The notes under the pieces were generated by a model that searched no databases, was not told where the DNA came from, and saw only the letters and a program-made list of their open reading frames with translations. The position numbers and the translations under genes were made by a program. Shown one piece after another: positions 1 through 64,000 of a DNA stretch of 64,000 nt. The stretch lies in the IMG/VR virus record IMGVR_UViG_2786546795_000004. The stretch is one strand, 5' to 3'. Each line of letters begins with the position of its first letter. Position 1 is the first letter of the stretch. The DNA is from an uncultured virus (IMG/VR IMGVR_UViG_2786546795_000004). Taxonomy: Duplodnaviria > Heunggongvirae > Uroviricota > Caudoviricetes.

Positions 1-1
1 T

Positions 2-3000
2 ACTATTAAGAGAATCATATCCCAAAGCAATATTTCCCATACCAGTAGTTAGTGAGTCAAGAGAATGAGTACCAACACCTACATTGTAGATACCACTTGT
101 TAATACTTTGAATACATCTTTTCCTATACCTACATTGTCTGTTGCTGAGTTTAGTGTTCCCGTTGGTGGGGCTGCACCATCGGGAGATATAAGAATACTG
201 TCTGTAAAATTACTAATGTTAGATATTACATCATCGAATGAGTTTATTGAACCCGAAGCACCAGCAGGTCCTGTAGGTCCTGTAGGTCCTGTACCTCCTG
301 CTGACCCTGTAGGCCCAGTTGGGCCAGTAGGACCTGTGCTTCCATCAGAACCGTCGCTTCCATCGCTACCTGCGGGACCTGTGGGTCCCGTAGGGCCTGT
401 CGGGCCTGTACCACCACTAGGTCCTGTAGGGCCGGTAGCACCTGCTGGTATAGTAAAGGCGAAAACCTTTGCCGTAGCAGGACCGGAAGAAGATACGGCT
501 ATTGGTCCTGTCGAAGCGGTAGGCGTTCCAAAGCCAGCAGCCGTTCCTGTAGGTCCGGTAGGACCTGTTGGTCCTGTGCTTCCATCCGAACCATCTGAAC
601 CGTCACTTCCGGCGGGGCCAGTTGGTCCCGTTGGTCCCGTTGGGCCAGTAGGCCCAGTCGGCCCTGTTGCCCCTGCGGGTATTGAGAAAGCGAAAACCTT
701 TGCGGTTGCTGGACCGGAGGCCGTAATTCCTATGGGTCCTGTGCTTGCAGTAGGCGTACCAAATCCGGCTGCTGTACCAGTTGGTCCTGTCGGTCCGGTA
801 GGACCAGTACCTCCGTCTGAACCATCAGAGCCAGCAGGTCCAGTTGGGCCTGTAGGTCCAGTAGGACCTGTAGGTCCTGTTGACCCGTCACTTCCGTCCG
901 ACCCCGCTGGTCCCGTAGGGCCTGTGGGTCCTGTCGGTCCAGTTGAGCCAGTAGGTCCAGCGGGGCCAGTAGGACCTGTTGCGCCCGCATCTCCTGTTCT
1001 AGCAAAGGTAATAAATACATCATCATCACCCGAAAATGGGCTTGCTGCTGATGAAGCAACATTGGCTACTGTAACTTTGAAGTAACCCGACGCATCTACT
1101 AATGAAGCGATAGTAAATAACAAGAAGTCTGATTGGTCAGATTTCTTACTAATTTTCAAATGACCCTTAATAGTAGATGTAGAGTCATCAATAGTTTGAA
1201 GGAAAGAGGATATGTCGTCGCTGTTCTTATCATCGTCGTCTATGTAGAGAATAGTAGCAGATGTTTGAGTGCTAAAGTTGTTAAATCTAAAGAAACCAGC
1301 ACCCGGCGCAGAATCGGTAGTGTGAGATGATGTATCATAGTGGAAAGTAGCCCCACCAAATGCACCATCCGGTCCTGTTGGTCCTGTAGGACCAGTCGGT
1401 CCGGTAGGCCCTGTCGGTCCTGTGCTACCACTAGGCCCACTAGGCCCTGTCGGTCCTGTTGACCCATCGCTTCCATCTGAACCATCGCTACCAGCGGGTC
1501 CACTAGGACCCGTTGGACCACTTGGGCCTGTAGGACCTGTTGCACCGGAAGGAATACTAAATGCAAAGACCTTTGCTGTGTCCGGCCCACTTGCTGTTAT
1601 ACCTATGGGTCCGGTGCTTGCTGTTGGCGTTCCAAAACCAGCCGCAGCACCTGCTGAACCATCACTACCGTCTGACCCATCTGAACCAGCAGGTCCGGTA
1701 GGACCCGTTGGTCCTGTCGCACCTGCCGGTATAGAAAAGGCAAACACTTTAGCCGTGTCGGGACCACTAGCAGTAACCCCTATTGACCCCGTACTAGCGG
1801 TAGGTGTTCCAAACCCTGCGGCGGTTCCGGTTGGTCCGGTAGGTCCTGTGCTTCCGTCTGACCCGTCTGACCCGTCTGAACCGGCAGGACCCGATGGTCC
1901 AGTCGGTCCGGTAGGTCCCGTAGGTCCGGTGGGGCCTGTCGCGCCCGCAGGAATACTAAACGCAAATACTTTAGCAGTAGCAGGACCGGATGCGGTAATA
2001 CCGATAGGTCCCGTACTTGCAGTAGGTGTGCCGAATCCAGCCGCCGCACCAGCGGGACCAGTTGAACCACCGGGGCCGGTAGGACCCGTAGGCCCTGTTC
2101 CACCGGCAGGACCAGTTGGTCCGGTTGAACCATCTGAGCCATCAGACCCGTCTGAGCCAGCAGGTCCCGACGGACCTGTAGGGCCTTGAGAGCCTGTTGG
2201 ACCCGCAGGTCCGGTAGGACCAGTAGGCCCTGTAGAACCCGTATCACCCTTATCTCCTGTGCGCGCAAATGTTACTGCTACATCTTCCCCATCGCTAAAT
2301 GGGGCAGAAGCAGAAGAATCTACGGTGCTAATAGTTATGTCGAAATATCCGCTTTCCTCTGTTAATGAGGATATGGTGTGTAGTGTGAATTGTGATGAAT
2401 CAGTTAGATTACTGATTTTAACATGACCCTTGATAGTAGAAGTAGAATCATCTATTGTGCGTAAGAAAGACTGAATATCAGTTCCATCGAGGTCGCTGTC
2501 GTCAATGTATATTCCAGTTGCCCCGCTTTGTGTTGCGTTATCTAACCTAATCTTTCCCGCGCCGGGGTCGGCTTTTGAAGTGGTTGTGGAAAAATCATAT
2601 TTGAAAGTTGCACCGCCAAAGGAACCTTGAGCGCCGGTAGGGCCAGTAGGACCCGTTGAACCACCCGGTCCTGTCGGCCCTGTCGGCCCTGTTGGGCCTG
2701 TGGGGCCGGTTGAACCATCGCTTCCATCTGAGCCGTCTGAACCTGCGGGACCGGAGGGTCCGGTAGGACCTGTCGGTCCAGCGGGACCTGTCGGTCCTGT
2801 GCCGCCGTCTGAACCATCGCTACCAGCCGGACCTGTCGGTCCTGTAGCACCAGCAGGAATCGTAAACGCGAAAACCTTAGCGGTGTCCGGTCCACTACCT
2901 GTTACTGCAATAGGTCCCGTTGAAGCAGTCGGTGTCCCAAAACCTGCCGCAGTCCCCGTAGGTCCTGTGGGTCCTGTTGAACCATCGCTACCATCCGACC

Positions 3001-4384
3001 CTGCCGGACCCGATGGTCCGGTCGGCCCTGTTGGTCCTGTCGAACCGTCAGAGCCATCTGAACCCGCTGGTCCACTAGGTCCACTAGGGCCTGTTGGACC
3101 CGTTGGTCCTGTCGGTCCCGTTGCCCCCGCAGGTATAGTAAATGCGAAGACCTTAGCAGTTGCAGGTCCGCTTGAAGAAACTGCAATTGGGCCTGTGCTT
3201 GCGGTTGGTGTACCGAATCCTGCGGCAGCACCAGTAGAGCCTGTTGGCCCACTTGGTCCTGTGGGGCCTGTAGAACCTGCCGGTCCCGTTGGACCAGTTG
3301 ACCCATCAGAGCCGTCGGAACCATCTGAACCTGCCGGCCCCTGTGACCCTGTAGGTCCATTAGGACCTGCTGGGCCTGTGGGACCTGTGGGACCAGTTGG
3401 GCCTGTCGGACCAGTAGGTCCGGCTGGGCCTGTGTCTCCAGCAGACGCTAAAAGACTCCAATAAGAAGCATTAGTTGGTAAAATAGAGCCGGAAGAAGTG
3501 TGTGCTTGAATACAAATATAAGAAGATTCGTTAGTAGTGTAGTATACAGCGTCATCTACAGCATACGCAGTAGATGTAGCCCAGTTACCTTTCCAAACTA
3601 AACCTTCGGGTCCCGTACTTCCTGCCGGACCAGTAGGTCCTGTAGGACCGGCTGAACCAGTAGGTCCCGATGGCCCAGTTGGGCCTGTAGGTCCTGCCGG
3701 ACCATCACTACCTGTAGGTCCCGATGGCCCCGTTAATCCGATAGAGCCTGTTGGTCCCGCTGGACCTGCTGGCCCCGTAGGGCCTGTGCTTCCCGTCGGT
3801 CCATTAGGGCCTGTGCTTCCTTGCGCCCCAGTATCTCCTTGTGCGCCAGCAGGACCAGTAGGACCAGTAGGACCAGTTGACCCCGTAGGCCCCGATGGGC
3901 CGGTAGGTCCAGTTGGGCCTGTAGCACCAGTTACTCCAACGGAAGAAAAGATATACCAAGTATCTGTAGCAGTTTTTTTGATAACTGCTGTGCCGTATTG
4001 TCCGACCGTAGCAGTTCCATTAATTGTTACGCCGCTACCTGCGGCGATTGTTAGTGTTCCTGCGCCTCTGTTCATAACCTTTAGTTCGGCTTTGTCTGCC
4101 GGATAAGAAATGCTACTGTTAGGAGGAACAGTAAATGTAATACTAGAACCTTTATTAGCCATTACTACTCGGCCTTCATCAGTTCTTGTGAATGTGTAAT
4201 CTGTAGTTTTTGTTACTACTGGTCTTACATCAGCAGATTGACCTGCTAGTGTTGACCCGTCTCCAAAGAAGACGAAACCGCTATCTGCGTCTTTGAATAA
4301 CTGTGCGGCGTGTGGTGTTACAGTTACCCTATCGGCTTCTGTAGTGAATATAAGATTTTTATTGTCTGTTAAAACATCCACCAT
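2..4384 (-). CDS. Giant collagen-like tail/capsid fibre protein (>1461 aa, 3' end outside window)
   Basis: Hand translation from ATG 4384 ([13 protein letters not shown]...). The same frame is open at both ends read and matches all four antisense Pro-rich ORFs. Contains long GPT/GxY triplet tracts, a [28 protein letters not shown] module, repeated globular inserts, and NVGIG/NVGVG/NIALG repeats near base 1. Absent from the ORF track because the stop lies outside the window. Confidence 0.9.
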
Positions 4385-4411
4385 GCTACTCGCCCCTGTT
4401 TATTATCAATC

Positions 4412-4630
4412 TCAAGTCATCCATAAAGGTTTGGTAGGCATATTATTATATGCCGTGTCTGCGTCATCATAGTTTTGCGGTAAATCTAATAAAGCAGACC
4501 TATAATTACGCAATTCTGTTTTTTGTGTATCGGTAAGACCTTCCCATAAAATAACCAATTGGTAAAGGTCCATAAGCCTAAGTAAAGTATCTCTTTCGCC
4601 TCTTAATTCTTCCCAATCCATATCAATCAT
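4412..4630 (-). CDS. Tail fibre assembly chaperone-like protein
   Basis: LRGERDTLL..D...W..LT..Q..EL..YR.ALLDLPQ...P.KP.W pattern typical of small phage tail-assembly chaperones; adjacent to fibre genes. Confidence 0.7.
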   Translation of the reverse strand: MIDMDWEELRGERDTLLRLMDLYQLVILWEGLTDTQKTELRNYRSALLDLPQNYDDADTAYNNMPTKPLWMT

Positions 4631-6179
4631 ACCTCACATAAAGGATAACATTTACATTACCAAACACCAAAGAACCTGCGGTTCTTCTCACCTGTAGTTG
4701 GTCATTTGCAGCAAATGATATAGAAAGACCTGTAGTAGTGTAGGTATAGTTAGTTCCGTTTGTGTTAGTCATATCATTTCTTGAAAATAGTATGTTAGTT
4801 CCGGAACCACCGTTAGTTCTTACCTCAAATGTTTGATTGTTAGCATCGGCACTAATGGATGTACCACCACTTGAAATAGAAAACGCGATAACCTTACCTG
4901 CTGCGGCCATAGGGTAAGCGTTTAATGACGAAGAAGAAGCGGCAGCAGCCACCGACCTTAAATCATAAGCGTTGTTACCCAACGAATCTCTTTGGTAAAT
5001 AAAGGGTAATGATAGATTTAAGTCATTTACCAACACTACTCGATTCATGCCGTCGCCACATAGAACAGTATTCTTAGTAAGCGTTTGTCGGCCCGTCCCC
5101 CCATGAAACACAGGTGTGTTACTTGAATCACCAATGCTTTCGTATATACCATCAGCAGTTTGTCTAAAGTTCCAGTCGCCCTGCACCGTTGGTCGCTTTA
5201 CACTCCTAATAGCAACGGCCTTTGTTCCACTTGACGGGCCGTAAAATCTTCCTCCATCTGATATAACAAGTTCATTACACTCAAGTGTAAGCCCAGCACT
5301 AACTAGCCAGTAATTTGAAGAACTGTCGTTATTTTCGATAATTACTTTGTGATATTGAGTATAGAAATTATTAGTTGTGTCGTTACCAAACGCGGCACTT
5401 TTTAGTTCGCCAGTAACAGGAAATGTTACAGAGCCTGTTCCACTACTTCTGTAGGTTTTGAATCTCGCAGTAGTGTGCCCAAACTGGAAGTATTCTCCTA
5501 GACTGGTAAGGTCCTTCTCAAAGTAATACTCCTTTTCGTAATCATAGATATTGAAAGAGGAGGATTTAACTTGACCACCATTGAAATTAAGAATATCTAC
5601 TGAACCATAAGTGTTAAACTCGGTTTTTGCGTTATCAGAATATATGCGCTTTGCATATAGTATTCCCGTAAAGGTAACATTTGGGTAAACACCGTCTACC
5701 ATAGAAAAGTTCTGAGAACCGAAGTTAAATGTCGTGTTTGCTCTTGCATCTGTATTTTCAAACACAGAAGAAGTCATACCACTACTAAAGACAACAAATG
5801 GTTTATATGAGTAAGATGTTCCATTACCGTCATATACTGTTGTTGAAGGCGCAGCATTAAAGTCAAATGTTAGCGCGTGTCCGTTTTTAATACAGGCTGG
5901 TTTATTTATGGTAATTATACCTTCTAGGTTTACCTCACAAGCAGCACCAGTCTGTATCTGCTTTGTAAAGTCTGACCCTATAGTTATAGAGTTTAGGTCG
6001 TTACCGTCTTCCGGAAATGTAGGTGCGCTTGTCGTAAAGTTTAACACACAGTGATTACCGCTATCAGAAGTAGCATCGAATACTACATCGTCACCGCCTA
6101 CTGGTATAGCGCCGGTACTCCAATTGGCCGGGTCACTTGAGTTGGTACTTTCGGACCCATCCCACTTAACTGTACCCAT
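4623..6179 (-). CDS. Virion structural/fibre protein (beta-rich)
   Basis: 518 aa, rich in Ser/Thr/Gly/Asn; N-terminal W.G...D..NW..G..P...DDV.F motif; C-terminal jelly-roll-like segment; lies in the structural operon. Confidence 0.55.
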   Translation of the reverse strand: MGTVKWDGSESTNSSDPANWSTGAIPVGGDDVVFDATSDSGNHCVLNFTTSAPTFPEDGNDLNSITIGSDFTKQIQTGAACEVNLEGIITINKPACIKNGHALTFDFNAAPSTTVYDGNGTSYSYKPFVVFSSGMTSSVFENTDARANTTFNFGSQNFSMVDGVYPNVTFTGILYAKRIYSDNAKTEFNTYGSVDILNFNGGQVKSSSFNIYDYEKEYYFEKDLTSLGEYFQFGHTTARFKTYRSSGTGSVTFPVTGELKSAAFGNDTTNNFYTQYHKVIIENNDSSSNYWLVSAGLTLECNELVISDGGRFYGPSSGTKAVAIRSVKRPTVQGDWNFRQTADGIYESIGDSSNTPVFHGGTGRQTLTKNTVLCGDGMNRVVLVNDLNLSLPFIYQRDSLGNNAYDLRSVAAAASSSSLNAYPMAAAGKVIAFSISSGGTSISADANNQTFEVRTNGGSGTNILFSRNDMTNTNGTNYTYTTTGLSISFAANDQLQVRRTAGSLVFGNVNVILYVRYD

Positions 6180-6188
6180 TTATTCCCC

Positions 6189-6671
6189 TCACTCATAGAG
6201 TGAGCCGGATAGTTGACCGCTTTTTGTTCCACTCACTTTAGCAGCGGTAGCCTTCTTATAGAAGGCAGTAGCGCCCACTTCCTCTATCACTCTCAAAGCA
6301 TCCTCTGCTTGTTTTTCAAACGAAGCCAATTGCTTATTAAAACGAATATCAGACACTCCCTGTTCCTTTTCGGGAACAACTGCTGGTATAGTATCAACAA
6401 GAACTCGTAGGCAATCAACACAAACAACCATTTTTACAGCAGTTTCTATTTCTGCCGTAGTTGGTGCGTTTGTTGAATTGACCCCAACATAATTAGCCTT
6501 TCGTGATTTCTTAGCAATCTGTGTGTTGCGAAGATTCACATATTCGATAATAGTCCCACTATTCAAACCGCGAGGATGATTTAGAAGGGCACGAATAGAA
6601 TTAACGGTGATATTAGTGCTGAAAAGGGTGTCGCCGTCTTCAATTACTAAGTCTCCCATTAAATAAGCCAA
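6189..6671 (-). CDS. Putative head-tail adaptor protein
   Basis: 160 aa helical protein two genes downstream of the MCP; positional inference. Confidence 0.4.
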   Translation of the reverse strand: MAYLMGDLVIEDGDTLFSTNITVNSIRALLNHPRGLNSGTIIEYVNLRNTQIAKKSRKANYVGVNSTNAPTTAEIETAVKMVVCVDCLRVLVDTIPAVVPEKEQGVSDIRFNKQLASFEKQAEDALRVIEEVGATAFYKKATAAKVSGTKSGQLSGSLYE

Positions 6672-6680
6672 TTAACCACC

Positions 6681-7100
6681 TCACGCATCAAATCGTTGTT
6701 CATAGTCCGATGGAACATCAATAACTACCATGTTACTTGAAGGTTCCTGCGCTCGGCCTACTACAACGACTCTGCGTGTAGCAATAATCATATCAGTCAT
6801 ATCGCTATCGGGCAGCCAGTATAGGGCTTTTCTTGGAGAATCAAGAAGGCTTAGGGGATGATTAGCGTATCTTCCACCAGCGTTGCGGTGTATGCGTATC
6901 ATGTAACCCATGCCGGATTTCCAATACCTTAGCCTATGCTCAATCTCTGATGCTTCGGCTGATTCCGGTAAAGGAATACCCTTTTCCTTAAGCGCAGAAA
7001 CCATAGCAGCCTTTGTAGGCCCCTTTGGCTTTGCCGCCTTTTTAGGTTTAGGTTCTGCCTTTTTAGGGGCAACCTTCTTTTTTGTAGTTTTCTTAGCCAT
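6681..7100 (-). CDS. Hypothetical protein with Lys-rich N-terminus and HeH/LEM-like segment
   Basis: KKTTKKK low-complexity head, then TKAAMVSALKEKGIPLPESA..SEI..RL; immediately after the MCP. Confidence 0.5.
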   Translation of the reverse strand: MAKKTTKKKVAPKKAEPKPKKAAKPKGPTKAAMVSALKEKGIPLPESAEASEIEHRLRYWKSGMGYMIRIHRNAGGRYANHPLSLLDSPRKALYWLPDSDMTDMIIATRRVVVVGRAQEPSSNMVVIDVPSDYEQRFDA

Positions 7101-7117
7101 TTAAGCCCGCCCCTTAT

Positions 7118-8026
7118 TCAAGAGCGCACTCCGGTCAACTTAACTATCCTATGGGTCTTATCAGCACTTGCGCCATCTTGGTGTTCGTGGATAACGCTTC
7201 CCATGTAAGAAGTTAGTAGCCAGTCGAAACCTACTCCGGGTAGTCTTGTTAGTTCGGTTTCTTGGAAACCTGCGCCGTTGTAAGTAAAGAACTCAGCAGT
7301 TTCTGCGCCGGGAACCAAAAGTAGTGCATCGTTACCGATTGCATTTCCGCTTCCGTAATCCCTTGTGTAGTAAATGGTTAGGCTTGCGATGCGAGCCAAG
7401 TGGTCGCCTAGTGACTCAACAACGTTTCCGTAAAGAGTTGTGTTGAGAATAGCGCTTCTCTTGTCTGCTGGAAGGACTAGAGCGAGTGGCTCGTTTCCGC
7501 TAACCTTTGCGTTAGCGAAGATATCGTCCATAGCCTTTAGAATGTCGCCTTCCTCATCTGCGGAAGCGTGCCCAAAGACCTGTGTGCAAGCAACTGAGTT
7601 ATCTGCCCCACCTGCTAGTGTTGTTAGTATGTGGTTGTCGATGGTGTCTGCTCTTGCGCGGACAATTCCCATCTGTTGCCTGTCGATGTTCTCAAAGGAT
7701 TCTCCTCTTAGTCTTACTGCGTCAAGGAAAGTAACTCTACCCTGTCCCTTCTCTAACTTGGTGCTGTAGTTAGCAGTTCCAATGTTGGTTGGGTCAGTTA
7801 GGGCCACATCGTCCAATGGGTAGGAGAATGTTCCAATAACTCCTGTGTACCATGTGAAATCGAGCCATCCAACTGAGCGAACTCCTACGAGGTCAGTTGC
7901 GATAGCGATTGTGTTTGATTGTAGTTGAATAAAGTCTCTTAGAGTTTGCTCTAGGACTGAATCGCCGGGGGCGAATGGTCCTACTGCTGCTTCTACATTT
8001 AGTATTTGTTCTAGTGTTTGATTCAT
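7118..8026 (-). CDS. Major capsid protein (HK97-fold)
   Basis: 302 aa; canonical position after protease and decoration genes; GAGGTGA SD upstream; size and composition consistent with an HK97 MCP. Confidence 0.7.
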   Translation of the reverse strand: MNQTLEQILNVEAAVGPFAPGDSVLEQTLRDFIQLQSNTIAIATDLVGVRSVGWLDFTWYTGVIGTFSYPLDDVALTDPTNIGTANYSTKLEKGQGRVTFLDAVRLRGESFENIDRQQMGIVRARADTIDNHILTTLAGGADNSVACTQVFGHASADEEGDILKAMDDIFANAKVSGNEPLALVLPADKRSAILNTTLYGNVVESLGDHLARIASLTIYYTRDYGSGNAIGNDALLLVPGAETAEFFTYNGAGFQETELTRLPGVGFDWLLTSYMGSVIHEHQDGASADKTHRIVKLTGVRS

Positions 8027-8061
8027 TTTTCTTCACCTCTTATCTCCATATTGTTTTACGA

Positions 8062-8472
8062 TTAACACCAAACTGGTATCATATCTCCTGCGCTGATTGC
8101 GCTTTCGTCACCACAGTAATAGCCGATAAAGACTGCGGAGTTGGATGAATCATCATCACAAGTTCCGTTATCAGAAGCGGTCTGTGAAGTGTAAATTGAA
8201 AGTCCGAACTTTGGTGCAGAGATTGCGTTAGCAACCTTTAGGTAAACTAATCCATCCAAAGGTAGGATAGATGCAGTTCCTGTTCCTGCTGCTTCTAGTG
8301 CTTGGTCCTCTCCGCGAGAGGATTCTGCTGCCGTGTAACCGATTGGTGTATCTGTTACAGAGGCGGTCATTAGAAGTCCGCTTGCGTCGTACTTAACAAG
8401 CAAACCCTTGCTTGCGAAAGTCTCTTGTATGTCTACTGCGTGTCTTGGGTCGTTTCCGGAATATTGTACCAT
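8062..8472 (-). CDS. Capsid decoration/cement-like protein
   Basis: 136 aa, small-residue-rich beta protein between protease and MCP (G.LVK...PIGYT...GLVYL). Confidence 0.5.
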   Translation of the reverse strand: MVQYSGNDPRHAVDIQETFASKGLLVKYDASGLLMTASVTDTPIGYTAAESSRGEDQALEAAGTGTASILPLDGLVYLKVANAISAPKFGLSIYTSQTASDNGTCDDDSSNSAVFIGYYCGDESAISAGDMIPVWC

Positions 8473-8473
8473 C

Positions 8474-10306
8474 TTAGTTCATCTCCTTTAGGTCTGCGTA
8501 GCGAGGGGCGCTCATCTTTCGGCGCTCATCGGTAGCGAGTGTTTGGTTCCATGCTGATGCCCAAGCATTCCATGCCTTTGCATATATTTTCTCGTCATTC
8601 TTGACGACACGACCGTTTAGGTAGTTTTCTACCATTACTGCGTCTTCGGAAGCCTCGACTGTCTCTGCGACAGGCTTTACTTCTGATTCCACAGGGGTCA
8701 TCTCGACTGGAACAGGCTCTGGGTGAGCCTCCTCCCAAGATGCGATAAGAGTTGAAAGAGTCTCTGCTTTGAGGTCATCGTGGCCGGACATACCTAGTTC
8801 GGTAGCCTTCTCCACAAGGGAAATCCTCTCAGCCTCTACTCTGTCGGCCTCTACGCTTTCGTATTCTGCAATTCTGCTTGTAGCCAAAACAAGGTCTGCC
8901 TTAAGCGACTCCATCTCGGCCTCATAATCTATTTCGTTTGTTACTGTATCTTCGGTCATAGCAATCACCGTTGGTTTAATCTCCTCAGATATTGAATGAC
9001 CTATAAACATTTCTTGTGAAGAAGCAGTTGGTAGTTCTTCTTCCTTGTTTATTGTTTTGTATTCTGCTTTTTCCACCGAAGCGCGTTCATACGCCGGTTT
9101 GACCACTAAAGCAAGGTGGTCAAAGGTAAAATCTTCACCAAAAACCAGTCCATCCTCTGATGCTTCTACTGGAATACCGGAACCGCCGATACTCACGCCG
9201 TAACCGTCCTGCATCCAAATGCCATCGTCAAATGACTCAAATAATTCCTCGCGGGTAACATGAGCAACATAACGAACCTCATATCCTCCCTGCGTAGTAA
9301 AGAAAGTAGCACCTACAATAGTACCAACGACGGCTTCTTCAAGTCCGCCATCTGTATTGCGCGTAAAGCCAGCACCTGTTTCATCGGCTTTAGGATGAAG
9401 AAGTGTTAGGTCTGCCCCGTCCATCTGTCTTACAACAGAGATAGCACCTTCCGGTGTAAGCGCCCATTTGTTCTTATTCATGCCTTCGTGGAAAGCGACA
9501 CCACTAATCTCTATAATAGTATTACCAGTATCTGCACTAAGGATAGCCTTACTCTCATCAATATCTAGTTCAAGAGTCACGGCTACCTTTCTACACTCAC
9601 CATCAATCATTTCTTCGCCATATCCACATTCTTCGGCTTTCTTCTTAATTGGTACACAGTTAGGAACCTGCCTACCATTCTTTTCTTTCATGCCGTATTG
9701 TTCGTAGCCCTCTGTGCAGGGGTCGTCTTTCCTTTTTGCTTCGACAGATTCGTCTTTACAACCACATGGTTCTTCGGCTTCAACCTTTTTTCCGCCTCGC
9801 CATTGTCTGCATGACCAGTATCGTGCTTTCCACTTTGGGCCGGGACTATCGCAGTTATGTCTGCTTCTGAAAGACTTTCTCCTTGCGGGGTCGTCTCTTT
9901 TGATTTCCATGTTTGGGTCGCCAAATCTAACAAGAACAACATTACCTTTCTCGTTTTTAGTGTAAACACCGAACTTTTTGTTTGCGCCCTTTGTTCTGAA
10001 TGGTTTGTTAAGTGTGACTTTGCGACCTTGATATTCTGCGGCGCTTACTTCGGTTTCTTCCCAATCTTCGTAGGCTACCTCAGCCCCACAGCACCCACAG
10101 CCACAGTCTTCCGACGCATACTTCTTTTTCTTCTTTTCGTCATCGTCGTAATAACTCTCGACCTCAAACTCATGTCCTTCGTGCGCTTTCATACATTCTT
10201 CTTCTGTATATCCAGCATCTTTACAACGAGTCATGTATTCGTCATGGCTTTCCCCATCTTTAGGTGTAGGTTCAGCAGCCACTTCTGTGCTACAGTCGCA
10301 ACTCAT
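8474..10306 (-). CDS. Prohead protease/scaffold with N-terminal accessory modules
   Basis: Central ISGVAFHEGMNKNKW...LLH...VGTI...VSIG...FDHLALV.KPAY (protease-like); acidic coiled-coil C-terminus (scaffold); N-terminal Cys-rich modules. Confidence 0.7.
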   Translation of the reverse strand: MSCDCSTEVAAEPTPKDGESHDEYMTRCKDAGYTEEECMKAHEGHEFEVESYYDDDEKKKKKYASEDCGCGCCGAEVAYEDWEETEVSAAEYQGRKVTLNKPFRTKGANKKFGVYTKNEKGNVVLVRFGDPNMEIKRDDPARRKSFRSRHNCDSPGPKWKARYWSCRQWRGGKKVEAEEPCGCKDESVEAKRKDDPCTEGYEQYGMKEKNGRQVPNCVPIKKKAEECGYGEEMIDGECRKVAVTLELDIDESKAILSADTGNTIIEISGVAFHEGMNKNKWALTPEGAISVVRQMDGADLTLLHPKADETGAGFTRNTDGGLEEAVVGTIVGATFFTTQGGYEVRYVAHVTREELFESFDDGIWMQDGYGVSIGGSGIPVEASEDGLVFGEDFTFDHLALVVKPAYERASVEKAEYKTINKEEELPTASSQEMFIGHSISEEIKPTVIAMTEDTVTNEIDYEAEMESLKADLVLATSRIAEYESVEADRVEAERISLVEKATELGMSGHDDLKAETLSTLIASWEEAHPEPVPVEMTPVESEVKPVAETVEASEDAVMVENYLNGRVVKNDEKIYAKAWNAWASAWNQTLATDERRKMSAPRYADLKEMN

Positions 10307-10332
10307 ACCATACCCACACTAGGGTTGATTTA

Positions 10333-11208
10333 TTAAACTTCTATTACTACATCGAGCCAATCAACAGCCCGATAATAGTTATCATTGAAGCCAAAAGTCC
10401 CGTAAATATCATAATGTCCGGCAGGAACTGCTATTGTTTGATTTACATAATCCCAGTCTTGGTAGTATGTTTCGTAGGTATATTCTTCTTGTATACCAGT
10501 CCAATTTCCTGTTTCGTTAGTATTATTATGGTAAAAGGTCCAAACTAGGGTTAGATTGTGTGGTGCATTATCGCAAGTAAGGTCGGCATCCCAACTAATA
10601 GTCATATTACCGTCGTCGTAATCATAATAGGCTTCCCACATTTCGGGTCTACAGTCTTCCGGTATAGAAACATCATCTTCATATTCGCATGAGCCATCAT
10701 CTTCCTCGGCCCAAGATTCAAAGTTCTCTGCATCCGGGTCTGTGCATCCGTAAAGTGGTTCGTCGCCGCCATATTCACATGACCCATCATCTTCTTCGGC
10801 ATACTCATCGTAATTCTCAGCATGGGGGTCCGTACATCCTCGTTCGGGTAATATCACAGTATTATTACCATTAACTTCTTCGATTTCTTCTTCGGGTTCG
10901 TCTGAACCATCACGACAATTTCTATATCCATCATTAACTAAGGATGCTTGTATCATGGTTCCGTCACCACACTCAAAATCGTCTTCCCATTCCCAATCAG
11001 CGTCTCCTATCCATTCGTCATCACCTTCCCCATAGGGGGTTATGTCGAGAATACCCACCATTTCAACGGCGGGCATAAGTAGCGCTAAGATAGAGCCTAT
11101 AGTGATGATTAGTTGCCTAACCTCAGTCGCCCTCTGATTGATAACTTCAATAATAGAGTCCGCTTCTTCTTGCGTCAATGTAATTACCCTATCCAAAGTT
11201 ACACACAC
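10333..11208 (-). CDS. Membrane-anchored acidic protein with an LDL-receptor class A-like module and two GCTDP..N...DDGSC repeats
   Basis: One hydrophobic segment (LIITIGSILALLMPAV); FECGDG..I....VNDG..NC.DGSDE; GCTDP.A.N(Y/F)...AEEDDGSCEY twice. Start codon uncertain. Confidence 0.75.
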   Translation of the reverse strand: MCVTLDRVITLTQEEADSIIEVINQRATEVRQLIITIGSILALLMPAVEMVGILDITPYGEGDDEWIGDADWEWEDDFECGDGTMIQASLVNDGYRNCRDGSDEPEEEIEEVNGNNTVILPERGCTDPHAENYDEYAEEDDGSCEYGGDEPLYGCTDPDAENFESWAEEDDGSCEYEDDVSIPEDCRPEMWEAYYDYDDGNMTISWDADLTCDNAPHNLTLVWTFYHNNTNETGNWTGIQEEYTYETYYQDWDYVNQTIAVPAGHYDIYGTFGFNDNYYRAVDWLDVVIEV

Positions 11209-11354
11209 CGCGTTAGTTAATTATTACGCCAAAGAGTCTCAGAACAAACACCCAAGCAGGGTGTCCGTCATATTGCATACTCACTCAACATCCGATAAAG
11301 GACAGTCAGCGCATATACCCATCGTACAGAAAGAACAGAAAACGCTTAGATTCA

Positions 11355-11660
11355 TTAAACATCAACTCCGTCAGTAAACCCAGTTTGGGTCTTTAGATTA
11401 ATATAACATTGTTTTAGTAGGTTGTGTTGGTCTGCCTCATCTGTTACATCAAGAGAAAATTGATAATTAAACCCACTTACAGGTGATTTACCAGCGGTAT
11501 ATTTTGAGGCATCCACATAAACTAAACCACTATAGGTTACTGTAAAGGACTTAGTACCATCTTCTGCTACTTCTTTATTCATTGTAAACTCTCGTATTAC
11601 TGTGTGTGCAGTATCAAATGATACCCCAATTCCTGTATCAAGACTAATTCTGAGAGCCAT
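11355..11660 (-). CDS. Hypothetical protein (possible virion accessory)
   Basis: 101 aa ORF in the head operon with GGGCGAG upstream. Confidence 0.6.
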   Translation of the reverse strand: MALRISLDTGIGVSFDTAHTVIREFTMNKEVAEDGTKSFTVTYSGLVYVDASKYTAGKSPVSGFNYQFSLDVTDEADQHNLLKQCYINLKTQTGFTDGVDV

Positions 11661-11662
11661 AA

Positions 11663-12067
11663 TTACTCGCCCTTACCCTTTGTAACCTTAAACGCTTCCA
11701 TATCTAGGCTGTGTTGTTTTTGCATTTTTTCCATCTCTAAGTCATGCTTTAGTTTATATTCCTCAAGCATCCTAGTATGCGTATCAACTGCTTCTGTAGA
11801 AGCAACATCAGCACTTAGTCTATCGGGCAATACTGCGATTTTAGCGCTTTCTTTGCCCTTAAACAAATCTAAGACGCTGGTAATAATAAGAAGTGCAGGA
11901 CCTCCTAATAGACCTATAACTGTAAGTTGTGAGTCGGATATTTCCCTTTGCTCAACGATACTAAAATAAGATGCGGTGGCTGCTATAACTACCCAAGCCA
12001 TAACAACACCCATACCGAAGGTAAGCATCAAAGTTTCGTTTGGGCTACCCATTTTCATTCTACTCAT
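11663..12067 (-). CDS. Two-TM membrane protein with C-terminal coiled coil (holin-like candidate)
   Basis: Two hydrophobic helices and a charged tail. Start moved to ATG 12067, about 30 nt after a TTGATAAA box. Confidence 0.5.
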   Translation of the reverse strand: MSRMKMGSPNETLMLTFGMGVVMAWVVIAATASYFSIVEQREISDSQLTVIGLLGGPALLIITSVLDLFKGKESAKIAVLPDRLSADVASTEAVDTHTRMLEEYKLKHDLEMEKMQKQHSLDMEAFKVTKGKGE

Positions 12068-12168
12068 AGACTTATCAGCAGGGGCGTGATTTATCAACCT
12101 TTCAATGTGCATTAGAATAGAAAATACTACTAGAAGGCAAAAAAAGATGATAAATAAGTCTTGATAGT

Positions 12169-13560
12169 TCATTCGTTGACCCCCTCTGCACCGGGCTGTG
12201 AGTTTTCTCTTGGTAGTTCTCCGGTGTTGCTGCTTTGGGAAATCCTTTCTTCGCCTTCCTTCCCTATAGTTGGTAGGTTTAGTAAGTCAAGAGTTTGGTT
12301 AAGTGTTAAGACACCAGCGTTGTAGCCCATAGTAGCGCGTTGCATCACATTTAATGGTGTTTCGCTATCCATAGCCTCAAACTTGATTGTTGGTAAGTCT
12401 TGCTTTCGATATTCGATACCGAGAAGGTCAAGATGAGTCATAAACATCTTAGTAGCAGACTCACCGAGAATACGGTGCATTCTTGAAATTGCCTGTACGG
12501 CCCATAGGTTAGCATTGTATGTTGCGGCGAAGGTTGAGCCTCGCTCTTGGCCCGCAGCAACTCTTGGGACTTGAAGAACAGCGGCAATATCGCCGTTGAT
12601 TGCATCTAGGAAGTCTGTATTGTTAGGAACGCTATTACCCACATCTACATGATGTAATTCTACATAATGAGGTAAAACTGGGATTTGGTCGCCCCTTAGA
12701 CCCTCAAAGAGAGAGATTACCTCGTCCATAATATGTTGTAGTCTTTGGTTTTGCTCTGCTGGGTCTTGAATATGCTCTATAGCAGACTTGTCGATAGTGA
12801 TAAACTGTTTAGTCATAGAGTCTTCAAGACTAATACGATTGTTCATCGAGTTATACTTCATTCGTATAGGCTGTTTTAGTGAAGTAAACCTTGACGCACC
12901 CCACACACCGTAGGTTTTTCGGGATTTGTTGTCCGTAAACCAATTACTTCGGTAGTCTATTCGTATGTGCATGATTTCACGCGCAGGTATTGCGCGCTCG
13001 TATGAAGTAGCCTCGCGCACCATGTATGTGACGGGCTTGATAATAGGGTTATCTTCATCGGCTACGAAATAAGAAGCAAGGCCACCACGCTCATCGACAA
13101 TGGTTATCTGCTTTACTGGTAGGTTTTGTATGTTAGTTACGCCAACACCCTCTTTACCTACTATTTTATTGATATCGTTACCGTAAACCATTAGATTACG
13201 CATAGCATTAATCATAATATCGTCAAAATCAATGGTTTCCTCAACTAATTCTCTTATTGCGTTTCGTATAGCCGCGTTTTTACCGCGTGAGTAGTTAATA
13301 CTGTAATTGTTAGCAGTAAGTGATACCGCACGAACAGCACCATTGAGTTCGGGGTCTAACTTAAGCATATTGTCGAATAGGTCAAACTCATTATCGAAAT
13401 TACTATCACTTCGCAAGTTCTCGGTGTTTCTCACCATATCCGGTATTCCGGCAACCGCTGAAAACGGTTCAGTCATCATCCCCATCCTTTCAATGATTGG
13501 GTTTTTCACTTCTTCTTTCGCTCTGGAACGAAATAAGTTCCATCGTCTCCTCTCCGCCAT
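12169..13560 (-). CDS. Portal protein
   Basis: About 463 aa; D.EL.GAV, MRNLMVYGN, I.HIR, YG..G.S, IAAVLQVP..AAG, GVLTLNQ..DLL.LP motifs typical of portals. Start at ATG 13560 (MAERRR), 29 nt after TTAAAAG. Confidence 0.8.
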   Translation of the reverse strand: MAERRRWNLFRSRAKEEVKNPIIERMGMMTEPFSAVAGIPDMVRNTENLRSDSNFDNEFDLFDNMLKLDPELNGAVRAVSLTANNYSINYSRGKNAAIRNAIRELVEETIDFDDIMINAMRNLMVYGNDINKIVGKEGVGVTNIQNLPVKQITIVDERGGLASYFVADEDNPIIKPVTYMVREATSYERAIPAREIMHIRIDYRSNWFTDNKSRKTYGVWGASRFTSLKQPIRMKYNSMNNRISLEDSMTKQFITIDKSAIEHIQDPAEQNQRLQHIMDEVISLFEGLRGDQIPVLPHYVELHHVDVGNSVPNNTDFLDAINGDIAAVLQVPRVAAGQERGSTFAATYNANLWAVQAISRMHRILGESATKMFMTHLDLLGIEYRKQDLPTIKFEAMDSETPLNVMQRATMGYNAGVLTLNQTLDLLNLPTIGKEGEERISQSSNTGELPRENSQPGAEGVNE

Positions 13561-13636
13561 GTTATAATGGATATAAGGTTGTCTTTTAACCATTGGGGTA
13601 TTTTTTTTATTATTTAGGCTTTTTTCTGAAAGAATT

Positions 13637-13810
13637 AAACGCTTTACTGCGGATTTGTTTGTTATTTCTTCAATTCTTTCTATAGTATAGAGAAGTTACC
13701 TACGGTAACTATAAGAGCAACTATAATAGTAATAGGTATAGACCGGCCTTTACCAAACATACTATAGAAGAAATTGAAATAATAAAATTATTGGTCGCAG
13801 TACGGCGTTT
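13637..13810. repeat. Large imperfect AT-rich inverted repeat (palindrome A)
   Basis: Left arm AAACGCTTTACTGCG...TTCAATTCTTTCTATAGTAT; right arm ATACTATAGAAGAAATTGAA...CGCAGTACGGCGTTT; central AGTTACC-TAC-GGTAACT. Confidence 0.85.
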
Positions 13811-13892
13811 TATTATTTTTGTAAATTATCAAAACAATGAAAAAATATCCTTTTTACCCAATAGTTATAACACAAAAGACTAAGGGCAAGGT

Positions 13893-15326
13893 ATGGCTAA
13901 TTATTCCGGTGGGACGGAACTAATAGAAAAGTTTGCACAAGACCGACACTTTACCTCAACAATGGATTTTGCTGAGTTTTTACACAGTATAGAACCCGCG
14001 CGTGGTGTTCATGCGTGGCGACAGGCCATTAACAGATGGGTAAAAAAGGGTAACACCTTCCGAGATTTTGATGTGGAAGATGTTTCTACAACTTCTTCAA
14101 GGGTTTACTATGATAATAATAACGATAATTATATTGTGATGTTAGATATTACTGATGGCCTAGTTGTTATTGATGGTGATAAACACCGTTCTATGAAGAA
14201 GGCTTATTCTGATATAGGCGGCGGACTTACCGTTGATGATATGTCGCGTCAGTTTGAAATGCCCTCTGCTATTATGAGTGAGTATATCAAGGTAAATAAG
14301 TGGAAGCATGGTATGCAACCGTTTACCGATGAAGAAGTTATTAATAATACTCTTGACGATATGGTAGACCAGTTCTTAGATATTCGTAAGATGGAGATTC
14401 TAAAGAGGGCAGAGAAGAAGAAGTGGAGACAGATAGAAAAGGATGCTGAACAATATCTTTTACTTAGAGAAAACCTAACTGACTCTTTCCTTGAGGCTCT
14501 GTCTGACCATAAATCTGCGCCTGTTAAAAGCAGAAATATGAAGATTGATAAACAATATGCTGTCGTTCTTTCTCCTACAGACCTACACTTTGGTAAATAT
14601 GGTTGGATTGATGAGGTAGGTTCTACCTATGATTTAGATGAGGCGCGTGAGCGCGTCTTGAATAAGACTGAGGAATTGTTAGCACGGCTTCCTAGTAAGC
14701 CCGATAAGTTCTTTGTTGGTATTGGCTCTGACTGGTTTCATGTAGATAACGATATCGGAACTACTACAAAGGGTACGGCACAAGATATGGCCGCTACCCC
14801 AGCACAAATACTTATGGAAGGATGCGACCTTGCGCGACAGCACATTGATTTGTTGCGAACTGTTAGCGATGTTGAACTTATCTTTATGGGTGGTAATCAC
14901 GACAGACACACAAGTATTATGTTAATGCTTTACTTGGAGGCGTATTACAATGATTGCGACGATGTAAATGTAATCGTAAGCCCCCATATCAGACAATATG
15001 TTACCTACGGAAAAAATCTCATCGGTTTTACACACGGCGATGGGAAAGTTATGAATAAACTATCAATGCTAATGGCCCACGAAGCGAGAGAGAAATGGGG
15101 TCAGACCACTAATCATCTGTGGTTTCATGGACATTTGCATCATCAACAGATGCGCGAGACGGCTGGGTGCTTAGTAGTTCAACTACCAAGCCTTGCTGGC
15201 GAAGATAGATACCATGCGCGTAACGGTTATACTATGAGCCGCGCCGGTCTATCAGCGTATATGATTGATAAGGACATGGGACTAATAGGGAGTTTGTTTG
15301 CCCCGGTGATGCACGATGGCGAGTAA
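13893..15326 (+). CDS. Calcineurin-like metallophosphoesterase with N-terminal extension
   Basis: DLHFG, GSDWFH, GNHD, HGD and GHLHH metal-binding motifs. Confidence 0.85.
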   Translation: MANYSGGTELIEKFAQDRHFTSTMDFAEFLHSIEPARGVHAWRQAINRWVKKGNTFRDFDVEDVSTTSSRVYYDNNNDNYIVMLDITDGLVVIDGDKHRSMKKAYSDIGGGLTVDDMSRQFEMPSAIMSEYIKVNKWKHGMQPFTDEEVINNTLDDMVDQFLDIRKMEILKRAEKKKWRQIEKDAEQYLLLRENLTDSFLEALSDHKSAPVKSRNMKIDKQYAVVLSPTDLHFGKYGWIDEVGSTYDLDEARERVLNKTEELLARLPSKPDKFFVGIGSDWFHVDNDIGTTTKGTAQDMAATPAQILMEGCDLARQHIDLLRTVSDVELIFMGGNHDRHTSIMLMLYLEAYYNDCDDVNVIVSPHIRQYVTYGKNLIGFTHGDGKVMNKLSMLMAHEAREKWGQTTNHLWFHGHLHHQQMRETAGCLVVQLPSLAGEDRYHARNGYTMSRAGLSAYMIDKDMGLIGSLFAPVMHDGE

Positions 15327-15441
15327 ATGGACTTCTGCTAAATGTAACTGGTGTGGCTGGGAAGCACCTCGTATGATGCTATCTAAGGCTGAATCGAGGG
15401 TTTGTCCTCATTGTAATAAGAAGGAGTTGCGTCCTTTATGA
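15316..15441 (+). CDS. Zn-finger microprotein (41 aa)
   Basis: MASKWTSAKCNWCGW...VCPHCNKKELRPL; ATGA overlap with terL. Confidence 0.65.
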   Translation: MASKWTSAKCNWCGWEAPRMMLSKAESRVCPHCNKKELRPL

Positions 15442-16943
15442 GTTTTAGGCAAGACTTATCTATGGAAAGGTCACGAACATCTGTTAGATATTTCTATGAG
15501 TGGCTAGGTTACACATGGGGCGGCCATATTGGTGAATGGATGGATATGTATGGGGACAGAAAAGGCTCAGAAGTTCATCGTGTTTGTATTATCGCCCCAA
15601 GAGGACATAGTAAATCTACTACTCTTAGGGTAAAACTACTTCATCAATGTTTGTTTGAGAAGTGGAACAACAATAGACCGTTTACTTGTTGGTTGATTTC
15701 TGCAAGTAAAGACACAGCAATTAGAAGGCTACAAGAGATACGCGACGATATGAAGCGTCATCCACAGTTATCTAAGTATCTTGACCCTAAGAAGGGTAAC
15801 AAGACAGAGATTCATTTTACCAACGGTGCTTGGATTATGGCTACATCTGTTGGTTCCGCTATTCGTGGTGAACATCCTGCGTGTGTAGCATTTGACGATG
15901 TGTTAGTGGATAGTGACGAAATGAATCCTCGCGTTCTGCAACAATGGTTTAGAAAGGCGATTACACCTATGCTTGACCCGAACTCATCTATTTATGTGGT
16001 TGGTACTCCTATGAGCATGACTGACCTTTATCATACTGAGATGCTTGAAAACGATACATGGAAAAAGGGTACTTGGAGTTCCGTAAAGAACTATGACGAA
16101 TGGAAAAGTAGTGAGGGTAAGATTAAAGCAGTTCCTCTTTGGCCCGAACACAGGAATATAAACTATCTGATGGAACAGAGAAAGGCTATTGGGGAGTTAG
16201 AGTTTGCACAGGAGTTCTTATGCAGAGTTGTCGATGACGATTCAGCGGTTTACCCGCAAACCCTCGTCCGTAAAAATCTTGACCTTGATACTATTATACA
16301 GCCGGAGAAGTTAGATAACAACAGATATGTGATTGGGTTTGACCCATCACACGGACTCGGACAGGATTATTCTGTTCTTGTTGTTTTAAGACAGGATGAT
16401 GACGGGTATGTTCACTTTGTAAATATGTGGAGGCGTAATGACTTCCCACCAGCAGAACAGACTGATGTTCTCATTGAATGGGCAAAGCGTTATGGCGCTG
16501 CAATTGCTGCTGAGGATGTAGGTTTTCAACAGATGTATAACACGCTTATTCAGCAGAAGGGCGCAGTTGTAGATTATCGTCCTAGTAAGGTGGGCAACAG
16601 AACCTTGAAGCAAGGCTTAATGAACAGGCTTAGGGTTTGGTTTGAGCGCGAAATGGTAGCATTCCCCTATGGTAACGATGAAACTAGAAGAATGGTTGAG
16701 ATTATTCTTGACGAACTTAAAACTCATGCGTGGCGTGACGGGTTAATCGTGGATTTAGGCAGACACAACGATACAGTTATGGCCCTTGCACACGCTATAG
16801 ACCAATTCACATACAGAATCCCCGATATGCCTGTAATTATGAAAACTATGAAGGGTGGCGAATGGATGGGAGGGGCAACTAAAGGTTTGGTTCGTCCTAA
16901 GTCCGGTGTCGGCGGAAAGGTAATTAACAGGGGTGGCTTCTAA
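15438..16943 (+). CDS. terL: Terminase large subunit
   Basis: Walker A APRGHSKS, Walker B VAFDD, coupling motif VGTP, nuclease IGFDPS and HNDTVMALA. Confidence 0.95.
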   Translation: MSFRQDLSMERSRTSVRYFYEWLGYTWGGHIGEWMDMYGDRKGSEVHRVCIIAPRGHSKSTTLRVKLLHQCLFEKWNNNRPFTCWLISASKDTAIRRLQEIRDDMKRHPQLSKYLDPKKGNKTEIHFTNGAWIMATSVGSAIRGEHPACVAFDDVLVDSDEMNPRVLQQWFRKAITPMLDPNSSIYVVGTPMSMTDLYHTEMLENDTWKKGTWSSVKNYDEWKSSEGKIKAVPLWPEHRNINYLMEQRKAIGELEFAQEFLCRVVDDDSAVYPQTLVRKNLDLDTIIQPEKLDNNRYVIGFDPSHGLGQDYSVLVVLRQDDDGYVHFVNMWRRNDFPPAEQTDVLIEWAKRYGAAIAAEDVGFQQMYNTLIQQKGAVVDYRPSKVGNRTLKQGLMNRLRVWFEREMVAFPYGNDETRRMVEIILDELKTHAWRDGLIVDLGRHNDTVMALAHAIDQFTYRIPDMPVIMKTMKGGEWMGGATKGLVRPKSGVGGKVINRGGF

Positions 16944-17197
16944 TGGCTGGTCCTTTACCACGCAAGAAGATGTATAAGCATCTTGTGAGGCAGTTATTGG
17001 CCGATGGCTTCTTTGATAATTGGCGAGCAACGAACGAGATATGCTCTGCTGTGAATAAAGATGTACCCCATAGGTGGACTCCTCTATATCCCTCAAGCGT
17101 ATTTAGATATGTGCGCGAGTTACCACTTGAAGAACGGTACATTTGGAACTATAGATTTAATTCTATGATACGCGAGTGGAAAATATCTGAAAAATAA
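16943..17197 (+). CDS. Small basic protein (possible wHTH)
   Basis: 84 aa, TAATG overlap with terL. Confidence 0.55.
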   Translation: MAGPLPRKKMYKHLVRQLLADGFFDNWRATNEICSAVNKDVPHRWTPLYPSSVFRYVRELPLEERYIWNYRFNSMIREWKISEK

Positions 17198-17420
17198 TTT
17201 TCAAAAAAAATGTTAAAAATCGAGTGAGGTGCTGGGCTTCCACCATCGCCGTATATCGCTGAGTTTTGGCGAAAATCAAAAACTAAACCGTCGGGTTAGA
17301 ATCCAAATCCCAATTCTAGGGGGTATGCGTTCAATCCTAGCCACTCTTTGAGTGAATAGGTTGTATGAGTAGGGTACGGTTTTTCTTGGCCCTGTGTGAG
17401 CCTCTAGGGGTAGAGAATGA

Positions 17421-17434
17421 GGGGCCGAAGCCCC
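17421..17434 (-). terminator. GGGGC-TTCG-GCCCC hairpin (cUUCGg tetraloop)
   Basis: Directly downstream of the 17445..18350 stop codon; the same hairpin recurs at 20160 and 21379. Confidence 0.7.
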
Positions 17435-17444
17435 CCACTCAATT

Positions 17445-18350
17445 TCATATCCCCTCCGGTGGTATCTCGGAGATTACCACAACTCCACCGGACTCCTCAA
17501 GGGCGTCTGTGACGTCTTGAAGTTCTGTAGGTCCTCGGCGTGGGTCGATACCCACAGGGGTTCTGCCTAGTGCGGAGTTGACTAGGCCAAAGCGAAGTTC
17601 TGAGTCCTTCACACATAGCCCCCAGCAAGTCTTGAAGTCGCCTCTAGGGCAGTCGGGGCAAGTGGTCGCATATCTGTATGTGACCGGCTGAGTTGGGTTG
17701 TTACCCTGTCCGCTTCTCTTGCCTACTGTTCTCCATCCTACAACCTCAAGCCTACCCCATCGAACCGAGATGATAGGGACCTTACGACCTAGTCCAGCAT
17801 CATACTTGTTGCCGTAGTCCTTGCCTATTGAACCGACTTGTACGAACTCGCCGGTCGGATATCCTGCACAGTTACCCTTTCGGACTCCTGTACCAGTTCT
17901 CCTGCTACCTGTGCCGGTTTTCTCTACTGGGTGTATGAAGCAACCCTCGACACCACAACCGCAGACCTCTCTTACTCCTGTAAGCAGTTCAACAGTTGTT
18001 ATTCTGTTCTTGTAAGCATATTCAAGCATTGGGTCAACAACTTGGCCGGTGTGGTCAACTGCTGAGGTGCTGAGGACATAAGTTCCATTGAGGACCTTTG
18101 CCCTGTCTGCTGGGTTCTTCTCGGCCTTGTGAAACTCTAAGCCGTGAACATATGGTAAGGTGATGTTCTTCAATCCGTGTCTGATTGCACCGTCTAGGGT
18201 GCTGTACGGTTCACCGTTTGCCTTTGTTATACTGCCTTCTCCGAGAGACAGGGCTAAGTTAGCCAACAGGTTGAAGTTTTCAACCTCCTTCAATGTCCCC
18301 ATCAATGGGGGGACTTCCTCCTTCTGAATTAGCGGTGTGTGCTTCTCCAT
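17445..18350 (-). CDS. Hypothetical protein with Cys/His clusters
   Basis: 301 aa; CGCGVEGCFIH and CPDCP..CWGLC; GTTCATATA box 31 nt upstream; own terminator. Confidence 0.75.
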   Translation of the reverse strand: MEKHTPLIQKEEVPPLMGTLKEVENFNLLANLALSLGEGSITKANGEPYSTLDGAIRHGLKNITLPYVHGLEFHKAEKNPADRAKVLNGTYVLSTSAVDHTGQVVDPMLEYAYKNRITTVELLTGVREVCGCGVEGCFIHPVEKTGTGSRRTGTGVRKGNCAGYPTGEFVQVGSIGKDYGNKYDAGLGRKVPIISVRWGRLEVVGWRTVGKRSGQGNNPTQPVTYRYATTCPDCPRGDFKTCWGLCVKDSELRFGLVNSALGRTPVGIDPRRGPTELQDVTDALEESGGVVVISEIPPEGI

Positions 18351-18612
18351 ATCCCCACCGAGTCGATGGGTACTATATGAACTAGAGGTAGTTTAGGTAT
18401 GGATTAGGGCCGAATTAGGGACTTTCTCCCAGCACCAGCGCATTATTAATTTCTGAGCAGGATTTATTAATTTACTACATAACATAACTACATAACATAA
18501 CTACATAACATCCGTAAAAAAAGAAAAACTACATAACATTCAAAAATCCAAAAAACTACATAACATAGAGTTCAAAAAAACTACATAATATGAAGTTCAA
18601 AAAACTACATAA

Positions 18613-18948
18613 CTATTCGGGGACCCACACATCTATGGGCTGTGGGTTAGGGTTTAGTATTCTTGCCTCGGTAATTAGTAACTCCCTCCCCTCTCTTAAC
18701 CTCGTCCTATGAGGTTCTGTATACTTGTCGGTTTCTGCTAGGTATTCTTCCACCGGCATTATTCGCCCGTTTCTTTCTATATGGTCGATACTCTTTAGGT
18801 CATGTCTTAACAATAGGCCAAGTTCTTCTTCCCGCAGGGGTAGCATATACATATCATACTCAGCCTGTAGTATTTCCTCATCGCTATCAATTTCGACAAC
18901 GAAGGTTCGGGTTATCTCAAGGGTCTTTTCAACTACATAACTAACCAT
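18613..18948 (-). CDS. Hypothetical early-region protein (acidic)
   Basis: Start MVSYVVEK at 18948 (GGGGTGA SD, TGATG overlap with the upstream micro-ORF). Confidence 0.7.
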   Translation of the reverse strand: MVSYVVEKTLEITRTFVVEIDSDEEILQAEYDMYMLPLREEELGLLLRHDLKSIDHIERNGRIMPVEEYLAETDKYTEPHRTRLREGRELLITEARILNPNPQPIDVWVPE

Positions 18949-19058
18949 CAGTTCACCCCCAAGCAACCGCACACGATAAGCACGCCGTCCGTGCCTTCGC
19001 TACCGTCATAGAAGTCTATCATCATTAGGGCATCTGTAGGTGTGCATCTGCAAGCCAT
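18948..19058 (-). CDS. Cys-containing microprotein (36 aa)
   Basis: MACRCTPTDALMMIDFYDGSEGTDGVLIVCGCLGVN; ATG 29 nt after the cassette TATA box (GGGTTCAAG). Confidence 0.6.
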   Translation of the reverse strand: MACRCTPTDALMMIDFYDGSEGTDGVLIVCGCLGVN

Positions 19059-19188
19059 GATACGGCTAACAGGCCCCCACACTTGAACCCTTTGATAACT
19101 ACATAATAATTGTTATGTAGTCGAACTTAATATGGGCTAGGTCATCAGACCCAACACATATTCAAGAGCCTCGACCCATCCCTTAGAT

Positions 19189-19545
19189 TCATCTCCTGTT
19201 TGTGAACCTTCGGTGCTTTCGTGCCTTTGGTCCGGTTGCTCTCTTTGGTATCGCCCATGCCATACTCTTTGTATCGAACTGGGTCTTGCTTATCTCCTGC
19301 GTGTCCCTTCGTAGGAAGGCGGTTATCATTGTACCTCCTCTCACTATTGTGATGACTAGGTTCCCGTTTGACTCGACCCCTGCGTTATCTGTGAGTCGGT
19401 GTCCCTTTAGTTCGTGGGCTACAGTAGCGAGGGATAGGGTGTCTCTCCTCTCCCATGCTACCGCAGTCCTTGCCTCAATCAAGGCTTTCTCATCGTCTGT
19501 TAGTCTTGCTTCCATCATGTCGTAGGCGTGTTCGCATATCTCCAT
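19189..19545 (-). CDS. Hypothetical protein (RelE-like-fold candidate)
   Basis: 118 aa; HA...M..RL at the N-terminus and LVITIVR..TMITAF near the end recall RelE/ParE-like folds (weak); promoter box 30 nt upstream. Confidence 0.6.
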   Translation of the reverse strand: MEICEHAYDMMEARLTDDEKALIEARTAVAWERRDTLSLATVAHELKGHRLTDNAGVESNGNLVITIVRGGTMITAFLRRDTQEISKTQFDTKSMAWAIPKRATGPKARKHRRFTNRR

Positions 19546-19777
19546 ATTATCCTCACATTGGGCATCACACTTGAACCCTTTGTTAACTACATAACATTAA
19601 CTACATAACATTTTGATAACTACATAACATGATAACTACATAACATGAAAATCTAAAACTACATAACAAATCCAAAATCCAAAACTACATAATAATTCCA
19701 AAACTACATAATATGTGGGCTTCCCCCGCCCCATTTAGAGGCGGGAGAAGTTGCGTGTTTCCGTCTCACCTACTCGC

Positions 19778-19930
19778 TTACGCGGTGGTGATATCAATTT
19801 CATGTATATCGGCCATGCCGATTCCGTCAATGTTGCTCTCGATGAGGGTGCGTGCGCTATCCTCTATCAAGTCATCAGCATCAACTTCAACGGTCATGTG
19901 GACGACTACATCGTATGTTACTGTGGTCAT
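19778..19930 (-). CDS. Acidic microprotein (50 aa)
   Basis: MTTVTYDVVVHMTVEVDADDLIEDSARTLIESNIDGIGMADIHEIDITTA; GGAGGT SD; hairpin downstream at 19720-19750. Confidence 0.7.
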   Translation of the reverse strand: MTTVTYDVVVHMTVEVDADDLIEDSARTLIESNIDGIGMADIHEIDITTA

Positions 19931-20159
19931 GTGTGTTACCTCCAATTGCTGAGAGGAGGGGTCCCCTCTTAAGGGGTGCTATAACTACATAACATTTGTT
20001 ATGTAGTTGTGGGTTTAACTACATAACATTTCATAACTACATAACATGAAAATGGGAAAAAACTACATAACATCAAAAATCCAAAAACAAAACTACATAA
20101 CAAAATCCAAAAACTACATAAGATTTCAAAAACTACATAAGATTTTAACAACAAAGGAA

Positions 20160-20179
20160 GGGGAGGCCGAAGCCCCCCC
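20160..20179 (-). terminator. cUUCGg hairpin followed by a pyrimidine tract
   Basis: GGGGGGGCTTCGGCCTCCCC then TTCCTTTGTT on the minus strand, just after the 20192 stop. Confidence 0.7.
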
Positions 20180-20191
20180 AACTTTTTATGT

Positions 20192-20611
20192 TTATTCTTC
20201 TTCGGTGTGATTCCAGAGAACAGTCTCACCGTCTGCGTCAGTGTAGCCGATGAAGCCGTCGTCGCCCTTTACTCGTAGGTCATCGAAGTCAAACTTCATA
20301 CAGATATCTATTGAATTAGACCATGAGCCACCGTATACCGTGTATTCGTAGCGTGGCTCTCCCATCCATACTCTAGCATCCTCTATATGCCTCTCATGTT
20401 GGGTCATTATGTCCTTCAATTGTTTTAGCGTAATGCTAAGTTTGATATCTGCCCCGAACCATGAGCCATAGGTGTCTTTTACGCTCACCTTTATCTCCGG
20501 CTTGGTCATCTTCATTCTGTCGCTTGTTTCGTCGTAGTAGGCTTCGGTCATTTCTGACCGCATCCTGTCTACAAGTCGCATTAGGTTTGTAGTTCCAGTA
20601 ACTTCCTCCAT
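20192..20611 (-). CDS. Hypothetical early-region protein
   Basis: 139 aa; ATG 29 nt after GGGTTCATAAG; own terminator. Confidence 0.8.
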   Translation of the reverse strand: MEEVTGTTNLMRLVDRMRSEMTEAYYDETSDRMKMTKPEIKVSVKDTYGSWFGADIKLSITLKQLKDIMTQHERHIEDARVWMGEPRYEYTVYGGSWSNSIDICMKFDFDDLRVKGDDGFIGYTDADGETVLWNHTEEE

Positions 20612-20819
20612 GTTAGGGCCAGCGAAGCCCTGCTTATGAACCCTCGGTTAACTACATAACATTATGTAGCGGTATGGTTTTAGTGTGGTATGGAAAACTA
20701 CATAACATTATGGGGTTTCAAAAACTAAATGAAAAACTACATAACAAAAACTAAATGCAAAACTACATAAGATTGTGCCCCACCCCCCACATGACCGAGG
20801 GGGGCGAGGACTTTGGTTT

Positions 20820-20969
20820 TCAAATGTAGTCGCCACAGAAAGGACAAAAGGACCACTCGCACTCAACTGAGCCGATTGCACCTGTCTTAAGGATTTCATA
20901 GAAGTCCTCACAGTCCTCCCAATGTGGGTATATCTCTTTTAGGTCGTATGGGTCATTGTTGTCCGCCAT
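20820..20969 (-). CDS. Zn-finger microprotein (49 aa)
   Basis: MADNNDPYDLKEIYPHWEDC...WSFCPFCGDYI; ATG 28 nt after CCTTAAAAG; G6/C6 hairpin downstream. Confidence 0.7.
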   Translation of the reverse strand: MADNNDPYDLKEIYPHWEDCEDFYEILKTGAIGSVECEWSFCPFCGDYI

Positions 20970-21042
20970 GTTACTTCCAGTCGCCTCCCCCTTTTAAGGT
21001 TAACCATAACTACATAACATTATGTAGGTGTAATTTAAGGAA

Positions 21043-21297
21043 AAAAGAAAACCCCGCCACCTGCCCCTTTCCACAGGGGCTAGGCTTCGGAAGGGCTGAC
21101 TTGGATAGCCAGCGGGGGTGCTACCCCCATCCCGCCGATACGGGACTTACTTCCTACTTGGTAGAGTCAGCGTCAGACTCTCTCGGTGCTAATCCGCCCA
21201 AGCGCGGGGCCGCTCAGACACTACCCCGCTCGACCTATCAGCATTCGCAGAAGTTCAAGGTGCATTTTACAAGCGCGGGTGTGCCGCTGTTGCGACA
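21043..21297 (-). ncRNA. Candidate structured non-coding RNA (~250 nt)
   Basis: Full cassette promoter (21318-21354) with no ATG at the expected position; nested helices throughout; ends in a GC-rich stem plus TTTTCTTTTTT. Confidence 0.65.
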
Positions 21298-21378
21298 AAC
21301 TTCCGTATCGTCGTTTGTTTATGAACCCTTCTATAACTACATAACATTATGTAGTGAGTATTATTAGCATGAAAGAAA

Positions 21379-21402
21379 GGGAGGGGCCGAAGCCCCTACC
21401 CC
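21379..21402 (-). terminator. cUUCGg hairpin plus U-rich tract
   Basis: GGGGTAGGGGCTTCGGCCCCTCCC then TTTCTTTC on the minus strand, after the 21404 stop. Confidence 0.75.
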
Positions 21403-21403
21403 C

Positions 21404-21697
21404 TCAGTAGAAGTCCGGCTCGTAGCATCTCTCGGCGGCTATCTCTCGCTGTGAGTCATACCATCGCTCGGCGGCTCGCTCGGCTCTCTCCTCTCCCATA
21501 TCGCAGTCATAACCCGCATAGGGTTCTTCTTCTGCTTTCTGTTGTGCGCGTAGGAAGGCGGCTGCTTTAGCCATCTTCTGTATCTCGCTGCGCGCGAGGG
21601 CTTTCTGTTCGTCTGTTCCATTCTCAAGCCATTCGCAGAACATAGGTGCTATGTCCTCCCATGATGGCTCTATATCAATGTAGGTTGTTTCCTCCAT
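21404..21697 (-). CDS. Hypothetical protein (paralogue of 23243..23431)
   Basis: Start MEETTYIDIEPSW at 21697, 29 nt after GGGTTCATATA. The longer start in the ORF track only translates the repeat. Confidence 0.8.
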   Translation of the reverse strand: MEETTYIDIEPSWEDIAPMFCEWLENGTDEQKALARSEIQKMAKAAAFLRAQQKAEEEPYAGYDCDMGEERAERAAERWYDSQREIAAERCYEPDFY

Positions 21698-21859
21698 GAG
21701 CCTACGAGGTAGGGGGGGTATATGAACCCTACTATAACTACATAACATTATGTAGAACCAACCGCGTCGTCAACACATATGCAACTACATAACATCATAA
21801 CTACATAACATTTTTAGCGAAAAAGAAAGAGGGAACTACATAACGTAGCCCCGTGAAAC

Positions 21860-21976
21860 TTACTCCTCCTCGTTTTTCTTTGCTTCGGCTTCCGCGTCTA
21901 TTCTCGCCCAGTATGCTTTCCACATGGGACTTTCAAACCCATTATTATCAAACATTCTGCGTCCGTTCTTAGTCAT
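21860..21976 (-). CDS. Microprotein (38 aa or slightly longer)
   Basis: MTKNGRRMFDNNGFESPMWKAYWARIDAEAEAKKNEEE; a GGAGGTGG SD lies before an in-frame ATA 7 codons upstream. Confidence 0.55.
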   Translation of the reverse strand: MTKNGRRMFDNNGFESPMWKAYWARIDAEAEAKKNEEE

Positions 21977-22016
21977 ATATTGTTTCTTCCTTCCTATCTT
22001 ACCACCTCCTTATTTT

Positions 22017-22427
22017 TCATCCGTAGTAGACTGTAGGGAAGCCGTAAGTATCACAGCCCTTGAGCCACTTCTCTAGTTCCTCTGTGAACTCTACATCGCA
22101 TATCTTCTCTACGTCGTGCGTGAAGAACTTGGTTGTATAGTGTGCATTACCTACGGGTTCTCTTGGTGTGTTGTCTGTGCCTTCTCGTACCCAGTCCATG
22201 CGACCATCTTGACTTATGAAATGGAATGATGGTGGGATGCTAATGGCTCTATCTTCGTCGGCGTGGAAGGTGTATGCGTACTCCTCGTACCCGTCTCTGA
22301 TGTTGGTAGGTGCGGGAGGCATGAACGGCTCACCCCACTGTGGGTCCCTACCCATCATCTGAGCCATGTATAGGCCATATTTTTTCATCGTCATTGTTCT
22401 TATATTCTCTCCTAGCAGTTCTTGCAT
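22017..22427 (-). CDS. Hypothetical early-region protein
   Basis: 136 aa; ATG 29 nt after GGGTTCATATA. Confidence 0.75.
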   Translation of the reverse strand: MQELLGENIRTMTMKKYGLYMAQMMGRDPQWGEPFMPPAPTNIRDGYEEYAYTFHADEDRAISIPPSFHFISQDGRMDWVREGTDNTPREPVGNAHYTTKFFTHDVEKICDVEFTEELEKWLKGCDTYGFPTVYYG

Positions 22428-22667
22428 GGACTGCCGTATAGCCGCTAGTATATGAACCCTACGGTATCAATGTTATGTAGTTTTCCCTACGGCATCAATG
22501 TTATGTAGTTTTGTGGTTGTGGTTAGGGGGGGCGTTGTAACTACATAACATTATGTAGTAAGGGTGAGAGGCTAAAAACTAAAAACTACATAACAAAAGT
22601 GAGTTCAAAACTACATAACACCGAAGGGCTTACGCGGGAAACCCGCCGCCTTCGGAGGTTATAAGTC

Positions 22668-22928
22668 TTACTCGGTCAAATACTCGCCGGACTTTACTTT
22701 TACCCTTACATCATTTATGCTGTCCTCGTTCAAGAACTGCAAGAGATAACGGTTAGTCGTCGCGCTGTAGAAGTCCCAATAGGGACTAAACAGGGTTACG
22801 GTTCCGTCATTGGCTTTCGTTGCTATTTTGCTTCTATACGATTGAAAGGTTCTGCCCTCATCAGTCCATATTATGAACTGATTGGCTGCATATCCTCCGC
22901 TCGCGGTTCTCATGTTTTCTACGCTCAT
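22668..22928 (-). CDS. Phage-type hypothetical protein
   Basis: Start MSVENM at 22928; NQFII....FQSY.S.IA....W..S.TT.RY..FL pattern resembling small phage early proteins; hairpin at 22621-22655 downstream. Confidence 0.8.
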   Translation of the reverse strand: MSVENMRTASGGYAANQFIIWTDEGRTFQSYRSKIATKANDGTVTLFSPYWDFYSATTNRYLLQFLNEDSINDVRVKVKSGEYLTE

Positions 22929-23078
22929 GTAACCCAACCGAAACACCCCGCCTTTATGAACCTGCCGATAACTACATAACATTACTGTCTATAACTACAT
23001 AACATTATGTAGTAATAATAATACAAAAAATAAAGGCAAAATTAAAATCCAAAACGAGAATGCAAAAACTACATAACC

Positions 23079-23246
23079 TTAGTAAATTGTGGGGTAGTAT
23101 TTTGAAAACACTTCATAGATAGCATCGTTTTCCGCTTCTTGTTCGGGGTCATTCAGACCGTAGTCCTCTCTATTTTCTTTAAGAAGCCTCGCCTTAACTT
23201 TTAAGATTTCATCTATGTGCTTGTTGTATCTGTCTATCTCCTTCAT
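23079..23246 (-). CDS. Microprotein (55 aa)
   Basis: MKEIDRYNKHIDEILKVKARLLKENREDYGL...YYPTIY; ATGA overlap with the upstream gene. Confidence 0.65.
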   Translation of the reverse strand: MKEIDRYNKHIDEILKVKARLLKENREDYGLNDPEQEAENDAIYEVFSKYYPTIY

Positions 23247-23431
23247 GTGTTTGCCTCGTTAAACTTTTCCATATCCCACTTGCCCGCATCACCATTGTAT
23301 GCGTCAAGGGCGCGAGCCATACGCATGATTTCTGTGATAGCCATATCTCTCGCTCGCTCACAATAGTTATCTAACAGCATATCTATGTATGCTGGGGTCA
23401 TATCAGTCCATGTTGGTGTTACATCCGTCAT
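23243..23431 (-). CDS. Hypothetical protein (paralogue of 21404..21697)
   Basis: Start MTDVTPTW at 23431, 28 nt after CCCTTAAGTA. Confidence 0.75.
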   Translation of the reverse strand: MTDVTPTWTDMTPAYIDMLLDNYCERARDMAITEIMRMARALDAYNGDAGKWDMEKFNEANT

Positions 23432-23836
23432 AACCCTCCGTATGACCCTCACTACTTAAGGGTATTGATAACTACATAACATTATGTAGTTGTGGGCTGC
23501 GCGGTTTTTTTTACAAAAACTACATAACATTTTTGGTTTCAAAAACTACATAACATTTCGGTGCAAAAACAACACTGAGTGTTGTGAATTACACTTAGTG
23601 GTAAAAAGGCAGCAGGTGTGTGTGCTGCACTTAGTATCTGAGGCAAAACCGAAAACTACATAATATATCCAAAATCCAAAGGTTTAAGTAGTTAGTATTT
23701 CTCGCCCTATGGTTTTTGTGTTGTCGCGCACTAGAAAAGAACTACATAACTCGATATCGAAACTACATAACGATAACTACATAACTAATAGTAGTTATAG
23801 CATAGTATAAATACTAGAACTTTCTCGGCTTGAATA

Positions 23837-24517
23837 ATGAGTACCGAGCCGACACCGGAATTGCTTGAGAGAATAGCACAAAAGAAAGCCGATATGGAGA
23901 CAGCCCGTAGGGGTATGAAGGAGGGTATCAAATACTCCTCAAGGTCGCTCGGTGGGCACACTACACAGTATCGCAAACTATGCCGCCTCGCAGGTATCAT
24001 CGTGAGGACAGGCAAGGCCGACTTGACTGAGGCGAGAAAAGCCATCTCCTACACCATAGGCAAGCCCTGCCGTTACAAGGCGTGCAAGGGACGCAACCAC
24101 AAAGCACACGGAGAGAAGTGCCCTGTGGCCTCAGCAAGAGGTAAGACAGGAGGTAAGAATGGCGAGGGTGAGAGCAAGCAACGCTTGGGAAGCACGAATG
24201 GAAACTTCAAAGCCGTTAGACCATGTGGCTGTCCTATGAGAGCGCATAAGCCTACCTGCGAACACGCTAGGTTGACGGCTCGTAAGGACTTCGGGCTGTC
24301 CCTCAGAAAAAATGTCCGCGAGAAAATCAATGTCCGAAAAATTGAGTGGGCAAGTCAAGCCCTCACAGTAGCAGCGGTTACGCAATACCTAAGAGGCGTG
24401 GATGGTATATGTCCATCCTGTAATAAAACACTCCCAGCCGTCACGGCTTCCAAAGTCCACAAGGACGACATAATGAGTAATCCTGTAAGGGTTATTTGTA
24501 AAGGATGCGACCAATGA
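23837..24517 (+). CDS. Basic multi-Cys/His (Zn-binding) protein, probable nucleic-acid binder
   Basis: CRYKAC...H....KC, CGCP..H..TC, CPSC...CKGC; very Arg/Lys-rich; first gene diverging from the repeat array; TATAAATA 31 nt upstream. Confidence 0.75.
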   Translation: MSTEPTPELLERIAQKKADMETARRGMKEGIKYSSRSLGGHTTQYRKLCRLAGIIVRTGKADLTEARKAISYTIGKPCRYKACKGRNHKAHGEKCPVASARGKTGGKNGEGESKQRLGSTNGNFKAVRPCGCPMRAHKPTCEHARLTARKDFGLSLRKNVREKINVRKIEWASQALTVAAVTQYLRGVDGICPSCNKTLPAVTASKVHKDDIMSNPVRVICKGCDQ

Positions 24518-24570
24518 CGCTTGCGAGGCATGAACAGAAAGACTAAAAGCAAAACAGGAGAGGAAGAAAT

Positions 24571-25029
24571 ATGACGAGAATTAGTTACGGAGGACACGGA
24601 GAAGTGTGTCTAAGAAGTGGAGGAACAATGATGATGACTGTAAAGCCTAGACCATTCGTGGGTGGGGCGGAGGACATAGCGATGCTATTAGCAAAGGCTA
24701 TGGACATAAGAATATCCCCTAGATGGGATGAGGAATACTCCTACTCACAAGTTATGGGTAAGATATTCGCATATGAAAGAGACTACAAAAAACTAACACA
24801 GAAAAATGCCCTAGCATTAATCACCGACTCGTACTATCTAGGTAGTTACGAAAACTGGCGTGACCTACATGAGAGATATGACGAGGACATTGAGGGCCAC
24901 AAGGCTATGCTCGATACAGTCCACAGGATATGGCCTCGCTTCGTTCAGCCGACAGAGCATGAGCAGCGAGTAATTAATCAAAAACTTGCACAGGTACTTC
25001 TTGACGAGCAGACACAGGGGGAGGAGTGA
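24571..25029 (+). CDS. Hypothetical protein
   Basis: ORF starts 54 nt after a class II box; GTGA overlap with the next gene. Confidence 0.7.
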   Translation: MTRISYGGHGEVCLRSGGTMMMTVKPRPFVGGAEDIAMLLAKAMDIRISPRWDEEYSYSQVMGKIFAYERDYKKLTQKNALALITDSYYLGSYENWRDLHERYDEDIEGHKAMLDTVHRIWPRFVQPTEHEQRVINQKLAQVLLDEQTQGEE

Positions 25030-25262
25030 AAATGACCTTTGAGTGGGGAATACGAGCAGATGGAACGAGATGTAGGTGTATGGAATGCGATGTTTACCTC
25101 CGCGATGTAACAGATGAGTATTGGAGTGAGGGAGGTCAAGATGGGCCTTACTGTGAGCCATGCTATGACGAGTTAGTGCATAACGATGTAATTAGGTCGC
25201 CGGATAAATGGTGTAATTTTAATAATTCTAACAATGCAACAAGAGGAGGCGAAGAAGAATGA
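25026..25262 (+). CDS. Zn-finger protein
   Basis: CMEC...CEPC; translationally coupled on both sides. Confidence 0.7.
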   Translation: MKMTFEWGIRADGTRCRCMECDVYLRDVTDEYWSEGGQDGPYCEPCYDELVHNDVIRSPDKWCNFNNSNNATRGGEEE

Positions 25263-25567
25263 GGACAGGAACATACCTTCGCATAAAGTATTTTGAAGAA
25301 ATAGAAACCCTATGGTCGTTTAGCCGTACAGAGGGTGTAAACAAGTTTACCCTAAATCTAATGGGTAGGTGTGCCTACAACGCCCTGTATATGCACGCAA
25401 GAGAACAGGGCTACACAGAAAAAGAGGCTATAGAAATATGCGCCTCAAAGTGGCCTCGACACAACGAAGAACAACTTACCGAAATCTTCTTCATCGGGTT
25501 CAAAGACTTCCTATCGCCCGATGATAATATCAGTCTGAAAGACTACGCGGGGGTTGAGCAAGCGTGA
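25259..25567 (+). CDS. Hypothetical protein
   Basis: 102 aa, GGAGG SD, ATGA overlap. Confidence 0.7.
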   Translation: MRTGTYLRIKYFEEIETLWSFSRTEGVNKFTLNLMGRCAYNALYMHAREQGYTEKEAIEICASKWPRHNEEQLTEIFFIGFKDFLSPDDNISLKDYAGVEQA

Positions 25568-25683
25568 GTTCTTTCATCCTAAAAGTAAATGAGGACATAC
25601 CAACTACACCCAAAGTAAAATATATGCGACGCTTGCGACACATGATAGAAAACTATAAGAGTAAAACACAATGAGGAGATAAT

Positions 25684-25968
25684 ATGAACAGAGACGACAT
25701 GAAACCAGTAGGCCCATATGTTTATCAAAATAAGCATAACGGTCGAGAGATAACAATAATTGAACAGCACATAGGCGATACAGGCGTGGTTCTGTATAAG
25801 GCGCAAGACACATCAGACGAAAGCACCACATGGTTAGCGCACTATGACTTCGATGACCATTGGGTCATAAACCCACACTTCAAACTCGCATCCGAAATAC
25901 AAGAAAGAATAGACGACGCTTGCGAGGCACATTCCCAAACTATAAATACGAGTGACGGGGAGGAATAA
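25684..25968 (+). CDS. Hypothetical protein
   Basis: 94 aa; ATG 55 nt after a class II box. Confidence 0.7.
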   Translation: MNRDDMKPVGPYVYQNKHNGREITIIEQHIGDTGVVLYKAQDTSDESTTWLAHYDFDDHWVINPHFKLASEIQERIDDACEAHSQTINTSDGEE

Positions 25969-25970
25969 AT

Positions 25971-26954
25971 ATGAGTAACGTAATACCATCATACGCCCTA
26001 CTAGGGCAAGAAGCAGAAGGAACGACCGCCGAAGAAGTCCTTGCTAACGCAGGGCTTGACTTTGAGGTAAGAAAAGCCCCATCGGGCTATCGAAGCCACA
26101 AAGGCGACTTCATCCCCCATAAGGGTCATAGCATCACCTACCGCACCGATACAGGCGCACCACTAGGTAATGTAGGAAGCACCTACCAAGTATACCAAAA
26201 CCACGACGCACTAAAGGTCTTTGACCGCCTAGTGGGTGAAGGAAAGGTAGAGTATGACCGCATCGGAATGATAGACGGTGGCCGCAAGATGTTCGCCAGC
26301 ATGAGAATGCCCGAAGGCTTCTCTATCGCTGGATGGGATGATATAGACCAATACCTCTACATGATAACCAGCCACGACGGTTCAACAGGCGTGCGCTACA
26401 TACCAGCCAATGTCCGTATCGGATGCACCAATCAGTTCGCCTACCTTGAGTCAATGCTCAAGGAAGCGGGCCTTAACCCTCGCGTGCTTTCAAGCCGACA
26501 CTCAACTAAGATAGAGAGTAGAATAGACGAGGCGGTACAGGCTCTAAATGTCGTGGATATGCTCAACGAGCGGTTCTGTGAGAGAGCGGCTGAACTCATG
26601 GAGGTACAGTTGGATATCGGTCAGAGAACCGAGTTTTACATAGACGCTATGGGCCTCAAGACTGACGAAAAGTTGGTGGATAAGGCAAACAACCCAACTG
26701 GACTAACCACAAGAGGTAACAACACCTTAGACCGCCTCTTTGAACTAGAGGAAGCGGACACTAACACGGCTAACGGAATGGCTGGCTCTGCATGGGCCTC
26801 CTTCAATGTAGTCACCGAATACCTCGACCACGCATGGGTCTATGACCGCAAGGGCGAGAAGGTTAATGAGAAGCGCGTTGAGAGCGCACTACTCGGCACA
26901 GGCATGAGGACAAAGGACAGAGCATGGCGAGCAGCAGCAAGGTTGGTGGCTTGA
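25971..26954 (+). CDS. DUF932 family (phage/plasmid-like) protein
   Basis: AGLDFEV, RTDTG.PLG.VG..Y...QN, GGRK.F, SHDGS, R..C.N, H, G.AW..FN.VTEY.DH and K.RAW motifs. Confidence 0.85.
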   Translation: MSNVIPSYALLGQEAEGTTAEEVLANAGLDFEVRKAPSGYRSHKGDFIPHKGHSITYRTDTGAPLGNVGSTYQVYQNHDALKVFDRLVGEGKVEYDRIGMIDGGRKMFASMRMPEGFSIAGWDDIDQYLYMITSHDGSTGVRYIPANVRIGCTNQFAYLESMLKEAGLNPRVLSSRHSTKIESRIDEAVQALNVVDMLNERFCERAAELMEVQLDIGQRTEFYIDAMGLKTDEKLVDKANNPTGLTTRGNNTLDRLFELEEADTNTANGMAGSAWASFNVVTEYLDHAWVYDRKGEKVNEKRVESALLGTGMRTKDRAWRAAARLVA

Positions 26955-27600
26955 ATGGTCGGGGTTAGAATGGACTTGTTAATCCCGTCTATGGAGTTAT
27001 CGCTTCGCCAACTTTACCACCGTCACCACGAAGCCAGCAGGATGACTCTTAATGAGTGGCTGGATGTTTGCGCGGAAGCATGGGGCCGACACAGACCCTA
27101 AGACAGACTTACAACAAGGGGAGAGGGAGGTTAAATGAGGCTCGACAGGAAGGCCCGTCGTATATGCGGCCAACGGTTCATCGTGCTTCCTCCCTCCCCC
27201 ACCAATTAGATTCACAGTAAAAGTAAAACATAAGGGGGTCGTGTAGAGATAAAGAAAGATGTTGGCGAGGCTAGATAAACAGGTGCTAGTCCAAAACCAT
27301 AACCGATATGCACAGATAGTAGTAGAGCATTTGGAGTAGAGCAATCGAAACATGACGCAGAACCATTCTGATAATACATAGAGCATTAAGAAGTTGGATA
27401 AGCCAATAAATAACAAAAAATTGTTGGGGGTAAAGGGTAAGCCCATTAAAGTAATCCCGTATATGTTTTACACATATAGATAAAAACGCAACTGTTCTGT
27501 TAATGACCTACACACCCCCACCTATATTCACAATAAAAGTAAAATTACGCTTGTATAGCACGAACGATAACTTTAATAGAAAAAGATAGGAGGGAGATTT

Positions 27601-28137
27601 ATGAACATATTTGTATTACAGGAAAGTCCGATAGCAAGCGCCGCAGACTACTGCAATAAACACCTGCCTAAAATGTGCGTGGAGTTATTGCAGATGTGTG
27701 GTTCGGCAGTCATTAGACACGGTGCTACACCCGACCAATTACCACTTACAAAAGCCGGAACGCCACTAAGAGGTGGCTACCACAACCACCCCGTAACCCG
27801 TTGGGTAGGCGATACACGCACTAACTTTCTATGGGCTGTTACACACGGCCTAGCGTTATGTTACGAGTATAGTAAAAAGTACGGCAAGACTCACTTTTGC
27901 GAGGCAGGTATTCGCCACTTAGATAAGATGGCCGACATGATACCCGAAGGCGACCTAACACCGTTTGCTCTCGCTATGCCCGATGAGTATAGGCCGACCG
28001 AGATGTTACTTGGTTTGAAGACTCCGGCGTATCATGCAAGCGGTGATGTAGCGGTGCAAGCATACCGCCGCTACTACCACAGTAAGGAGTTTGCGTCATG
28101 GGAAGGCAGACCTATACCTACATGGTGGTCGGCATGA
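27601..28137 (+). CDS. Pyrimidine-dimer DNA glycosylase / endonuclease V-like protein
   Basis: MNIFVL..P..A...CNKH..KM..E..QM, H.NHP.T.W, L.EY...YGK.H, F..AMPD.Y, AYRRYY...K...W..RP.P.WW. Confidence 0.75.
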   Translation: MNIFVLQESPIASAADYCNKHLPKMCVELLQMCGSAVIRHGATPDQLPLTKAGTPLRGGYHNHPVTRWVGDTRTNFLWAVTHGLALCYEYSKKYGKTHFCEAGIRHLDKMADMIPEGDLTPFALAMPDEYRPTEMLLGLKTPAYHASGDVAVQAYRRYYHSKEFASWEGRPIPTWWSA

Positions 28138-28386
28138 TACGAGATGCGATGAGTAAAATATATGATAATGAGTACGATGCAGTAATAGCAACCGTCAGAA
28201 TATATGCGATGGTTGGGCTGCTTATATTTGCGGTAATAATAAGTGTGTTAATATGAAAAAGAAAACCTACATTATTTGTAAAAACCCATCGCACGGTAGA
28301 ATACTAGGAGAGTCATATTGTAGAATATGCAACGCTTCCGAAGCACGAAAGAAAACTATAAAAGAGATGGGCGAGGAGGAGTAAAT

Positions 28387-28548
28387 ATGAAAAAGTTGAG
28401 AAGCAGATATAACAAAGGGAAAAAAGTTAGAGGAGTAAATAGAATTACCGGAGAAGTAGGTATGTGGAGAAAGACGCAGGTGGATAAAGTATTGAGCGCG
28501 ACCGCTTACCGAATGCTACGGAAAATATGCTACGAGGAAGAAGAATGA
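28387..28548 (+). CDS. Small basic protein
   Basis: Start MKKLRSRY at 28387, 55 nt after a class II box. Confidence 0.6.
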   Translation: MKKLRSRYNKGKKVRGVNRITGEVGMWRKTQVDKVLSATAYRMLRKICYEEEE

Positions 28549-28895
28549 CTTACGACGAGTGGGACTACGAGGCCGACAAGAGAAGTGAGTACGAGGCCGA
28601 CGCGGCATGGGAAGCACGACAGGAAGAAAGAATGCGCGACTGTAAGCACGAAGAATGGTTTATTACAGACGAGGGTATTATAGATGTAGAGTCATTTACG
28701 TCCACCCCTCATCGAGGCAGTAAAGTCTGGAAAAAGGTAACTCCTATGGCTGTTTTAGAAATAGAGTGTTGTTATTGCGGTAAAACTAACTATGGTAGAG
28801 TACCCTATAGTGAGATAATAAAACTACTAAGGAATGAGTTTGAACATACGGGTGGACTCGATATAGATGAAGATGGGTGGCCTCAGTATGAGTGA
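28545..28895 (+). CDS. Hypothetical Zn-binding protein
   Basis: CKH...CCYC; ATGA overlap. Confidence 0.7.
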   Translation: MTYDEWDYEADKRSEYEADAAWEARQEERMRDCKHEEWFITDEGIIDVESFTSTPHRGSKVWKKVTPMAVLEIECCYCGKTNYGRVPYSEIIKLLRNEFEHTGGLDIDEDGWPQYE

Positions 28896-29026
28896 TGCAC
28901 TAAAGGCAGATACCTGTCTATTATGTGGTGCTTACAACGATAGATACTGCGGTTGTTGGAGAGATAGACTTTACGCTTGCGTAGCAGTAACGGAAACTTC
29001 ATAAGCAACAACGACGAGGAGTAATT

Positions 29027-29254
29027 ATGAGAGCAGAGTCAATACCCCATGTGGAGTATGAACTACTACAGTATATCCTTGACGAAATAGATATGTCGGA
29101 CATACAACATCAGATGGTTCCGAACGGAGATACGGTCGCACAGAGCAGGTATGAGAAGGCATTGAAGTCTATCTCAAACATCATCAACAATGCTGCTGAT
29201 AGACGCAAACATAAACTACCCGAAAACCATGAGGACTTTGAGGTGAAGGAATGA
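29027..29254 (+). CDS. Hypothetical protein
   Basis: 75 aa; ATG 54 nt after a class II box. Confidence 0.7.
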   Translation: MRAESIPHVEYELLQYILDEIDMSDIQHQMVPNGDTVAQSRYEKALKSISNIINNAADRRKHKLPENHEDFEVKE

Positions 29255-29514
29255 GAGACTGGCGAGGCAAAAGCACAACGATGCGTTCCACAAGACCGAT
29301 ATACAAAGAAGAATATCCTAAGTTGATAAAGGCCATGATAGATGACGGTCTTATAGCAATAATAACTGCTGAGGGAATCAAATGGTATCACGGCGACTAT
29401 AGAGTTACGAAAAAAGTAATATGTGGTGTTTGGAATATCACCCCCTCACAAATGAAAAAACTCACAGACTACATTTATGGTCACGACCCGTTCTACAAAA
29501 CGGCGGAGAGGTAA
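29251..29514 (+). CDS. Hypothetical protein
   Basis: 87 aa; GAGGTGA SD, ATGA overlap. Confidence 0.7.
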   Translation: MRDWRGKSTTMRSTRPIYKEEYPKLIKAMIDDGLIAIITAEGIKWYHGDYRVTKKVICGVWNITPSQMKKLTDYIYGHDPFYKTAER

Positions 29515-29595
29515 TTGAATGAGAATGCCGGAAATATACTACAATCAAGGTGCTAAGTATTATCCTAAAAATAAACAACGATGGAGGAATAACAT

Positions 29596-29820
29596 ATGAA
29601 GCATATTAGTGAGGGGTTCGATAGAATATGTGATACTCCCGTACCGGAACACAGCGGCTACATCAGCGATGCTGAGTGGAGAGAGTTACCGGAGTGCCCA
29701 GTATGTTTTGCTAAACACCAGCCCACGCTTGCGAGACAGGAACACAAAGTTCATAAGCGTGAGACAGAAGCGACAAATACGAAGCAGGGGATATACCTGC
29801 GACAATACATAGGTGAATAA
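29596..29820 (+). CDS. Hypothetical protein with CPVC
   Basis: GGAGG SD; C-terminal part overlaps a class II promoter. Confidence 0.5.
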   Translation: MKHISEGFDRICDTPVPEHSGYISDAEWRELPECPVCFAKHQPTLARQEHKVHKRETEATNTKQGIYLRQYIGE

Positions 29821-29822
29821 AA

Positions 29823-30038
29823 ATGACTGAGAAGAAGTATAATGAAGAATGGATAGAATACTACCAATACCTTGAGAGTTTGAGGCAATCGGGAGTGGTG
29901 AATATGTTTGGGGCAACCCCATATCTTAAGGCTGTATTTGACGGCGATGAGGGCTTCAATGCACAAAAAGTATTGGGGTCATGGATGGAGAACTACGACG
30001 CACTATTAGAAGATGGCGTAATCGACAGGGGTGAGTAA
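29823..30038 (+). CDS. Small phage-type hypothetical protein
   Basis: YLESLRQSGVVNMFGA.PYL motif resembling small phage proteins; AGGTGA SD. Confidence 0.75.
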   Translation: MTEKKYNEEWIEYYQYLESLRQSGVVNMFGATPYLKAVFDGDEGFNAQKVLGSWMENYDALLEDGVIDRGE

Positions 30039-30269
30039 ATGCGGGACTTTTTACGAAATGTGGGGGACTATGTAGAATTAGAGACAACCGGAGGCTTTAC
30101 CCGCTTAGACCCAACACAAATTGCTGGGGTTACTTACAACCGTGAGTCATCGGAGTTTAGCATACACATGAAGTCGGGTACTATCTTTACGGCAAAAGGA
30201 ACTAAAGAAAATGTGAGAGCAATAGAGGACTTTATGCCCGCATGGGTCTATGACCATTGTGTTAACTGA
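30039..30269 (+). CDS. Hypothetical protein
   Basis: 76 aa; GGGGTGA SD. Confidence 0.65.
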   Translation: MRDFLRNVGDYVELETTGGFTRLDPTQIAGVTYNRESSEFSIHMKSGTIFTAKGTKENVRAIEDFMPAWVYDHCVN

Positions 30270-30279
30270 GGGTGGATAG

Positions 30280-30483
30280 ATGAAAGTAAAAGACTTGATA
30301 GAATATCTAACAACAATAACAGAAGACAGTTCAGAAAGGGCCGATTGGCCTATCTGTGTGGCCTTTCGATGGAACGGAGAAACAGTAATATCCGATATCG
30401 TATGTGCGAACCTTAACGGTAAAAGTATTCAATTGAATGAAGACAAGTTCTATGACCTTTGGAGAGAATACAGGGGAGAGTGA
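30280..30483 (+). CDS. Hypothetical protein
   Basis: MKVKDLIEYL start typical of small phage proteins. Confidence 0.65.
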   Translation: MKVKDLIEYLTTITEDSSERADWPICVAFRWNGETVISDIVCANLNGKSIQLNEDKFYDLWREYRGE

Positions 30484-30597
30484 ATGGATGACGAGATGCA
30501 GCGCGTGTAGGGGTCGAGGATTCATCGCAGTCTATACGACTGTTACTGCCGAAAAAGAGCAGGAACAATGTATGTGGTGCAGAGGGAGAGGAATTGA

Positions 30598-30828
30598 ATG
30601 AGTAAAATAGAGGAAAAAGTATGTGCAAAAATACAGGCACGCGCAGAAGTAGGAAAGAAAAAGTATGGCGTGACTATGGAAAGAGGCGACCTGTCTATTG
30701 AAGAATGGTTGACCCATCTCCAAGAGGAACTCATGGATGCGAGTGTATATGTTGAGCGTCTCTTGACGCTATTAGAGCCACTAAACGAAGAAGCACCGAG
30801 GGATGAAAACGAGTTCCCGCTACTATGA
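30598..30828 (+). CDS. MazG-like / all-alpha NTP pyrophosphohydrolase-like small protein
   Basis: R...G.KKYG....R.DL...W..HLQEELMDA.VY with an EExxD acidic motif. Confidence 0.6.
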   Translation: MSKIEEKVCAKIQARAEVGKKKYGVTMERGDLSIEEWLTHLQEELMDASVYVERLLTLLEPLNEEAPRDENEFPLL

Positions 30829-30888
30829 ACATGACGCTTGCGAGACACAACCGAATACTTTATTAGGTCGAAGCCTCTCGTAGTATTT

Positions 30889-31158
30889 ATGAGACACAAG
30901 AGAATACGCAGAGCCATAGTGCAAGTGATACGCGACAATCCGGAAGGCATAACCGCTACACAAATAATAGACAAATTAGATGAGAAGAAGAAGAAGAAGG
31001 TTAGTAATGCTAAACACATAAGCACACTACTTCGTGGAATCAAGGGCGTTAAGAAGATGGGAGAGACAGGTATCGGCTTTGGTGATGGCTACAGAACGAC
31101 AGCAGCATATTCAGTAAATGTTTACTACTATGACGAGGACGAGGGGGCCGAGATATGA
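30889..31158 (+). CDS. Winged-helix DNA-binding protein
   Basis: Start MRHKRIRR at 30889 (55 nt after a class II box); IVQVIRDNPEGITATQII..L...ISTLL. Confidence 0.65.
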   Translation: MRHKRIRRAIVQVIRDNPEGITATQIIDKLDEKKKKKVSNAKHISTLLRGIKGVKKMGETGIGFGDGYRTTAAYSVNVYYYDEDEGAEI

Positions 31159-31343
31159 CCGACACTAATTGGATATTGTTCGCCAAGCGGCCATCAAGAG
31201 ATAACTGCATAGGTAAAGGCAGAATCATGGACTGTCGGTTAGTAGGAGACATAGGTGCGTTGTTGGAGATAGAAATGACGCTCAATGGTGTTAGGTATAA
31301 GGGTACTTTAGCACAAACAGTTACACAAGAGGAGGAAGAATAA
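31155..31343 (+). CDS. Hypothetical protein
   Basis: 62 aa, ATGA overlap. Confidence 0.6.
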   Translation: MTDTNWILFAKRPSRDNCIGKGRIMDCRLVGDIGALLEIEMTLNGVRYKGTLAQTVTQEEEE

Positions 31344-31345
31344 AT

Positions 31346-31615
31346 ATGAAAAAATACAAAGACTATCTATTAGAAAAGGAAGCAGAAAAATTAAAGGGTA
31401 GAGAGATACCGGAATACACAGGCGACCCCGAAGTCAACGAACTGAGACAGTTAGTAGAAGATATGACTAAGTGGATGAGTATAGGTTCCTTTAAGCAAAA
31501 GACACCCGCTAAGATGGTTGCTGAGTTCAAGGACACTATGAAAAGAGCAAACTCCGTTAAGGCACGGAATGTAGGTTACAGAGTTTTAATGAGGGTGGGG
31601 AATAAAGATGAGTAA
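31346..31615 (+). CDS. Hypothetical protein
   Basis: 89 aa, GGAGG SD. Confidence 0.65.
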   Translation: MKKYKDYLLEKEAEKLKGREIPEYTGDPEVNELRQLVEDMTKWMSIGSFKQKTPAKMVAEFKDTMKRANSVKARNVGYRVLMRVGNKDE

Positions 31616-32453
31616 GAAGTTCATGTTTATTAACCCTAAAAGTATTCGGGTGTTGACTGCGAGAGAATACGATGTTCCTAAGTCCACTTCTAAGAAGCAC
31701 CCAGTAGTAGACTTAGCGGCGGGGCGATGGATGAGTTGCAGAGGCGAAGATGTATTAAGAATAGATGACCGACACATTCTGTATCGCTTCCTTAAGTTGT
31801 TAGACAATGAATTGCGTTATGATGAAATGATGGAGACTATTTACCACGCCAATATAGAAGAACGACCAACCCTTCAAGAAATTATCGAAGGTTATTTGGC
31901 CCACTACAAGAAATCATCGACAGGCTCAATTGGTGTGTGGGTAGAAGAACAAGGCTATGGTTTTGAAATTAATAAAATACTTAGTGTCGAGGATGTTATG
32001 GCGGGTACTTGCAGTAAATACTTCCAAACCACTATGGAATACTTAGGAACACACTACTTCCCCTCCTACGAGCAATCATCTAGGTTTATGAAAGCGGGGG
32101 CAAATGAATCTATGTTCCCAGTAATGGTTTTTAGCAGAGATAATGTTAAGATAGAAATAATATCATACAATCAAAAGACTCATATTGTTGGTAGAATGTT
32201 GTCCCATGAAGGTATATGGTTACAAACAAAACCCACAATTATTCTCCCATATTGGGTTCATCTTATACCCGATGAAAAATTGAGAGAGGTAATAGATGAC
32301 CTTTCTTATATTGACTCTGTATTAAATTACTTACAGGATAAAAATAACAATGTTAATGTAACTCGCGGTGGCGGGGCATCGGACAGACTTGTGAAGTGGG
32401 GAGAAAGAAACGCGCTGGAACGAGAGAATCGGTTTAGGTTTCTAATTCTTTAA
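31608..32453 (+). CDS. Hypothetical protein
   Basis: 281 aa ORF, coupled to the upstream gene. Confidence 0.75.
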   Translation: MSKKFMFINPKSIRVLTAREYDVPKSTSKKHPVVDLAAGRWMSCRGEDVLRIDDRHILYRFLKLLDNELRYDEMMETIYHANIEERPTLQEIIEGYLAHYKKSSTGSIGVWVEEQGYGFEINKILSVEDVMAGTCSKYFQTTMEYLGTHYFPSYEQSSRFMKAGANESMFPVMVFSRDNVKIEIISYNQKTHIVGRMLSHEGIWLQTKPTIILPYWVHLIPDEKLREVIDDLSYIDSVLNYLQDKNNNVNVTRGGGASDRLVKWGERNALERENRFRFLIL

Positions 32454-32487
32454 TTCTTTTTGTAGTTTCAGATTAAACAAAATTAAA

Positions 32488-32616
32488 AAAACGCATGACT
32501 GCGCCCTATTTTTCTAATTCTTTAATTCTTTCAAAGGTATGTAAGTATAGGTTACTATCTTATACATCTATGAAGTAATTGAAAAAATAAAAAACAGGCT
32601 CGCAGTATAACGTTTT
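32488..32616. repeat. AT-rich inverted repeat homologous to 13637-13810 (palindrome B)
   Basis: AAAACGCATGACTGCG...TTCTTTAATTCTTTC // GAAGTAATTGAAAAAATAAAA...CGCAGTATAACGTTTT; TTTCTAATTCTTTAATTCTTT duplicated at about 32439 and 32511. Confidence 0.8.
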
Positions 32617-32680
32617 ATTTTTTTTACGCTTGCGCTACAGAATAAAAACAATTAAATGTGTAATAAGAGGACGGATAAAT

Positions 32681-33025
32681 ATGACTAGAAATAAGACTAA
32701 GCGAATGCAATACCGACTATACCATCGGTTATTAGACAAGGGACCACAGACCTCGGAGGAATTGCTGCTGTGGTATAACAACGACAGACCGCAGTTGGGC
32801 AACCACTCAAAGGGACAACAGTATGGGTCCACGATACGAGCCGTAGCAGGTTGTATGCGTAGCAGTATTTTGTTTGAGAAGGCAGGAGGTGCGCCTAAAG
32901 AGTGGGTGGCTAGACCTTTACATTTAGTAGTGCAAAGGGCCATCCTATCAAAAAAACAAATCACAACGTTTCCACACTTTTTACAGAAGGCAATCAGAGA
33001 TGAATTAGGAGAGGGAGAGGAATGA
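32681..33025 (+). CDS. Winged-helix family protein (paralogue group)
   Basis: Start MTRNKTKR at 32681 (55 nt after a class II box); LLDKGPQTSEEL...AVAGCMRSSILFEK. Confidence 0.7.
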   Translation: MTRNKTKRMQYRLYHRLLDKGPQTSEELLLWYNNDRPQLGNHSKGQQYGSTIRAVAGCMRSSILFEKAGGAPKEWVARPLHLVVQRAILSKKQITTFPHFLQKAIRDELGEGEE

Positions 33026-33792
33026 AGGTTATAGACAGCAGAGGAGATACTGACTTCATATGGACTCACGAAGTCAAGGCAGAACCTACGACGCTCATAA
33101 CATTCTATCAGAACGAGCAGGGGTTTGCCTCATTCATCGCTGGCGCAAGCCTAGTAGCAGAGAACAGACCAGTATGTAGCATCCTTTCAAAGTTACATCA
33201 AGTAGAGGCTATGAATACTATCCCCGCACCGACTTTCCCCGAATGGCGCATCTATGAACTGCGTAATGAAGATGGTCGCCGTTATTTTGTCTTAAGAATA
33301 AATCATGCCTACATACCGACACAAGGTAATAAAAAGTCGTGGCTTTACAACTATCCAATTTTCCGAGATATTATGACCGTGCTTTCTGAAAAGGGAGTGG
33401 ATGAATTAGTTTATCTTACGGCAAATATAATGCAAGAATATATCTTTCAAGAGCAAGCACAGATACCATCGGATGAACTACTTGTATATGACTACGACGA
33501 AAAGGACGAAACACTTTACCTAACCGACGGGTCAGACTTGGGTTTCCAAGACCTAGACATACCGCCCCCATCGTGGATAGTGACTGAGTGCTTTGAGAAG
33601 TTCAACACTAATCCTGTGCGTGGGAACTACATAGTCATGTGTGCCCACACAGCAACCACATTCATAAACGAGGTGGAGGCGGAGAGACTACTACAATACC
33701 TTGAAGATACGCACGCACTCTTGTATGACGAAAACTATAAGAGTGAGTTGTTGGAAGTGCTGTATGACGCAGAGATAACGCAGGTGGTATAA
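33022..33792 (+). CDS. Hypothetical protein, weak resemblance to the PAC2 (proteasome assembly chaperone) family
   Basis: 256 aa, acidic; LIT.....GF..FIAG..LV and Y...RDI...L...GVDELVYL patterns. The ORF is solid, the function tentative. Confidence 0.4.
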   Translation: MKVIDSRGDTDFIWTHEVKAEPTTLITFYQNEQGFASFIAGASLVAENRPVCSILSKLHQVEAMNTIPAPTFPEWRIYELRNEDGRRYFVLRINHAYIPTQGNKKSWLYNYPIFRDIMTVLSEKGVDELVYLTANIMQEYIFQEQAQIPSDELLVYDYDEKDETLYLTDGSDLGFQDLDIPPPSWIVTECFEKFNTNPVRGNYIVMCAHTATTFINEVEAERLLQYLEDTHALLYDENYKSELLEVLYDAEITQVV

Positions 33793-35123
33793 TGACCTTT
33801 AATGTATTCGATAAAACCATAGAGTTTGCTCAAAGAAACCACTTCATAGATGTAGAGGATAAAATACCAATTTTCCTATGTAGTGTCGGAGGCCACATCT
33901 TCAACGCTCTTAACAAATGCAGTCGTTGTGACTTTGACCCCGACAGCCCATTGGTTGATGAGGAGGAGGACTTCGTAATAGAGAACTGTCCCCTGCGTCA
34001 CGACAACATACCCTTTTACACTCCTATGTCGCAACTACCGGACACGCGCATTCATATCTTAATGCGAGGTGCTAAGGGTAGCGGTAAGTCTGTTCTTATC
34101 CTTATGTTCCTTGCAGAAGGAACCGGACTCGTTCATTCTCCTACCGCAGACTTGGGGCAGGGTTTCCGAACTATGATGGGGGCTAACTCTATCACAGAGG
34201 CAGGTATGTTCGGCTCGGTCGATGAAGAAGGCGCAATAGCAGGGCGACCAATCGCAAGAGAGATGTGTGGGGGGTTCTTGGGTTTTGAGGAGTTTTCATC
34301 AATGTCTGATGCCTCCAAGAAAGACCACAGCCTAGACATGAAGAACCAGTTACTTACCAGTTTAGACAACGGAAGGGTACAGAAGGCCCTACGAGCAGGT
34401 TGGGTGAACTATACTACACGATACACCGTATGGGCAGGAACACAGCCCGCAAGGTTTGAGTTAGACTCCGGCCTTGACCGTAGGTTCTTCATCATAGATA
34501 TCGAGATGACTCCGGAAAAGGAGAGGCAGTATAAACTGGCTCAACACGAACAGGCTAACACAGGTGTCGCAGAGAGGCTTGAGTTGGCTAATCTCAATAT
34601 CCAAATAAAAGACTGGATAAGGCAGCGAATGCACACGGCAGTCGCAAACCCACCAACGGGTATTATCTTCGATGATGATATCAGAGAGTGGACCGACCGA
34701 CCCGATGTGCGTTCCTATGAGGCTGACCTGTTCCGTAGGCTCGCAATAGGCTACCACATGATGCAACCGGAATACAGGGGCGGTGGTCCACTCATCATTA
34801 CACTTGATGATACTTTAACGACAATACTAAATCAGTCTCTTGCTATGCGCCGAAGGGTTATGGATGCAGATGTGGAACTAATACGCTCGGCGTTTTGGAT
34901 GAAAGATGTACCTAAGTCGCAACTACTAAAGGACATAAGCCGTATGATAACTTCCGGTGACTATCAAACCGCTAAGAGATGGTTGATAGAAAACCTTGAG
35001 GGACAGGGTTGGTATCACGAAGTGGAACCAAGCGTTAAAAGGCGAGGGCGTAAGGGCGTTATATGTCGCTTCGGTCCGGTGTCCGAGAAAAGCGCAGAGA
35101 TAAAATGGGGTGGTACAAAATGA
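33792..35123 (+). CDS. mcm: MCM-family AAA+ helicase (short form)
   Basis: HILMRGAKGSGKS (Walker A), ITEAGMFGSV (h2i), GGFLGFEEF (Walker B), LDRRF (Arg finger). Confidence 0.75.
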   Translation: MTFNVFDKTIEFAQRNHFIDVEDKIPIFLCSVGGHIFNALNKCSRCDFDPDSPLVDEEEDFVIENCPLRHDNIPFYTPMSQLPDTRIHILMRGAKGSGKSVLILMFLAEGTGLVHSPTADLGQGFRTMMGANSITEAGMFGSVDEEGAIAGRPIAREMCGGFLGFEEFSSMSDASKKDHSLDMKNQLLTSLDNGRVQKALRAGWVNYTTRYTVWAGTQPARFELDSGLDRRFFIIDIEMTPEKERQYKLAQHEQANTGVAERLELANLNIQIKDWIRQRMHTAVANPPTGIIFDDDIREWTDRPDVRSYEADLFRRLAIGYHMMQPEYRGGGPLIITLDDTLTTILNQSLAMRRRVMDADVELIRSAFWMKDVPKSQLLKDISRMITSGDYQTAKRWLIENLEGQGWYHEVEPSVKRRGRKGVICRFGPVSEKSAEIKWGGTK

Positions 35124-35491
35124 GCGTTCCTAAACCTACGACCAAACCAAAACCTTTCCACACGCCTTCTATCTATGATAAGAGGACTAAGTATTATCGG
35201 GCGGACTGGGTTTTCCCAACACAAGAAAACAGTTGGTGGAAAAAGAAGAAGAAGAATCCCGTAGTCCGTGCGGTAATTCACCATGCTCTTACCCTAAAAG
35301 TACCTTTCACCGTACAAGATGTTTACGATAATGCCCGATACCACAATGGTAATTTGGTTAAATCATCCGGTCGTACATCCCCTAATAAATGGAAGGTGGA
35401 GGCTATGATAAGATACTGTGGGTTTTTTCAGAGTAAAAGAGTAAAACTAGGACAAGATATGAAACCTACAACAGTATGGAGGAGAAAGTAA
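35120..35491 (+). CDS. Basic protein, possible wHTH
   Basis: Start at ATGA overlap 35120; FTVQDVYD...P....V..MI...TVW. Confidence 0.6.
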   Translation: MSVPKPTTKPKPFHTPSIYDKRTKYYRADWVFPTQENSWWKKKKKNPVVRAVIHHALTLKVPFTVQDVYDNARYHNGNLVKSSGRTSPNKWKVEAMIRYCGFFQSKRVKLGQDMKPTTVWRRK

Positions 35492-35997
35492 TGGGTGGTG
35501 GTGCAGCCGGAAATCTAAAGGTAGCAGATAAATGCTATCATTACATAAAAGAGAGAGGACCAAAAACTGTGACTGAGATGAAAGACTACCTCAATGACTT
35601 AGGTAGAGGGAAAGGGCGAAGTCCACGCGGCGCAACTTCTGAACAACTCGCTAATGTTATGCGTTGCAGTCCCTTGTTTAGAGTGGTGGGAACCGAGTTT
35701 ATACACTATGGTCCTACTACATCCCCCCGACCAAAACAAAAACCTATCGTTGAAATGAAAGGCGGTTATGCTAAAGGTAGAGTTCCTACTGATACCACCA
35801 AAAAAAGATACGACGATAAGGTAAATAAAAGAGACGCAAAAAGTAATATGAGTGAGCGTCTCGGAACTCCGGTAAACTTGTATGATATCGTTCCAATAGA
35901 AGAAATTACCGAAAAACTACGCGGGAAGAAGCACTTAGTCAGAAAGAGATGGCCCAAAGTTCTAAAGGACGCTTTGAAGAAAGAGGGTATTATATGA
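35491..35997 (+). CDS. Winged-helix family protein (paralogue group)
   Basis: YIKERGPKTVTEM...GATSEQLANVMRCSPLFRVVG; TAATG overlap. Confidence 0.7.
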   Translation: MGGGAAGNLKVADKCYHYIKERGPKTVTEMKDYLNDLGRGKGRSPRGATSEQLANVMRCSPLFRVVGTEFIHYGPTTSPRPKQKPIVEMKGGYAKGRVPTDTTKKRYDDKVNKRDAKSNMSERLGTPVNLYDIVPIEEITEKLRGKKHLVRKRWPKVLKDALKKEGII

Positions 35998-36611
35998 GAA
36001 GTAAGAGAGAGATACAGCAACGACTTGCTAATGAGAACGATGCCTTCGCAATAGAAGTATTGCGCTGGGTTCTATCCGGTGGGTGTGAGGTTTGTGAGCA
36101 TAAAGAAAAGAGAGAGATAGAATTAGATGTGTATAATGGAGAGGTTTCTCCTTCTTATCTTGAGGCTAAATATAACTGGCCCGATGGTCATGTTATGAAT
36201 CACATGGATGCCCACTTAGACTACGACCCGAAGGAAGCGCAACACATAGAGGAAGCGCGCAGTCAGAGCATCAACACATTGGATGCCGCAGAAGGTATAG
36301 TAAACCGTATCACAACCTACCTTGATGAGTTAGAAGAAGTCAAGGAGGCAGAGGGAGGTATCACTTCCGACTTCGTTACTGACGCTTCGCGTCTAATCAG
36401 CCAAGCCAACACTTCGTTAAAGTTGGTGGGGACGCTCAAGAAGGAGATAGGTGTTGATAGCCAACTCCTCTTAGCGAATACGCAGTTAAATGAGGTCAGC
36501 CGAGTTCTTGTAGAAGTTCTATCAGACCAACCGAAACTTCTTGATGATGTGGAAAGAAAACTGAATATGTTATCCACACCCATTGATGTTCCCTTTGAGG
36601 TGGTTGAATGA
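35994..36611 (+). CDS. Zn/HTH plus coiled-coil protein (small-terminase-like architecture, tentative)
   Basis: CEVCEH..K.EIE...S...L..KY......V.NH..H followed by long helices. Confidence 0.5.
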   Translation: MRSKREIQQRLANENDAFAIEVLRWVLSGGCEVCEHKEKREIELDVYNGEVSPSYLEAKYNWPDGHVMNHMDAHLDYDPKEAQHIEEARSQSINTLDAAEGIVNRITTYLDELEEVKEAEGGITSDFVTDASRLISQANTSLKLVGTLKKEIGVDSQLLLANTQLNEVSRVLVEVLSDQPKLLDDVERKLNMLSTPIDVPFEVVE

Positions 36612-37267
36612 TAATCTTTACTTCCGACGAGACTCCCTTTAGAAGCGATAATGAAGTGTTCATGTATGGTTCAATTGATACAATCCCTAACCAGCCGGAC
36701 ACTACTTACTTCTTACATACAGATAAGTTCGGGACAAAAGATGTGCTAACTTGGTCACAGTTTGTTCAACACAAATTAATAATCGTTACACAGAAAGCCC
36801 CTTCGTTAACCAAAGAGGCGCACAAATTATGCGTAGTTGACGATAAACTAAACGGTAAAAGTAATGATGATACTTTCTTTATTGTTAAGGCAATAATAAA
36901 TTGGACGGACCGTGAAAGAGTCCGAGCAATTTTCAAGAATCCTCCTATGGCTCTGTTGCTGTGGTTCTTGAGAGGTAATGTAAAGGACATAGATGTTTGG
37001 AGACGAATAGCAAAGGTCCAATACACTCTGCCCGATGAATACTTAAAAGCAGCAATAGTCTATGGGATAACACCATCTCGTAAGCGAGTTGTGTGGCCTA
37101 AGAAGAAAGGTAAAAGTAAAGAGCGCCCACAGATATTCAAAAGCACCGATAAGCATTGGGAGTTGTTAATGGAAAACTCTATAAGCGTAGCGAACGCCAT
37201 CCGAGATGTTGGGGATATACCAAAGGGTATGCCTCGACGCAAGGCGGCTACAAAATCATGGGTTTAG
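36608..37267 (+). CDS. Hypothetical protein, possibly a degenerate clamp-loader large subunit
   Basis: No Walker A; F.IVKAII....P..LL.WF...N recalls the RFC-L collar; near rfcS. Confidence 0.4.
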   Translation: MIIFTSDETPFRSDNEVFMYGSIDTIPNQPDTTYFLHTDKFGTKDVLTWSQFVQHKLIIVTQKAPSLTKEAHKLCVVDDKLNGKSNDDTFFIVKAIINWTDRERVRAIFKNPPMALLLWFLRGNVKDIDVWRRIAKVQYTLPDEYLKAAIVYGITPSRKRVVWPKKKGKSKERPQIFKSTDKHWELLMENSISVANAIRDVGDIPKGMPRRKAATKSWV

Positions 37268-37473
37268 AAGGTTCAAACCTAGAAGGCTTCCTTTATTCCG
37301 TTGTTGGGATATTTTTATTATTACTTTATGGTAAAGTAAGTTTGGAGATTATGATTTACTTTGACGATAAAAGTAATAATAATGAAAAAGTTGTGCAAGA
37401 AAAATCGACGCTTGCGCCGCAGGACGATTCTTTTATTAATGGTATGATTTGGGCCGATGTAGGGAGAGAATGA
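37258..37473 (+). CDS. Small membrane protein
   Basis: MGLEG...FLYSVVGIFLLLLYG, one TM helix. Confidence 0.55.
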   Translation: MGLEGSNLEGFLYSVVGIFLLLLYGKVSLEIMIYFDDKSNNNEKVVQEKSTLAPQDDSFINGMIWADVGRE

Positions 37474-37511
37474 TAGAACAGTTTATATCACCTACAGGCC
37501 AACATTGATAT

Positions 37512-37913
37512 ATGAGTGCTAACAACCGCCGTGTCCGCAGATTTATTGTGGAGATACTGTGGGATTATGGTCCTCTGACTAAAGAAGGGGTGGCTGGTAA
37601 ACTGTCGTCTCTTAAGAATGTTCGTGCTGTCCCCTCGCCACACAGCCTTTCTGCCCTTCTATCGAAGAATCCGCAAATTGTGGCCGTAGGTAGTGAGAAG
37701 GTAGAGAACGCGGTAGGGACTAAAGCATCTCATCTTTTGTATGATGTTGATAGAGAAGTAATACTATCTAAGGATGATATAGTTTATACCCGTAGTCCGA
37801 CCGTAATGACTCCGAAGCAAAGGGAAAAGGCACAACAATGCACCTGCGGAAGAATACGCATTTTACCGCCGGAATCCGATATATGCCTAACCTGTATGAG
37901 AAAACCTCAATAA
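37512..37913 (+). CDS. Winged-helix protein with C-terminal Zn finger
   Basis: ILWDYGPLTKEGV...PSPHSLSALLSKNPQIVAVG; CTCG...CLTC. Confidence 0.7.
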   Translation: MSANNRRVRRFIVEILWDYGPLTKEGVAGKLSSLKNVRAVPSPHSLSALLSKNPQIVAVGSEKVENAVGTKASHLLYDVDREVILSKDDIVYTRSPTVMTPKQREKAQQCTCGRIRILPPESDICLTCMRKPQ

Positions 37914-37933
37914 GACACTAAGGAGATGATTAA

Positions 37934-38278
37934 ATGGGGACGAGTAGCATGAGAGAAGATATCACTGGACTGATATCAGCCATGATACAGAATCATAACG
38001 GTGTGGACCTTTCTAGTATGCTATCGCAGAGCAATATATTCGATGCTGCTATACTGCGCGCTTTCCTTTTAGACCTCGCGGGAGACGAAGAAGACTTCCA
38101 AGAGTTCCTAAATGAGACGGAGATAGACAATTCATTTATTCGCGGGCTTATGGCTGGTCTTGTGCAAGCACTTCTTATCGAGAGAGGGCATGGTGAGGTT
38201 TTAGGCCGACCAAGCCACTCAGAGTTCTTGGCGATATTCGATGCTGCTGCCGCACATCTTATTGAATCATCCCTATAG
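37934..38278 (+). CDS. Hypothetical acidic helical protein
   Basis: 114 aa; AGGAGA SD. Confidence 0.7.
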   Translation: MGTSSMREDITGLISAMIQNHNGVDLSSMLSQSNIFDAAILRAFLLDLAGDEEDFQEFLNETEIDNSFIRGLMAGLVQALLIERGHGEVLGRPSHSEFLAIFDAAAAHLIESSL

Positions 38279-38307
38279 TTTATATGTGTGATTGAGAAGC
38301 CCATATC

Positions 38308-39189
38308 ATGCTTTGGGCAAACGAACACAGACCATCATCCTTCGATGAACTCGTAGGTGGGGTTAAGGAGTTAGACCACCTCGCTGAGAATATGCAACAC
38401 CTCCTGCTTCATAGTAGGGGGGCTGGGACGGGCAAGACTACGCTTGCTCATGTCTTGGCTAACACACTTGGCTATCCACTCCATGTATTCAACGCTTCCT
38501 CTAAGAAAACTAGAGGTATAGCGTTTGTAGAGGAGGAGTTGATACCCCTTACACGCGCGGGTAACTACAAGCAAATAATCCTACTCGATGAGGCTGACCA
38601 ACTAACACCCGAAGCGCAGTCTGCGTTAAAGGGTGTAATGGAGAACGCGCAAGGCTTCTTCATACTTACCTGTAATGATATTAGGAAGGTTAGTAAGTGG
38701 CTTCAATCTCGCTGTTTAACCATAGAGTTCAGACCTATAGGCAGAGAGCCAATGATGGAGAGACTACAGTATATCTGTGGTGTCGAGGGGGTTACTATCA
38801 CCGAGAGTCAGTTAGGTATTATCTGTGATGCACACGAAGGCGACTTAAGAAATGCTATCAATGCACTTCAAGCCTTTGCTTCTTTCGATGAAGCCTACGA
38901 AGCATCTAACTTTATCCTCAGTCTTGTAGAAAGGGAGTTTGATGCTTCCTCCTTTCTCAAGTTGTGTATGGTAGAAAAGGATGAGATAATAGCCATACCT
39001 ATGCTCAAAGAGCAAGAAGCACGCGGTGCTATTCTTAAGGTGTTTGAATACGCTATGGAAAAAGCACCACTTTCACAACAAAAGAAACTCCAAGTAGTTG
39101 ACGCGGCTATCACAGCAGAGCGCGATGCCCTTAATGGTGTTAATGAAGATATTATTAAGGCAAACTTTGTGAGGATGCTGATAGCATAG
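38308..39189 (+). CDS. rfcS: Clamp loader (RFC small subunit-like)
   Basis: W...HRP..F.ELVG, GTGKTT, NAS, LDEADQLT.EAQ.AL, SRC, GDLR.AIN.LQ. Confidence 0.92.
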   Translation: MLWANEHRPSSFDELVGGVKELDHLAENMQHLLLHSRGAGTGKTTLAHVLANTLGYPLHVFNASSKKTRGIAFVEEELIPLTRAGNYKQIILLDEADQLTPEAQSALKGVMENAQGFFILTCNDIRKVSKWLQSRCLTIEFRPIGREPMMERLQYICGVEGVTITESQLGIICDAHEGDLRNAINALQAFASFDEAYEASNFILSLVEREFDASSFLKLCMVEKDEIIAIPMLKEQEARGAILKVFEYAMEKAPLSQQKKLQVVDAAITAERDALNGVNEDIIKANFVRMLIA

Positions 39190-39237
39190 TTTATATGTGT
39201 AGTGAAACTGCGGAGAGAATACAAAAGGTGAAGAAAC

Positions 39238-40410
39238 ATGAGTGAAGATATGTTAAAAAATATAGCCAAGACATTGAGTGTCGCGCCGGAAACGGTGCGT
39301 GAGAGGGCAGATGCTGTCCTCGCAGAACAGGGGCCAGCGTGGAAGAACGCAGGTCGCTCTGATGAAGACTGCTTCATCCTCGCATTGAGGGTAGCAGGAC
39401 GAAACATCACAAGCGAAAATGCCCGAATGCGCCGTGCAGGTGCTGATACATACGAAGGTATGTTCCTGTCTGTCCCACGCCCGAAGGAATGGGGTAAGAT
39501 ACTCTATAACAAGATGAAGAACCAATTGATGAACGCAAGTAGCGAAGTCCGACAGACTTTCGTTGATAACGGCTCTGTTGTTATCTTTGAGAATAACAAC
39601 GACGGAACTTACACAAAGCACCAAGCAGAACAGTATGGTATGACGGAGACTGATGTTTCCTCTATGCCTAACCACTCTATGCAATTAGATGCTAACACAC
39701 ACTTTTATGTAGTGTGGGATAAGAATAATGCAACCTTCCCAAGCGGAGATGCGAACTTCAAGTACGGTGCGCCACGCCCACAGGATGAGCGAGAGAGAAC
39801 TTCATTGTTCTTTGGTCGCCCACAAGGTACAACAGGTGAGCCACAAGTGTTTACTGTAAGTGGAAATGGAAAGGCGGCTGACCGTCAGTTCCCTACCTTT
39901 ACGCCATTAACTATACCTATGAAGACTGGTAAGAACAACAGATGCTACCTAAATGTGGATGTGTCTTTATCGTCTGTGGATGAAAGTCTTTCATCTATCT
40001 TTAGTGGCTCTCCTTTGGATATGCTACCTGCTATCATAGGCGACGATAATATGCTACCTAATCTCGGTGCGCTGGGTCAATACTACGACCAATACAACGG
40101 CACAGATGGATGGTGGGATAGAAACTGCGCTACTGTAGTGGAGGTAATACACATTGACCCACGCGAGAAGGGTGGTTCAATCCTTGTTTGCGGAGACACA
40201 GATATGACTTCTATGGCTGGAACTATAGATGTTTACTGCGACGATGTTCCTTCCTTTGGTGTTGGAACAAAACTTCTAATCTTGGGCCAAGTATGGCGTA
40301 GCCGAGAGGGTGAGGACCGCATGAGCGTAAACGGTTGGTGGGCTTTCGATGAGATAGCAGCACTGGCCCAGCCCGACTTTGAAGGAACCAACGACGGGTG
40401 GGAAGCGTGA
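39238..40410 (+). CDS. Putative ssDNA-binding (RPA-like, OB-fold) protein
   Basis: Helical N-terminus like archaeal RPA, OB-like C-terminal strands (GTIDVY...GVGTKLLILG.V), acidic tail; located in the replication module. Confidence 0.5.
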   Translation: MSEDMLKNIAKTLSVAPETVRERADAVLAEQGPAWKNAGRSDEDCFILALRVAGRNITSENARMRRAGADTYEGMFLSVPRPKEWGKILYNKMKNQLMNASSEVRQTFVDNGSVVIFENNNDGTYTKHQAEQYGMTETDVSSMPNHSMQLDANTHFYVVWDKNNATFPSGDANFKYGAPRPQDERERTSLFFGRPQGTTGEPQVFTVSGNGKAADRQFPTFTPLTIPMKTGKNNRCYLNVDVSLSSVDESLSSIFSGSPLDMLPAIIGDDNMLPNLGALGQYYDQYNGTDGWWDRNCATVVEVIHIDPREKGGSILVCGDTDMTSMAGTIDVYCDDVPSFGVGTKLLILGQVWRSREGEDRMSVNGWWAFDEIAALAQPDFEGTNDGWEA

Positions 40411-40691
40411 GTAAGGTTTGGAAGGCTATAGGAGACTTCGTTATTCTTGCGAAAGATGACGCTAAAAGTAACTCTGGTATTATCCTTGATACTGACTACA
40501 TTATAGTTGGTGTCGGTGGCTTTGTGCCTGTGGATATCGAGTGTGGAGATGGTGTCGCATTAATTGCGAATGCTGAACCCACTCTATTAGAGCCTTCCAA
40601 TCCTAACTCACCTATCGCTGTGCATTATAGTAACATATGTAGTATATCCATAAATAATTCTATGGAAGTAGGATATGTTTTAGAGGCTTGA
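40407..40691 (+). CDS. groES: Co-chaperonin GroES-like protein
   Basis: KAIGDFVIL......SGIIL....IVGVG.....I..GD.V; immediately upstream of groEL; GTGA overlap. Confidence 0.7.
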   Translation: MSKVWKAIGDFVILAKDDAKSNSGIILDTDYIIVGVGGFVPVDIECGDGVALIANAEPTLLEPSNPNSPIAVHYSNICSISINNSMEVGYVLEA

Positions 40692-40703
40692 GGTGTATAA
40701 ACC

Positions 40704-42254
40704 ATGAACACATTACTAACAGGCGCGGAAGCGCGCTCAAAATTACTTGTAGGAGTAAACAAAGTAGCAAACGCCGTCAAAGGAACATTCGGTCCTAATG
40801 CACGAACTGTAATCATACAGAACCCTATGGGTATGCCCGTCATTCTTAATGATGGTGTAACAATAGCGCGCGCGGTGCATGATACAGACCCGTATGTGCA
40901 AATGGGAATTGACCTATTGAAAGAGGTTGCTTCCGAAGCACAGGAGAAGTCCGGTGATGGAACTACGAGCGCGACTCTCATAGCACAGACGCTATGTAAT
41001 GGTTCGCTATCTTTGATGGAGAACGGCATATCGCCTCTTGTTATTAGGGATATGTTCAAGGACTTGTTAGAAAAAACAGAAACTTATATTGCCTCTACAG
41101 TAATAGAGGACTTTGACCTAACGGCTGTTGCTACAATAGCGGCTAACAATGATAGAGAACTAGGAGAGTTAATTGCTGATATCGTCAAGAGGAGACACGG
41201 AATAACAATCGAGAGGTCGTCTACGGGCGAAACCTATGTTAAGACAACAAGCGGTTTTGAGATGAATGCGGGTTATGCACACGCAGTAATGGCTAATGCG
41301 CCACGCGCAAAGTGCGAGTTTGATAACCCATTGGTTCTTACTACTACGGAAAAAGTAAATACATTTAATGCTTTAGTCCCCGCCCTTGAAATTGCTGTGA
41401 AGGAAAACCGACCCTTAGTAATTTTTTGTCCCGACTTCAATCCATCAATGCTACAGAATCTTTTGGTAAATATAGTTCAAGGCAAGGTATCTGTGTGTAT
41501 GGTTAAGCCCGCAGGTATGCCCGAACAACAGCAAGCATGGCTTGAAGATACAGCGGCGGCTACCGCGTCTAGGTTATTCAAGATATCTGTTAATGAATCT
41601 ATCGTAGAAGTAAAGAAGGAAGACTTGGGAACCTGTGATAAGTTCGTGGCTAGTCAGACTAATACTATTATTACACTAAAAGAAACAATTGAGTTAGAAA
41701 AATATATTAACAAATTAGAAGACTTAATAGATGATGCCGACAATAGTTGGCTACAAGAACAGTATTACAACCGAGTTAACAGACTCGGTAAGGGCATCTC
41801 CACCATTTATGTTGGGGGTGCTTCCGAACTTGAGCAGGTTGAAACTAAAGAGAGGGTTGATGACGCAGTTAATGCGTGCAAACTCGCTCTTAGTTCCGGT
41901 GTAGTCATCGGCGGAGGCGCAACACTTTTCCGCGCCGCAGAATACCTACAGGACATTACTCCTGTAAATGAGGATAATATAATCAGCGACTTATTTTACA
42001 GGGGTCTTAGCACCCCACTTGATACAATCGTGGAAAATGCCGGTAAAGGTATTCTTCCTCAGTATGGGGGTATTGGCGACTTAGATGTGGATAACACAGG
42101 GTATATCTGTGGTAAGACAGGCGAACACCGATGCGCTCTTGAAGATGGCGTGCTTGACCCTATACAGGTGGTCTTGAACAGCCTTGAGAGCGCGGTGTCG
42201 ATAGCAGCATTGGTGTTGATGACCGATGCGGCCATAACTGCGCCGGACCAATAG
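40704..42254 (+). CDS. groEL: Group I chaperonin GroEL-like protein
   Basis: G.EAR..L..GV...ANAVK.T.GP, NDGVTIA, GDGTT, VATIAANND, I.VGG.SE.E..E.KERVDDA, GV..GGG, GVLDP. Confidence 0.93.
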   Translation: MNTLLTGAEARSKLLVGVNKVANAVKGTFGPNARTVIIQNPMGMPVILNDGVTIARAVHDTDPYVQMGIDLLKEVASEAQEKSGDGTTSATLIAQTLCNGSLSLMENGISPLVIRDMFKDLLEKTETYIASTVIEDFDLTAVATIAANNDRELGELIADIVKRRHGITIERSSTGETYVKTTSGFEMNAGYAHAVMANAPRAKCEFDNPLVLTTTEKVNTFNALVPALEIAVKENRPLVIFCPDFNPSMLQNLLVNIVQGKVSVCMVKPAGMPEQQQAWLEDTAAATASRLFKISVNESIVEVKKEDLGTCDKFVASQTNTIITLKETIELEKYINKLEDLIDDADNSWLQEQYYNRVNRLGKGISTIYVGGASELEQVETKERVDDAVNACKLALSSGVVIGGGATLFRAAEYLQDITPVNEDNIISDLFYRGLSTPLDTIVENAGKGILPQYGGIGDLDVDNTGYICGKTGEHRCALEDGVLDPIQVVLNSLESAVSIAALVLMTDAAITAPDQ

Positions 42255-42284
42255 TTTATATGTGTAATAAAAGTAGTGGATAAT

Positions 42285-43232
42285 ATGAGTTGGGGAACAC
42301 AAGCAACCGAACAGACGAAACAACCTAAGACCGTAGAACCAGTAAATCGCTTTGATGAAGCGTATTACAGAAACCTATTTGAGAACAACCGCACTAATTC
42401 TATTACACATAGATGTGCGCTTGTAGGACATGAAAACACTCTCAAGACAGGACTTGCTCTATCATTCTTAGAACCCGAAATTGAGGCAGGAAAGTCTGTG
42501 TTTGTGTTTGATATAGACAACTCAGCAAAGGCTACTATAGACCACATACACCCTAACAAGGAGAATATAATAGTCCTACCGCTACATGATGAAACTGATG
42601 ACTCTATCTTTGATGAGAATAACAATGTATCTTACAAGGCACTACTTGATAAGACTTCGTACTATGTTAACATTCTTGCTGATAAGGTTAAGGAAGACCC
42701 CGAATCTATAGGGGGAGTAATCTTCGATGGTGGTTCTACTTTCCTAAAGTGGTGTGAACACGCTATGCGCGCCTCGCTACTTTCGCGTGGAGTCATTGAC
42801 GAGGAAGGCGACTCTTTCAATCAGAAAGAATGGCGAGAGCGTAACAGGCTTTACCGTAATGTTCTAACACGACTACACAGTCTCAATGTCGCTAAGGTTT
42901 ACTTTACCTTCCACCTAAAACCAGTCTCACAATACATGGATGACGGTACAGGTAAGAAGGTTCTAATGACCGTAGGACACAGACCGGAATGGGAGAAGGG
43001 GACTATGAGAAAGTTCTCTCAACAAATCTTCCTATCACGCTACATGAAGAAAGCAGACATGGCTGCGGGTATAGAGGGAGATAGAACCCTAAATGAAAAG
43101 GAGTGGGTAGTCAGAGCCAAGATAGAAGAAATGAAGGGTAGCCACATAGAAAAGGTAGGTTCCATCTATGATGTAGCCCGTATTGCCGACGGCAAGTTTA
43201 ACTTCATCGGCCTTGACTGGATGAAGGAGTAA
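42285..43232 (+). CDS. RecA-superfamily / AAA_24-type ATPase
   Basis: Variant Walker A LVGHENTLKTG, VFDID, Walker B VIFDG, FTFH; start ATG 42285, 30 nt after a class III box. Confidence 0.65.
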   Translation: MSWGTQATEQTKQPKTVEPVNRFDEAYYRNLFENNRTNSITHRCALVGHENTLKTGLALSFLEPEIEAGKSVFVFDIDNSAKATIDHIHPNKENIIVLPLHDETDDSIFDENNNVSYKALLDKTSYYVNILADKVKEDPESIGGVIFDGGSTFLKWCEHAMRASLLSRGVIDEEGDSFNQKEWRERNRLYRNVLTRLHSLNVAKVYFTFHLKPVSQYMDDGTGKKVLMTVGHRPEWEKGTMRKFSQQIFLSRYMKKADMAAGIEGDRTLNEKEWVVRAKIEEMKGSHIEKVGSIYDVARIADGKFNFIGLDWMKE

Positions 43233-43237
43233 TCCTC

Positions 43238-44071
43238 ATGCCTATAATTGTAGAAACGGACTCTCTAAAGTGGTTGCTTACTCTGATGCAGAGAAAACAA
43301 ACCATTGACGGTAAAAGTATTTCGCAGGTACACTCGCTTTCTTTGAAGGCAGAGGGTAGTAGGCTTATCGCTTGCACGCGAGTAAAGGACGGTGTTACAT
43401 CTCTGATGCGCCTGTCTATTCCTTGTGCTGGCGAGGGCGAGTTTGTCCTTACAGATATTGAGGCCGCTCTTGGAGTTCTCAAGTATCATGGTGGGACGCT
43501 TAACATTATACCAACCCAAGACAAGGTTAAGTTCAAGTCTAGGGGTAAACAAACTACTATTTCGGCTAATAAGGAAGCGAGGGCATTTCCTCATACACCG
43601 GAAACTATCGCTCTGTGGACTGAGAAATCATATAGTCTTGCGGAAAAAATAAATGTAGACGATATGCAATATACAACTAATGACGGAGATTCTATAGATG
43701 TAGTCCTTTCCCTATCTGACCTCAGCAGTAACACTCTTTACGAGGCATTTAGGTGCGACTCTATGAATAACCAAAAGTTTAACAAATATACTATGCAATA
43801 CTCTGATGGTAAATTAGACATAACAGTAGGAGATGAATTAAAAGGTAAAACTACTACAAGGATAAACGAGGTTCTATTTTCCTATATAGAAGACCCCACT
43901 GTAATTAATCTTACGGCTACTTACAACGGTGGCCTTGAGCATATCTTCCATCACCTCAATAACGACGTTAATATCGGTGTATGGGACTTTACTGCTGTTG
44001 GTATGGGATATCCTATGCTCATCACTCTTGGCGATGGAGACTTCATATTCCAAGTATCAAATGAGGCATAG
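43238..44071 (+). CDS. Putative sliding clamp (PCNA/beta-clamp-like)
   Basis: 277 aa with a repeated alpha/beta pattern, encoded between the clamp loader and PolB; fold inferred. Confidence 0.5.
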   Translation: MPIIVETDSLKWLLTLMQRKQTIDGKSISQVHSLSLKAEGSRLIACTRVKDGVTSLMRLSIPCAGEGEFVLTDIEAALGVLKYHGGTLNIIPTQDKVKFKSRGKQTTISANKEARAFPHTPETIALWTEKSYSLAEKINVDDMQYTTNDGDSIDVVLSLSDLSSNTLYEAFRCDSMNNQKFNKYTMQYSDGKLDITVGDELKGKTTTRINEVLFSYIEDPTVINLTATYNGGLEHIFHHLNNDVNIGVWDFTAVGMGYPMLITLGDGDFIFQVSNEA

Positions 44072-44073
44072 GT

Positions 44074-44352
44074 ATGATTATACACGACAAAGGTTTAGTT
44101 AGGAAAATGTCTTCATCTTCTGATGGTCTGCGTCATCTTTTTCGTATATGTGGAGACTTCCCTTCTAGTGGTCCGTTTACTATTACTTGGAAAGATGACG
44201 AGGGCATAAACTATGTCGCATCAATCAATGTGCGCGCAGAACTGGATGTTGATTATGATAATCTATTTATGTTACCCGATGAGAAAAGGGAACGCGAAAA
44301 GATTATAAGCGAAGAAACAGGACAGGAGAACGAAGGCGAGGACTGGGCATGA
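44074..44352 (+). CDS. Hypothetical protein
   Basis: 92 aa ORF in operon. Confidence 0.6.
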   Translation: MIIHDKGLVRKMSSSSDGLRHLFRICGDFPSSGPFTITWKDDEGINYVASINVRAELDVDYDNLFMLPDEKREREKIISEETGQENEGEDWA

Positions 44353-44504
44353 ATAAAGTAGCACCATATATGATATGTGAAAAGTGTAGTCAGAAGTTCT
44401 GTTTTGTGTTTCTCGATAGTATAGAAGAAGGAGAAATATACGAATGCGAGTTCTGTAATCATATTGTTCTTATACGCGATAATACTTGGACGGATGGTGC
44501 ATGA
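44349..44504 (+). CDS. Zn-finger microprotein (51 aa)
   Basis: MNKVAPYMICEKC...YECEFC...; ATGA overlaps at both ends. Confidence 0.7.
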   Translation: MNKVAPYMICEKCSQKFCFVFLDSIEEGEIYECEFCNHIVLIRDNTWTDGA

Positions 44505-46729
44505 TAATTGAGCGGGGAAAGGGTAGAGAAATCTTAATTAGAGGCCGCGACTCTCATGGAAAAAGATATGAAAAAAGTATTAAAGGTCATTGGCCGTATT
44601 GCTTTGTAAAAACCGAAGACTCCCAATATGTTTCTGAGGCAATCAGAAGGGAAGATGGTTACACCGGACTATACGGTGAAGAACTCACTAAGATAATCTG
44701 TGCTACTGACTACGATGTAAAGCAGGTAGCAAAGAGAGAGCAAACATGGGAGGCTAATTTGCCTTACCCTAACCAAGTTCTAGCAGACCATATTAACGAG
44801 GGCAACGAGCCTATCCAAAACTATAAACATCGCACTTGGTATCTCGATGCCGAGTGGTCGCCAGCAACTAACAAACTAAGATGTATTGTAGTGTATGATA
44901 ACTTTACTGAAAAAGAATATGTTTGGTTTGTTCAACCATCTCTTGAAGGACTAAAGGATGGCGTAGGTAAAGAGTATTCTGAGTATGGGGACTACAAATA
45001 CGAAACGCCAGCACTTGCATTCCCTACTGAACACTCCATGTTGATACATTTTATGAGGCACATGAAGTTGTGCGACCCCGACATAATTACTGGTTGGTAT
45101 GTTGTGGGGGCAGACATAAAACAAATCATGGAGAGGTGCAGAGCAAATGGTCTATCGGAATTGATGCTTTCTCCTATGAGAAAGGTCAGATATGAGTTCA
45201 AAGACTGGGCGCAACCTATCGTTGGTAGGAACTGCATAGACTTGATGCTTGCAGTATCTAAGTTGTGGGAACTGAAAAACGGAAAACTACCTTCTTACAA
45301 ATTAGATGATGTAGCCCACGAAATCTTAGGGGAAAAGAAAGTCGAGTTGGAAGACGGACACGACACATGGTTTAGCGACACACCGCTGTATATACACTAC
45401 TGTAGGCAAGATGTTAGGTTACTACCTAAGTTAGACGAGGCAGTCAATGCTCTCGACTACTATACATCTCTACAACACATTGTCCAATGCGATATTCGCT
45501 CAACTCCCTTTATCACCAAGATGTTCTCACAGTTAGTTCTAACGGACCCCGACTTCGACAAAAGGCTACCGTCAAAACCACAGTTCGACAAGGTTAATTA
45601 TGAAGGCGCAGATATCTTAGAGGTCAACTCAGCCGTGTATGATAATGTGGGTATCTTAGATATTCGCGCTATGTATCATAGTAATGCCGATAAATATAAC
45701 ATCTCATGGGACACTCTCGATGAGAACGGACAGGACTGCGGTAACGGGACTAAGTTCTCCCAAGAGAACAAGGGTCTTCTAGTCAGACAGATGGATAAAA
45801 TGACTGCCTTAAGAAATGTTTTCAAGGTATCAATGTTTGTGAGTGACGGGGCCGAGAAAAGAAAGTGGGACTGTATGCAGTTTGCCGCTAAGACTCTCGT
45901 TGCTTCTATGTATGGAGTAGCAGGAGATGCTAAGTATGGTCTGTATCATCCCGATATAGCCGCCGCTATTACATACACCTCAAGACAGACATTAGGTGAG
46001 TTAATGGTAGAAGCGCAGCGCGTAGGGTTTGATGTAATCTATGGTCATACAGACTCTGTATTCTGCACTATACCAAATCCCGAAAAGGGCTTGGAACTTT
46101 TACCGTCAATCAATGAAAGAATGAGTCCTATTGAAGTAGAGTTTGAGAAATGGTGTCCGCGACTTATCATGGTTGCTAAGAATCGTTATACAGGTATGGT
46201 AACATGGGCAGATGGTGAGTATCAAGAACCACAACTTTATGTTAAAGGTATTGAAATGAAGCAGTCAAGAATGCCTCCGGTGATGAAACAGGCTATGAAT
46301 AACACCATAACGGGTATACTTGAGGGCAAATCTGAAATCGCTATCACAGCGCGAAATCAATCTCTAATTGACTCTATAATGGGGGGTAAAATAGACCCAC
46401 TAGAATTGTGTATGAAGGGCAAGATAGAGCGCGACCTTTCTAACTACAAAGTTCTCTCCGGCTCGTCTGCTGGGGCTGCTTGGGCCAACGAAAATCTTGG
46501 TAAGGGCTATCGCAAAGGTTCATTCTTCCTAGTAAGTATTAACGATAAAGGTAAATATATTGCTTTTGATAATCCGGAAGAACTTGAAGGTATAACTAAG
46601 ATAGGAAATAAAATCCTTGTAGATAGATTTATCATAAAAAAACTAACCCCGTATTATGAATTGGCTAATTGGGACACCCAACCACTTGAAAATGTAAAAA
46701 ATGGTCTTGGTGATGTTTTGTGGATATAG
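44501..46729 (+). CDS. polB: Family B DNA polymerase
   Basis: Exonuclease motifs LDAEW, GW...ADI, YCRQDV; polymerase motifs LDIRAMYHS, KTLVASMYG, YGHTDS, KNRY, KGIE; start ATG 44501. Confidence 0.95.
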   Translation: MIIERGKGREILIRGRDSHGKRYEKSIKGHWPYCFVKTEDSQYVSEAIRREDGYTGLYGEELTKIICATDYDVKQVAKREQTWEANLPYPNQVLADHINEGNEPIQNYKHRTWYLDAEWSPATNKLRCIVVYDNFTEKEYVWFVQPSLEGLKDGVGKEYSEYGDYKYETPALAFPTEHSMLIHFMRHMKLCDPDIITGWYVVGADIKQIMERCRANGLSELMLSPMRKVRYEFKDWAQPIVGRNCIDLMLAVSKLWELKNGKLPSYKLDDVAHEILGEKKVELEDGHDTWFSDTPLYIHYCRQDVRLLPKLDEAVNALDYYTSLQHIVQCDIRSTPFITKMFSQLVLTDPDFDKRLPSKPQFDKVNYEGADILEVNSAVYDNVGILDIRAMYHSNADKYNISWDTLDENGQDCGNGTKFSQENKGLLVRQMDKMTALRNVFKVSMFVSDGAEKRKWDCMQFAAKTLVASMYGVAGDAKYGLYHPDIAAAITYTSRQTLGELMVEAQRVGFDVIYGHTDSVFCTIPNPEKGLELLPSINERMSPIEVEFEKWCPRLIMVAKNRYTGMVTWADGEYQEPQLYVKGIEMKQSRMPPVMKQAMNNTITGILEGKSEIAITARNQSLIDSIMGGKIDPLELCMKGKIERDLSNYKVLSGSSAGAAWANENLGKGYRKGSFFLVSINDKGKYIAFDNPEELEGITKIGNKILVDRFIIKKLTPYYELANWDTQPLENVKNGLGDVLWI

Positions 46730-46764
46730 AACAGTTTATATGTGTGATTAGGAGTGTATGAAAT

Positions 46765-47070
46765 ATGGCTAAGAAAGTTGAACAAGAACAGTTTGAGAGA
46801 TTCGTTCAAGAAGTATCTCAAGTAATAACTATAATGGGTGCAGATGTAATGAAGATGCAAAGTATGATGTATAATCTTCTCGATGAACTAGGCAAGGTAG
46901 AGAAACCAGTCTGTGTCGCTTGTAAGGAAGTATTGATAATACCCGTTATCAAGGGAATAGAGAAAAGTGATATTTGCCCTGCTTGTGGAGAAAACATATA
47001 TGGTTCCGGCCAAACAACATTTGAGTCGTGGGATGACGAAGGTGTAAGTGTTGGTGGCGAAGAAGAATGA
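46765..47070 (+). CDS. Coiled-coil plus Zn-ribbon protein
   Basis: CVAC...CPAC; class III promoter 30 nt upstream. Confidence 0.75.
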   Translation: MAKKVEQEQFERFVQEVSQVITIMGADVMKMQSMMYNLLDELGKVEKPVCVACKEVLIIPVIKGIEKSDICPACGENIYGSGQTTFESWDDEGVSVGGEEE

Positions 47071-47225
47071 GCGCAAGAGATGTTTGTTGGTGGTGTGGGG
47101 GCAAACTCATTTGGTCAGCAGACCACGATAAAGAAGATTTGATGGGCGAAGAAGGTATAGTAACACACCTACATTGTTCTTCGTGTAACGCATTTGTTCA
47201 ATATATTTCACAGGAGGAGGAATGA
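47067..47225 (+). CDS. Zn-finger microprotein (52 aa)
   Basis: MSARDVCWWCGGKLIW...LHCSSC; ATGA overlaps at both ends. Confidence 0.75.
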   Translation: MSARDVCWWCGGKLIWSADHDKEDLMGEEGIVTHLHCSSCNAFVQYISQEEE

Positions 47226-48082
47226 ATATGCGAGCAACACCCGAACAATCGGCAGCATCCTCCTACGACCCCACCAAAGGAACAGGCATCTTACGCATAA
47301 GTAAGTCTTCCTTGATGGGGTACAAGATGTGCCCACGACAATTTTACTGGGGATATGTAGCGGATATACCGCGTCCCCCCGCTACTGAGGAGATGATACG
47401 CGGAACTCACATTCACACGGTAATGGAAGCAGGTTTGCTTCAAGGACCGGATATGATGTTACCTACTGCTATAGAGCAAGGTGTGGAGGAAGACGAAGGT
47501 GTTGACTCTATGAACTTACTTCTTCATCAGATAGCACACGACATAGGTGGGTTTGATGTAGTGGAGGCTGAGGTAAAGCATGAAGTGTTTGAGATATTTG
47601 ACGGACATGAAATAATATGGGTAGGTCTTATTGATGGTGTGTTACGCCATCCCGACACAGGTGGTCTTATTCTTGTGGAACTCAAAACTGGTAATATGAA
47701 CATGGGTAAGTTAGGTAGGACTAGAAAGGAGTTGGTGTATTATGCGCGACTCCTCCGTAACTTAGGTTATGATGAAGTAACTCATTTCCTATACATTACA
47801 CCCGACTACGAGATGCCCATTGATAAAGACGATAAACTTCTGCTTGAGGGCAACAAGAGAGGAAAGACTATGTGGCTCGGACCGGAGAAAGGTTTTGCTC
47901 TTTTAGAGCCGTTTTTAGAAAGGTCTTATAATGCCTTTGAGGAATCCTTATACGACACTATAGAATCATTAACATCCCACCAATGGACTATGAAATGGAA
48001 TGACTATTTCTGCCCTATGTGGTGTGACTTCTCGCTGAATTGCGAGGCTGAATTAAATGGTATAAGTGGGTGGGAAGTGTGA
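47222..48082 (+). CDS. Cas4-like PD-(D/E)XK exonuclease
   Basis: SKSS...Y..CPRQF, GT.IH, E, G.IDG, VELKTG, YY and C-terminal C...C....C Fe-S-type staple. Confidence 0.85.
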   Translation: MNMRATPEQSAASSYDPTKGTGILRISKSSLMGYKMCPRQFYWGYVADIPRPPATEEMIRGTHIHTVMEAGLLQGPDMMLPTAIEQGVEEDEGVDSMNLLLHQIAHDIGGFDVVEAEVKHEVFEIFDGHEIIWVGLIDGVLRHPDTGGLILVELKTGNMNMGKLGRTRKELVYYARLLRNLGYDEVTHFLYITPDYEMPIDKDDKLLLEGNKRGKTMWLGPEKGFALLEPFLERSYNAFEESLYDTIESLTSHQWTMKWNDYFCPMWCDFSLNCEAELNGISGWEV

Positions 48083-48087
48083 TAGGT

Positions 48088-48225
48088 ATGAAGTGTCTTG
48101 CTTGTGGTTCAGATGACCTTTGGGAAGGTTGGGAGGAAGTTTGGAGAGTAAACGGACAGGAAGGTAGTTCGCCGGAACTTATTGTTCTTTGGGCTTGTGA
48201 ATGTGGAAGTCACCAAACGGAGTGA
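48088..48225 (+). CDS. Zn-finger microprotein (45 aa)
   Basis: MKCLACGSDD...WACECGSHQTE; fills the gap between nuclease and primase. Confidence 0.7.
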   Translation: MKCLACGSDDLWEGWEEVWRVNGQEGSSPELIVLWACECGSHQTE

Positions 48226-48229
48226 TATA

Positions 48230-49243
48230 ATGTCTCTTTTATTCCCACGCGAGATAGGTCTTCGACGCACTCTCTGCGAAAACCGAGATGAGTTCGATAA
48301 CTATATCCTAAAAGTAAATGGTAAGGCATCCTGTTATACTTCTCTTTATTCCTTTGAAAGAAGGGATGAGATACGAACATGGAAAATGGATATTGAATCT
48401 GTTGTTATGGATAGGGCATGGTGGGATTTCGATATGATAGAGGGCGGAACTCTTGAAGATGTTAAGAAAGATGTTATCGAACTACTAAACAGAATAAATA
48501 TATATGACCGCGTGGCTCTTGGGCGAGAAATAAGAATAGTCTTTACAGGTAGGGGATTTCATGTTCACCAATTCTTCGATACTCCTGTGAAGGGAACGGC
48601 CATCGCAAGACACATAGACCGTTACCAGCGCCTACAGGCGAGGGGGCTAAAGACACTTGATGGTGTGGGCTTTCCCCAAAAACTCACACGCATTCCCGAT
48701 ACTTACAATCCAAAGAGGGGTAAGTGGGCTGTGAATATAGACCCAATGAGTTTTTATCTTAATCCTAATTATGAGATACCCGCACAACCATTACAGGAAC
48801 TCAAGATTTACGACCCATATACGGGTCATAATGTTATTGACGGCTTCAACATACGAGCATGGATAGCAAATAACCCTGTGCAAGAAACCGCAAGTGTGGG
48901 TGAGTTCAATGGTGAGATAGGCTCTGCTGGGCAGATACCTATTCCTCCTTGCTTAGAGAAGGCAATACACCAAGATAACCCCAAGCACGATGTTAGGATA
49001 GCCTTAACTTTACATCTAGCGGATAATTTGCGTTGGTTTGCTCACCCTTCCACACTAACACCCGAACAGAGGCAGCAATCTATAGATACCATAGTAGCGT
49101 TTATGTCTAACTTAGGTTGGAGGGACTACAACGAACACACAACCCGTTTCCATGTTGAAAGCATCATAGACTATGAACACACGCCTACTAAGTGTGTAGT
49201 AGATGCAGGTCCATGTTGGGCACACGATGGAGTAAAGAGGTAA
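48230..49243 (+). CDS. priS: Archaeo-eukaryotic primase, catalytic domain fused to a PriL-CTD-like domain
   Basis: WDFD, FTGRGFH, D.....LTRIPDT.N (AEP motifs I-III); C-terminal IPPCL...H..R..L...DY...T. Start ATG 48230. Confidence 0.85.
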   Translation: MSLLFPREIGLRRTLCENRDEFDNYILKVNGKASCYTSLYSFERRDEIRTWKMDIESVVMDRAWWDFDMIEGGTLEDVKKDVIELLNRINIYDRVALGREIRIVFTGRGFHVHQFFDTPVKGTAIARHIDRYQRLQARGLKTLDGVGFPQKLTRIPDTYNPKRGKWAVNIDPMSFYLNPNYEIPAQPLQELKIYDPYTGHNVIDGFNIRAWIANNPVQETASVGEFNGEIGSAGQIPIPPCLEKAIHQDNPKHDVRIALTLHLADNLRWFAHPSTLTPEQRQQSIDTIVAFMSNLGWRDYNEHTTRFHVESIIDYEHTPTKCVVDAGPCWAHDGVKR

Positions 49244-49248
49244 TAATT

Positions 49249-49413
49249 ATGATGCTAAAAGAAGAACAAATCAAAGAAATGCAAGAACATGGTAAGTGCG
49301 TAACTTGTAAAGGTGAGTGGTCACTTTCTACAAAGATAGAAAAATACTGCGAGTCTTGTAAGACGCATATAATTTTCATCGAAGATGAGGTTTACTACGA
49401 CAGGGGCTGGTAA
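49249..49413 (+). CDS. Zn-finger microprotein
   Basis: CVTC...CESC; GAGGT SD. Confidence 0.65.
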   Translation: MMLKEEQIKEMQEHGKCVTCKGEWSLSTKIEKYCESCKTHIIFIEDEVYYDRGW

Positions 49414-49543
49414 GATACAAAAACAAATCTGCCCTATGTGTAGAAGCGACAGGGGCTTCATGGAACTACATGGTTCTATGGTTTGTCTTAACTGTAAAAA
49501 TAAAATAGCGAGTTGCTGCGGTGACGAGGGCTGTTTCTTCTAA
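49385..49543 (+). CDS. Cys-rich microprotein (up to 52 aa)
   Basis: CPMC...VCLNC....SCCG...C; start uncertain. Confidence 0.6.
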   Translation: MRFTTTGAGKIQKQICPMCRSDRGFMELHGSMVCLNCKNKIASCCGDEGCFF

Positions 49544-49576
49544 CTCTTTATCAACCCTTCGTGCTATCATTAGGTC

Positions 49577-50272
49577 ATGCTCTTAGTAGATGACCGCGAA
49601 AACCCTAAAGTAGTTAATAAGTTGTTAATGAGAATGGGTAGTGATAAGGTAAATGTATGTCGGATGAAATCATCCGACTATACTATGGGTGAGTGGGGTA
49701 TAGAGGCCAAAGAGATAAACGACCTATACAGGTCTATCATGGGCTTCGGACGCACACGCACTATTGTAGACCAACTAAGAGACTTACAGGACTCTTGTGA
49801 GCATCCATTCTTAGTTGTGTACGGTACTCAACTAAAACCGTATGTTCATAATGGTAGACCAAGCGCTAGGTCGTTAGCCGTAGAGATGGCGAGAATGAAA
49901 AAGGTAATACAACAATTCAAAGCCACATTCTATCAAAGATTCCCTAAAATTAAATATATGGAAGTTACTACTATGGATGAGTTCGTAGAATGGCTTGTTG
50001 TGAATCATACACAGCAGGGGCTGGCTCTACATCGCCTCGCTACGGAGGAGAAAAATGCCGTAAAAAAATCTAAGTTAGATTCACGAATCCAAATCCTTTC
50101 TTCCATAGAAGGAATAACTACAACACAAGCCGAAGATTTATTAAACGAGTTTGAAAGCATACCAAACATTCTTAGGAAGGGAACTACACAGAAATCTCTT
50201 ATGCAGGTTAGTGGTATCACTAGACGAAAGGCGCGAGCAATTCTTGCTCTTAGAGAAGATTACGAGTTGTAA
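49577..50272 (+). CDS. ERCC4/XPF (Hef-like) structure-specific nuclease
   Basis: VDDRE, SDY, IEAK...DL..SI, Q...L, and a C-terminal tandem HhH (SIEGI...VSGI). Confidence 0.88.
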   Translation: MLLVDDRENPKVVNKLLMRMGSDKVNVCRMKSSDYTMGEWGIEAKEINDLYRSIMGFGRTRTIVDQLRDLQDSCEHPFLVVYGTQLKPYVHNGRPSARSLAVEMARMKKVIQQFKATFYQRFPKIKYMEVTTMDEFVEWLVVNHTQQGLALHRLATEEKNAVKKSKLDSRIQILSSIEGITTTQAEDLLNEFESIPNILRKGTTQKSLMQVSGITRRKARAILALREDYEL

Positions 50273-53200
50273 GAAAACTTGTTAGACGACGAAGATGTGT
50301 GGGCTGACGCTCTCCTCATCTTTACATCAAGGTTATGTAGTGTAATGCTTGTTGTGTTTGCATCATCATCACCAATTCCGGGTTTTCTTGTTACGGTAAC
50401 TTTAATTTTCCTGCCCGATTTTCTTAATCCTTTAATTGCTTTGTTGGATAAAAGATTAATTATCTGATTTCGTATTCCGCTTTTTATTTTAACAGTATTT
50501 GTAACTGTTTCGCCAGTTTCTTCTACTACAACTGTAACATATAAAACTGCATCGGTATAGTTCGCTACTTTAGGACTATGCGTTACATATGCTTGTATGG
50601 TCATTCTATTATTTAGTATATCTTGAGGGACAACAAAGGATGTTTCTATACTAACCTCTTGGGAAGCAGCAGATGCTTCGCCCCCCATCAATGCTTTACC
50701 ACCAAATACATAACCGTCTGCGGTTACTGACGCGGTTCCGCTTACGGCTCGTATGTCTATATCCATACCTTCTAAACTCCTCATAGTAGATGGTGTAGAG
50801 GTAATCTTATTCTGACCTAAAACAGAGAAACGTGAATCACCCGAAAGATTATCGTTTGGTAGATTCATTCTACTGCTACTAAGTGGAGTTCTTGATGTTT
50901 TAGAGGCGGAATAGGACTGTCCTGTCGAGTCCTTTGTTCCTCCTTCGGGCTTCTGCTCACTTGGGTCTGTAACAGCGTCATCTGTGTTAGGAGGTGGCGT
51001 TATGTTGTTGTCGCCATCTTCATACCCGCTATCGCTTCCACCACCGCCAATAGGGGAACCTCTCTGTCGTTGCCCACTACCTTTAGGGAAAAGATACCCT
51101 ATCAAGCCCGCTGCCGCAATAGACTCATCTCTTTCTAAGGTAAGACTAACTTCTTCTGTTTTACCAGCAGCAACCTTCCATAAAACGTCCTGTATTACCA
51201 TAGACTCCGAACTTAGTTGTAGACCAGCATCTGTTACGCTTGCATATGTTGCTGGTACATAAGATAAATCACGACAGATATGAATGCGTGGTGCATACCA
51301 AAGAACTCTCCCATTACGGAAGCCTCCACCCATCTCAGTATAGACCCTCTTACCCAATGGGAAGATAGTATCTGTGTTAGTCCCTACTTGCGCTAAAATG
51401 TTTGCGTTTGTTGGGTCGCCACACCTGTGTCTTAGAAGGGCACGGCAGTATTCTGCGTTAAAGGAAAAAACTATTTTAGCGTTTGCTACTGCGCCATAAT
51501 TTGATGGGAATGCTATTTCGTAATACCCACTATGTTTTACATCTTTTGTAACAATACTACCACTAATAGTTTCACTTCTTGCCTTACCACTAAAAGAATA
51601 ATCAGCGACAGAAATTGTAAACTCTGCGTTGTCTATATCTGTTCCGCTTTGCCCACTCTTTAAGTCTACCCATATTCTCATAGGCTGGCTGGTAGCATCG
51701 CTAACAACAGGGGTCTTATTTGGTATGTGAACTATCTGAACTGCCTTAGAAATAGAGTTACTTCCATACCAATAGTAGTTATGTGCCCACTCCACATCTC
51801 CTGCTGCGTTAGTGTTCCTAGAAGAACCGTATCTGTCTTGTAGAGGGTCTGTATCTATATTCATATTACCGTCAAGAGCATTTACCATGCCCGGAAATAA
51901 AACGCCCCCTGTGCCTAAAAGAGTCCAGTTGCATACATTAGCGACTGTATCGTTAGTTCCCCACAAAGCAATATATGGGTCAGCGATATATCCGTAACGC
52001 CCACTCTCTATCATTTTGTATTCTACATCTGATTCAAGTATAGGAGTAACGGATAAACTAAGCGGTGAGTTTTGTCGCTGATTGTATTCCTGTTTTGCTA
52101 CAAGCAAGGCTTCTTCGCTTGATGTTATGGCATTGTGTGTTAGTATATTCCAACGTGTAGAATCGTCTAAATTAACAGAAGGCCAATCAACAAAGGAATT
52201 ACCGTTATTGTAATACACACGAACATTTGTTATCTGACCAGTTAAATCAGAAATCATTTGGCTTACTCTAATGTTGTCTCTGTTTAACACTAATCCGGAA
52301 TTAAACTTGGGTCTAAACTCAAACCTGTTATCCCTACCTATGAGATAAGAAAAGGATGTAAAGAGTCCGTTAGTAGAACCATGCCCTGCTAATTCTTGTA
52401 GTTTTGCTATAGCGCTTCCTAAAGTAACTCCTCTAATATCAAGAACCGAACCGAATGAGTCATTACTCGTAGTGTCGTTATAGGTAGTCATCATATTTGT
52501 AATAGGAACATTGTTTATATCAAAGATAGAATTAACTCTTGCTGACGGCAACCAAGAGTCCATGATTGCCGCATTCCAAATCATACGAATCTTATCACTT
52601 TCAGAGAATGTTCCGCCGTTTTTACTTTTGTAAAACCCATCCATGTGCATCATTAATCTTAGCATAAAATTAGAGTAAACAGTAGAATGAACTTCGTATG
52701 CTATTGGTGTGTCTTCGTCTCCCGGCGTAGTTCCAAGATTAAAGGAAACGCCTAAATCAGCCCACTCAATAGATTCTGCTTCGTATAATTCGTATATCAT
52801 AGTTTCGGTATTTTCGGGGTCCGCCGATATTGAGTCTTCTATAGAACTTGCATCTATCACATATATTGAGCCTAACTGAACTGGTATTTTGTAGGTATCA
52901 GTAGTAGCCCAATTACCATCGCTTACAACTGTTAACTCTGTTTCTGATAAAACCCTTACGATATTATGATAGGTTATAGTTCCTCCACTATTAGTTCTTT
53001 CTATAATCATACCTCCTGTTACGCCGTTAGTATCGTGGGTATTGTTTAAGCATTGAATCGTCACAACTGTTTCTCCGGTTGCGGAATCTGCACCCTCTGC
53101 GGAAACAGCATCTATAGTAGCATCCGAAGAACCAGCGCTAACTTCCTCAGTCTCAACTTTTCCTTCCCACTTAAAATATGCTAAATCATTTCCTCCTTCA

Positions 53201-56200
53201 TTTCTGTTTTGTGAATAAACTGTTATGAGTTTACCAACACCGCTTGTATCGAATATAGAAGCATCGTGAACAGGCAAACCTTTGTAACCATCTATAAACC
53301 CAAGAGAAGCAACAGTAACATCGGAAATTAAGAAGTTTTGATTCTCATGTTGTCTTGCTACTGTTCCGGTATTTTGATAAGAAGCAATAGCCTCAGTCCA
53401 ATAGTTATCAATAAGGGTTGGGTGTCCCGACCTTTCTTCGACTATGTAGTCTGTTAAGTCTGTTCGACCACCAGCAAATTGCCCAGTTTTTCCTCCATTT
53501 ATGTGAGTATTAAGATTGAAGAATCTTGCCGCGTCTATTACTAAGAAAGAACCTGCTTTATCTTCCCAATCTTGATAATGTGAAAAGTTATCTTCGCTAC
53601 CAGTAACGGGATATGCTCTTGCTGTGTTAGCAAGGTTTTGTGTAGCACTAGCAAATGTAGTTGATGTGGTTATAGCGGTGCTTGTTTTGCTACTAATAGT
53701 ATGCAGTCCATCGTGTGACGCAGTTCCTGTGAGATATACATAGTCACCGTAATTAAGACCGCTTGTTGTATCTGAGCCACTTAATGTTACCCTCAAACTA
53801 CCGCTGTTTGAATCTAGTGTTATAGCAGATGTAGTGGGTTTAGTGTAATCAACTGGTTTTGAAAACGCACCACCAGTAAAGGGGTCAGAAGTAGAATCAA
53901 CATTCCACACATCTAGGTCTTCTCCAACATTAAGATTACCGAACTTATCTATGTTACCATTTTCATCTACTTGGTCTGTGAAGTAAAGGTCAAAATTATA
54001 GTTATCATTTAATGGATATTGTAAACCGAAATCCACCTTTCTCTCAGACCCGTCTGCATTTGCGTCACCACTATTTCTCATATCAGACCAAAGTAACCAC
54101 AAGTGTTTGTAATCATCTTCAAAGTCTTCAAACTTAAGAAACACGCGCCTATCTATCCCACCCTCAGAATACCGGCTGGATGCGTTTATAGCATAGGTTC
54201 CATTGATATGTCTTACACCCACTAAATACCACTTTCCACCTACAGTAACTTTACCCTCATAAATGAACTTCTCTTTGAATGTTGATGCTCTTTTGTATAG
54301 CATAGATGAATCCTGCGTTACCCATATTTCAGCAACGCCAGCATTAGGTGCTACATCAAAGGCGCTTTCTTCAACCTCAAGTATTGTGGTAGTAGGTGAA
54401 AGAGTTTGGCTCGCCATCACCCTACAATGTCTGCTGGGTGAACTTGTACCAGTTCCCGATAATGCGCCTGTTTGACCGTAAGGTGGCGGTTCATCTTTAG
54501 GGTCTTTATTTATCTTCCCAAAATGATATCTAAACCATAAAGAGAGAGGAAGGTCCCTCATCCATTGTGCGTGTATTGCTCTGTTTTTAATGTTAGTTAA
54601 ATTAGCATCCATAACATTACTCACTATACCTGTATCTTTAGACCATGAAAACCTATTTGTGCTTGATAAAAGCGTGTCCGAATCAGCATCAGAGTTGGCT
54701 GCATATACTCCATGACTTTCAGACCCGGAATAATCTGTTAGTGTTCTAACTACCCATAAATAACTAACTGTTGAATTAAGAGTAGATTCACCATAGGTCC
54801 CACCAAAGTAATTTCTTATTTTCTTAATGTATACTACTCTGTGTTTTTGATTATAACTTGATGTTAGATTTACGCTATTAGCATCATTTCTTCTATTGAT
54901 ATAGAATGTGTCTCCGCTTTTTAATGACGGGTCAGCATCGAAATAAACATATAATTTGTGTAGATATTGAGTACCCCAATCATCAGTTGAGGGGTGGTCG
55001 TCATTCCAAGTTACCCAGTCTCTATGTCTCTGCCCAGCCGCCGTAGTATTGTAATAATCAATTCTTTCTGATTCTCTTAGAATAGGATATTTACCCATAT
55101 AGACAATCTTAGATGCTTCGGGACTGTATGCTAGGGTCCCAGCAGAAAACTCAATATCAGCACCACTTACAGCACTCGGTGTTTTACTTGAGGCTGTGTG
55201 ATTTGAACTTACTATGTTAACTCCACCGGAAGGTGAAGATGTAGTGATAGTATGTGATGAGTCTTTCATTATCATAATAGTTTCTGTTGAACTAGCCTTT
55301 TGAACGAAGCCGTCTATAGGATAGCCTTCATAACTGTCTTCTGTGTTATTGGGGCCATACACATCTTCGTTGTTATACATTTGGATAGGGTGTCCCGACC
55401 CTAATTGTGTTCTTTGGTTTGATGTTTCCTCGTATGAACTATCAGAATCAAACCCGATGTTACCGTCAAGAAGTGTTAGTTTATCTGCCCCAAGATACAT
55501 AGCATTACGGAAACCCTGTGCATCATACGACCAATAATTTGTAGAGGACTCAGAAGTATTTTCCCCGTTTTGTCCTATATCCCATAGGGGCATTTGTCTA
55601 TCAAGATAGCCCATAGAATCATACGCCGAGAATCTTAATTGTCTTGACCTTTCTTTTTCTGAGATATTAAATAAAGATATCTCACCTCTCCATACGGGCC
55701 TGTCTATTCTCTTAGTAGTATCTGCGAATATCAACAAGTTCCAGTCAAGAGGCGCAGTAGCAATAAAAAGGTTTCTCAAATTAAGAATATAATCTGTAGA
55801 TGCTGCACCACGCGCACTACCAGTTAGTTTTGGGTCGTCTGCTACAGTAACATCACAAGAAGATATACCGTTATTAGTTTGTTTTACATTCATATTAATT
55901 ATCTGAACTTCATCAGCAGTATTAAATCTGTTCAAATCATCAGTAAGGTATCTTACAACACCTACGCGGTCAAGCATTAAATATGAAATAAATCCTACAG
56001 TACCGCTACTTCCTTCGTTGGTAACAGTAAGTTGATAACCATAAAGGTTTGCGGCGGTTGTAGCAGAACCGCCCGACATAGTTTGGTTGGTAGCATGAGA
56101 TGTTCCATTCACCCATACATCGAATTGGTTGTTAGTATAGTCAAACACAAAATCAACATCAAGCCAAGCATCGTCTATCGCAACCTGTGGTGTGTTATAA

Positions 56201-57168
56201 CTACCACCACCTAAGTATGCTTGTGTGTCGTAACTTATTGCATTAAGGTCAAGGGTATAATCTATTGCTGGTGTACCAGTATATCCGGTATCGTTAAGAA
56301 GGCCCGCTTGAGTATTAGCAAAACCAATTTCAAACTTAATACCAACATCAGCCCAAGCGCCTGTTGTTATACCACTCTGTAGGGCTACTCTTGCAGTAAA
56401 AACATCACCATCTAGTCTTGTGTTTAGTGCGCCATCATAAATTATACTTGGGGTCGTAGCCGAGTTTGTGTCTGCCTTCCTTGATGCCTGTATGCAAAGA
56501 AAGGGTTGTTTTGAAGGTGAATGTATCTCTTGATTTATATTTGATGGAGTAGTAGTCGTATGGTCTTGTTGAAGAACCTCACCCATCCAAACACCAGTAA
56601 GATGCGCTCGTTGCACGAAATCCCCAGTTGTTGAATGTAGGCCAGCGTTATCAGCGTTATAGTTAGTATTATCGTAATCTTTCATATCGCTATGACCAAA
56701 GGTAGCATCGTTATCTCCAACAGGAACTATATAGGAAGCGTTACTATTGTGTCCGTTAATAAATCTCTGATAAAATGCACTACCATAATTTGAATCATTG
56801 TCGAACTTGTAGCGATTGGCTACATGACCATCGGGATATTGTAGTTGTGCCCTACCTTCCCATTCATCGCGTGATAAGCGCGTGTTATCAAAGGTAAGCC
56901 ACTCAAATATACCGTTGTTTTGTAAATACTGATTAGCGCTTGTAGTTATTTTCTTTGCTGAATCTAATGTTCTTTCTTCAACGGAAAATCTAAAGCGTGG
57001 ATTAATAAATGCTTCACCGTTCATCGGATTACCAAAATGGCTTTTAATTGCAGAATAGGATGTGTCTGTCGGTCTGTTTTCGTCGTCGGGTATGGCTCTC
57101 GCCCCGTTGAAGTCATCGTAGTAGCCAGCAAGCCACACTTGATATTTCTTTTCTACGGTTCTTACCAT
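50260..57168 (-). CDS. Very large tail (hub/baseplate/receptor-binding) protein
   Basis: 2302 aa, beta-rich, directly after the tape measure gene; LamG-like segment (W..V..VFD......DVWVNG) and PVWRG.I tail-hub-like motif. Confidence 0.7.
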   Translation of the reverse strand: MVRTVEKKYQVWLAGYYDDFNGARAIPDDENRPTDTSYSAIKSHFGNPMNGEAFINPRFRFSVEERTLDSAKKITTSANQYLQNNGIFEWLTFDNTRLSRDEWEGRAQLQYPDGHVANRYKFDNDSNYGSAFYQRFINGHNSNASYIVPVGDNDATFGHSDMKDYDNTNYNADNAGLHSTTGDFVQRAHLTGVWMGEVLQQDHTTTTPSNINQEIHSPSKQPFLCIQASRKADTNSATTPSIIYDGALNTRLDGDVFTARVALQSGITTGAWADVGIKFEIGFANTQAGLLNDTGYTGTPAIDYTLDLNAISYDTQAYLGGGSYNTPQVAIDDAWLDVDFVFDYTNNQFDVWVNGTSHATNQTMSGGSATTAANLYGYQLTVTNEGSSGTVGFISYLMLDRVGVVRYLTDDLNRFNTADEVQIINMNVKQTNNGISSCDVTVADDPKLTGSARGAASTDYILNLRNLFIATAPLDWNLLIFADTTKRIDRPVWRGEISLFNISEKERSRQLRFSAYDSMGYLDRQMPLWDIGQNGENTSESSTNYWSYDAQGFRNAMYLGADKLTLLDGNIGFDSDSSYEETSNQRTQLGSGHPIQMYNNEDVYGPNNTEDSYEGYPIDGFVQKASSTETIMIMKDSSHTITTSSPSGGVNIVSSNHTASSKTPSAVSGADIEFSAGTLAYSPEASKIVYMGKYPILRESERIDYYNTTAAGQRHRDWVTWNDDHPSTDDWGTQYLHKLYVYFDADPSLKSGDTFYINRRNDANSVNLTSSYNQKHRVVYIKKIRNYFGGTYGESTLNSTVSYLWVVRTLTDYSGSESHGVYAANSDADSDTLLSSTNRFSWSKDTGIVSNVMDANLTNIKNRAIHAQWMRDLPLSLWFRYHFGKINKDPKDEPPPYGQTGALSGTGTSSPSRHCRVMASQTLSPTTTILEVEESAFDVAPNAGVAEIWVTQDSSMLYKRASTFKEKFIYEGKVTVGGKWYLVGVRHINGTYAINASSRYSEGGIDRRVFLKFEDFEDDYKHLWLLWSDMRNSGDANADGSERKVDFGLQYPLNDNYNFDLYFTDQVDENGNIDKFGNLNVGEDLDVWNVDSTSDPFTGGAFSKPVDYTKPTTSAITLDSNSGSLRVTLSGSDTTSGLNYGDYVYLTGTASHDGLHTISSKTSTAITTSTTFASATQNLANTARAYPVTGSEDNFSHYQDWEDKAGSFLVIDAARFFNLNTHINGGKTGQFAGGRTDLTDYIVEERSGHPTLIDNYWTEAIASYQNTGTVARQHENQNFLISDVTVASLGFIDGYKGLPVHDASIFDTSGVGKLITVYSQNRNEGGNDLAYFKWEGKVETEEVSAGSSDATIDAVSAEGADSATGETVVTIQCLNNTHDTNGVTGGMIIERTNSGGTITYHNIVRVLSETELTVVSDGNWATTDTYKIPVQLGSIYVIDASSIEDSISADPENTETMIYELYEAESIEWADLGVSFNLGTTPGDEDTPIAYEVHSTVYSNFMLRLMMHMDGFYKSKNGGTFSESDKIRMIWNAAIMDSWLPSARVNSIFDINNVPITNMMTTYNDTTSNDSFGSVLDIRGVTLGSAIAKLQELAGHGSTNGLFTSFSYLIGRDNRFEFRPKFNSGLVLNRDNIRVSQMISDLTGQITNVRVYYNNGNSFVDWPSVNLDDSTRWNILTHNAITSSEEALLVAKQEYNQRQNSPLSLSVTPILESDVEYKMIESGRYGYIADPYIALWGTNDTVANVCNWTLLGTGGVLFPGMVNALDGNMNIDTDPLQDRYGSSRNTNAAGDVEWAHNYYWYGSNSISKAVQIVHIPNKTPVVSDATSQPMRIWVDLKSGQSGTDIDNAEFTISVADYSFSGKARSETISGSIVTKDVKHSGYYEIAFPSNYGAVANAKIVFSFNAEYCRALLRHRCGDPTNANILAQVGTNTDTIFPLGKRVYTEMGGGFRNGRVLWYAPRIHICRDLSYVPATYASVTDAGLQLSSESMVIQDVLWKVAAGKTEEVSLTLERDESIAAAGLIGYLFPKGSGQRQRGSPIGGGGSDSGYEDGDNNITPPPNTDDAVTDPSEQKPEGGTKDSTGQSYSASKTSRTPLSSSRMNLPNDNLSGDSRFSVLGQNKITSTPSTMRSLEGMDIDIRAVSGTASVTADGYVFGGKALMGGEASAASQEVSIETSFVVPQDILNNRMTIQAYVTHSPKVANYTDAVLYVTVVVEETGETVTNTVKIKSGIRNQIINLLSNKAIKGLRKSGRKIKVTVTRKPGIGDDDANTTSITLHNLDVKMRRASAHTSSSSNKFSYNS

Positions 57169-57172
57169 TCAC

Positions 57173-60100
57173 TCACCTTGTCGCGGTGTTGAGAGTATAC
57201 CCTCTCATATTCCCTCTACTCTCTATCTCCTCTATAATTTGGTCTGCTACTTCGGGCACAGTTAATCCATTGAAATTGTTGTGCATAATTACCTCAGTAG
57301 AAGTAATAAGTGTTTCAACTCCTTGTTGGTGAACTTGTCTTACCAAGTCGCCCGAAAGCCTATCGGCAGAAAAACCAAAGAACATTTCTTCTCTTGCATT
57401 GTTAAAGTTATGTATTCCATCTGTTACTGTAGTTAATGCGCCTACCATACCGTCGGCATCTTCTTTGCCGAAGTCATTAAATGTATCAACATATTCTTGA
57501 ACTACATTTGTTAAGTCTTCATAACTCTCAATACTTCTAGTAGACATAAACTCATGCAAATCAACAAAGTCAACAGCAAAATCTTCTACTATTTTTTCTG
57601 CTTCTTCTCTTTCTGAAAGTATGCCTCCTGTAAAAAAGTCTTTGATAAAGGTAGAATATCCGGGGATTTTTAATCCTAGAGGTTCCCAGTAATGCCCGCC
57701 CATCGCATCATCAAGGCCCGCCATTAACCTTGCGATGGGGTTATCTCCTTCTCCTGCTTCTAATCTGTCTAATTCTTTTTGGGCCTTTATGTAGTCGTTA
57801 ACTGCGCCCTCTGCGTTTTGAAACTCCATAGTTTCAAGTTGTCGAGCAAGCAAAACTTCTTCAATAGCAGCATTTTCAGCCCTCTTTGCGTTAACTATTC
57901 TAATGCTTGCGGAATCAGTAGCGTCAGCCATACTATTTATCATGTTAACATTTTCATCAAATGCAGCAGTTAGAGCAGTTGTTTCTTGAGTCATATATTC
58001 CATAACTAAAGCCGTATCTGCTATTTGTCCTCCCATGTTATCCATAGAAGTCGTATCGGCTGTCCCAAACAAACCTAGTTTATCAAGGACTGCTTCTATA
58101 GCATACACCGCAGCGATTAAAAGCGCAAACTTCGCAATTGTAGCGGTCATACTTTTGTTCATCATAAGCATAGAAGTCTTCGCTTTTAAAGCAGCGAAAG
58201 CCTGTGTGTGTAAGGCTTTTGTGCTTTGAACTGTTGACCATGTATGGGCGTTAGTTGTTGCAGTTGCAGCCGCTTCTGATGCTGCTTTTGCTATCATAGC
58301 CTTCATGCTTAGGTAGGCTTGTCCCATTTGTATAGCCATAGCAGTAGTAGTAAGAATCATACCTATTCGCATTTCTCTTTCTTCTTCTGCAAACATCATA
58401 AATCCTGTGCCTAAAGCACCCAATCCCATAGAATACTTAATAGCAGTCATACTCCCTTTCAAATGTGCGCCTTCTAATAAATTAGCAGACACAGCCGCAC
58501 TTCTTGTAGCAGTACCGTTATCTACTAACTCGATAGTATTTTGTTCTAATGCTACTGTGTTTTCTGCTAATGCGGCCCTAGACTCCTTTAAGTGACGATT
58601 GTATTGACCGCGAGAAGCAGCGCTATTTTTAGTGCTGATGCTTTCCGCTTCCTGCCTTACTATATTTGCCTGTATTTGCTGCCTTTCTAGCATTAGCGCT
58701 TGGGTTTTTTCATTTATAGCCATAACCTCTGTATCAGTTAGTAGTATTGCTTCCTTTTTAACATGAGTTCCGGCTATTTCTTCGCCTCTTAAGGCGCGGT
58801 AGACAAGATTTTGTGTTTGTAAAGCAATAGAAAGAGTCCTAATAGAAATTATTGCTTGTGTAGTAGGACCAACAAAATTAGACATAAGCCTACTCATCAT
58901 TACTATTCCCGAAGCAATCTTACCAAGTCTACCTTCTAAAACACTTGCTAGTGTTTGGTTGAATAGGGCTTGCTGTTCAATAACAGCAGTCATAGCAGGT
59001 AGTAAAGCATTACCAACTGCACCACTATAATTTTTAAGTGATGCTTCCGCTCGTTCATAAGCAAACACTTCTGAGTCAAGCCTACGCTCTAACTCCTGCC
59101 TTGCTGGGAATTGTGCTAACAGGGCCTCTAACTCAAGTTCTCTTACCCTGTCTACATTTTCAAGCAATTTAATAAGGCGAGTGTAATGTCTGTTACCGGC
59201 TACATTTTGCGCCAGTTGCATTTTCTGTTCGCCGTTAAGTGTATTATAGTGTTCTGCTAACTCTTGTAGAATACGACTAAATGGCCTCATATCTCCGTTG
59301 GTATCGGTAACAGCAATACCAAGATTTTCGATAGTTGTTCTTGCGCCATTTGTATCTGCACCAAGCCTAGCATATATCATACGCAAGGCACGACCACCCT
59401 TACCTTGTTCCTCACCAGCCTCAATTAGTGTAGCCGACATAGCGGCCATAGCACCAATACTTTCATTGGTTAAGTGGGCCTGTGATGCAAACTGATTCAT
59501 AACGAAAGTTATTTGCGACATAGTAGCCGCCGACCTGTTCTCAACTGTGTTTAGTTGGTCGAGAACTCGTATAGTATCTCGCTTAATCACATTAGATTTT
59601 TCTTGTGCCGTCATACCCTCCTCTATGTTCTTAGTCATAAACTTGGTCTGTTGGTTTAAGTTAATTAGTCGCTGCATAGCAGCCTCTGTTCCCATACCGC
59701 TTATCGCACCAAACATCATACCCATTTCGGTTCCGGCTGCTGTGCTGCCTTGACCACCCAAAACACCGCTAAGTTGCGCCATACGCGCACCAGCCTCAAA
59801 GGCCTCATCGGCAGCAAAACCAAATGATAAACCTATTTTTTGGATTTCATTTTCTAATGCTTTTGCCTCATCTATATTGTCTACGAACTTTTCAAACTCA
59901 ACTCTTGCATTTTCAATCTCAACCGCAATAGGTAAAACCTCATCTACGAAATCAAACATCTGTGCTATTTCTGCACCGGCTTCTTGTATACCCATTAGGG
60001 AATCTAAGTAAAGAGATTCAAGAACTGTGGCCGTAGCCCCAGCGTCCTTAAGCATTTTAGTTGCTTGGAATGTTCCCACAACATCGAAGAAGACTCTTGA

Positions 60101-60193
60101 ACCGCTTGCGCGAAGAACAACCATCGCTACTGCACAAGCAATAAAAGCAAATGGTGTTAATTGTAGTAGGGCTACTGTTTCAATCCCTATCAT
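57173..60193 (-). CDS. Tape measure protein
   Basis: 1006 aa, Ala-rich and helical; TP901-like core (L..AG..G..GG.ALR....RL.....LGI...D.NG..RPF..IL..L); follows the chaperone pair. Confidence 0.9.
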   Translation of the reverse strand: MIGIETVALLQLTPFAFIACAVAMVVLRASGSRVFFDVVGTFQATKMLKDAGATATVLESLYLDSLMGIQEAGAEIAQMFDFVDEVLPIAVEIENARVEFEKFVDNIDEAKALENEIQKIGLSFGFAADEAFEAGARMAQLSGVLGGQGSTAAGTEMGMMFGAISGMGTEAAMQRLINLNQQTKFMTKNIEEGMTAQEKSNVIKRDTIRVLDQLNTVENRSAATMSQITFVMNQFASQAHLTNESIGAMAAMSATLIEAGEEQGKGGRALRMIYARLGADTNGARTTIENLGIAVTDTNGDMRPFSRILQELAEHYNTLNGEQKMQLAQNVAGNRHYTRLIKLLENVDRVRELELEALLAQFPARQELERRLDSEVFAYERAEASLKNYSGAVGNALLPAMTAVIEQQALFNQTLASVLEGRLGKIASGIVMMSRLMSNFVGPTTQAIISIRTLSIALQTQNLVYRALRGEEIAGTHVKKEAILLTDTEVMAINEKTQALMLERQQIQANIVRQEAESISTKNSAASRGQYNRHLKESRAALAENTVALEQNTIELVDNGTATRSAAVSANLLEGAHLKGSMTAIKYSMGLGALGTGFMMFAEEEREMRIGMILTTTAMAIQMGQAYLSMKAMIAKAASEAAATATTNAHTWSTVQSTKALHTQAFAALKAKTSMLMMNKSMTATIAKFALLIAAVYAIEAVLDKLGLFGTADTTSMDNMGGQIADTALVMEYMTQETTALTAAFDENVNMINSMADATDSASIRIVNAKRAENAAIEEVLLARQLETMEFQNAEGAVNDYIKAQKELDRLEAGEGDNPIARLMAGLDDAMGGHYWEPLGLKIPGYSTFIKDFFTGGILSEREEAEKIVEDFAVDFVDLHEFMSTRSIESYEDLTNVVQEYVDTFNDFGKEDADGMVGALTTVTDGIHNFNNAREEMFFGFSADRLSGDLVRQVHQQGVETLITSTEVIMHNNFNGLTVPEVADQIIEEIESRGNMRGYTLNTATR

Positions 60194-60473
60194 CTAATCT
60201 ATCTCCACTCTTGTGTTCCCGTATGGGAACCCCGCTCTCTCTCAATGCGTCAAGAAGTTCGTTGTTGTTTGATAATAGTTTCCTTTGTTCTCTACGCTGG
60301 TCCCTACGCGCTACTGCGCCCTTTGCATCTGTTTTTGATGCTTCTTTGGTGGCCTCAGATATCTTATCATTTATCTCTGCCGCTACTAGAAGGTCCATTT
60401 CCATAAGGTGTCGCCCACCCTCTACAGAATACTTTAGCCATAGTTCTGACGGTAAAGTCCCCTTGTAAGCCAT
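60180..60473 (-). CDS. Tail assembly chaperone, frameshifted extension (gpT-like)
   Basis: Open in the -1 frame from the CCCTTTT site of the upstream gene; just before the TMP. Confidence 0.75.
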   Translation of the reverse strand: MAYKGTLPSELWLKYSVEGGRHLMEMDLLVAAEINDKISEATKEASKTDAKGAVARRDQRREQRKLLSNNNELLDALRESGVPIREHKSGDRLDDRD

Positions 60474-60490
60474 ACACAGGCTAGGCGCGA

Positions 60491-60844
60491 CTAAGAGGAA
60501 CTCTGAAAAGGGACTGAGCCTTCTGTATCGTCTCCACGAACAAACTGTAGAATAGTATTCAGTTCATCAAATGTTAACATATTTGGGTCTATATCTTCGT
60601 CAAGAATACATGGAGGAACCCAAGTTGATATCTGTGACTCTATACCGCCACCCATTTCATCAACTATAAGGGCAAACTCCTCGTTTTGCTCATCAGTCCA
60701 ATCTTCGGGGCTACCAGCGTGTCGCATCTTACGAAACGCTTTTCCTTGTATATTGGTTATCTTCAACCGTTCCATTCCCGAAGCCTGTCGAACCCATATC
60801 TTTCTTCCGTCGTCTAACTCTATCTCTTTCTTCATAACCGGCAT
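60491..60844 (-). CDS. Tail assembly chaperone (gpG-like)
   Basis: Start MPVMKKE at 60844; acidic; between tail tube and TMP; slippery heptamer 4 codons before the stop. Confidence 0.75.
   Translation of the reverse strand: MPVMKKEIELDDGRKIWVRQASGMERLKITNIQGKAFRKMRHAGSPEDWTDEQNEEFALIVDEMGGGIESQISTWVPPCILDEDIDPNMLTFDELNTILQFVRGDDTEGSVPFQSSS
60506..60512 (-). other. -1 programmed ribosomal frameshift site C CCU UUU
   Basis: X XXY YYZ in the correct phase; the -1 frame reads PFSEFLLVAPSLCMAYKG into the downstream ORF. Confidence 0.8.
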
Positions 60845-60895
60845 GGTTTTCACTCTCGCTAATCTAAGCCACACTATATGGCCTTAATAAAGAGT

Positions 60896-61087
60896 TCATT
60901 CTTCTTCATCAGCCTTAACAGGCTTGGGGGCTGCTTTAGGGGCAGCCTTTGGTGCTGCCTTAGCAGCCATAGGAAATCTTCGACAATACTTGAGAACTTG
61001 AGTCTTTGAGTCCATTTCAGCAATTGCTTTCATGGCTTCTTCGGGAATATCTTTCCCAAGATTTTTAGCCAATTCTACTAAATCCAT
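60896..61087 (-). CDS. Small protein with AAPK repeats
   Basis: 63 aa; GAGG SD; KAAPKAAPKAAPK. Confidence 0.65.
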   Translation of the reverse strand: MDLVELAKNLGKDIPEEAMKAIAEMDSKTQVLKYCRRFPMAAKAAPKAAPKAAPKPVKADEEE

Positions 61088-61096
61088 TCAAACGCC

Positions 61097-62125
61097 TCAG
61101 TAAGCAGAAGTTCCGACTGCGCCGCCCTTCATAGTGATGTTCATTGTTTTGTCCGCACCGCTTACTGTGTTATCGTAAAGAGCGATAAAATTAACAGACA
61201 TGGTGTTTGTGTCCCTTCCGCTTACATTTGCGCTTGGGGCCTCAAATCTTACATTGTATAGGTTAATATGAAGGTAGTTGTTTCCTCCATCCGACTCCTC
61301 AAGTAACTTAAGAATAATAGTGGGTGCATCAGCACCGTCAGACATACTTAGGCCATCAGCCTGTATAAGTGCGTCGTAGTCGGGTGTGTCGTCAGCCTGT
61401 GTTCCATAAATTACTTGATTCATTTCGATAGTACCGCTAACTTCCCTTCGCTGTGAAGGAGGGGCACGCTGATAAGTAGCACCACCAAGAGCATAAGCGT
61501 TGTCTGTATCTCTGTTTAGACTTACATCTAACGAAAATGACTTAACAGCCGCAGACGCAGTTCCTGCTGGTGAACCGGAACCGTCATCAAAGAAAACACT
61601 TCCGTTAGCGAAGTAAAGAGCATCTAAAGCATCTCCGTCAAAAGTAGCAGTTCCAAGTGCGCTTGTTGCGCTCTCAGACTTACCTACGAAGTCAGCCGAC
61701 AACATTACATACTCGCCAACACTTGCACTTATTGATAGGCTGCTCGCAACCATACCTGTGTATGTGTGTTCTTTCTGTTCCCTACCAACTCTAATTGTGT
61801 AGGAGTTGTATGTGTGAGAAGCAGTAGTAGGTTCATTAAACTCATGTGTGCTTGAACCGTAACTTGTTTGAGGGAAGAATGCTGCAAGAACATTTCCTGT
61901 GAAATCATCTATCTGAACAGCCATATTAAGACCACCCTCAGAATACTCAGTTCCCGTTACAGACTTTGATGCCGTATGACGGCTCATATCTTGCCGCGTT
62001 AGCAAATCGAAATTGTGTGCGAACGACTCATCATCTACTTCACCGTAAATGGGTGTGCCGGACGGCTCTGACCCATACGTTGATTCTTTTTCTATTGAAA
62101 CATATCTATTTAGAAACTCTACCAT
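61097..62125 (-). CDS. Major tail tube protein
   Basis: KESTYG..P N-terminus, YTG.....L.IS...G....LS.DF.G, REVSG.IE; position upstream of chaperones and TMP. Confidence 0.8.
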   Translation of the reverse strand: MVEFLNRYVSIEKESTYGSEPSGTPIYGEVDDESFAHNFDLLTRQDMSRHTASKSVTGTEYSEGGLNMAVQIDDFTGNVLAAFFPQTSYGSSTHEFNEPTTASHTYNSYTIRVGREQKEHTYTGMVASSLSISASVGEYVMLSADFVGKSESATSALGTATFDGDALDALYFANGSVFFDDGSGSPAGTASAAVKSFSLDVSLNRDTDNAYALGGATYQRAPPSQRREVSGTIEMNQVIYGTQADDTPDYDALIQADGLSMSDGADAPTIILKLLEESDGGNNYLHINLYNVRFEAPSANVSGRDTNTMSVNFIALYDNTVSGADKTMNITMKGGAVGTSAY

Positions 62126-62176
62126 AAGAATACCTCTATGTGTATCGTCTACGAGTAGGCTGACCTATAAACATTC

Positions 62177-63232
62177 TTATCTATGACGCATATCAATTCT
62201 ACGCATATAAGTAAGGTTAAGCACATGAACACAAACCACTTCGTCGTTATCCATTTTGGGGTCCAAATCAGCAGAATAATCAGTTATACTGTCTGTAGTG
62301 CCTTCGACACCAGTATTTGTGTATAGTTCATCAAATACTTCTCCCATAATGTTAAGTGCTTTACGGTAAGCGTTTTCATAATTAGTTCCTCTTACTGTAA
62401 TAAATACTTTTACTCCGTATTCTTGAGTAATTTTAGCGCCAGCAAGCGACTCAAACTCCGGTGAATTGAGGCTTTCTATCAAAACATGAATACTTGGAGA
62501 GCCTATTCTATTAAGCATATCAGAAGAAAGGTCATAACCATACACTATAGATGAATCATCAACTTGTGTTTTTAGGAAAGGACGAGGGCTATTTTTAAGT
62601 TGGTTTACTATTCCTATACCCATTCGTGCTAGAGTGTCTTGGGCAAAATCAGAAATTAGTAGTTCTTCCGGTGAAAAAGCACCAAACTTAGAGTAGTAAA
62701 CTGAGGCCCATTTAACGCTTCCGGTGGTGTTACCCCACCTTACTGTCTTTCCTGCCCCAGAGGACCCTGTAACGGTACTAAAAACGGCATTAGCGTCGTC
62801 GTCGTTAATTATCTCATGCGTATATAGTTTTGCAGTTCCATCTGAGGCAAGAGTTAATCTTAGGATAAGACTAACTGGTTTATCCTCAGCCATAGCAAGG
62901 TCTAAATCATTTACTGTTACAGTAGAAGTACCTACAAGAGAAAGGCTTGTGTTTGAGCCTGTTGATTGAACTTCTACTTTATGTGTACCATTATCTAGTC
63001 GCATAAGAACTTCACCACTATTAGGTGCAGTAGTATATTCTAAACACGCTAGTAGTGTATAGTCATTAGTAGTAGGTGTTATAGTCCATGTTCCATTCGT
63101 GATAACCCAGTTTCCGCCGGAAGCAGAACCGCCGCTACCGGACCAAGAATCATTAAAGGTTCCTGTTAGGCTTGCTGGGTTTGTGCCGTTCATACGACTA
63201 TTCCAATACTGAGTCTTTGTTGCTACAGCCAT
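62177..63232 (-). CDS. Tail terminator/completion-like protein with an N-terminal beta-sandwich domain
   Basis: C-terminal ~150 aa has a terminator-like pattern (PSIHV...Y.VKVFI...A......V.DEL); lectin-like N-terminus; immediately upstream of the tail tube gene. Confidence 0.5.
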   Translation of the reverse strand: MAVATKTQYWNSRMNGTNPASLTGTFNDSWSGSGGSASGGNWVITNGTWTITPTTNDYTLLACLEYTTAPNSGEVLMRLDNGTHKVEVQSTGSNTSLSLVGTSTVTVNDLDLAMAEDKPVSLILRLTLASDGTAKLYTHEIINDDDANAVFSTVTGSSGAGKTVRWGNTTGSVKWASVYYSKFGAFSPEELLISDFAQDTLARMGIGIVNQLKNSPRPFLKTQVDDSSIVYGYDLSSDMLNRIGSPSIHVLIESLNSPEFESLAGAKITQEYGVKVFITVRGTNYENAYRKALNIMGEVFDELYTNTGVEGTTDSITDYSADLDPKMDNDEVVCVHVLNLTYMRRIDMRHR

Positions 63233-63236
63233 TTAA

Positions 63237-63938
63237 TCACCTCTGACCCCTAAGCCTTTTCGCTGGGTCCTTTCTTATGCGCCCGAAATAAGCATACGGG
63301 GCTGTGATATCAAAAGAACCCCAACCTTCTTCTGTTAATTCAACAAGAGATGGTCCGCTTGAGTTCATTCTACTACCTCTTACACCACCTGTAGTTAATT
63401 CACCGCCCGAAGTTCCGTCTTCGCTTGACCCAGCAACATAAGAAGCAAATTGGTTATCACCGGCCCTACTAGGCCATGTTTCTTCAAAATCTAATGATTC
63501 GGCTATGGTGTCGTAAAGGTCCCACACCACCGCCGTACTTTCTTTAGCAATATAACCTGTTTCTTTATTGTCCCTGCTTTTGAAAGCACGCGACAAATCA
63601 GATATCTTAAGATTTGATTTTTCTTTAGCCTGTTTCATAACATCGGACATAAAATGACGCATCTTTTCCTTTATTTGGTCTGCTATATGTTTGTTACCGG
63701 CCTCATACGCTAATCTATCAAAGTAAGCGTTCAAATGTAATGGGCTGTCTTGCTTCTTTCTCATTCTAAGAGCGTTTTTGCCTGTGTGGGATATTTTGCC
63801 CCCCTCATATTGGGTCATAGACTCTACAGATTTTTTAAGTTCCTGCTCTCCCTTGTCTAATTGTTTAACAACATTTTTTCTAAATATCTCTATGGCCCCG
63901 ATACGAGGGAAGCCCGGATGATAAATACCCTTTATCAT
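63237..63938 (-). CDS. Hypothetical neck/tail-completion region protein
   Basis: 233 aa; AGGTG SD; position in the tail operon. Confidence 0.55.
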   Translation of the reverse strand: MIKGIYHPGFPRIGAIEIFRKNVVKQLDKGEQELKKSVESMTQYEGGKISHTGKNALRMRKKQDSPLHLNAYFDRLAYEAGNKHIADQIKEKMRHFMSDVMKQAKEKSNLKISDLSRAFKSRDNKETGYIAKESTAVVWDLYDTIAESLDFEETWPSRAGDNQFASYVAGSSEDGTSGGELTTGGVRGSRMNSSGPSLVELTEEGWGSFDITAPYAYFGRIRKDPAKRLRGQR

Positions 63939-64000
63939 CTCAACACCTAATCTACACTACCTAAATGAGCCAGCCTTTTAAGGTTCATCTCACCGCGTTC

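Follow-up and report, generated by a model that had tools for sequence, protein, structure and literature searches.

The pRNA of phage phi29 is a stand-alone viral RNA of 170–250 nt, composed of two domains and made from a strong promoter among the early genes. Its fold is kept among relatives while the sequence drifts, and intermolecular loop–loop pairing builds a ring of the RNA on the portal. Orphan RNAs of marine viruses have also been described, among them manA (RF01745) and wcaG (RF01761) (Weinberg et al. 2010, PMC2864571); on the account given there, manA mostly occupies the 5′ UTRs of metabolic genes. The magroviruses are portrayed as having a replication block with a family B polymerase, a clamp loader and a chaperonin, together with halovirus-like head–tail morphogenesis genes (PMC5434244). 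Here we analyse a 64,000-nt stretch of DNA, called the window, from an uncultured virus (IMG/VR IMGVR_UViG_2786546795_000004). We are confident, though short of certain, that positions 21296–21041 on its minus strand encode, as a gene in its own right, a structured non-coding RNA of ~254 nt, a member of a family unlisted in Rfam that is carried by ~64–78 kb marine tailed viruses resembling magroviruses. A sequence-only reading had put a structured non-coding RNA into a cassette slot at this place, and the proposal held up: there is covariation in eight distinct homologues, no ORF is conserved on either strand, and contigs from RNA libraries map to the interval.

Transcription of the RNA would be driven by the box-plus-TATA promoter that is common to the neighbouring small protein genes. 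On the minus strand, the palindromic upstream box CTACATAATGTTATGTAG (21337–21354) is an exact match to the box of the sister cassettes; from 20652 to 23489 this strand has seven exact copies, where chance would give 0.09. Downstream of it lies the TATA-like octamer TTCATAAA (21325–21318), immediately preceded by AGGG, which is a possible BRE. An ATG stands 21–24 nt past the octamer in the sister cassettes, whereas the RNA cassette has GTC at that place, which bears out the earlier claim of a cassette promoter without an ATG. We place the start of transcription at 21296, a G after a T, because its distance from the octamer is the same as that of the A of the sister-cassette ATG; the transcript would begin at G21296, where the neighbouring genes have a leaderless ATG. 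The spacer, 21 nt from the TATA-like box to the start (21297–21317), contains the inverted repeat CAAAC...GTTTG and most likely lies outside the transcript. At the other end, the RNA would stop at the oligo-U tract UUUUCUUUUUU (21041–21051, minus strand), the presumptive terminator, which directly follows the 3′ strand of helix P1, and T-rich tails lie 3′ of all seven full-length members of the family. For viruses of this kind, the succession of box, TATA-like octamer and start 21 nt further on (the ATG in protein genes) offers a rule for calling starts. A pairing of the spacer loop CGGARG with the 3′ strand of helix P2 was considered and rejected, since P2 of the homologue L011 reads GUGAG/CUCAC yet its spacer is still CGGAGG.

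The minus-strand transcript folds with −114.5 kcal/mol, a modest z-score in the window of −2.77 that none of 200 shuffles equalled, whilst the plus strand does no better than shuffles (z −1.10), in agreement with the structured minus-strand RNA proposed earlier. The homologue L001 folds alone no better than shuffles (z −0.85), so the case for structure rests on covariation and not on folding energy. In alignment A6, 96.2% of 234 cells are paired, compared with 49.8–57.3% when the partners are slid, and both-sided changes occur in 14 of 33 pairs, a number reached in none of 500 shuffles; the earlier alignment A4 gives the same picture, and both figures are to be read knowing that alignments A4–A6 were fitted to the structure of the model and lean towards it. 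These model-based alignments were used instead of all-type MAFFT alignments (A1, A2), which were too poor for structure work. RNAalifold independently predicts the same helices, and the complete architecture emerges from single-sequence folds of L033a, L033b and L001; the window's own sequence, folded at minimum energy, gives P1 an alternative partner. Many of the compensations amount to few events, mostly the split between type A and type B, because the eight distinct sequences come from closely related viruses.

The RNA consists of two separately folding domains, a 5′ rod-like hairpin and a 3′ nested junction (all coordinates are on the minus strand). The 5′ domain (21209–21296) is an exchangeable module, an 88-nt rod closed by P0 (21292–21296 with 21209–21213), for which the variants GUCGC/GCGGC, GUAGCA/UGCUAC and GUCUGCA/UGCAGAC are found. 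When this domain is folded alone, its first base pairs with its last in 7/7 sequences, and P0 begins at nt 1, as counted from the start at 21296, in 6/7 homologues. Across relatives the 5′ domain ranges from 58 to 94 nt and the conserved 3′ domain from 140 to 170 nt. In the 3′ domain, P1 (CCCGC at 21204–21208 with GCGGG at 21053–21057, kept in 7/7 with U–G and G–U variants) closes a four-way junction of P1, H1, P2 and H5. H1 (21157–21202) is a hairpin of variable length that contains a small three-way junction in the window, and its basal stem covaries (CUUGG/CCAAG, UUGCC/GGCAA, CCUGA/UCAGG, CCUG/CAGG, UCUG/CAGA); all seven sequences have canonical pairs in P0, in P1 and at the base of H1. P2 (21150–21154 with 21089–21093; whole element 21089–21154) is 100% paired, with three of its five pairs compensated (GGAAG/CUUCC, GUGAG/CUCAC, GGAGG/CCUCC), and its arm bears a second four-way junction in which it encloses the hairpins H2 (21130–21145, 90.6% paired across eight sequences), H3 (21114–21128) and H4 (21095–21113), the latter two 100% paired. 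H5 (21059–21085), a hairpin with a bulge, has compensation in four of six pairs and in two further basal pairs. Its loop (21068–21075) is complementary to the H4 loop (21101–21107), and to judge from this complementarity the two loops probably kiss within the molecule. The UGAUGA in the H5 loop was tried as a C/D box and set aside: type A members lack the motif, and pairing with the H4 loop accounts for it better.

The helices that had been drawn by eye can be compared with this architecture. The closing stem and the hairpins UCCCG/CGGGA, GGGGG/CCCCC and GCCCCU/AGGGGC are kept with compensating changes in the homologues, as is GGAAG/CUUCC, although the latter forms the nested helix P2 and not the pseudoknot that had been envisaged. 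The long 5′ helix GGCAC.../...GUGUC recurs in the minimum-energy fold of the 5′ domain, where the three carrier sequences are almost identical and so uninformative, and AGAGUC/GACUCU is present in the window type and in L033b but absent outside these. Two pairings had to be given up: GCUUGGG/UCCAAGU, which pairs 7/7 in the window, reaches only 3/7, 5/7 and 4/7 in the three homologues compared, and UUAGC/GCUGG conflicts with the covarying hairpin H4.

The eight distinct sequences were found in related marine virus contigs, seven of them full-length and one cut by a contig end. Two RNAs stand in tandem in L033 (1030–1187 and 1385–1548), each with its own promoter. The covariance models R1 and R2 recognise members in the window and related virus contigs only, with 16 matches in 62 sources, 12 in 58 and one more in L068; the polymerase of the most distant complete relative is 80% identical. 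Exact and degenerate RNA patterns in IMG/VR matched only the L001 contig and later L068, and a type A sequence pattern gave no match there. Among 185,579 prokaryote genomes, scanned with a GGARG-type P2 pattern only, 13 loci fitted and none was recognised by R1 (best E 0.51), that is, no host or provirus copy was seen. A blastn search of 3 kb against GenBank phages gave no match, and the nearest record, G001, is a 38-kb fragment without the RNA region. Complementarity between the RNA and the rest of the window does not go beyond chance (best E 0.31). Identities of the 5′ and 3′ domains are 99 and 69% between the window and L011, 95 and 76% between L033b and L068, and 52 and 83% between L001 and L049; 5′ identity is uncoupled from 3′ identity, and the 5′ domain is a module that relatives swap.

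Expression data were available as contigs from four runs of one study (sea-water RNA libraries), which cannot prove start, end, strand or level. The contigs jointly cover 21053–21296 (X2, 21053–21230; X4, 21188–21296), although DNA carry-over is possible. The ends anticipated from the sequence, near 21297 and 21043, agree with a 5′ end at 21296 and with 21053 as the last covered base before the U tract; beyond 21053 the X2 contig continues with 12 stray letters. No contig covers 20935–21052 in any of the four runs and X1 has no contig of the RNA, holes that prove nothing.

One record of X4 (record 7, 139 nt, ‘goes back 109’) is a closed head-to-tail segment of 109 nt (21188–21296, minus strand). 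Its word depth is 1753.6, ~190x the 9.25 of the neighbouring gene's contig, and X4 contains no contig over the remainder of the RNA; this is one contig from one run. Such a record would be expected if the RNA were a precursor whose working product is the 5′ module, set free by a cut 3′ of C21188 in the H1 loop and possibly closed into a circle, through either self-cleavage or the action of host enzymes, with the 3′ domain serving processing or stability. The near-identity of 5′ modules whose 3′ domains have diverged (99% versus 69%) is what one would predict if the 5′ sequence matters, and circular non-coding RNAs are common in archaea, as far as the two studies report (PMC3326292, PMC9014305). 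However, the two ends of an abundant fragment could be joined by ligation or template switching while the library is made, the cut ignores P1 and H1, both of them covarying helices, none of the Rfam ribozyme families matches, and by eye there is no bulge–helix–bulge motif at 21296/21188. The 5′ end of the cycle also falls on the presumed start, where one would expect a triphosphate, on which ligases act poorly. We consider the precursor explanation unlikely and keep to the full-length RNA of two domains as the gene product.

The identity of the host bears on where this RNA begins. The virus encodes a family B polymerase, an RFC-like clamp loader, a Hef/XPF-like nuclease, GroEL, a portal, a large terminase and a tail tube, and the best named matches of the polymerase are to haloarchaeal (Halorubrum) tailed viruses at 24% identity. 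Its gene content agrees with the magroviruses in the features that their published description sets out (PMC5434244), and because of this resemblance the host is probably a marine archaeon. The 319 polymerase relatives lie on contigs of up to 78.5 kb, none of them named as a magrovirus, and a full-text literature search returned no paper mentioning magroviruses together with ‘non-coding’. The promoter geometry fits archaeal TATA promoters and leaderless mRNAs. With a bacterial host, TTCATAAA would instead serve as a −10 element, and transcription would begin ~14 nt further upstream, so that the RNA would include the CAAAC...GUUUG hairpin. The GroEL is of the bacterial type, the spacer CAAAC(N13)GTTTG is kept in 6/8 members, including L068, whose box differs, and a contig of depth 2.8 (X3, 21313–21467) crosses the promoter. 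Against this, the octamer class stands 21 nt ahead of an ATG in 16 of 96 distinct GTTC[AT]TA contexts, the sharpest spacing peak, most of the 16 without a Shine–Dalgarno motif, and RNA contigs terminate at 21296 and, for the neighbouring gene, at 21697, the A of its ATG. In addition, P0 begins with the first nucleotide of the shorter RNA, the spacer motif GCGACACGGAGG is also found in one protein-coding cassette of L049, the spacer loop is unchanged despite the altered P2 of L011, and the replication genes are of archaeal/eukaryotic type. A bacterial host, with the longer transcript that it implies, is thus quite improbable, and we retain the archaeal reading with its start at 21296.

It is also conceivable that the element acts in cis, as a riboswitch or attenuator in which P1 and the U tract form a conditional terminator for read-through into the downstream cassette. 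The U tract directly abuts the 3′ strand of P1, the compact junction fold is aptamer-like, and the duplicated CCCGCG/GCGGGG segments of type A permit alternative pairings, which the minimum-energy fold of the window uses. However, this alternative pairing is missing in type B members, a complete promoter box (21010–21027) follows 14 nt beyond the U tract, the tandem RNAs of L033 have separate promoters, and the downstream genes vary among relatives. Moreover, poly-U is sufficient for archaeal termination and a hairpin is not needed, at least in the account cited here (PMC7289017). Regulation in cis is very unlikely on these grounds, and a stand-alone gene accounts better for the arrangement.

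Searches for known RNAs agree with the earlier remark that the RNA resembles neither tRNA, SRP RNA, RNase P RNA nor the hammerhead. Rfam 15 gave nothing at gathering score, and for the interval 20900–21450 of the window and the homologue loci L011, L033, L049 and L001 no family reached E ≤ 10, which applies to the SRP RNA and RNase P families, the self-cleaving ribozymes (hammerhead, twister, HDV-like and others), manA and wcaG; the Phage_pRNA and tRNA/tmRNA models likewise gave no match, and ARAGORN found 0 tRNA/tmRNA genes in the whole window. The models might have missed a known class (RNase P RNA, SRP RNA, tRNA-like, manA-type or phi29-type packaging RNA) in highly diverged form: P2 with its three hairpins has a cloverleaf or cruciform outline, and the segment GGAAGUAAGUCCCG is reminiscent of the first conserved region of RNase P RNA. 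Conserved region I of RNase P RNA builds the long-range helix P4, whereas the viral segment folds back locally into H2. With RF00373, the archaeal RNase P model, 11 of 14 control genomes give a match and the complete relative G002 gives none, and we regard a hidden known class as highly unlikely.

Finally, it is hardly credible that the interval codes for protein, either through the plus-strand ORF 20924–21367 (147 aa, GTG start), which is antisense to the RNA and open over the whole interval in the window, with one antisense frame also open in L011, L033a and L001 and third-position changes mildly over-represented relative to type B members (15–19 of 33–42), or through a short sense-strand peptide, since all three antisense frames are closed by stops in L049 and the best one in L033b, two promoter boxes lie within the ORF, which also overlaps the convergent gene 20820–20969 and matches no PHROG family, close pairs show no clear codon-position bias (3/5/7 and 5/6/6), the changes are paired across helices, and every sense frame contains 4–7 stops.

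As to what such an RNA does, our tentative guess is an abundant scaffold or decoy that binds protein in trans. Binding would then take place on the conserved 3′ domain, and the swappable 5′ rod would be a module for specificity or stability. The strong promoter shared across the array, the compact covarying fold, the tandem paralogues and the swapped modules make the RNA a candidate tool for host takeover or counter-defence. A bolder version, which we regard as a long shot, is a modular RNA whose 3′ domain recruits a host or viral protein while the 5′ rod sets specificity and is released as an abundant, covalently circular RNA of 109 nt; if true, marine archaeal viruses would gain their first described circular RNA product, and with it a novel means of reprogramming or disarming the host. 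The ocean is rich in viruses of marine group II archaea, and both they and their hosts are uncultured. An RNA of ~250 nt is a concrete object that can be synthesised, probed for its structure and used as bait for partner proteins.

Set beside the described systems, the viral RNA shares nested multi-way junctions with RNase P RNA but differs in that its 5′ and 3′ ends are not paired together. The head-to-tail 109-nt species and its high depth recall the circular and stable non-coding RNAs of archaea, on the evidence presented for these (Danan et al. 2012, PMC3326292; the Rnl ligase study, PMC9014305), although by eye the viral RNA has neither C/D boxes nor a bulge–helix–bulge motif, and the cycle, as a single contig, may be a library artefact. 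With manA and wcaG, as they are presented in the source (PMC2864571), it has in common an almost exclusive occurrence in marine metagenomes and viruses, covarying multi-stem folds and no assigned function. In contrast to these RNAs, which have a cyanophage context, it belongs to a probable archaeal virus, and whereas manA usually occupies a 5′ UTR, the viral RNA comes with a promoter and terminator of its own and may occur as a tandem pair. The virus has an ordinary large terminase, so that, unlike in phi29, a bridging RNA is not obviously needed. The likeness to the phi29 pRNA is that of a virus-encoded, stand-alone RNA of two domains, made from a strong promoter, whose fold is kept while its sequence drifts.

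The minus-strand element is separately transcribed and terminated, conserved and compactly folded, and it is present in sea-water RNA. Its interval opens with an 18-base palindromic box, CTACATAATGTTATGTAG (21354-21337, minus strand), and 12 bases past the palindrome comes a TATA-like octamer, TTCATAAA (21325-21318, minus strand), with AGGG directly before it; the sequence-only reading had proposed this promoter, and both parts are found as claimed. Where chance predicts 0.09 copies of the box, the minus strand has seven exact ones from 20652 to 23489. Sister cassettes carry the ATG of a small gene 21 nt after the octamer (at the 21738, 20652 and 22541 boxes), or up to 24 nt after it in others; the RNA cassette has G21296 followed by UC at this place, which bears out the claim of a missing ATG. 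An oligo-U tract, UUUUCUUUUUU (21051-21041, minus strand), ends the interval, and the next promoter box (21027-21010, minus strand) begins 14 bases past it.

Open stretches in the sense-strand frames do not exceed 37 codons. On the plus strand, an ORF at 20924-21367 (147 aa, GTG start) is open in the window, and we rejected it as a protein gene: in the related contig L049 stop codons close every one of the three antisense frames, and the ORF crosses two promoter boxes, overlaps the convergent gene 20820-20969 and has no PHROG match. Substitutions relative to the window at its codon positions 1/2/3 number 3/5/7 in homologue L033a and 5/6/6 in L011, and against members of the second subtype, type B, 15-19 of 33-42 fall in third positions, which is only a mild excess.

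We surveyed the distance from octamer to next ATG in 96 distinct GTTC[AT]TA contexts from the window and related loci (excluding L002 and the unrelated genome loci from L069 onward), many of which are chance matches within genes. The distances peak sharply at 21 nt (16 cases), with 10 more between 22 and 25 nt; the majority of the 26 ATGs start ORFs of 39-139 codons or more. Most cassette-gene ATGs at this spacing have no Shine-Dalgarno motif; a minority of cassette contexts show 31-40 nt, with AAGGAG ahead of the ATG. Such spacing without a Shine-Dalgarno motif implies leaderless mRNAs and archaeal-type promoters. An archaeal TATA box usually lies near -26, and an AT-rich octamer ∼22 nt upstream of the transcription start is consistent with one, as T-then-G at 21297/21296 is with an initiator T(A/G). 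Two independent hints agree on this start: in the RNA library, the contig of the upstream gene stops at 21697, the A of its own ATG, and that of the RNA element stops at 21296. The 21-nt spacer between octamer and start holds CAAAC...GTTTG, and the same GCGACACGGAGG is found in the spacer of a protein-coding cassette of L049. Given the octamer-to-ATG spacing and the two contig ends, therefore, the spacer is most likely promoter DNA and not RNA; a bacterial promoter, with which the RNA would start ∼14 nt further upstream, is an unlikely alternative. In some archaea most mRNAs are leaderless (72% in Haloferax, according to the figures in PMC4983044), and the poly-U tract matches archaeal termination as outlined in PMC7289017.

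The window also carries genes for a large terminase, portal, tail tube and tape-measure protein, and for a family B DNA polymerase, RFC-like clamp loader, Hef/XPF-like nuclease, PD-(D/E)XK nuclease and a GroEL-type chaperonin. There is no close cultured phage, terminase identity being at most ∼26%, and the best full-length named polymerase matches are to haloarchaeal tailed viruses, at 24% identity. The same gene combination is described in outline for the magroviruses of marine group II archaea (Philosof et al., PMC5434244), with which the window shares, on that outline, a bacterial-type GroEL within the replication block and halovirus-like morphogenesis genes. Among the 319 relatives that the polymerase has at E ≤ 1e-30, whose contigs reach 78.5 kb, none is named a magrovirus, and the only NCBI name seen was ‘Prokaryotic dsDNA virus sp.’. 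We therefore call the virus magrovirus-like and, from its genes, regard an archaeal host as only probable. Elsewhere in the window, the G+C content of 1-4000 is 0.53-0.56 against 0.39-0.49 in the rest, and the ORF 2700-3464 has a weak collagen-repeat match slightly under the Pfam cut-off. Transcription diverges at 23500-23850, with minus-strand cassettes on the left and plus-strand replication genes on the right, and the cumulative GC skew has its minimum near 24000; this makes 23500-23850 a candidate replication origin or control region.

A neighbouring protein led to the related contig L001, which holds a diverged copy of the RNA element, and a box scan of metagenome contigs gave 57 loci, with at least two boxes on 16 contigs. 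We built a first covariance model, R1, for the 3′ domain from the window, L011 and L033a with our own structure; in 62 sources it gave 16 matches and nothing beyond them. A degenerate-pattern search of IMG/VR added one member, L068, which sits in a 68.5-kb genome (G002; 99% complete). This genome shares 80% identity with the window in its polymerase and 85% in its terminase. A search of 58 sources with a second model, R2, brought no new members. Eight distinct sequences result: the window type, L011, L051 (cut off at its contig end), L033a, L033b, L001, L049 and L068. L065 is the window type bar one base in the 5′ domain, and L033a and L033b lie in tandem in one virus, a pair also present in L013.

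The promoters of these cassettes show a further pattern. On the minus strand of 19587-23800, each small cassette has CTACATAATGTTATGTAG 12 nt upstream of a TATA-like octamer, and the gaps between cassettes hold many single half-sites, GTTATGTAGTT, up to ∼10 in a row (for example 20020-20150). The promoter palindrome of G002 differs from that of the window: it is CTACAAATTAATTTGTAG (L068 640-720), with matching half-site arrays, which suggests a virus-specific regulator co-evolving with its site.

The RNA is without a match among known catalytic and housekeeping RNAs. Rfam gave no match at gathering scores over the whole window, no relevant match at E ≤ 10 over 20900-21450, as the earlier claim of novelty had it, and no consistent match in the four homologue loci scanned; ARAGORN found no tRNA or tmRNA in the window, and membership of all tested RNA families failed. 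A second, longer ORF-less cassette occurs in relatives (L001 3470-3800; also L011, L021, L026, L045 and L051). It is ∼300-400 nt long, starts GUGUAAGUGGGGGGCGAAC and has a promoter of the same type. The window lacks it, neither R1 nor R2 matches it, and it has no Rfam match in L001 or L011; it is probably another non-coding RNA family.

The minus strand folds at -114.5 kcal/mol (z -2.77, with 0/200 shuffles as good) and the plus strand at z -1.10, in line with the strand originally proposed. The 3′ domain is closed by P1 (CCCGC/GCGGG), whose 3′ strand leads into the U tract; inside it lie the hairpin H1, of very variable length, P2, which encloses the hairpins H2, H3 and H4, and H5. In the alignment of all eight sequences, which was fitted to the model, standard pairs occupy 96.2% of 234 cells; sliding the partners by 1-3 columns lowers this to 49.8-57.3%. 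Both sides change in 14 of the 33 pairs, the homologues being few and related and most double changes tracing to the split into two subtypes. Observed pairing, compensation and covariation score were each unreached in 500 shuffles, and a seven-sequence alignment, likewise fitted to the model, gave the same pairing and covariation result. Covariation is clearest in P2 (GGAAG/CUUCC, GUGAG/CUCAC, GGAGG/CCUCC), and the base of H1 also covaries (CUUGG/CCAAG, UUGCC/GGCAA, CCUGA/UCAGG, CCUG/CAGG, UCUG/CAGA). Free prediction with RNAalifold on the eight-sequence alignment returned the same helices plus four basal H5 pairs (GCCU/AGGU vs GCGC/GCGU), leaving junction linkers of only 0-3 nt. As an alignment-free check, we folded sequences singly to minimum energy: L033a, L033b and L001 showed the complete architecture, the window and L011 most of it, and L049 and L068 failed to recover it.

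Of what the sequence-only reading drew by eye, four hairpins and the closing stem hold. Three other pairings are wrong or lack support: its GCUUGGG/UCCAAGU helix makes 7/7 pairs in the window and 3/7, 5/7 and 4/7 in the three homologues tested, its UUAGC/GCUGG helix clashes with H4, and its GGAAG/CUUCC ‘pseudoknot’ becomes a nested helix once H1 closes locally. In type A, CCCGCGCUUG is duplicated at 21199-21208 and 21270-21279, and GCGGGG at 21053-21058 and 21222-21227, so two mutually exclusive pairing schemes are possible; the minimum-energy fold of the window takes the alternative one, and type B has no such arrangement. The loops of H4 and H5 are complementary, and from one subtype to the other a change in either loop goes with a change in its partner: the window has UCCA/UGGA, L033a has UUUCCA/UGGAAA, each of the four type B members has UCAUC/GAUGA, and L011 retains only 3 bp. 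Shuffling the loops gave matches as good as those of type B and L033a in 37-120 of 5000 trials, and as good as that of the window in 917 of 5000; a kissing-loop contact between H4 and H5 is, on this complementarity, likely but not established.

The 5′ domain behaves as a separate module. Its closing helix, P0, pairs the first 5-7 nucleotides with the segment directly before P1 (GUCGC/GCGGC, GUCGC/GCGAC, GUAGCA/UGCUAC, GUCUGCA/UGCAGAC), beginning at nucleotide 1 in 6/7 sequences and at nucleotide 3 in L049. Folded alone, all seven 5′ domains (58-94 nt) give a long irregular hairpin with the first base paired to the last. Identities in the 5′ and 3′ domains are 99% vs 69% for window and L011, 95% vs 76% for L033b and L068, and 52% vs 83% for L001 and L049; judged by these comparisons, the sequence of one domain is uncoupled from that of the other. 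A single kind of 3′ scaffold is combined with five or more different 5′ modules, so recombination has taken place at the P0/P1 boundary. The nested-junction 3′ domain with its exchangeable 5′ rod might serve as a protein-binding scaffold or decoy. We hold this reading tentatively, because a tight nested-junction domain, few conserved single-stranded bases and a fused, exchangeable rod are what would be expected of one.

Four metatranscriptome runs of one study (at most three samples) contain 23-35% of the sampled words of 20600-21800. In their contigs the upstream gene is represented at 21400-21697 (word depth 9-24) and the downstream gene in part, at 20711-20934 (3.6). The element itself is covered by contigs at 21053-21230 (run X2, depth 20.5) and 21188-21296 (run X4, depth 1753.6), which jointly span the predicted RNA almost exactly; the approximate ends first proposed, with an RNA contig ending at 21296 and contigs reaching 21053, were right. 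No contig in the four runs bridges the RNA into the downstream cassette, and a low-depth X3 contig (21313-21467, 2.8) crosses the promoter. The X2 contig runs past 21053 with 12 letters unlike the window, a difference perhaps due to strain variation or to a chimera. The X4 record, from one run, is 139 nt long, with a joint reported as ‘goes back 109’. Since 139 = 109 + 30, we infer that the assembler printed out a closed cycle of 31-letter words, in which 21188 is joined to 21296. Such a record would point to an abundant species of 109 nt whose ends are discrete, and which is either a circle in the cell or a product of joining in library preparation. As the contigs do not settle start, end, strand or level, we treat it as a lead. 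Circular species are common for archaeal non-coding RNAs in the data outlined in PMC3326292 and PMC9014305, and it is conceivable, if unlikely, that a processed or circular 5′ product is the active species. The remaining functional readings we rate lower still.

We also infer that the RNA is not a leader, because a new promoter comes after its own terminator, because copies of it lie in tandem, and because the genes downstream of it vary between relatives. No complementary target was found within the window. In the literature, no full text contained both ‘magrovirus’ and ‘non-coding’, and the supplements of magrovirus papers may list intergenic features. We rate the element as a virus-borne orphan structured RNA, a kind already known: it comes closest to manA and wcaG, orphan structured RNAs of marine viruses, and the phi29 packaging RNA is comparable by analogy only.
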